This document shows positions 1 through 26,909 of a DNA stretch of 26,909 nucleotides, one piece after another. The DNA is from a virus (Duplodnaviria > Caudoviricetes), in the IMG/VR virus record IMGVR_UViG_3300020042_008729, positions 1 to 26,909 of that record. One strand, written 5' to 3'. The notes beneath the pieces were generated by a model. The model ran no database searches and was not told the DNA's origin. It saw nothing but the letters and a program-made list of their open reading frames with translations. Positions within the stretch are counted from its first letter, which is position 1; each line of letters begins with the position of its first letter. Both the position numbers and the translations under genes were made by a program.

Positions 1-103
1 AATGGAAGGATTCGCTTCAAAAGCAACTGCTAAAACTAAATCAGTTCTTAGCGAAGGAACCAACCAAGCCAACAGATTCAAAAAATTGGCAGGAATTATT
101 TAA
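1..103 (+). CDS. 3' end of probable prohead scaffolding/core protein (partial)
   Basis: Frame 2 reads ...MEGFASKATAKTKSVLSEGTNQANRFKKLAGII* with TAA at 101-103. It lies directly upstream of the major capsid gene, the gp22 position in T4-like phages. Not in the ORF track. Confidence 0.6.
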   Translation, partial: MEGFASKATAKTKSVLSEGTNQANRFKKLAGII

Positions 104-128
104 TTAAAAACTCTAAACTCTTAAAAAA

Positions 129-1760
129 ATGAATTTATTCGAAAACATGCAAGAGCCAAACAGAGGAGCTGAAAACCGCCAACTTATCGGTAAGTGGGGT
201 AAATCAGGTCTTTTGGAAGGCTTGAAGGGCGAGCACGAAAAAGCAACCGTGTCTGTCCTGTTAGAAAACCAAGCTAGACAGTTGATCAAAGAAGGATCAG
301 CTAACTCTGGTGGTGCTGGAACCACAGGTGGTTCTGGATTTGAACAATGGTCTGGCGTAGCTCTTCCGTTGATCCGTCGTATCTTTGCTGAGATTTCAGC
401 TAAAGAATTCGTTAGCGTTCAACCAATGAACTTACCATCAGGTCTTGTATTCTATTTGGATTTCAAGTATGGTAGCAACAAGCAGCCATTTGGATTTGCT
501 CCAGTTAGCAAAAACCAAACTGGTACGCTTCAAGGTATCACTTCACAATCAGGTGCTCCAACAGATGGTCTTTATGGTGCTGGTCGTTTTGGTTATTCTA
601 CCAACTACGAAGCAACGACTGTAGCAATCACAACTGGATCTACAACTGGTGCAATTGGTGCAGCTGACGTTTACTTTGATGGTAACTACACAGCGTCATT
701 ATCAAGCTACAAAAAAGTAACTTACGCTTTGCCATCTGATGCTGATCCATTGGCTGTACGTTCATTCATTCCAATGTCTGCTTCTACTGTATTTGCTGCA
801 GGTACACAATACCTTCCAGCATTTACTACATACACAAACGGTTCAGCATCGTTTATTGTACTTGCAAGTGCTTTAGTTGGTGCTTTTGGAGGTTCTGTTT
901 TAACAGCTCCAGTATCTTACTCACTTGCTCCAACTAACGATACTCGTGGTGACTTTGAAGTTGTAACTCCTCGTACTTCTAACGATACGCAGAGCTTAGA
1001 CACAAACCTTAACATACCAGAAATCGAATTGCAAATGCGTTCTATTCCTGTAACTGCTAAGACTCGTAAGTTAAAGGCAAGCTGGACTCCAGAATTTGCA
1101 CAAGACTTGAATGCTTACCATTCAGTAGATGCTGAAGCTGAATTAACTGCTATGTTGTCTGAGTACGTTTCTATGGAAATTGACTTGGAAATCTTAGATA
1201 TGTTGATCACTTCTGCTGCTACTACTGAGTATTGGTCTGCAAGAGTAGGTCAAGTATGGAACGGATCTGCCTTCGGTGCTGATACTTTCTCTGGTCAAGC
1301 TTACATCCAAGGTACTTGGTTCGCTACATTGGGAACTAAACTACAAAAAGTTTCTAACCAAATTCACGCTAAGACATTACGTGGTGGTGCAAACTTCTTA
1401 GTATGTTCTCCAGACGTATCAACTATTCTTGAGTCTATCCCAGGATATGCTGCAGATGGTGACGGAACCAAAGTTAAGTATGCAATGGGTGTACAAAAGG
1501 TAGGTGCTTTAACTAGCCGCTACACTGTGTATAAGAACCCTTACATGCAAGAGAACACTGTATTGATGGGATTCCGTGGATCACAATTCTTGGAGACAGG
1601 AGCTGTGTATGCACCATACATTCCGTTGATGCTTACTCCACTTGTTTACGATCCGAACAACTTCATTCCACGTCGTGGTGTGATGACTCGCTACGCTAAG
1701 CTTGTAACTCGTCCAGAGTTCTACGGTAAAGTGTACGTTGCTGATCTAGGACAATACTAA
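129..1760 (+). CDS. gp23: Major capsid protein, T4 gp23-like
   Basis: 543 aa with gp23 hallmarks: LLENQ, VQPMNLPSGLVFYL, VTAKTRKLKASWTPEFAQDLNAYHSVDAEAEL, YAPYIPL, RRGVMTRY. Codon usage looks like a highly expressed gene; followed by a strong terminator. Confidence 0.96.
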   Translation: MNLFENMQEPNRGAENRQLIGKWGKSGLLEGLKGEHEKATVSVLLENQARQLIKEGSANSGGAGTTGGSGFEQWSGVALPLIRRIFAEISAKEFVSVQPMNLPSGLVFYLDFKYGSNKQPFGFAPVSKNQTGTLQGITSQSGAPTDGLYGAGRFGYSTNYEATTVAITTGSTTGAIGAADVYFDGNYTASLSSYKKVTYALPSDADPLAVRSFIPMSASTVFAAGTQYLPAFTTYTNGSASFIVLASALVGAFGGSVLTAPVSYSLAPTNDTRGDFEVVTPRTSNDTQSLDTNLNIPEIELQMRSIPVTAKTRKLKASWTPEFAQDLNAYHSVDAEAELTAMLSEYVSMEIDLEILDMLITSAATTEYWSARVGQVWNGSAFGADTFSGQAYIQGTWFATLGTKLQKVSNQIHAKTLRGGANFLVCSPDVSTILESIPGYAADGDGTKVKYAMGVQKVGALTSRYTVYKNPYMQENTVLMGFRGSQFLETGAVYAPYIPLMLTPLVYDPNNFIPRRGVMTRYAKLVTRPEFYGKVYVADLGQY

Positions 1761-1778
1761 GAAATTAGTAGATAGTGT

Positions 1779-1811
1779 AAAAAGCCCCTCTTCGGAGGGG
1801 TTTTTTGTTTT
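1779..1811 (+). terminator. Rho-independent terminator after the major capsid gene
   Basis: CCCCTC-TTCG-GAGGGG hairpin (1785-1800, cUUCGg tetraloop) followed by TTTTTTGTTTT. Confidence 0.92.
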
Positions 1812-1818
1812 ACTAAGC

Positions 1819-1826
1819 TATTTATA
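1819..1826 (+). promoter_or_regulatory. TATTTATA motif, candidate late promoter
   Basis: Directly after the terminator and 14 nt before ATG 1841; the motif recurs before many genes in the window. Confidence 0.6.
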
Positions 1827-1840
1827 GGAAACAATATCAA

Positions 1841-2152
1841 ATGGCAGCAAGCAGAGTAGAATCAAATGTACATCCTTACGGATTAGGTGGAGGTTATATC
1901 TTAAGTGGTTCTGTATCAGCATCCTTTACAGATGCATTTCAGTACTACCCAGTAGTAACAACATCAGCTATTATTAAGTTAGAAACTCCACAGAACGGAG
2001 CTGGCGTAAGTGCCTTCACTGCAACTGGAAACATATCATCCTCAACATGGACAGTTGGGGTACCAATATACGGTCCAGTTACTCAAGTTACCCAAAGCAG
2101 CGGTATTGCTTTTGTGTACAGCGGTGTAGCGGCAAATCCACCACGACTCTAA
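1841..2152 (+). CDS. Small Ser/Thr/Gly-rich protein, possible capsid decoration protein
   Basis: 103 aa ORF directly after the capsid gene, with its own TATTTATA motif and beta-rich composition (LSGSVSASF). Function inferred from position only. Confidence 0.6.
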   Translation: MAASRVESNVHPYGLGGGYILSGSVSASFTDAFQYYPVVTTSAIIKLETPQNGAGVSAFTATGNISSSTWTVGVPIYGPVTQVTQSSGIAFVYSGVAANPPRL

Positions 2153-2164
2153 AAACAACCCAAC

Positions 2165-2836
2165 ATGGAAGAAGTTACTTCAGCGAAGAGAAAGCCAAAG
2201 GGCCAGATTAAGTTTCAGATCACTTTAAGTGACGAACAGAAACATGCAAAAGCACAAATCCTAGAAAACACTATCACAGTGTTAAAAGGATCAGCAGGAA
2301 GTGGAAAATCCATGGTAGCCGCACAAGTGGCATTAGACCTTCTATTCCGCCGTGATATTCAAAAGATTGTACTAACTAGGCCAGCAGTCACATCAGGTGA
2401 AGATATTGGATTTTTGCCCGGTGATAAGGATGCAAAACTAGCACCATACACCGCTGCAGTGTACGATAACATGTACCGCCTTTATAGAAAGGATATTATC
2501 GACAAACATATTGCAGATGGTAACATTGAGGTGATTCCATTAGCGTTTATGAGAGGTCGTAACTTATCAGATTGCTTTGTGGTAGTAGACGAAGCACAAA
2601 ACATTACTCACAGACAAATGGAGCTACTATTAGGTCGCTTGTGTCATGGAGCTAAAATGATACTATGTGGAGATACTGCACAGATCGACTTAAAAGACAA
2701 AAAGCAATCAGGTTTTGACTTTGTCGTAAAGCGATTAACGACTATTCCAGGATTTGGAGTGATTACCCTAAAAACAAACCACAGACACGAAATCGTTGAG
2801 CCTATCTTGAATGTTTATAATGAATATCGCGATTAA
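2165..2836 (+). CDS. phoH: PhoH-family ATPase
   Basis: Walker A GSAGSGKS, LTRPAV, GFLPGD, FMRGRNL, Walker B VVVDEAQN, GDTAQID and RHEIV are all PhoH family motifs. Confidence 0.95.
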   Translation: MEEVTSAKRKPKGQIKFQITLSDEQKHAKAQILENTITVLKGSAGSGKSMVAAQVALDLLFRRDIQKIVLTRPAVTSGEDIGFLPGDKDAKLAPYTAAVYDNMYRLYRKDIIDKHIADGNIEVIPLAFMRGRNLSDCFVVVDEAQNITHRQMELLLGRLCHGAKMILCGDTAQIDLKDKKQSGFDFVVKRLTTIPGFGVITLKTNHRHEIVEPILNVYNEYRD

Positions 2837-2841
2837 GGCGA

Positions 2842-2849
2842 TATTTATA
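2842..2849 (+). promoter_or_regulatory. TATTTATA motif, candidate late promoter
   Basis: 15 nt before ATG 2865. Confidence 0.6.
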
Positions 2850-2864
2850 AGAAAACCTCAATAA

Positions 2865-4061
2865 ATGGCAAACATACCTATTTGGCCTGGATCAAGTTCA
2901 TTTGTAACCGTATCAGCATCTTTTTACAAAGTGCCTTCGACAGGATCACGTCCTACTCCGTTTGGTTACTACGATAGTGATGCTACTTTTAAGGTAGATG
3001 CTGATAGAGTAGCTGACTTTTGTGCAAGAAAGTTAGGTTATCCTATCTTAGAAGTGGAGCTACAAGACTTAAATCTGTGGGCATGCTTCGAAGAGTCAGT
3101 CACAGAGTTTTCAACTCAAGTTAATATGTACAATGCAAAGGATTATATGCTTACTTTAATAGGCAATCCTACAAGTACAAACTTAACTGGACAAGTAATT
3201 ACGCCAAACTTAGGACGTACTATTGAGATGGCTAAGAACTACGGAACAGAAGTAGGGAGTGGTGGTACGGTTGATTGGAAAAAAGGATACATTACATTGA
3301 CGGGAAGTGTGCAAACCTACGACTTAGATGCATGGGCAGGAGTAAACGAGCCAGGCAAGCACATAGAGATAAAGAGAATTTACCATGACTTTGCACCAGC
3401 AATATCAAGATACTTTGACCCATATGTAGGAACTGGAGCTGGAACTCAACAAATGCTTGATAGCTTTGGTTGGGGATCGTACTCACCTGCAGTAAACTTT
3501 ATGGTGATGCCTTTATATGCGGATTTGCTGCGTATACAGGCAATTGAAATGAACGACCAGATCAGAAAGTCCTCTTACTCATTTGAACTACGTAACAACA
3601 AGCTAAACATATTTCCAATTCCAACAGTGAGTTTGAATATGTGGTTTGAGTACATTGTAGTTGAGGATAGAAACAGAGCGGCATTGAGTGGTCCTAATAG
3701 TGGAAGCGCTAATAGCCACATTACTGACTTAAGCAATGTACCGTATAATAGAAATACGTACACTTACATTAACGATATTGGAAAGCAGTGGATATACAAG
3801 TATGCACAAGCTTGCGCTAAAGAGACACTTGGCTTGATTCGAGGAAAGTATACATCAATTCCAATACCAGGGGCAGAGACAACCCTTAATGGAGCCGATT
3901 TGCTATCAGGTGGTAGAGAGGATAAAGCTAATTTACTTACCGAGCTCAAAGAGTTGTTACAGGGAATGACCAGACAAGCTCAGGTAGAGCAGGAGCAAGC
4001 AGTAGCAACTGCAATGAACTACCAATTAGGAAAAGTACCATTACCAATATACATTAAGTAA
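2865..4061 (+). CDS. Neck / head-tail adaptor protein, T4 gp13-like
   Basis: FCARKLGYPILEVEL near the N-terminus and WIYKYAQACAKETLGLIRGKY..IPIPG..TLNG near the C-terminus resemble gp13-type neck proteins; synteny with the gp14- and gp15-like genes. Confidence 0.8.
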   Translation: MANIPIWPGSSSFVTVSASFYKVPSTGSRPTPFGYYDSDATFKVDADRVADFCARKLGYPILEVELQDLNLWACFEESVTEFSTQVNMYNAKDYMLTLIGNPTSTNLTGQVITPNLGRTIEMAKNYGTEVGSGGTVDWKKGYITLTGSVQTYDLDAWAGVNEPGKHIEIKRIYHDFAPAISRYFDPYVGTGAGTQQMLDSFGWGSYSPAVNFMVMPLYADLLRIQAIEMNDQIRKSSYSFELRNNKLNIFPIPTVSLNMWFEYIVVEDRNRAALSGPNSGSANSHITDLSNVPYNRNTYTYINDIGKQWIYKYAQACAKETLGLIRGKYTSIPIPGAETTLNGADLLSGGREDKANLLTELKELLQGMTRQAQVEQEQAVATAMNYQLGKVPLPIYIK

Positions 4062-4062
4062 G

Positions 4063-4557
4063 ATGGCATTATTTGGAAGCAGTAGAGATATCAGCATGTT
4101 TAAAAAAATAAACAGTGAGTTAATTGACAATGTCATTCAACAAGAGGTTGATGTGTACGCTCTTTCCTTAACCAATACAGAATCGAACCTATACGGAGAA
4201 GCCTCCTCAGGAAAGACATACTACAGACCAGTTAGAATAACCTGCTTATTAGAAAGAGGCGATCAAGCTTACGTTGATGACGATCAATTTGGATTAGATG
4301 TAACTCAACAAATGACCTTTAAATTCCTAAAACCAAAATTAAGAGAATTAAACCTAGTGCCTAAGGCTGGGGATATTGTGGAAGTGAGAGGCATATACTA
4401 CGAATTGGATCAAATTATTGAAAACCAATTCGTGTTAGGAAAGGATAACGACTACGGAAAGAGCGTAGGGTCTGAGTTTGGTGAAAGTTTTAGCCTAATA
4501 TGCATAGGACACTATGCAAGAGTAACAAGATTACAAATAGAAAAAGCTAGACCATGA
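4063..4557 (+). CDS. Head completion / neck protein, T4 gp14-like
   Basis: NLYGEA, FGLDV and PKAGDIVEV...YYELDQI pattern of head-closure proteins; position after the gp13-like gene. Confidence 0.7.
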   Translation: MALFGSSRDISMFKKINSELIDNVIQQEVDVYALSLTNTESNLYGEASSGKTYYRPVRITCLLERGDQAYVDDDQFGLDVTQQMTFKFLKPKLRELNLVPKAGDIVEVRGIYYELDQIIENQFVLGKDNDYGKSVGSEFGESFSLICIGHYARVTRLQIEKARP

Positions 4558-5750
4558 GTAAACCAACTGCCATCACACAAAAGGAGATTCTATCTGGAGA
4601 CGGTACTCCGGCGTATAACAGGGCTAATGATATAAAAATAGCCAGTGATTCTTTAGATGAGCTTACCATAGGCCTACAAGACTTAGACTATGCTGTCAAG
4701 TATTACTTTGACGACGTAATTAAGCCTACAATAGACGACTTTGGCAGTAAGAGACCAGTGCCAGTAATATACGGATCACCAGAGCGATGGAAGAATATAC
4801 AAGCGGATGGCTACTTTCGTGATAAAGAAGGAAAGATTATGGCTCCAATTATTGCTTACAAAAGAACAGCTGTTACTAAGAACAGAGCATTAGGCAATAA
4901 AGTGGATGCAAATCACCCACAAGTATATTACACACAGCAGGTAAAGTACACTCAAAACAATAGATACGATCAATTTAGCAAGCTAACTAATAGAATACCA
5001 GTCAAGACTTTCGTGAATACTGTAATGGCTGATTATGTTGATATAACTTACGAGGTTGTAATATGGACAGACTTTGTTGAACAAATGAATAACATTGTTG
5101 AATCAATACTGTACTCAGAAGGAAGCTTTTGGGGAGAAAAGGAAAAGTTTAAATTTAGAGCAAAGATAGATAGTTTTACAAACACAACAGATGCACTACA
5201 AGATAGTGAGAGGATTGTTAGAACTAACTTCACAATAACGTTATTTGGGTACATAGTACCAGATGTAATTAACAAGCACCTAAGTGAGAAGCTAAGCGAC
5301 AAGACATTCAGCACAGCAGAAATGATTATTGAGACTGGAGTTGATAACACGTCTGAGATGTTTAGACTAGCAGCAGAGGGTGCAAAAGAAAATGGACTTA
5401 CCTTGGGACCAAACAGAACAGTCGTGCAGCAAACAATAGTAAATACAACAAGCGTAACTGGTGACGTACTCATTTATTTAGGAACAAACAAAGCATTGGA
5501 GGCAAATCCAACAGATACAACTACAGTAGTATTTACATCTGCAACCTTCCTAACAGCACCTTCAGGATTACCAACAACAAGCAAGACTTCATTTACGTAT
5601 TTTGTAAATGGACAATTAGTTGAACCAACAGCTATAATCTCGTTTACGGATAATAATAATGGAACTTGCACGTTAGTAATTGATGTGGCACAATTAGGCT
5701 TTACATTAGCCTTAACAGACGAAATCGTAGCAATAGGTAAATTTCAATAA
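4554..5750 (+). CDS. Tail terminator / sheath stabiliser, T4 gp15-like, with a C-terminal beta-rich extension
   Basis: VPVIYGSPERW, YVDITYEVVIWT..VEQMNNIVE and ERIVRTNFTITLFGYI resemble gp15. ATGA overlap with the upstream gene. Extra Thr-rich C-terminal region of about 110 aa. Confidence 0.72.
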   Translation: MSKPTAITQKEILSGDGTPAYNRANDIKIASDSLDELTIGLQDLDYAVKYYFDDVIKPTIDDFGSKRPVPVIYGSPERWKNIQADGYFRDKEGKIMAPIIAYKRTAVTKNRALGNKVDANHPQVYYTQQVKYTQNNRYDQFSKLTNRIPVKTFVNTVMADYVDITYEVVIWTDFVEQMNNIVESILYSEGSFWGEKEKFKFRAKIDSFTNTTDALQDSERIVRTNFTITLFGYIVPDVINKHLSEKLSDKTFSTAEMIIETGVDNTSEMFRLAAEGAKENGLTLGPNRTVVQQTIVNTTSVTGDVLIYLGTNKALEANPTDTTTVVFTSATFLTAPSGLPTTSKTSFTYFVNGQLVEPTAIISFTDNNNGTCTLVIDVAQLGFTLALTDEIVAIGKFQ

Positions 5751-5752
5751 GG

Positions 5753-6145
5753 ATGTCAGTAATTAGAGGCTCGCAAATAACAGGAACAGTACCATCAGCA
5801 AGCTTTGCTCTGACTGCCTCGTTTGCGCTAAACAGCAACACAAACCCAGGATACCTAATATCGACTGGAAGTGTTTCTGCAAGCGTTAACGTAACTGGAG
5901 ACATATTCGTTATTAAGTCTGGAAGCCACAGTCCATTCACAATATCCAGCACTGGAACAACGACAATCTCGGGAAGCGCAAGCAACTTATTTTTAATAAA
6001 GGGCAACCTAAACCAAACAATACTGACAGTTAGCCAAAGCGGCGTAGTAATATTTGCAACACAATCAGTAGAATTAGCAGGAACAGCACCTAATGGAGGA
6101 GTTTACTTCACATCAGGGAACTTTTTTGTAGGATTGGATATATAA
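5753..6145 (+). CDS. Small fibre-like structural protein
   Basis: 130 aa with an ASFALTASFAL repeat and many SGS/TGS tripeptides shared with the downstream fibre genes. Confidence 0.6.
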   Translation: MSVIRGSQITGTVPSASFALTASFALNSNTNPGYLISTGSVSASVNVTGDIFVIKSGSHSPFTISSTGTTTISGSASNLFLIKGNLNQTILTVSQSGVVIFATQSVELAGTAPNGGVYFTSGNFFVGLDI

Positions 6146-6161
6146 TACACTAACAACAACA

Positions 6162-6173
6162 TATTTATAAATA
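6162..6173 (+). promoter_or_regulatory. TATTTATA motif, here within the palindrome TATTTATAAATA
   Basis: Motif at 6162-6169, 23 nt before ATG 6193. Confidence 0.55.
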
Positions 6174-6192
6174 AATTAAAACGTAAACAATA

Positions 6193-7779
6193 ATGGCAAC
6201 TTGGAAGAAAGTCATAGTCTCCGGATCAGCAGCCGAATTAAGTCAGTTAAATGTCGGAGCCAATCAACAAATAACACCAACACAAGCAACAACCTTCTTA
6301 ACAGGATCGTTTACTGGCTCGTTTACTGGTAATGGTACAGGTTTAACTGGAGTAACAGCAACAGCTGTATTTCCTACATCACAAACTACCCCACTACTAT
6401 CTACAACTAAGATATTCACAAACGATGGTTCTGGCAATACTTTTGTTGTTGCAGGTCAAGTAACAGCATCAACTTACGCAGGAGTATCTGGTGACATTAC
6501 TATCAACACAGCGGGTGTAGCTTCGATTGCAGCAAACTCTGTAGCGTTAGGAACTGATACAACTGGAGACTACGTTACGAACGTTACATCAGGTAATGGT
6601 CTTACGGGTGGTGCAACTGGAGAAGGTTCAACACCAACTCTAGCAGTAGGAGCTGGTACGCACATCACTGTAAACGCAGATGACGTAGCAGTTAACACAA
6701 CCACATTAACCCCAGCAATCTCTGGTTCGATATTCACCCAAGTAAGTGGTGACATTAGCATCACAGCTGGCGGTGTTGCAGCAATAGCTGCTAACTCAGT
6801 AGCTTTAGGAACAGACACGACTGGAGACTACGTATCCACTATCACTGCAGGTGCTGGTGTATTTACTACCGGTGCATCTTCAGGAGAAACAATTGCTCAT
6901 ACAGTATCGATCAACTCAGGGTCGATGTTACCATTCTACTCTGGATCAATTTTCAGTACAGTATCTGGTGACATTACTATCACTTCAGCAGGTGCAGCAG
7001 CAATTGGAACGGGAGTAATTGTTAATGCAGATGTTAATGCAGCTGCAGCAATAGCAGCTTCTAAGATCAGCTTCACAGGTACATCGTTTGTTTCTGCATC
7101 AACTTTAGCAGCAGGCTCAGGTCAAGGTTCAACCACCTTAACTACTAACGGTGTCAGCTCAGGTGATATTACAGCAACTGGATTAGGAACGGCAGGAACA
7201 CCAACATTTGCAGGTTTGACTATCACCAATGGTAACATTGCGATAAACAACACAACATCAACCGCTCTCACAACTACAGGAACAACTGCAGCAGTATTTA
7301 ACACCACTGCAACCACAGTAAACGCTTTCGGAGCAGCAACCACCATAAACATAGGAGCAGCAACTGGTACAACCACTATCAATAATGACACTCGAATCAA
7401 AGGTGCGTTATATGTAGATGGTCCAGTAACAGCAATTAGTTCATCCAACCTTTACATAGCTGACCAGTTCATCATATTAGCATCTGGCTCAGCAACTGCA
7501 GGAGATGGTGGTATTATCATAGACAGAGGATCAGACGCAGCTGGAAATATCGGATACGGATTTGATGCAACAACAGACCGTTGGGGATTCCAAAGTGGTA
7601 TGGCAGATGGCACCAATACAATCGTTCCAACAACAGCAAACGGAGTAAGCGGTTCATTTGTAACATACTTATTCACTGAAGCTGATCATGGAGCTACTAA
7701 ACCAATCACAGGAGAGTTTGCAGTAGTAGGAGCTCAGTATATGGACAATGCAGGAAACTTCTGGGTATACACAGCATAA
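6193..7779 (+). CDS. Fibre-like virion protein with internal repeats
   Basis: 528 aa rich in Thr/Ala/Gly/Ser; N-terminus MATWKKVIVSGS; 31-aa internal repeat; C-terminal DQFIILASGSATAGDGGIIIDRG...GFDATTDRWGF segment typical of phage fibre proteins. Confidence 0.7.
   Translation: MATWKKVIVSGSAAELSQLNVGANQQITPTQATTFLTGSFTGSFTGNGTGLTGVTATAVFPTSQTTPLLSTTKIFTNDGSGNTFVVAGQVTASTYAGVSGDITINTAGVASIAANSVALGTDTTGDYVTNVTSGNGLTGGATGEGSTPTLAVGAGTHITVNADDVAVNTTTLTPAISGSIFTQVSGDISITAGGVAAIAANSVALGTDTTGDYVSTITAGAGVFTTGASSGETIAHTVSINSGSMLPFYSGSIFSTVSGDITITSAGAAAIGTGVIVNADVNAAAAIAASKISFTGTSFVSASTLAAGSGQGSTTLTTNGVSSGDITATGLGTAGTPTFAGLTITNGNIAINNTTSTALTTTGTTAAVFNTTATTVNAFGAATTINIGAATGTTTINNDTRIKGALYVDGPVTAISSSNLYIADQFIILASGSATAGDGGIIIDRGSDAAGNIGYGFDATTDRWGFQSGMADGTNTIVPTTANGVSGSFVTYLFTEADHGATKPITGEFAVVGAQYMDNAGNFWVYTA
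6484..6985 (+). repeat. Intragenic repeat: two 93-nt copies (6484-6576, 6742-6834) and a partial third copy from 6961
   Basis: VSGDITINTAGVASIAANSVALGTDTTGDYV / VSGDISITAGGVAAIAANSVALGTDTTGDYV / VSGDITITSAGAAAI. Confidence 0.85.
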
Positions 7780-7799
7780 TAGACAATTAACAAAGTTAT

Positions 7800-8015
7800 A
7801 TGAGTCTTATAAATAGAATTACAGGCAAACAGCCTATACAACAAACAACTCAAGTTTCTGATGATGCGACTAAACTCACACTTCAGGAACTTGAGTTCCT
7901 TTTAAACACACTAAAATCCACGTCAATCGTTGGAGATCAGGTGGAAATGTTTTATATTATGGTAATAAAGCTGCAGGAACAATACATGCAACAGCAGCAA
8001 GAAACCATTAAGTAA
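7800..8015 (+). CDS. Small helical protein, paralog of 8031..8276
   Basis: 71 aa; gapless alignment with the next ORF over 34 aa. Confidence 0.7.
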   Translation: MSLINRITGKQPIQQTTQVSDDATKLTLQELEFLLNTLKSTSIVGDQVEMFYIMVIKLQEQYMQQQQETIK

Positions 8016-8030
8016 TAAAACAAAACAGTT

Positions 8031-8276
8031 ATGGAATTATACTCAGTTGATCTAACAACAGCAGAGATACAACTAATGCGTCAAGCTTTAGACGTAATCA
8101 CTATTACCGGCAAAGACGCAAGATTTGTTGCAAATACTCAATTAAAGTTGGAGCACGAACTAAAGCAGATTGTAGAAATGCAACAGCAATTTGAGCTGCA
8201 AAAGCAAGCAGAGCTCCAACAAGCCATTCTGATAGAAGAAAAAAAAGCAAAAAAGCGAGAAGCTTCTAACGCATAA
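8031..8276 (+). CDS. Small helical / coiled-coil protein, paralog of 7800..8015
   Basis: 81 aa with a Gln/Glu/Lys-rich coiled-coil tail and basic C-terminus KKAKKR. Confidence 0.7.
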   Translation: MELYSVDLTTAEIQLMRQALDVITITGKDARFVANTQLKLEHELKQIVEMQQQFELQKQAELQQAILIEEKKAKKREASNA

Positions 8277-8289
8277 GCTAACCTAAGCA

Positions 8290-8297
8290 TATTTATT
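8290..8297 (+). promoter_or_regulatory. TATTTATT variant of the candidate late promoter
   Basis: One mismatch to TATTTATA; 10 nt upstream of the structured RNA element. Confidence 0.5.
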
Positions 8298-8307
8298 AAA
8301 AAGAATC

Positions 8308-8369
8308 TATTGTTGGCCGCAAGGAAGTAGGCGTATACACGGCATGAGTGTATGTATCTAACCACAATA
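8308..8369 (+). ncRNA. Candidate cis-regulatory structured RNA (three-way junction with possible pseudoknot to the start codon)
   Basis: Hand-folded. P1: 8308-8316 with 8362-8369, one bulge. P2: CC-GCAA-GG at 8317-8324. P3: 8328-8340 with 8348-8360, G.U pairs and one mismatch. Loop GGCAUG (8341-8346) is complementary to UAUGCC (8384-8389). Confidence 0.65.
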
Positions 8370-8384
8370 TAAAAGAAGTGTTGT

Positions 8385-10052
8385 ATGCCAAATTGGAAAA
8401 AAGTCGTCGTATCCGGATCGGATGCCGTATTAAGTTCTGTAACCTCCTCATTCACAGGATCATTAACTGGTGCTTTAATTGGGACAGCATCATGGGCTCA
8501 AAGTGCTTCAAGAGCAATATCAGCATCATATGCACCACCCTCTCCCACATTCCCATACATAGGTACTGCTACAATAAGTGGATCATTACTAGTAACTGGA
8601 TCTAGCTTTTTAGTCACATCCGACACCACTCAAATAAATGCATCGAATGAAGTGCAGATAGCGACCACTAGAGTCAGCATAGGTGACAACACAGGACCTC
8701 CCGAAAAGATATTTCTACGCTCAAATACAGGTAATGGTGGGTTGTTCTGGACATTAAATGATGAACAAATAGCCGTATATGCTGAGAATGATAGATATAA
8801 TTATGGGAACGGGAATATGTATGTCTCATCTTCTGACCAAAAAACATACTCACCTGCAGGATTCATAGGACCGCTTACAGGATCCGTATTTGGAACAGCA
8901 TCCTGGGCTACATCAGTAATAACATCTTCCGTCACTTCAAACGTAGACGTAAACGACGTACCAAATAGCAATACTACAAACTACTTAGCATTTTATCTAA
9001 ATGCCTCGGGATTCAGACCTTCAAGAATAGCATCTACTAAATTTGTAGTAAACCCAGCTACAGGATCAATGGGTATTAATAAATCTACTATAACAACAGG
9101 ATATAACTTAGATGTTAGTGGCTCAGTATTAGTCACAGGTAGTATAACAGCTTCATTAGGATTTTTTGGTACAGCATCCTTTGCTACAAGTGCTTCTCAA
9201 GCATTAACAGCTTCCCAAGCAACATCAGCATCATATGCTTTATCAGCTTCATTCGCACCATCATCTCCTGCATTCCCATATACAGGAAGTGCTATAATAT
9301 CAGGAAGTTTAGGAATAACGGGATCATTAATAGTATCTGGAACAAATGGTGGTATTGATACAAGCTTAAACAGCCCAGCATTACTTTCAGGCGATGGTAA
9401 TCAAGCTGTTGTATTTGGTACTAATAGAAAATGGTTAAATGATGCCAATAGCACTACAGTTGTAGATTGGGAAGTACAAAGTTTAAACGATAGTTTAGCA
9501 AATCCAAGTATAGATTGGACAAACAGAATACTTTACGAAGTAGGTGGCTATGAAGCTCTTAATTATTCTACCTCTGCGTCTGTAAGCAGTCAATTATATT
9601 ACAACAACGTAATCCCAGGCCAAGTCCAAAGACAACTAGCAAATACCCCAACACATGCAGGTCAAGTAATTCAAGCATCCATAGATGTAGGAGTATCAAA
9701 TTATGAGTTAGTAGCATTGGACACTGATGGAGTATGGAAACCTACCAAAGCTGCTGTTGGATATTACGCAGATAAGATGTTAGGAATTGCTGTAGATGCG
9801 GCTGGTGGGTATGTATTAATAGAGGGAGACATAGGGGTGAGTGATGATGCAAGTAAAGGAGCTTATGTAGTAGGAGCAGATTACGGATTACCAGTATATG
9901 TGTCAACATCAGATAATCAAATGACTACAACTGCTCCATCAGGCGCAGGCTCAATAGTCAGAATAGTAGGACACATCTACTATAACAGCACAACAGATGT
10001 CAATTGGTGGACAATGAAATTTAGGCCAAGTAATGATTGGTACATAATATAA
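8385..10052 (+). CDS. Fibre-like virion protein
   Basis: 555 aa; N-terminus MPNWKKVVVSGS homologous to that of 6193; ASxA heptad-like repeats; two FPYxGxAxISGSL modules; distinct C-terminal domain (LGIA...GLPVYVS...TTTAPSG...VRIVG). Confidence 0.72.
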   Translation: MPNWKKVVVSGSDAVLSSVTSSFTGSLTGALIGTASWAQSASRAISASYAPPSPTFPYIGTATISGSLLVTGSSFLVTSDTTQINASNEVQIATTRVSIGDNTGPPEKIFLRSNTGNGGLFWTLNDEQIAVYAENDRYNYGNGNMYVSSSDQKTYSPAGFIGPLTGSVFGTASWATSVITSSVTSNVDVNDVPNSNTTNYLAFYLNASGFRPSRIASTKFVVNPATGSMGINKSTITTGYNLDVSGSVLVTGSITASLGFFGTASFATSASQALTASQATSASYALSASFAPSSPAFPYTGSAIISGSLGITGSLIVSGTNGGIDTSLNSPALLSGDGNQAVVFGTNRKWLNDANSTTVVDWEVQSLNDSLANPSIDWTNRILYEVGGYEALNYSTSASVSSQLYYNNVIPGQVQRQLANTPTHAGQVIQASIDVGVSNYELVALDTDGVWKPTKAAVGYYADKMLGIAVDAAGGYVLIEGDIGVSDDASKGAYVVGADYGLPVYVSTSDNQMTTTAPSGAGSIVRIVGHIYYNSTTDVNWWTMKFRPSNDWYII

Positions 10053-10061
10053 AAATAATCT

Positions 10062-11303
10062 ATGGCTAATATATCACAAATAAATGGTAATCTATTAAAT
10101 GCTGCTACCGCTTCATTAGCAGTGACAGCTTCATTTGCCTTAGCAGTAGCAGGAGGAGGTGGTGGAGCAGCATTTCCATATACTGGCTCTGCTAGAATAA
10201 CAGGAAGTTTAGGAGTAACAGGCTCAAGTGCATTTATAGGAGATCAAACTATAGCTGGAGGACTTATAGTTTCTAGTGGTTCAGGAACTCCTACTAGCAT
10301 GTTTAGCACTCAATTAGCTAATGGGAATAAAGTATTTGAAATTACTCAAGCAAGCTCAGGAGATGGAACTTTATCTGTATATAAGAATGGTGGAACAGCA
10401 GTAACATCACAAATTAAAGCAAATGGTACCACATATTTTTCTAGTGGTTCCGTAGGGCTTAATACTGTGATAGGTCATAGTACCGCATTCGGATCTGCAG
10501 TATTTTCAGTTGTGGGAGGAGATAATGCTGGTACAGCAAACACTTCTTTTCATAGGTTAGATGGTACTTATTTACTGACTGTATTAAATAATGGAAATAT
10601 TGGAATTGGACCTAATAACAATTCACCTTCATTTAATTTAGATGTGAGTGGAAGTGTTATATTCCGAAATACCGTTACAGGCCCATTTGTAGTGACAGGA
10701 TCAGTTACAGCATCTGCTCTTAATCTTATATCATCATCATTCACTCAAAGTAGAATATTATTAGATAATACATTTGATAATTTACATTTAAATAGTTTAA
10801 CTCCAAATGTCCGTGATAGGTCCTCTCTATTACGTGTATATGGGACATACACTACCGGATCAGCCAACACAACTACCAATAATCACATATTAGCTGCTCA
10901 TATATCTCCTACTTTTAATCCTACAAATAATTCAACATCTACATTTAATACATTAACACTAGAACCTCAATTTTTAAACACTAGTGCTACAGGAAGTGCT
11001 AGAGGTTTACTCGTAACCCCTGCCTTTGCAGGAGACCACCCAAACTTTAGAAGTATTGAATGGGATAATTCCACCAATAATGGATGGGGATTATATGGAT
11101 TCGGTAATGCTCCTAACTATCTTGCTGGTAAATTAAGCATAGGAACGCTTTCTACTGGTTCTACTCTAAATGTAGCTGGTGATGCTACCATTACAACTAA
11201 CTTAATTGTAAGTGGTAATATAAAGGTTGTAGGAGAGATAGAGGGTATTCAAGGACAAGTAACAGCATTAGCGCAAGGTAACTTCCTATTCTCGGGGATG
11301 TAA
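10062..11303 (+). CDS. Fibre-like virion protein
   Basis: 413 aa; TASLAVTASFA, FPYTGSARITGSL and GNIGIG...NLDVSGS beta-repeat motifs of trimeric fibres. Confidence 0.7.
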   Translation: MANISQINGNLLNAATASLAVTASFALAVAGGGGGAAFPYTGSARITGSLGVTGSSAFIGDQTIAGGLIVSSGSGTPTSMFSTQLANGNKVFEITQASSGDGTLSVYKNGGTAVTSQIKANGTTYFSSGSVGLNTVIGHSTAFGSAVFSVVGGDNAGTANTSFHRLDGTYLLTVLNNGNIGIGPNNNSPSFNLDVSGSVIFRNTVTGPFVVTGSVTASALNLISSSFTQSRILLDNTFDNLHLNSLTPNVRDRSSLLRVYGTYTTGSANTTTNNHILAAHISPTFNPTNNSTSTFNTLTLEPQFLNTSATGSARGLLVTPAFAGDHPNFRSIEWDNSTNNGWGLYGFGNAPNYLAGKLSIGTLSTGSTLNVAGDATITTNLIVSGNIKVVGEIEGIQGQVTALAQGNFLFSGM

Positions 11304-11308
11304 TACAA

Positions 11309-11316
11309 TACTTATA
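11309..11316 (+). promoter_or_regulatory. TACTTATA variant of the candidate late promoter
   Basis: 16 nt before ATG 11333. Confidence 0.5.
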
Positions 11317-11332
11317 ATAAAACAGAAAACAT

Positions 11333-11788
11333 ATGGCAGCAAATTTTAATCCCATTTACACCCTAACACCAAACGTAGGCGTTGGAAAGATAGGTACAAC
11401 AGCCGCACATACCGCATCTAGCGGTATTGGAATAGTAGATACCAACCTATTCGTAGCCTTTACAGCAGGACCAAGTGGTAGTTTCATTCAAAGAGCTAGA
11501 TTCAATGCAATAGCATCGGCAGCTGCAGTCAACACTGTAGCAACAACACTTAGAGTATTCTTAAGCTCAGTTAACACAGGAACAACAACCTCAGCAAACA
11601 CAAGCTTGTTAGTAGAGGTATCAGTACCAGGTACACTATCAACAGCAAACTCAACTAACTCAGTTTTGTACTACGATATTCCATTAAACATAGCAGTCCC
11701 AAGTACAAGATACATTCTCATTAGTCAACACGTTGCACAAACAACTAACCAACAATGGCAAGGAACTGTCTTTGGTGGAGACTATTAA
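11333..11788 (+). CDS. Hypothetical beta-rich structural protein, fibre-associated
   Basis: 151 aa ORF between a fibre gene and the glycine-rich gene; ends FGGDY. Confidence 0.65.
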   Translation: MAANFNPIYTLTPNVGVGKIGTTAAHTASSGIGIVDTNLFVAFTAGPSGSFIQRARFNAIASAAAVNTVATTLRVFLSSVNTGTTTSANTSLLVEVSVPGTLSTANSTNSVLYYDIPLNIAVPSTRYILISQHVAQTTNQQWQGTVFGGDY

Positions 11789-11805
11789 TCATTAAATAAA
11801 GTTTT

Positions 11806-12816
11806 ATGTACGGCTCACCAATAGATTTCGGTTTCTTACCTCCACAATTCAAAGGAGATGTTCAATTATTCTTTTCAAACGGAACAACACCTGCATCACA
11901 GGCATGGCAAATTTGGCGAAAGCCAAGAGGTATCTCCATGGTATACATGATGGCTATCGGCGGTGGTGGTGGTGGTGGTGGAGGATTTACTGGAGCTACA
12001 AACACAGCAAAAGGCGGGGGTGGAGGAGGTGGATGCTCAAGTATCGCTACAATGATGATGCCAGCAACATTCCTACCAGACCAGTTATACATCTTTACTG
12101 GTAATGGAGGTACAGGAGGAGCTGCCACCTCAGCAGGCGTTTCCGGATCGCTATCATATGTCAGTTTAGGTAATGGATCTGCAACGGCAGGAGCAACAAT
12201 ACCAAACGTAATCTTGATATCTGGAGCATCAACAGCCGGCGGTGGTACCGCAGGATCGCTTACAGCAGCAGGTGCTGGAGGAGCAGGCGCGTCTTCTACG
12301 GGAATAACCTCACTTGGACCAATGGGAAGGCTAGGATTCTTCTCAGGACAACCAGCGTTATCAGATTCAACAGCAGGACCAGCTGGTATTAATGGAACCG
12401 CAGGCGGTGCTCAAACAGGAGCAGTCGGTACCGTCGTTTCTAATACTTGGAACACAATTCCACTATCACCAGGAGCTGGAGGAGCAGGAATCAACACAGC
12501 AGCACAAGTAGGATTTGCGGGTGGCGGTATATCATTACAAGCACAAACGTACATCCCAGATGGGACGTTTCAATCACTAACCGGAGGTTCGGCAGGTACG
12601 GCAGGAGTACAGGGTGGTGATGGGCCAAATGGGATAAGCTCATTTAAGCCATTCTTTCAAACCGGAGGAGGTGGAGGTGGATCATCTGATGGTCGTTCTG
12701 GTGGTATTGGAGGTAATGGAGGTATTGGATGTGGTGGAGGTGGTGGAGGTGCTGGCACTACTGGAGGTAAGGGTGGTAACGGCGGAAGTGGAATGGTAGC
12801 AATGATTTGTTGGTAA
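11806..12816 (+). CDS. Glycine-rich (polyglycine) adhesin-like protein
   Basis: WRKPRGISMVYMMAIGGGGGGGGG, multiple GGxGGxG and GGGGGG tracts and C-terminal GGNGGSGMVAMICW, matching the architecture of phage glycine-rich tip domains. Confidence 0.75.
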   Translation: MYGSPIDFGFLPPQFKGDVQLFFSNGTTPASQAWQIWRKPRGISMVYMMAIGGGGGGGGGFTGATNTAKGGGGGGGCSSIATMMMPATFLPDQLYIFTGNGGTGGAATSAGVSGSLSYVSLGNGSATAGATIPNVILISGASTAGGGTAGSLTAAGAGGAGASSTGITSLGPMGRLGFFSGQPALSDSTAGPAGINGTAGGAQTGAVGTVVSNTWNTIPLSPGAGGAGINTAAQVGFAGGGISLQAQTYIPDGTFQSLTGGSAGTAGVQGGDGPNGISSFKPFFQTGGGGGGSSDGRSGGIGGNGGIGCGGGGGGAGTTGGKGGNGGSGMVAMICW

Positions 12817-12858
12817 TTAGCTAAACAAAAAGTTTATTCATATAAAACAAAAAACAAA

Positions 12859-13152
12859 ATGGCAATACAAGTAACAGGATTTTTTGAAAGTCCACAAACA
12901 GGATTGTTGTATGACTCTCCTCTATTGGTATTAGTACCACAACTACAATACGTAAACCAAATTATAATGGACGTAGTTGTGGGGGGAAACGGCGTAATAA
13001 CGTATCAAAGTATTGATAAAGCTACCTTAACATACGATCCTTTAATCACAGACCCATACATTCAATTAATTGATGCCTTGGATACCTTTGTAATTAATGA
13101 CGTTAAAGACGCTAATCCTACTAATAGTGCAGCTACCTTTACTAAGGCGTAG
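12859..13152 (+). CDS. Hypothetical protein
   Basis: 97 aa ORF with an A-rich leader, collinear with the operon. Confidence 0.7.
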   Translation: MAIQVTGFFESPQTGLLYDSPLLVLVPQLQYVNQIIMDVVVGGNGVITYQSIDKATLTYDPLITDPYIQLIDALDTFVINDVKDANPTNSAATFTKA

Positions 13153-13160
13153 TATTCTAT

Positions 13161-13181
13161 ACCGGTTACGGTTGGTTTTTT
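13161..13181 (+). terminator. Possible weak terminator
   Basis: ACCG-GTTA-CGGT short hairpin followed by TGGTTTTTT. Confidence 0.35.
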
Positions 13182-13195
13182 AATACAAAGGCGTA

Positions 13196-13203
13196 TATTT
13201 ATA
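13196..13203 (+). promoter_or_regulatory. TATTTATA motif, candidate late promoter
   Basis: 18 nt before ATG 13222; the context GCGTATATTTATATA matches GCGTATACTTATATA at 16554. Confidence 0.6.
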
Positions 13204-13221
13204 TAAAACAAAACAGTTATT

Positions 13222-13497
13222 ATGTCAGAGCAAATTAAGTTTTCAGAAGAAGAGATTTCAGAAATCAAACAAGTACAAGCTAACTACCAAACAATCGGAT
13301 TAGAGTTGGTACAAATTAAATTAGCGTTATCAAATGCCAAAAGACAATTTGAGTCTTTGGAGTTAGAGGAGCAGGCGTTAGCTGAACGTATTGCAGATGT
13401 TAATGCAAAAGAAAGGCAGATTGCTAGGCAGTTGGAGGAGAAATATGGCAAAGGTGAGATTGACTTAGAAAGCGGAGTGTTCACACCCATTTCTTAG
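13222..13497 (+). CDS. Small coiled-coil protein
   Basis: 91 aa heptad-rich, ending KYGKGEIDLESGVF; directly upstream of the sheath gene. Confidence 0.75.
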   Translation: MSEQIKFSEEEISEIKQVQANYQTIGLELVQIKLALSNAKRQFESLELEEQALAERIADVNAKERQIARQLEEKYGKGEIDLESGVFTPIS

Positions 13498-13530
13498 TAA
13501 GTTTCTACAAGGTTTCGGGTTACGTTGTAC

Positions 13531-13538
13531 TATTTATA
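13531..13538 (+). promoter_or_regulatory. TATTTATA motif, candidate late promoter
   Basis: 25 nt before ATG 13564. Confidence 0.6.
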
Positions 13539-13563
13539 TGTAAATTAATCAATTAATATAACG

Positions 13564-15978
13564 ATGGCCGAAAAAATAGTTAGCCCAGGAGTCTTCACAA
13601 ACGAGAAAGACTTATCATTTTTACCAGCCGGTATTGCTGCCATAGGAGCAGCTATCGTTGGTCCTACCCTAAGAGGTCCTGCTTTCATACCAACTGTGGT
13701 AACAAACTTCAATGACTTTATTTCAAAGTTTGGAGGATTGAGCGAAGAGACATATGTTCCATATGCAGTAAAGAGCTACTTGAGAAATGCAAGCACTGTT
13801 ACAGTGGTTCGTATCCTACAAGAAGGTGGATACAATATCCCAACAGCATTTAGCTTAATCTTTACAACAGGGTCTACTACTCGTGTAGTAGGTGTTGCTA
13901 TTCCAAGCGCTAAAAACAGCACTAACGGAAGCAATGCAGTTGGATTAGGTTTATCAGCAATTACATCATCAGGTGGAACAAATGGATCAGGTAGCTATTC
14001 TGGATCATTTAAAATGGTATTCTCTGGATCTTCATTCACTCCATTTGCGGTATCAGCATCAACAGTTCCGTCAAGCAACATTAGCTTTGACAAGGTATTA
14101 GGTACTAACGTAAAGTCTACTCAAAACGCATACGCATACCTCTGGTTCCCAGACTACTTGACAACTTACTTAGGAAGCAGTGGAAGTATGGTATCTGCAT
14201 CATTTGCCAGTCCACTTAACCTTTCTGGCTCAGTTTTTGGAACTTACCGCCCAGCAAGAACGCCATATGTAACTTCTCAGTTAATAGACGGACAGAGTCC
14301 AAAGACATTATTCCGATTCTACAACCAAGCAGACGGAACAGATACAAACACACAATTTAAGATTAGTGTAATTAACCAAACACTACCAACATCAACATCA
14401 GTAGCAAACGTATACGGAACTTTCACAGTTCTTGTGCGTGACTTCAATGATACAGATCAACGTCCAATAGTATTGGAGTCTTACAATAACTTAACATTAG
14501 ATCCAGATTCAAGCGACTTTATTGCTCGTCGAATTGGAGATAGATACAACCAAGTTAGCACAGCTGATTATAGCGTTAAGGTATTAGGTGACTATCCAAA
14601 CGTAAGTAAGTACATTCGTGTAGACCTTGATAGTGATGTTAAGAACGGTGGTACCTCATTTGCATTGTTTCCAAAAGGATTCCAAGCAGTAATTGAGCCT
14701 TTTGCAGGACCATTCAACTTACCATCAGCATCTTTTGTTACTGAAGACCTTACAATCAACGGAGCTTTCAACACCAAAGCATATTACGGTTGGAATTTTA
14801 GCTCAAACGACAATGTAAACTACCTAAAGCCACTTCCAAGTGCATCTGTAGCAGGAGCAAACGTAAACTTCAACTTAGATAACTGCTTCTTCCACGCAAG
14901 TGGATCTGCAGTAGATAGCAATACAACTGGATACACCGGTGGTGCATCTGTATCAGGATCAACTTTAAGAGGTCTGGATGTATCTAACGTATTGAAGTTT
15001 ACCGTACCATTCCAAGATGGATTCGACGGAAATGACCCAGCACTACCAAAGTATGTTGGAGCAGACATTAGAAACACTAACACACAAGGACTTAACTGTC
15101 AAAATGCAAGTTCTGCAGGTAGCCAAGCATACTTCAAAGCTTTGAACATTATTCAAAACGCTGAACAGTATGACATGAACCTTTTAATAACTCCTGGTAT
15201 CACCATAGCTGATCACCCAAGTGTAGTAGCTAAAGCATTAGATGTTGTTGAAACAAGAGGAGATACTTTCTATATTGCTGACCCAGTAATACAGAACCAA
15301 TCACTTGCAACAGCAGTATCAGCAGCAGCAAACTCAGGAATTGATAGCTCATATGTTGGAACTTACTGGCCATGGGTTAAGATCATCGATACTGACAAGA
15401 ATAAGCCAGTATGGGTACCACCAAGTGTTGTATTACCAAACATATTTGCTTACAACGATAACGTAGCGTTTGAATGGTTTGCACCAGCAGGTCTGAATCG
15501 TGGAGGAATTACTGAGGCAGTAGACATTGAGACTAAATTAACTTTCTCTCAACGTGATAGCTTATACGAGAACAAGATTAACCCAATTGCAACATTCCCA
15601 GGTCAAGGTATCTGTGTATGGGGACAAAAGACATTACAAGTCAAGTCTTCTGCTTTGGATCGTATCAATGTACGTAGATTGTTAATCGCTATGAAGAAGT
15701 TCATCGCAAGCTCTACTCGCTACTTAGTATTCGAGAACAATACAACTGAAACTCGTCAAAGATTCTTAAACATTGTTAACCCTTACTTGGAAAGAGTAAA
15801 AGCTCGTCAAGGTCTATATGCCTTCCGTGTAGTAATGGACGAAACCAATAATACACCAGACGTAATCGACAGAAACCAAATGTACGGTCAAATATTCTTA
15901 CAACCAGCTAAGACTGCAGAGTTTATAGTACTTGACTTCAATATTTTACCAACTGGAGCATCGTTCGAAAACGCATAA
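13564..15978 (+). CDS. gp18: Contractile tail sheath protein, T4 gp18-like
   Basis: SPGVFTNEKDLS, YWPWV, WVPPS, WFAPAGLNRG, INPIATFPGQG.VWGQKTL, DRINVRRLLI, DETNNTPDVIDRN and QPAKTAEFI are canonical sheath motifs. Confidence 0.96.
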   Translation: MAEKIVSPGVFTNEKDLSFLPAGIAAIGAAIVGPTLRGPAFIPTVVTNFNDFISKFGGLSEETYVPYAVKSYLRNASTVTVVRILQEGGYNIPTAFSLIFTTGSTTRVVGVAIPSAKNSTNGSNAVGLGLSAITSSGGTNGSGSYSGSFKMVFSGSSFTPFAVSASTVPSSNISFDKVLGTNVKSTQNAYAYLWFPDYLTTYLGSSGSMVSASFASPLNLSGSVFGTYRPARTPYVTSQLIDGQSPKTLFRFYNQADGTDTNTQFKISVINQTLPTSTSVANVYGTFTVLVRDFNDTDQRPIVLESYNNLTLDPDSSDFIARRIGDRYNQVSTADYSVKVLGDYPNVSKYIRVDLDSDVKNGGTSFALFPKGFQAVIEPFAGPFNLPSASFVTEDLTINGAFNTKAYYGWNFSSNDNVNYLKPLPSASVAGANVNFNLDNCFFHASGSAVDSNTTGYTGGASVSGSTLRGLDVSNVLKFTVPFQDGFDGNDPALPKYVGADIRNTNTQGLNCQNASSAGSQAYFKALNIIQNAEQYDMNLLITPGITIADHPSVVAKALDVVETRGDTFYIADPVIQNQSLATAVSAAANSGIDSSYVGTYWPWVKIIDTDKNKPVWVPPSVVLPNIFAYNDNVAFEWFAPAGLNRGGITEAVDIETKLTFSQRDSLYENKINPIATFPGQGICVWGQKTLQVKSSALDRINVRRLLIAMKKFIASSTRYLVFENNTTETRQRFLNIVNPYLERVKARQGLYAFRVVMDETNNTPDVIDRNQMYGQIFLQPAKTAEFIVLDFNILPTGASFENA

Positions 15979-15984
15979 TCGAGA

Positions 15985-15992
15985 TATTTATA
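15985..15992 (+). promoter_or_regulatory. TATTTATA motif, candidate late promoter
   Basis: 14 nt before ATG 16007. Confidence 0.6.
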
Positions 15993-16006
15993 ATAAATAA
16001 AGCACA

Positions 16007-16495
16007 ATGGCAAACCTAATAGAAAGTGACAAAATGTTCTACACACCTTACGAACCTAAGGTACAGAACAGATTTATACTACAAGTAGATGGCATACCTT
16101 CCTTCATTATGAAGAAGGTATCCCGTCCACAAATTGAATGCGGTGAGGTAGTATTGGATCATATCAACATCATCCGTAAGGTAAAGGGAAAGTGTAAGTG
16201 GGGAGACATTACAATGACTCTTTACGATCCGATCGTACCATCAGGTGCCCAAGCTGTAATGGAGTGGGTACGTACTCAACACGAATCAGTAACTGGTCGT
16301 GATGGTTACTCTGACTTTTACAAGAAGGACTTTGATATCTTCGTATTAGGACCAGTGGGAGATAAAATCGAGAACTGGAAGGTTAAGGGTGCTTACATTA
16401 AGACTGCTCAGTTTGGAGACTTAGACTGGTCAACAGAAACTCAAGTTGAGATTCAATTGACTCTAGGAGTTGACTACTGCGTATTGGAATACTAA
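16007..16495 (+). CDS. gp19: Tail tube protein, T4 gp19-like
   Basis: 162 aa after the sheath gene; NRF, GKCKWGDITMT, YKKD, WKVKGAY, GDLDW and LTLGVDY fit the gp19 pattern. Confidence 0.92.
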   Translation: MANLIESDKMFYTPYEPKVQNRFILQVDGIPSFIMKKVSRPQIECGEVVLDHINIIRKVKGKCKWGDITMTLYDPIVPSGAQAVMEWVRTQHESVTGRDGYSDFYKKDFDIFVLGPVGDKIENWKVKGAYIKTAQFGDLDWSTETQVEIQLTLGVDYCVLEY

Positions 16496-16517
16496 TACAC
16501 ACAAAACTTTTATAAAG

Positions 16518-16550
16518 AAAGCCAGCAGAAATGTTGGCTTTACTTTTTTT
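16518..16550 (+). terminator. Rho-independent terminator after the tail tube gene
   Basis: AAAGCCAGCA-GAAA-TGTTGGCTTT hairpin followed by ACTTTTTTT. Confidence 0.85.
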
Positions 16551-16558
16551 ATTGCGTA

Positions 16559-16566
16559 TACTTATA
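16559..16566 (+). promoter_or_regulatory. TACTTATA variant of the candidate late promoter
   Basis: Directly after the terminator, 17 nt before ATG 16584. Confidence 0.55.
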
Positions 16567-16583
16567 TATAAACAGTTATCAAT

Positions 16584-17447
16584 ATGAGCAATAAAGTTGT
16601 AAACGATGCCTACCCAGGCAGACAAGTAGTTACCGATGATGATATCAAAGCCCAATTTACACAAGAGTATGTAACGGCAGTTGATTCAAAATACGATGGT
16701 CCAACAGAGATTATCGATTTACCATCCAAGGGATTCTTCTATCCAGAAGGACATCCACTTTCAGAAGGGAAGATTGAGATTAAGTACATGACAGCTAAGG
16801 AAGAAGATATCCTAAGCTCAGCCACCTTAATCAAACAAGGTGTTGTAATAGACAAGCTATTGCAGTCACTTATTGTAACCAGAGTAAAGTTCGATGAAAT
16901 CCTATTAGTAGACAAGAATGCAATCTTCATTGCAGCTCGTGTATTAGCTTATGGAAATGACTATCCAGTAGAGTTAACATGCCCAGCGTGTGAGACTAAG
17001 CAATCAGATAGCATTGACTTAGGTTCTTTTGAAGAGAAGGGTGTTGACTGGTCTCAATTCGAGAAGGGCAAAACAACTTTTGATTTCACACTACCAGTAA
17101 CCAAGAAGGTGCTTACACTTAAATTCTTAACACATGGAGATGAGAAGGAAATCACAGAAAACTTAAAAGCTTCTAAAAAGGTATCTAAGTTGACTGGAAT
17201 TGATCCTGAGTTCACAACTCGTCTAAGACAGATGATTGTAGCAATCGATGGTAACCCAGACAAAGCTGAGATTCATAAAATGTCTCAGAACATGTTATCG
17301 AGAGATGCCCTTTCTTTAAGAGAGTACTTGAAGAAGATTACGCCAGACATAGATACAACATTCCATTTCGAATGTGGTAATTGCGGTCACGAAGTAACAA
17401 AGATGGCGATGCCCATCACGGTGCAGTTTTTTTGGCCTGGGGTCTGA
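16584..17447 (+). CDS. Baseplate hub / tail assembly chaperone, T4 gp26-like
   Basis: LPSKG, MTAKEEDIL, ARVLAYG, CPAC and CGNC (putative Zn site), ends FFWPGV; lies between the tube and tape measure genes. Confidence 0.8.
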   Translation: MSNKVVNDAYPGRQVVTDDDIKAQFTQEYVTAVDSKYDGPTEIIDLPSKGFFYPEGHPLSEGKIEIKYMTAKEEDILSSATLIKQGVVIDKLLQSLIVTRVKFDEILLVDKNAIFIAARVLAYGNDYPVELTCPACETKQSDSIDLGSFEEKGVDWSQFEKGKTTFDFTLPVTKKVLTLKFLTHGDEKEITENLKASKKVSKLTGIDPEFTTRLRQMIVAIDGNPDKAEIHKMSQNMLSRDALSLREYLKKITPDIDTTFHFECGNCGHEVTKMAMPITVQFFWPGV

Positions 17448-17631
17448 TTACAGGCCCATAATATACGATCAGATCTTTGACCTGATGTATTACGGAAAAA
17501 TGGGATTCACCTACACAGAGCTATATCATATGCCTGTGTTTCAAAGGAGATACTATTATACAAAGCTTACTGATTACCTCAAGAGACAACATGAGGCAGA
17601 GAAAGCTGCGATGAACAAAGCTAAAAGATAA
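17428..17631 (+). CDS. Un-annotated ORF in the +1/-2 frame, probable frameshift extension of the chaperone (gp51-like); first ATG at 17485
   Basis: FFGLGSDYRPIIYDQIFDLMYYGKMGFTYTELYHMPVFQRRYYYTKLTDYLKRQHEAEKAAMNKAKR*. It fills the gap to a terminator, and the TELYHMP...R pattern resembles short gp51-like or GT-type chaperone tails. Confidence 0.7.
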   Translation, partial: FFGLGSDYRPIIYDQIFDLMYYGKMGFTYTELYHMPVFQRRYYYTKLTDYLKRQHEAEKAAMNKAKR

Positions 17632-17657
17632 GCCAGGTAACACTGGCTTTTCGTTTT
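17631..17657 (+). terminator. Rho-independent terminator
   Basis: AGCCAG-GTAACA-CTGGCT followed by TTTCGTTTT; begins at the stop codon of the 17428..17631 ORF. Confidence 0.7.
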
Positions 17658-17663
17658 AATTGA

Positions 17664-17671
17664 TATTTATA
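17664..17671 (+). promoter_or_regulatory. TATTTATA motif, candidate late promoter
   Basis: After the terminator, 12 nt before ATG 17684. Confidence 0.6.
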
Positions 17672-17683
17672 AAAAAGTCCAAG

Positions 17684-17986
17684 ATGAATAAACAACACTT
17701 TCGTAAACTAATAAAAGAAGTATACCAAGAGGTTCTTGAAGAAGAGAAGATTAAAGAAGGTATCTTGAGTTGGATGGGTGGTGTAGCTAGAAACATAGCA
17801 TACGGCATTATTGATAAGAGAGCGGGTTATTTACAAAAAGCAATACAGTACGACCCGAAGCTACAAAGACTTGCAAAAGACTTAAAGCTAACCAACAGAG
17901 ACTTAGAAAGTAGAGTAGCAAGCTTATTGGACAAAGATCCTGACTTCCTCAGAGCTTTATCTAACGTAAAAGCTAAGCGCATTTAA
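17684..17986 (+). CDS. Small basic helical protein, possible internal head protein; start revised from 17660 to ATG 17684
   Basis: MNKQHFRKLIKEVYQEVLEEEKIKEG...; the TTG at 17660 lies upstream of the promoter motif, so ATG 17684 is preferred. Confidence 0.65.
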   Translation: MNKQHFRKLIKEVYQEVLEEEKIKEGILSWMGGVARNIAYGIIDKRAGYLQKAIQYDPKLQRLAKDLKLTNRDLESRVASLLDKDPDFLRALSNVKAKRI

Positions 17987-18000
17987 TATACTAGACTATA

Positions 18001-20586
18001 ATGGCAACTCCAAAACCAGCAGCAGACGATAGTGGAAGCGATTTAGCCAATCGCCTAAAACTACTATTGCAAGAAAAAGCTACAATAAAAGAATTGTATG
18101 CTGCTAATTTGGCCTATGGCAAGTCTATTGGTAAGACCTATGAGGAGGTTAACAAGGTTAATAGAGAGTATGGTTTCCAAACACGTTTAATAACGGAAAT
18201 GGCTAAGAAAGCTCAAGAAGGAGCTAAGTTAGCTAATGGCGAAATAGCTAAAGCACGAGATGTTTTAGCAATAAAGAGGCTTATCAAAAACGTTGAGGAG
18301 GGGCAAGTTGATATAGTGCGAGGTAGAGTACAAGCAACAGCTGACCTAGCTAAAGCCCATATAATGCTCAAAACTGGGTTGCAGGATGAATATGCAGAGC
18401 AGGCTTTGCAACTCCAAGCAGCACTAAAGATGGGGGCTATAACGCAACAGAACTATGAAACAGCTTTAGAAAAACTACACACAGATCAAGAGCAAGTAAA
18501 GGAGATAACAAAGCAAAAGGAGCTCATTACTGCAATTGCAGACAAGCAAGCAGAGTTAGTGGAGCATTCTGAGATGTATAAGAAGAAGTTTGAAGGGTAT
18601 TTAGCAACTGCAAAAGCAGTTATATCAAGCCCAGCCGCAATAGCCGGTGCTGCAATAGCAGCTGCGGGTAAAATGGGTGAAGCTTTCAGTGAAGCGTACA
18701 AAGAACTCAAAGCAGAAGGGCTATCAACCAGCCAAGCAATACACGAATCATTTACATCATTCACAGACTCTTTATCAACAGGATTTATGGTATCAAGTGC
18801 CCACATTCGTGAAGCACGGAAAGCTATATCAGAGACTGGAGGAACTTTGCACGATGCTGAGGATGCTGGAAAGGCAGCAGCGGAGATGGCAACGAAGTTT
18901 GGAGGCAGTGCAGCTGATGCAGGAAAGGCTATAGGTAACTTAAGTCGCCTCCCAGGCATGACTAAAGATGCTGCAAAAAACACAGCAGAGTTTGGTGCTA
19001 AGTTAGCACAGGCAGCAGACGTTCCAGCAGATACGGTAACAAAAGCAATAGCACAAAACATGGATGCAGCAGCACTTGCTGGTCCAAAAATGCAAAACAG
19101 TTTAGCTAAGGCAGCAATTAACGCAAAGAAGTTGGGTGTTGAGTTTTCGGTAATAGAAGGAATACAAGACAAGCTATTAGACTTCGAAGGTAGTATGAAT
19201 GCTCAGATGGAAGCATCTGTACTCTTAGGTCGTGAAATAAACCTTGATAAAGCACGCGAGTATGCCAACGCTGGTGACTACGCTAAACTACAAGAAGAGA
19301 TTTTAAAGAACGTGGGCTCAGAAGCTGAGTTTGCTGAGATGTCTGTTGTTCAGAAAAAGAAGATGGCGGAAGCTATGGGAGTTTCTGTAGGCGACTTAGC
19401 TAAGATGGTTAAGGGGCAGGGAGAGATGACCGACTTAGCTAAAGAGCAAGCAGAGGCAGCTGAGGATCAGAGCGGCTATGGTACAATGATAGCAAACTTC
19501 GCAGCAGAAAATGCAGGAGCTGCAATGGGAATGCTAGGGACATTGATTACCACAGGAGCTCAGATGTTCATGCAATATCGCCAAAACAAAGCAATAACTG
19601 GAGAATTACAAAAGCAAACAGCTGAAATACAAAAGCAAAACTCTGTTAAAGGAAAGGGAGGAGGCAAAAAAGGTGCTGGAGGTGATATGTCAGCAGACGC
19701 ATCGTCAACTGCAAAAGGATCAGATAAGGTAAAAGGAGGAGGTGGATTTAAAGGAGCTATGTCAAACTTAGCTGAAGGATTTAAGGAGATGTCAGGTCCA
19801 AAAGTATTAGATGGTGTTAAAAACACAGCAAAAGCAGGACCTGCAATGTTATTAGCATTACTTGCAACTCCTTTTATGTTTTTAGTAGGTGTTTTAGGAA
19901 AAAGAGCTGGAGCCGGCCTTCAGGATTTGTCAGAAGGTCTTAAAGGAAAGGGAATGGGAGCAGCTTTGGTTGCAACCGGTATTGCTAATGTATTAGCGTT
20001 TGGTTTAGCTGGGGCAGTAGGTTTGTTAGCAATACCATTTATGCTCACAATGCTTTTAGGTAAGCTCATAGGAATGGGATTACAAGGACTTGCTGGTGGA
20101 TTAAAAGCAATGGGTAACCCAGCTGTCGCTTTGGGCGTAGGGGTATTAAGCTTATTGGTACTCTCAGTAGGAGCTGGTATGATGATGTTTGGAATAGGAG
20201 TGGGAATTGCAGCAGCTGGATTATCTCTCTTAGTAACAAGCATAAAGGATATACCGTTTGAAAACTTAATGGTATTACCAATGGCATTTACAGGTTTAGC
20301 TGCAGGATTGGGTATGGTAGCAATTGCAGGAGCATTAGCAATGCCAATACTGACAGAGCTAATATTATTAGCAGCAGTTGCACCAGCCTTAGTGGCATTA
20401 GGAGCAGCTGTTGGAAGTATGTTTGGTGGTGGAGGTGGCGGTGGAGAAGATGATCGGATGAAGGAATTGGTAGATGAAGTTAAAGGATTAAGAACCGATA
20501 TAATGAAAGGTGGAGTAGTTAATATGGACGGTAAGAAGGTAGGCGATGCACTACGATTAGCAATGAACACAACTCAATTCACATAA
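18001..20586 (+). CDS. Tape measure protein
   Basis: 861 aa, Ala/Lys/Glu-rich and helical, with LLDFEGSMNAQMEASVLLGREINLDKARE, a long hydrophobic Gly/Ala/Leu C-terminal region and terminal VNMDGKKVG; located after the tube and chaperone genes. Confidence 0.85.
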   Translation: MATPKPAADDSGSDLANRLKLLLQEKATIKELYAANLAYGKSIGKTYEEVNKVNREYGFQTRLITEMAKKAQEGAKLANGEIAKARDVLAIKRLIKNVEEGQVDIVRGRVQATADLAKAHIMLKTGLQDEYAEQALQLQAALKMGAITQQNYETALEKLHTDQEQVKEITKQKELITAIADKQAELVEHSEMYKKKFEGYLATAKAVISSPAAIAGAAIAAAGKMGEAFSEAYKELKAEGLSTSQAIHESFTSFTDSLSTGFMVSSAHIREARKAISETGGTLHDAEDAGKAAAEMATKFGGSAADAGKAIGNLSRLPGMTKDAAKNTAEFGAKLAQAADVPADTVTKAIAQNMDAAALAGPKMQNSLAKAAINAKKLGVEFSVIEGIQDKLLDFEGSMNAQMEASVLLGREINLDKAREYANAGDYAKLQEEILKNVGSEAEFAEMSVVQKKKMAEAMGVSVGDLAKMVKGQGEMTDLAKEQAEAAEDQSGYGTMIANFAAENAGAAMGMLGTLITTGAQMFMQYRQNKAITGELQKQTAEIQKQNSVKGKGGGKKGAGGDMSADASSTAKGSDKVKGGGGFKGAMSNLAEGFKEMSGPKVLDGVKNTAKAGPAMLLALLATPFMFLVGVLGKRAGAGLQDLSEGLKGKGMGAALVATGIANVLAFGLAGAVGLLAIPFMLTMLLGKLIGMGLQGLAGGLKAMGNPAVALGVGVLSLLVLSVGAGMMMFGIGVGIAAAGLSLLVTSIKDIPFENLMVLPMAFTGLAAGLGMVAIAGALAMPILTELILLAAVAPALVALGAAVGSMFGGGGGGGEDDRMKELVDEVKGLRTDIMKGGVVNMDGKKVGDALRLAMNTTQFT

Positions 20587-22841
20587 TGGCAGCAAATAAA
20601 CCCTTTGCAAATCTCGATAGATTGAGTAAGTTAGCTACTCCAAGCATAGTGGTTCCAAACCCTATTGTCAACCAGGGAGAGTCCAATGCACGTACTAGCT
20701 TTACAAACCGCATAAGTCTTGAAGATCGCTTAAAGCAATCAAATCTTAACACCACTAAGCACTTAGCGCAATACTTTTTAACCGATACGTTCACCAACGT
20801 CATTAAGATAAAAAATTCAATTGAGCTTCCAAAGATCAGTAATGTGAGCATAAGCGCACCAAGGAGCGAAAGAGAGTTGGGAGGGGTGTTACCACAACCA
20901 ATATCTTTTCAACCAAACCGAGATGGGATTACTATAATCAAACAAGAATCAACGCCGCTTCTAAGACAGGGTGGTATATTCGACATTGGACTAGGTTTTG
21001 TTAGCGTAACACAAGTTGAAAGGGTGCTTGGAGACCGAGACATCACAACCAGACAAGGATCCACCTTCAGTAACGGAATCTTCTACAGCAAGATTGTTTT
21101 AGGAAATCAGAACAACGTGAATCAAGGTAATGTAATCCTACAAAAAAATATCACGACAAGAGAGCAGGGGGGTGAGGATCCAATCAAAGTAGTTGCAATA
21201 CAAGACATAGAGAGTAGACAGGGAATCTTTATCATAAACTCAAAAAAGGAGAGTGGCATTGTTCCACTGCTAATGGAACCTAAAACACTCCAAACACCTT
21301 TACTACCTTTAACAAAGACTGTAGGCATAGACCCACAAGTGCCAGCAAGCATAAAAATAGTACAATCAGCTCCATCAGATACGTATGTAGAAGGACAATC
21401 ACCAACATTACACACACTGAGATTTGTTGCAATAGGAGCAGGCCTGAGTCTGACCCCAACAGCTTTTCAAGGCTTCACAACCCCAGAGAATCAACCACCC
21501 ACTGAAACTGCAAAGGGTACTGGCCATATTATGGTAAGCTTAAAGGCATCTACAGTAGGAGCACTACTAAACCCTATAGATCCTGGTGATGGTGTAGTAT
21601 ACTCGCAAGCTGAAATGTACGCTGCAGCAGATGCAGATGGTGTATCGGTGACAGGAAATACGTTAAGAGGTGTAGGAGGAGCAACATACGCATCAATACC
21701 GTTAGCAGATGCACCACCAAAGCTTTATGGCAACATCGATAAGAGTAACGGATATGTTGGTGGTAAATCGCGCCAAGCAGTGCAACTCCTATCAAACGTC
21801 TACCCAGCAGAACAAGCCGCTCAGTTCATTCAGACTATAACTGAGACAAACGGAAATACTAAAAGATTAAACTCAGCTGATGAGCTTGGCACAAACTCTA
21901 CAACAACTATTTACGATAAGGCATTTGGACAAGGACAAGAGAGTGTTGATGCAATATCAGACAATGGAACTGATTTTCAAAAGAACGCAATAAAGAGACA
22001 GAATCTTAACGCAGCAGATGATAAATTGAGAGCTGAGGGAAAGGGCTTTATATCGGACACAAACCAAAACGAAAAAGTAACGTCAGCTCTTGGAATTGGC
22101 TTTGATGGTGTAGATGGGTTATCAGACATAAACAATGTAACGGTAGAGTTATTAACCCCAAGCCTAGAAAAGATAAAAAACAACTTCAAGGTCACTGACG
22201 CAGTGAACGGAGCAGCTAGTTGGAAAAGGTATAAGTATGTGACAGACTACTCACAACTACAAGGTGCTGATGGAGGTTCTTTAAATAAAGAAGGAGCGAT
22301 TATTGAAGGAGATGTTCCTAGACGAGAAAAGACGATAAAAATCTCAGACTACGATGGAGGAGGAAGTGTAACTTTTACAGCATTTATAAAAACACTATCA
22401 GATAACGTAACAGCTACGTATACAGACTACAAGCAGATAGGATGGCAAGACACCTTCAAAGTATTTACAGGAGTAACTCGTCAGATATCTTTAGGCTTGA
22501 CAGTATTAGCTTTGGGTCCAAACGATCCATTTGCAAGTAGTGCAAGAACAGCAGCACAGCAAAAGCAACAGCTAAACAAGCTAATACAGATTTGCACAGT
22601 AGGCTCTGCAGGGACAAATGGTTATTATATAAAAGGACCTACTATCAGATTAAGTGCAAGTGGTTTGTTTAAGGATCTTATTTGTGTATGCGGTAGTGTT
22701 AAGGTTGATATACCAGTATCGGACACTTCTTGGGATGTAGATGCTTTTCTACCACAACAATATGATGTTTCATTGGACCTTGTACCACTTGCAACACATG
22801 GTGACACGTTAATAACGAAAACAAGTAACTTTTACGGATAA
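20586..22841 (+). CDS. Baseplate tube-initiator-like protein (gp48/gp54-like C-terminal domain) with a long N-terminal extension
   Basis: C-terminal FTAFIKTLSDNVTATY...IGWQDTFKVFTGVTRQISLGLTV...PTIRL...SWD...LPQQYDVSL resembles tube-fold initiators; lies between the tape measure and LysM genes. Confidence 0.6.
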   Translation: MAANKPFANLDRLSKLATPSIVVPNPIVNQGESNARTSFTNRISLEDRLKQSNLNTTKHLAQYFLTDTFTNVIKIKNSIELPKISNVSISAPRSERELGGVLPQPISFQPNRDGITIIKQESTPLLRQGGIFDIGLGFVSVTQVERVLGDRDITTRQGSTFSNGIFYSKIVLGNQNNVNQGNVILQKNITTREQGGEDPIKVVAIQDIESRQGIFIINSKKESGIVPLLMEPKTLQTPLLPLTKTVGIDPQVPASIKIVQSAPSDTYVEGQSPTLHTLRFVAIGAGLSLTPTAFQGFTTPENQPPTETAKGTGHIMVSLKASTVGALLNPIDPGDGVVYSQAEMYAAADADGVSVTGNTLRGVGGATYASIPLADAPPKLYGNIDKSNGYVGGKSRQAVQLLSNVYPAEQAAQFIQTITETNGNTKRLNSADELGTNSTTTIYDKAFGQGQESVDAISDNGTDFQKNAIKRQNLNAADDKLRAEGKGFISDTNQNEKVTSALGIGFDGVDGLSDINNVTVELLTPSLEKIKNNFKVTDAVNGAASWKRYKYVTDYSQLQGADGGSLNKEGAIIEGDVPRREKTIKISDYDGGGSVTFTAFIKTLSDNVTATYTDYKQIGWQDTFKVFTGVTRQISLGLTVLALGPNDPFASSARTAAQQKQQLNKLIQICTVGSAGTNGYYIKGPTIRLSASGLFKDLICVCGSVKVDIPVSDTSWDVDAFLPQQYDVSLDLVPLATHGDTLITKTSNFYG

Positions 22842-23137
22842 TGGGTAGATACGATAGAATACAAGTACAGAAAGATGCAGATGGAGTGAGACAAATACGA
22901 CCAGTATTATATCCAAACATTCCATTTAACAACAAGGATATCTATGTCCGAACATCTTCTGGGGACCGACTAGATACACTAGCTTATCAGTTTTACAAAA
23001 ACGTAAGTTACTGGTGGATTATTGCACATGCAAATAATGTAGGAAAGGGAACTTTTGCACTTCCACCCAACCAACAAATTAGAATACCGGCAAACCCGAT
23101 ACAGATTCAATTAGATTTCGAACAACTAAATAAGTAA
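22841..23137 (+). CDS. LysM-like baseplate wedge protein (gp53 / P2 gpX-like)
   Basis: GDRLDTLAYQFYKNVSYWWIIAHAN...QIRIP. Confidence 0.88.
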   Translation: MGRYDRIQVQKDADGVRQIRPVLYPNIPFNNKDIYVRTSSGDRLDTLAYQFYKNVSYWWIIAHANNVGKGTFALPPNQQIRIPANPIQIQLDFEQLNK

Positions 23138-23142
23138 GTTAC

Positions 23143-25182
23143 ATGGCAATAAATAATGAAAGCCTCTTTAGCAATAAGGAGGTGCCACAATCAACAAGAA
23201 CTGAGTTAGAAGGTCGTACAAGACCTTACTATCAATATGGAATGTCAGGAAGGAAGACTTGGGCTCACGTAATTTCCATGTGCGAAGGTAATCCATACGA
23301 AATTAAACTGCAGCCAGGAGCAAAATACGACAGCGTATACGAAGACTCACGACCAAAGGCACTATTACAGAACATAAGTATAAAAGCGCAAGGTGAATAT
23401 GGAACATTAAGAAGAGCAACATTGGAGTTGATCGTATTTAGTGACGCTGAGTTGTCTAAGGTAGCAAGCGCATACTTTATACCAGACATGTCTATTAGAC
23501 TGCAATGGGGTTGGAGTGTAGATTGTTTTGGACAACCAGGACCAGAGCCTATTACTGAAGTGGGACTGACAGATGCAGCTGCAATGCAACAAATCATTAA
23601 CCGTACAGGAGCCCTTGCTTGCATGGATGGTTTTCAAGGAAGAGTGAGAGGTTGGGATTTTACCTTAAACAAAGAGGGTGCATGGGACGTTAAGCTCGAT
23701 TTGATAGCAGCATCTGCAGCTGTGGTAGATGTAAAGGTAAGTGACAAAGACGAGAGCTGCAAATGCGAACAACAATCAACAGCAACAAATGCTGAAGGAG
23801 ATGAGGTTGATGAGACTAAAACCGAAGTTGTTGGGCGATTAGAAGCTGCATTGATAGATTTGATCGATAACGAAAACTTCATAAGTACAATTGCAAGTCA
23901 ATTTGGTGGTGGAGGAAGTTATGCAGCATATAAACTAAACTACCCAGGATACTCAAGAGATGAGACTGGTAAAGAGGATAGTGGTACCTATATGTTCATT
24001 GAAGCTGACTTAGATGCACAAGAGACTTATATAACTTGGTCAACAGTAGAGGCATTGCTTACACATGGTGTGGCTCAAATGAATTGTGGAGGATCTCCTT
24101 GTATATACAAAATAGACTCCGGAGATATGACTATAAAGGTACCTAAGCAAGGTAGGAGTAATGGTGGAAGATGGTTTAGTGCTGATCCAAGGGTTTGCTT
24201 TTTACCTGGTGGAGGAATGGACTTTGCAGAGCCAATAGAAGGAAACGATGTACTAGCTGCAACTGCATTAGGATTAGTTACCTTTGGTATAGGTGCAGCA
24301 ATATACGCAGATGCAGTAACTGGTGATTTTAAAAGACCAACAACAAACTGCTTTGTGAATGATGAGACGATTAAGCTAGGAGATATTTTGGTAAGCAGTA
24401 TTCATTTCCTTAAGCGAGTTCGTGAAATATCCAAGGGAGATGGTGGGACAGTAATAAAGACACTTAACGCACTACTTGCTGACATTAACCAAGCATGTGG
24501 TAATGTTTGGGAATTTGAAGTGCATGAAACAACAATAGAATCAGGGGAGTCGAAAGTACCAGTCGTATTAAGCGTAGCAGATGTTAATTCAATTGCAAAC
24601 ACAAAACAACCTTACGTATTACAAGCAACGACAAATGCTAGTATGGTAAGAGAGGTTAAGATGGATTTGAAGTTAACTGATGCTATGATGACCCAAGCTA
24701 CTTACGGAGGTAAGGATGCTAAGACAGTACCATCAGACAACACACCATGCTCCAATAGATTCCTACAATATGCTAAAGACTCGAAGAATACGGCAAAGCC
24801 TGATGGAGCACAAGAGAAGGGACAGAGTACATGCAATGATACTGGAAAGTGCGGTGAATCAAAATCACCAGACGATCCGTTTGAGATGCTTAGAAAAAAA
24901 GTGACTACTGAAACTGTTAATGGAGGTGTAACCTTTCTACAAAGTCAAAAAGCTGAATATTTAAAATCACCTGAAGATTATTGTAGGAACAGTATGGTAC
25001 CATTTGCTTTCTCAGCAACACTAACAGGCGTAGGCGGTTTTCGTTTTGGCCAAGTCTTAACATGCGATAGAATGCCAACTGAGATTAAAGATAAGTTTCA
25101 ATATCAGATTACAACAGTAGAGCATAATGTAACTCCGGATGACTGGACAACGGTTGTGAACACAATAGCAAAGAACAAGTAA
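23143..25182 (+). CDS. Probable baseplate hub protein (gp27-like)
   Basis: Follows the LysM gene; GTLRRATL, LQWGWS and a C-terminal FSATLTGVGGFRFGQ...YQITTVEHNVTPDDWTT hub-like ending. Confidence 0.65.
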   Translation: MAINNESLFSNKEVPQSTRTELEGRTRPYYQYGMSGRKTWAHVISMCEGNPYEIKLQPGAKYDSVYEDSRPKALLQNISIKAQGEYGTLRRATLELIVFSDAELSKVASAYFIPDMSIRLQWGWSVDCFGQPGPEPITEVGLTDAAAMQQIINRTGALACMDGFQGRVRGWDFTLNKEGAWDVKLDLIAASAAVVDVKVSDKDESCKCEQQSTATNAEGDEVDETKTEVVGRLEAALIDLIDNENFISTIASQFGGGGSYAAYKLNYPGYSRDETGKEDSGTYMFIEADLDAQETYITWSTVEALLTHGVAQMNCGGSPCIYKIDSGDMTIKVPKQGRSNGGRWFSADPRVCFLPGGGMDFAEPIEGNDVLAATALGLVTFGIGAAIYADAVTGDFKRPTTNCFVNDETIKLGDILVSSIHFLKRVREISKGDGGTVIKTLNALLADINQACGNVWEFEVHETTIESGESKVPVVLSVADVNSIANTKQPYVLQATTNASMVREVKMDLKLTDAMMTQATYGGKDAKTVPSDNTPCSNRFLQYAKDSKNTAKPDGAQEKGQSTCNDTGKCGESKSPDDPFEMLRKKVTTETVNGGVTFLQSQKAEYLKSPEDYCRNSMVPFAFSATLTGVGGFRFGQVLTCDRMPTEIKDKFQYQITTVEHNVTPDDWTTVVNTIAKNK

Positions 25183-25518
25183 CCATGGCAACTCCATCAG
25201 TAAGCAAATATTCAGTTCTATATCCCAAGAACACCTTTTACACAAAAGGAGAGGAATTTAGTTTGAATGGTAAGAATTATATAGGACCTTACTACGTTGT
25301 AAATGGAAAAGTTTGGACAGGCAAACCAGGCAACCCCAACGCAAAGCAGCTTACAGAATATTACCCCGATCAAGAGGTGTATCGATATGACGTTCTGAGA
25401 GGCTTCAATGTTAGACAGAAGACTTATACACTACCAATATATCTGCCACCTGCCCCAATTACCAAAGACTATGAATTGGGTTATATATACAGGTACCTAG
25501 CCGTATCAGTTATGCGTC
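24598..25518 (+). repeat. Left arm of a 921-bp inverted repeat
   Basis: Gapless match to the reverse complement of 25989..26909; about 48 mismatches by hand count. Confidence 0.95.
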
Positions 25519-25781
25519 CAGAGAGAATCCCAACTGAAATTAGCATAGCACAAGCAAACTCATTTGGCAAAAGAGGAGGAATAGATCCAGGACTTTATAT
25601 GCTAATAACTTTGAAATGGGTTATCTCAGGACCAGCAACAACAATGAAGTCAGAGACAACGACCATACCAGGCATTGAAGAGTCTAACAAAGCAACGGTA
25701 CAAAGCTTTGCTACAAAGTACCCAACCGTACTCTATGTTTTTAAAAATTACATGGAGTTTGCTCAACCTAATATTTTTTAG
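25185..25781 (+). CDS. Hypothetical protein in the baseplate cluster
   Basis: 198 aa; YTKGEEF...YIGPYY, DYELGYIYRY, LKWVISG. Confidence 0.75.
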   Translation: MATPSVSKYSVLYPKNTFYTKGEEFSLNGKNYIGPYYVVNGKVWTGKPGNPNAKQLTEYYPDQEVYRYDVLRGFNVRQKTYTLPIYLPPAPITKDYELGYIYRYLAVSVMRPERIPTEISIAQANSFGKRGGIDPGLYMLITLKWVISGPATTMKSETTTIPGIEESNKATVQSFATKYPTVLYVFKNYMEFAQPNIF

Positions 25782-25793
25782 TATATTAGTTGA

Positions 25794-25997
25794 GTGATAA
25801 TAGACTCAACAGCTCAATACAACAATTTCAAGAATCAAATAGTAGATAAGCATATTGTCTGTCATGCTATAGGTTTGCATCCACAAAAACATCTTGTGGA
25901 CAATACTATCATAGGTTGGTATGTTAAGGTGTTAGATGGTGAGGAGTTCACGATATTCATAGAGCATCCAGAAGCCTTACTCAAGAAAGATGCATGA
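25794..25997 (+). pseudogene. 5' fragment of a longer gene truncated at the inversion junction (possibly a DNA polymerase N-terminus)
   Basis: GTG start; the stop TGA (25995-25997) is supplied by the inverted copy. The polymerase guess rests only on recalled similarity and synteny. Confidence 0.45.
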
Positions 25998-26322
25998 CTG
26001 ATACGGCTAGGTACCTGTATATGTAACCCAATTCATAGTCTTTGGTAATTGGGGCAGGTGGCAAATATACTGGTAGTGTGTAAGTCTTCTGCCTAACATT
26101 GAAGCCTCTCAGAACGTCATATCGATATACCTCTTGATCGGGGTAATATTCTGTAAGCTGCTTTGCATTAGGGTTGCCTGGTTTGCCTGTCCAAACTTTT
26201 CCATTTACAACATAATAAGGTCCTATGTAATTCTTACCATCCAAACTAAACTCCTCTCCTTTTGTGTAAAAGGTGTTCTTGGGATACAGAACTGAATACT
26301 TGCTTATTGATGGAGTTGCCAT
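25981..26322 (-). pseudogene. Truncated inverted copy of 25185..25781
   Basis: First ~109 aa are near-identical to the 198-aa protein; the ORF then ends at the junction. Confidence 0.85.
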
Positions 26323-26909
26323 GATTACTTATTTTTTGCTATTGTGTTCACAACCGTTGTCCAGTCGTCCGGAGTTACATTATGCTCTACTGTTGTAATC
26401 TGATACTGAAACTTATCTTTAATCTCAGTTGGCATTCTATCGCATGTCAGAACTTGGCCAAAGCGAAAACCGCCTACGCCTGTTAGTGTTGCTGAGAAGG
26501 CAAATGGTACCATACTGTTCTTACAATAGTCTTGTGGTGATTTCAAATATTCAGCTTTTTGACTTTGTAGGAAGGTTATGCCACCATTAACTGTTTCGGT
26601 AGTCACCTTTTTTCTAAGCATCTCAAACGGATCGTCTGGTGTTTTTGATTCACCGCACTTTCCAGTATCATTGCATGTACTCTGTCCCTTCTCTTGTGCT
26701 CCATCAGGCTTTGCCGTATTCTTTGAGTCTCTAGCATATTGTAGGAATCTATTGGAGCATGGTGTGTTGTCGGATGGTACTGTCTTAGCATCCTTACCTC
26801 CGTAAGTAGCTTGGGTCATCATAGCATCAGTTAACTTCAAATCCATCTTAACCTCTCTCACCATACTAGCATTTGTCGTTGCTTTTAGTACGTATGGTTG
26901 TTTTGTGTT
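25989..26909 (-). repeat. Right arm of the inverted repeat, running off the window end
   Basis: Reverse complement of 24598..25518 at about 95% identity, no indels. Confidence 0.95.
26325..26909 (-). CDS. Inverted copy of the 3' part of the hub gene 23143..25182 (partial, open to the window edge)
   Basis: Protein is near-identical to the last ~194 aa of the 679-aa protein. Confidence 0.85.
   Translation of the reverse strand, partial: NTKQPYVLKATTNASMVREVKMDLKLTDAMMTQATYGGKDAKTVPSDNTPCSNRFLQYARDSKNTAKPDGAQEKGQSTCNDTGKCGESKTPDDPFEMLRKKVTTETVNGGITFLQSQKAEYLKSPQDYCKNSMVPFAFSATLTGVGGFRFGQVLTCDRMPTEIKDKFQYQITTVEHNVTPDDWTTVVNTIAKNK

Follow-up and report, generated by a model that had tools for sequence, protein, structure and literature searches.

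Escherichia coli rpsO/S15 and the T4 gene 32 leader are pseudoknotted translational operators, and SAM-II and preQ1-II are translational riboswitches in which the ribosome-binding site lies inside P1 or the pseudoknot. To our knowledge, phage structural genes have very few conserved cis-regulatory RNAs. The glutamine-I riboswitch (glnA RNA, RF01739) has a loop-E junction made of CGGAAGUA after P2 opposite GAAG, and a P1 of CGUUC/GAACG, in which, according to the accessible part of PMC6698751, C:G and G:C pairs contact glutamine. Marine T4-like phages have been reported to carry glutamine riboswitches (accessible part of PMC9004378), and the accessible part of PMC2864571, on phage-associated motifs, names manA, wcaG, and glnA only.

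We analyzed a stretch of 26,909 nt of phage DNA (IMG/VR record IMGVR_UViG_3300020042_008729; here, the window), in which a three-stem RNA with a core of 62 nt forms the leader of a fibre-like gene. The original prediction had placed a three-way junction at this point, and its coordinates, stems, loop, promoter-like box, and start-codon positions all match the window sequence base for base. The features are listed below, with the minimum free energy (MFE) fold or covariation named where a strand rests on it.

8031..8276, + strand: 81-aa helical protein, encoded immediately before the element (a paralogue lies at 7800-8015)
8290..8297, + strand: putative promoter box TATTTATT (family consensus TATTTAT), 10 nt before P1
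8308..8316, + strand: P1 5' strand, UAUUGU(U)GG, U8314 bulged (MFE fold and covariation)
8317..8324, + strand: P2 hairpin, CC-GCAA-GG
8325..8327, + strand: junction strand AAG, linker from P2 to P3
8328..8340, + strand: P3 5' strand, UAGG-c-GUAUACAC, C8332 bulged (MFE fold and covariation)
8341..8347, + strand: P3 loop, GGCAUGA (mostly GGCAUAA in relatives)
8348..8360, + strand: P3 3' strand, GUGUAUGU-a-UCUA, A8356 bulged (MFE fold and covariation)
8361..8361, + strand: junction A, unpaired
8362..8369, + strand: P1 3' strand, CCACAAUA (MFE fold and covariation)
8370..8383, + strand: A/U-rich spacer up to the start codon
8384..8389, + strand: UAUGCC, made up of base -1, ATG (8385), and the CC that opens the Pro codon; the P3 loop is predicted to pair with it
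8385..10052, + strand: fibre-like gene, 555 aa, translation beginning MPNWKKVVVSGS

The intergenic gap that holds the element (108 nt) is the longest locally, and the GC content of the core is 0.435, compared with 0.11 to 0.33 in most other gaps of more than 5 nt. The gap had been described as unusually long and GC rich for the module. In the whole window, only the gap at 17448-17659 (212 nt) is longer, and the gaps outside that range of GC content are 2153-2164 (0.42) and 17448-17659 (0.38). P1 is followed in the window by UAAAAGAAGUGUUGUAUG without a U run, so the element does not have the form of an intrinsic terminator, as originally stated.

Comparison with known RNA families

Among known families, the glutamine-I riboswitch comes closest, but the tests that define that family did not place the fibre-leader RNA within it. 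The two are alike in length (~55 to 60 nt), in the order of their stems (P1, tetraloop-capped P2, and P3), in adjoining a start codon, and in occurring in aquatic T4-like phages (accessible part of PMC9004378). In the window's subtype, the 10-mer after P2, GGAAGUAGGC, also equals the Rfam consensus GGAAGUAgGc. However, the strand after P3 is a single A where glutamine-I has GAAG, so that no loop E is possible in the fibre-leader RNA; AAGU follows directly after P2, and the CGG before AAGUA is absent. Its P1 (UAUUGU/ACAAUA in the window) is variable and covarying instead of being CGUUC/GAACG, and the RNA is tied to a structural gene and not to nitrogen metabolism (accessible part of PMC2864571).

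Searches with Rfam 15, whose families include c-di-GMP-II, GP20-a/b, and the self-cleaving ribozymes, gave no match at the gathering score in the window and none at E ≤ 1 in eight representative loci covering all subtypes, in agreement with the original prediction, which had recognized no known family in it. RF01739 and RF01704 had no match at E ≤ 1 in the eight loci. Searched alone, RF01739 had none at E ≤ 1 in five whole phage genomes carrying the element, and in the window it likewise gave none at E ≤ 1, its gathering cutoff being 35 bits. The same search does recover, at 35.1 bits, the true riboswitch of phage P-SSM2, and a covariance model of the fibre-leader element scores that riboswitch at only 7.3 bits (E 1.2). 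A hammerhead-type junction was rejected by comparison with the hammerhead core and for want of an Rfam match in the eight loci. A literature search over full texts found no paper describing the motif.

The rpsO/S15 and T4 gene 32 leaders resemble the fibre leader in that a hairpin loop is predicted to pair with the RNA's own initiation region and one gene is served. Unlike them, the fibre leader uses a three-way junction with an invariant core as its scaffold, the pairing is aimed at AUG and codon 2 and not at a Shine-Dalgarno (SD) sequence, and only some lineages have it. A likeness to SAM-II and preQ1-II is seen in the GGAG-bearing subtype, that with a complementary P2 loop, where the P1 3' strand overlaps this SD-like motif in 35 of 39 sequences; in contrast to those riboswitches, the fibre-leader RNA has no Rfam match, and the window's subtype has no SD inside P1.

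Conservation and covariation of the junction

The MFE fold of 8300-8375 is exactly the three-way junction, at -13.5 kcal/mol. For a single sequence this stability is at chance level (z = -0.50; 58 of 200 shuffles were equally stable), and the opposite strand reaches -11.9 kcal/mol (z -0.60). The nearest-neighbour MFE structure of 8303-8410 (-19.5 kcal/mol) is a different fold, in which P3 is kept and P1 and P2 are replaced. It is the comparison with relatives, through core identity of 90 to 97% among loci whose fibre proteins share only their N-termini and through covariation, that raises the element above chance despite the single-sequence z score. Two further pairings were rejected. An "anti-P1" hairpin (ACAAUAU:GUGUUGU before the AUG), possible in the window, paired across all subtypes just as its partner-swapped control did, and a UUGGC:GCCAA pairing, part of the window's MFE structure, is not kept, the bulge being A in 43 cases and its partner never U.

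Relatives have the same order of P1, P2 hairpin, AAG, P3 hairpin, and A. In a covariance model alignment of 76 sequences, 92.2% of the cells were paired, compared with 33 to 44% in controls with slid partners, and 13 of the 22 pairs showed double-sided change. Doubly changed cells numbered 134 where 35 were expected, a count reached by none of 500 shuffles. Both sides had changed in 7 of 8 pairs of P1 and in 6 of 12 pairs of P3, including UAG/CUA to UGG/CCA. Wobble pairs at three positions (35 UG, 18 GU, and 17 UG) are consistent only with the + strand, which, together with the covariation, bears out the prediction that the fibre-like gene has a structured + strand RNA in its 5' leader. Among 187 distinct instances, P1 pairs 1 to 5 are 91 to 99% paired, with three to five standard pair types each (Watson-Crick or G.U); an anchor-based table of P1 shows alternation among UA/UG/AU/CG and among AU/GC/UA, and pairing of the first two pairs falls to 1 to 6% when the partner is slid.

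Conservation is highest at the junction itself. AAG is 100% conserved in the 76 aligned sequences, and 26 of 27 protein-anchored cases, a set gathered independently of any RNA pattern, have it as well; the junction A (8361; alignment column 98) is 100% conserved. The motifs GG|CC, GGAAGU(A/G)G(G/A)C, and GUA(A/U/G)C(C/U)AACC occur in the window at 8315-8333 and 8353-8363; the latter two are found together in 26 of the 27 protein-anchored relatives, and the remaining one deviates by 1 nt. The length of P2 differs among relatives, but P2 is always a hairpin, with loops of GAAA, GUAA, or GCAA, with extra pairs, or as stems of 8 to 10 bp with a (G)UGGC(A) loop. Judged from these alignments, the three-way-junction fold is real and conserved with compensatory changes.

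Complementarity of hairpin loops to the start codon

In the window, the P3 loop and UAUGCC can form a duplex of 6 bp, including one G.U pair, at -6.3 kcal/mol. Within the window's subtype, the loop keeps the form GGCAU(A/G/U)A (GGUAUAA in one) on a variable P3 stem. Of 180 distinct instances, 63 have a P3 loop with a complement of at least 5 bases to -1..+4, and in 52 the target range is -1..+4. A second subtype (42 of the 180) has a P2 loop, (G)UGGC(A), complementary to +1..+5 (UGCCA). No instance among the 180 has both, and each complementary loop is invariant although its stem varies. A long P3 ending in a GGCAUAA loop is found with either junction variant (L302 and L327).

Complementarity is absent from both loops in 69 of the 180 instances and in 58 of 79 clusters below 90% identity, and the subtype of this kind is the most diverse. 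Loop occlusion therefore cannot be the mechanism of the whole family, and start-codon occlusion would be a lineage-specific wiring on a conserved core. The complementarity behind the original proposal, that the P3 loop can pair with the AUG, is kept in close relatives but not family-wide. Nor does the predicted pseudoknot covary, because AUGCC is constrained by coding and GGCAU does not vary. The sole free pair (loop position 6 with -1) is Watson-Crick in 57 type-A rows, G.U in 2, and mismatched in 8, with no double change. Among distinct sequences, U stands at -1 in 59 of 63 of the window's subtype, compared with 47 of 78 of the noncomplementary subtype (p 3e-6); among clusters below 90% identity, U is not enriched (12 of 14 compared with 32 of 53; p 0.11). 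One locus with a GUG start and a CAC loop (L329) was considered as a compensatory change and rejected, because CAC loops also accompany AUG starts.

Gene context and distribution

The 555-aa fibre-like protein had no match in Pfam or PHROG and only weak leads in the protein atlas; its homologue in Flavobacterium phage immuto is annotated as "putative tail fiber-like protein." Of 27 distinct MPxWK starts in protein-anchored loci, all have the element, one of them as a 1-nt variant. Homologues of the 81-aa protein lie immediately upstream of the element in 41 of 42 loci of testable length, from all three subtypes. The AlphaFold model of this small protein is a helix-turn-long-helix (pLDDT 87), which had no match among PDB sequences, in PHROG, or by Foldseek.

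As predicted, the element begins just past the promoter-like box. The motif TATTTATA occurs seven times on the + strand of the window, six times at 22 to 33 nt before gene starts, with the seventh copy overlapping a TTG ORF start at 17660; on both strands there are 9 matches where 2.6 are expected, and none of 100 shuffles reached 9. Of the type-A elements, 62 of 63 have a TATTTAT box in front of them, as do 65 of the 78 type-C elements. In two subtypes, the element starts 4 to 12 nt after the box, and this late-promoter-like sequence would place it at the 5' end of the mRNA. The third subtype has the box in 0 of 39 cases, and its element is internal and follows immediately on the upstream stop codon.

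The element ends 12 to 33 nt before the ATGCC start of MPxWKK fibre-like genes, a range that fits the window (AACC ends at 8363, and ATG is at 8385), and for 235 of the 242 parsed instances an ATGCC stands no more than 60 nt downstream. AACC and ATG are 19 to 27 nt apart (median, 21 to 22) in the window's subtype, with medians of 15 to 17 in the others, so that the spacer is ~6 nt longer where the distal P3 loop must reach the start. SD-like AGGA or GGAG occurs in the spacer of 20 of 63 sequences of the window's subtype and always in another subtype. The premise that the host does without SD sequences is thus only partly borne out.

Instances came from IMG/VR, three metagenome-assembled genome (MAG) contigs, and cultured phage immuto. 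By extrapolation, ~700 stored IMG/VR stretches carry the element, and the family is widespread, in hundreds of related aquatic phages. Five genomes were searched for copy number, four IMG/VR records 94 to 100% complete and phage immuto. Four had a single copy; the fifth (G001) had no match at E ≤ 1 in that search but scored 22.9 bits in another. A DNA search of cultured phages with the window as the query found no match, near or distant, and a type-C query recovered immuto, which with Flavobacterium sp. LMO8 makes a cultured pair carrying the element. In genome contigs, only 3 of 89 pattern matches were upheld by the covariance model. As all three are MAG contigs, labeled Flavobacteriales, Pelagibacter, and Bifidobacterium, they give only a weak host signal.

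Possible mechanisms and significance

Our main reading, to which we give a probability of about 45%, is that this widespread, covarying three-way-junction 5' leader likely gates or holds down translation of the fibre-like gene through pairing of the P3 loop with the start codon; we infer the function of a translational gate. Transcription would start ~5 nt before P1, from the TATTTAT box, so that a late mRNA would begin with the junction. After folding, the long P3 arm would bring its loop to the start codon over a tether of 14 nt, and the pseudoknot of 5 to 6 bp would keep the 30S subunit off the AUG. As the junction nucleotides GG/CC, AAGU, A, and AACC hardly vary, including in relatives whose loops are not complementary, the junction is predicted to be the docking site of an effector that sets the stability of the closed form. 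We tentatively rank a phage protein first as this effector. A small ligand comes next and the case of no effector after it, both equally unlikely.

The leader may instead be a protein-binding operator, an unlikely reading, in which a phage protein binds the junction and stabilizes the closed leader in the manner of autogenous control; this protein could be the fibre itself through its conserved N-terminus, the 81-aa upstream protein, or a dedicated repressor. Co-conservation of the RNA with the MPxWKK N-terminus and with the small upstream gene is strict (27/27 starts and 41/42 loci), although simple linkage in cis would explain this equally well, and no protein here has a recognizable RNA-binding fold, the small one being an unmatched helical hairpin. 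The element is also single copy and tied to one gene, a pattern typical of ribosomal-protein leaders and, in phage T4, of the RegA operators and those of gene 32 and gene 43. Rather unlikely is an orphan riboswitch, possibly derived from glutamine-I, with the junction as a small-molecule aptamer, P1 at or over the ribosome-binding region as the expression platform, and the complementary loops as lineage-specific reinforcements. Conservation centred on unpaired junction nucleotides, with P2 and P3 free in length and loop, is the usual aptamer pattern; the 10-mer shared with glutamine-I has the same place after a tetraloop-capped P2, P1 includes part of GGAG in one subtype, and glutamine riboswitches are reported from marine T4-like phages (accessible part of PMC9004378), one of them found here in P-SSM2. 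Against this stand the failed searches in both directions, the missing GAAG and CGG, a variable P1 in place of the glutamine-contacting CGUUC/GAACG (accessible part of PMC6698751), and linkage to one structural gene, which lacks a metabolic logic. We consider it improbable that an orphan aptamer of glutamine-riboswitch descent lets aquatic T4-like phages of several host phyla couple the host-recognition fibre to a host metabolite, with the P2 or P3 loop having independently become an "anti-start-codon" that reads the bound state.

Two readings do without a regulatory partner. The leader could be passive, a 5'-terminal structure against 5'-end-dependent decay or a ribosome standby site, with the loop complementarity incidental. 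The place that it would have at the extreme 5' end of the transcript in two subtypes and the lack of complementarity in most clusters would fit, but a stabilizer would not require invariant junction nucleotides or a fixed three-way geometry, the third subtype's element is internal, and an invariant loop complementary to one and the same start region is found on either of two hairpins; we therefore regard this as very improbable. That there is no RNA function at all, only a chance fold, a DNA repeat or recombination site at the boundary of a fibre cassette, or antisense coding, is hardly credible. The single-sequence z score would allow it, the element does border the conserved N-terminal block of otherwise divergent fibre genes, and minus-strand ORFs (8138-8455 and 8296-8451) overlap it. 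However, compensatory changes and + strand-specific G.U pairs contradict this, P1 keeps its pairing and not its sequence, and the length changes of the hairpins are not multiples of three, contrary to antisense coding.

The mechanism is directly testable, since the element is present in the cultured immuto/LMO8 pair. The element is abundant and spans phages with and without SD-type initiation, its nearly invariant junction implies a specific partner, and the gene downstream resembles a host-recognition fibre. A metabolite partner would make this a new class of riboswitch whose output is a structural gene; with a protein partner, the leaders would form a new family of phage translational operators.

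Genome context of the element

The window is an entire IMG/VR record, a fragment of 26.9 kb that by estimate covers about 15% of the genome, and its source phage is a T4-superfamily myovirus. The head protein shares 54% identity with its counterpart in Flavobacterium phage vB_FspM_immuto and 52.5% with that of Microcystis phage Mel-JY01. The neck module and the tail module are separated by a region with two fibre-like genes, whose N-termini are related; the RNA element precedes the second.

Features of the window
129-1760, major head protein
2165-2836, PhoH-like ATPase, between head and neck genes (PHROG 170, E 7e-63)
6193-7779, first fibre-like gene, N-terminus MATWKKVIVSGS
7800-8015 and 8031-8276, small paralogous ORFs (71 and 81 aa), helical proteins
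8308-8369, + strand, three-way-junction RNA element
8385-10052, second fibre-like gene, bearing the element, N-terminus MPNWKKVVVSGS
13564-15978, sheath, followed by tube and baseplate genes
1819, 2842, 6162, 13196, 13531, 15985, and 17664, + strand, TATTTATA boxes, six of them preceding structural gene starts

The related gene at 6193-7779 has a promoter-like box and a gap of just 47 nt without an RNA element, and the leader is therefore specific to the MPNWKK gene. The small paralogues share the core motif E-I/L-x-x-L ... G-x-D-A ... K-L, and in 41 of the 42 loci of testable length, representing all subtypes, a helical homologue of 48 to 101 aa is encoded directly 5' of the element. Its structure model is a helix-turn-long-helix (pLDDT 87) with no informative family or fold match; we consider this protein a candidate partner of the fibre or the RNA.

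Fold in the window

The original prediction described a three-way junction in an unusually long gap, with a loop able to pair with the fibre start codon. Its helices, loops, and box all sit at the coordinates given (8290-8389), the gap is 108 nt and long for the module, and the junction is the exact minimum free energy (MFE) fold of 8300-8375 (-13.5 kcal/mol). Thermodynamics alone gave no support for the junction: the fold energy has a z-score of -0.50 and was equalled by 58 of 200 shuffles, the minus strand folds nearly as well, and longer context switches the MFE to a different fold. The element core has a GC content of 0.435, versus 0.11 to 0.33 in most other gaps of >5 nt, the exceptions being 2153-2164 (0.42) and 17448-17659 (0.38). 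The latter, with 212 nt the largest gap between genes in the window, lies just before a TATTTATA box and gave no Rfam match.

Distribution

Using the 555-aa protein as the query, we found 49 viral loci, mostly alike over the first 20 to 80 residues only; nine of them carry the 62-nt core at 90 to 97% identity. A covariance model built from eight sequences (R1) gave 41 matches over 50 sources, ten at 84 to 97 bits and 31 at 16 to 33 bits, each directly upstream of an ATGCC start. A 15-mer scan of IMG/VR returned at least 120 loci (collection estimate, about 230), and 77 of the 120 were true matches at 65 to 97 bits. A degenerate junction pattern added at least 120 further loci (collection estimate, about 590), 114 of 120 with ATGCC within 60 nt downstream. 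In prokaryotic genomes (596 Gb), the junction pattern matched 89 times, about the chance expectation; only three matches passed the model, all on MAG contigs and all before MPxWKK genes.

Because a conserved junction was built into both pattern scans, a protein-anchored sample collected with no RNA pattern matters here: the element was present at all 27 distinct MPxWK starts, with both junction motifs exact in 26. Cultured Flavobacterium phage immuto has the element at 137889-137948, with a AGATATTTATAT box 5' of it and a downstream gene annotated "putative tail fiber-like protein." When this phage and four IMG/VR records of 94 to 100% completeness were searched, four of the five genomes had exactly one copy; the fifth, phage record G001, had no match at an E value of ≤1 in this search, yet scored 22.9 bits with R1 elsewhere.

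Conserved and covarying junction

The predicted structure was right, being conserved and covarying in relatives. In a model-independent set of 242 instances (187 distinct) parsed by junction anchors, P1 pairs 1 to 5 are paired in 91 to 99%, alternating among UA/UG/AU/CG, AU/GC/UA, and others, and sliding the partner by one lowers the first two pairs to 1 to 6%. We give this count because the model-fitted alignment of 76 sequences, from clusters of <90% identity, is biased towards the model. In that alignment, 92.2% of cells are paired versus 33 to 44% when slid, both sides changed in 13 of 22 pairs, and 134 cells are doubly changed versus 35 expected, measures reached by 0 of 500 shuffles. U.G and G.U pairs are frequent, which assigns the RNA to the plus strand. 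P2 ranges from CC-GNRA-GG to stems of 8 to 10 bp, and P3 may be as short as a hairpin of 3 to 6 bp, its loop arbitrary, or as long as the window's 12-bp arm. Conservation is 99 to 100% at the unpaired AAG, at the lone A that follows P3, and at GG/CC and AACC.

Subtypes and start-site pairing

Subtypes of the element (clusters at <90% identity)
A (the window's): 64 distinct, 14 clusters; long P3 whose loop, GGCAU(A/G/U)A or in one case GGUAUAA, is complementary to positions -1 to +4 (UAUGCC)
B: 39 distinct, 7 clusters; long P2 with invariant loop (G)UGGC(A), complementary to UGCCA at +1 to +5; box in 0/39, the element coming after the small upstream gene's stop codon; GGAG in 39/39, overlapping the P1 3' strand in 35
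C: 84 distinct (two probably chance matches), 58 clusters; P2 of GNRA type, P3 short, neither loop complementary

Subtypes A and B thus present loops on different arms to the same start region, their complementarity extending in opposite ways from a common GGCA/UGCC core. Of the distinct instances, 180 have an ATGCC start; among these, a complementary loop of at least 4 bases in P2 or P3 occurs in 111, both loops are complementary in none, and neither is in 69. The subtype in which pairing requires the distal P3 loop has the longest spacer (median, 22 nt versus 16 to 17 nt). Hybrids at two collected loci, L302 (183-250) and L327, combine a UGGG/ACCA junction variant with a long P3 and a GGCAUAA loop, so the start-complementary arm is present on both junction backgrounds. 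Both pseudoknot strands are almost invariant; the sole free pair shows 8 mismatches and no double change, and at the cluster level U is not significantly enriched at -1 (P = 0.11). The proposed loop/AUG pseudoknot is plausible for subtype A, where complementarity is kept, but it is lineage specific. To read start-site occlusion as real in subtypes A and B seems reasonable, at less than covariation-grade evidence. The common denominator of the family is not occlusion but the invariant junction.

Promoter-like box

Six of the seven plus-strand TATTTATA boxes lie 22 to 33 nt before gene starts, and the one at 17664 overlaps a TTG ORF start at 17660; matches total 9 versus 2.6 expected. The T4 late promoter box is TATAAATA, of which TATTTATA is the reverse complement, but on the coding strand. 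This phage group probably uses TATTTATA as its late promoter motif. At the fibre gene at 8385, the box-to-ATG distance is 88 nt, the extra length being the RNA element. A box is present ahead of 62 of the 63 type-A elements and 65 of the 78 type-C elements; the distance from its end to that of the P1 5' strand is 12 to 21 nt (23 to 49 nt in six type-C outliers). Judging from this placement, the junction would form the 5' end of the late transcript.

Relation to known RNA families

The element matched no Rfam 15 family, either in the window at the gathering score or in eight subtype-spanning loci at an E value of ≤1. The closest likeness is to the glutamine-I riboswitch (RF01739 consensus and P-SSM2 example), whose stems come in the same order and which also has the 10-mer GGAAGUAgGc. 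However, three glutamine-I features are missing from the element: a strand to partner loop E, a CGG ahead of AAGUA, and the conserved P1 (CGUUC/GAACG), which contacts glutamine (PMC6698751; constructs in PMC5393176). The P-SSM2 riboswitch served as the positive control. This genuine glutamine-I riboswitch (Prochlorococcus phage P-SSM2 245155-245206; positions 1501-1552 of collected locus L383) scores 35.1 bits, equal to the Rfam cutoff, and also 26.4 bits for glutamine-II. RF01739 found no match in five genomes carrying the element, and the element model gave the true riboswitch 7.3 bits. These scores and the absent junction and P1 features rule out membership in glutamine-I, and distant descent from it is possible. 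The element is a real, abundant, and uncatalogued cis-RNA family, whose function and trigger we infer.
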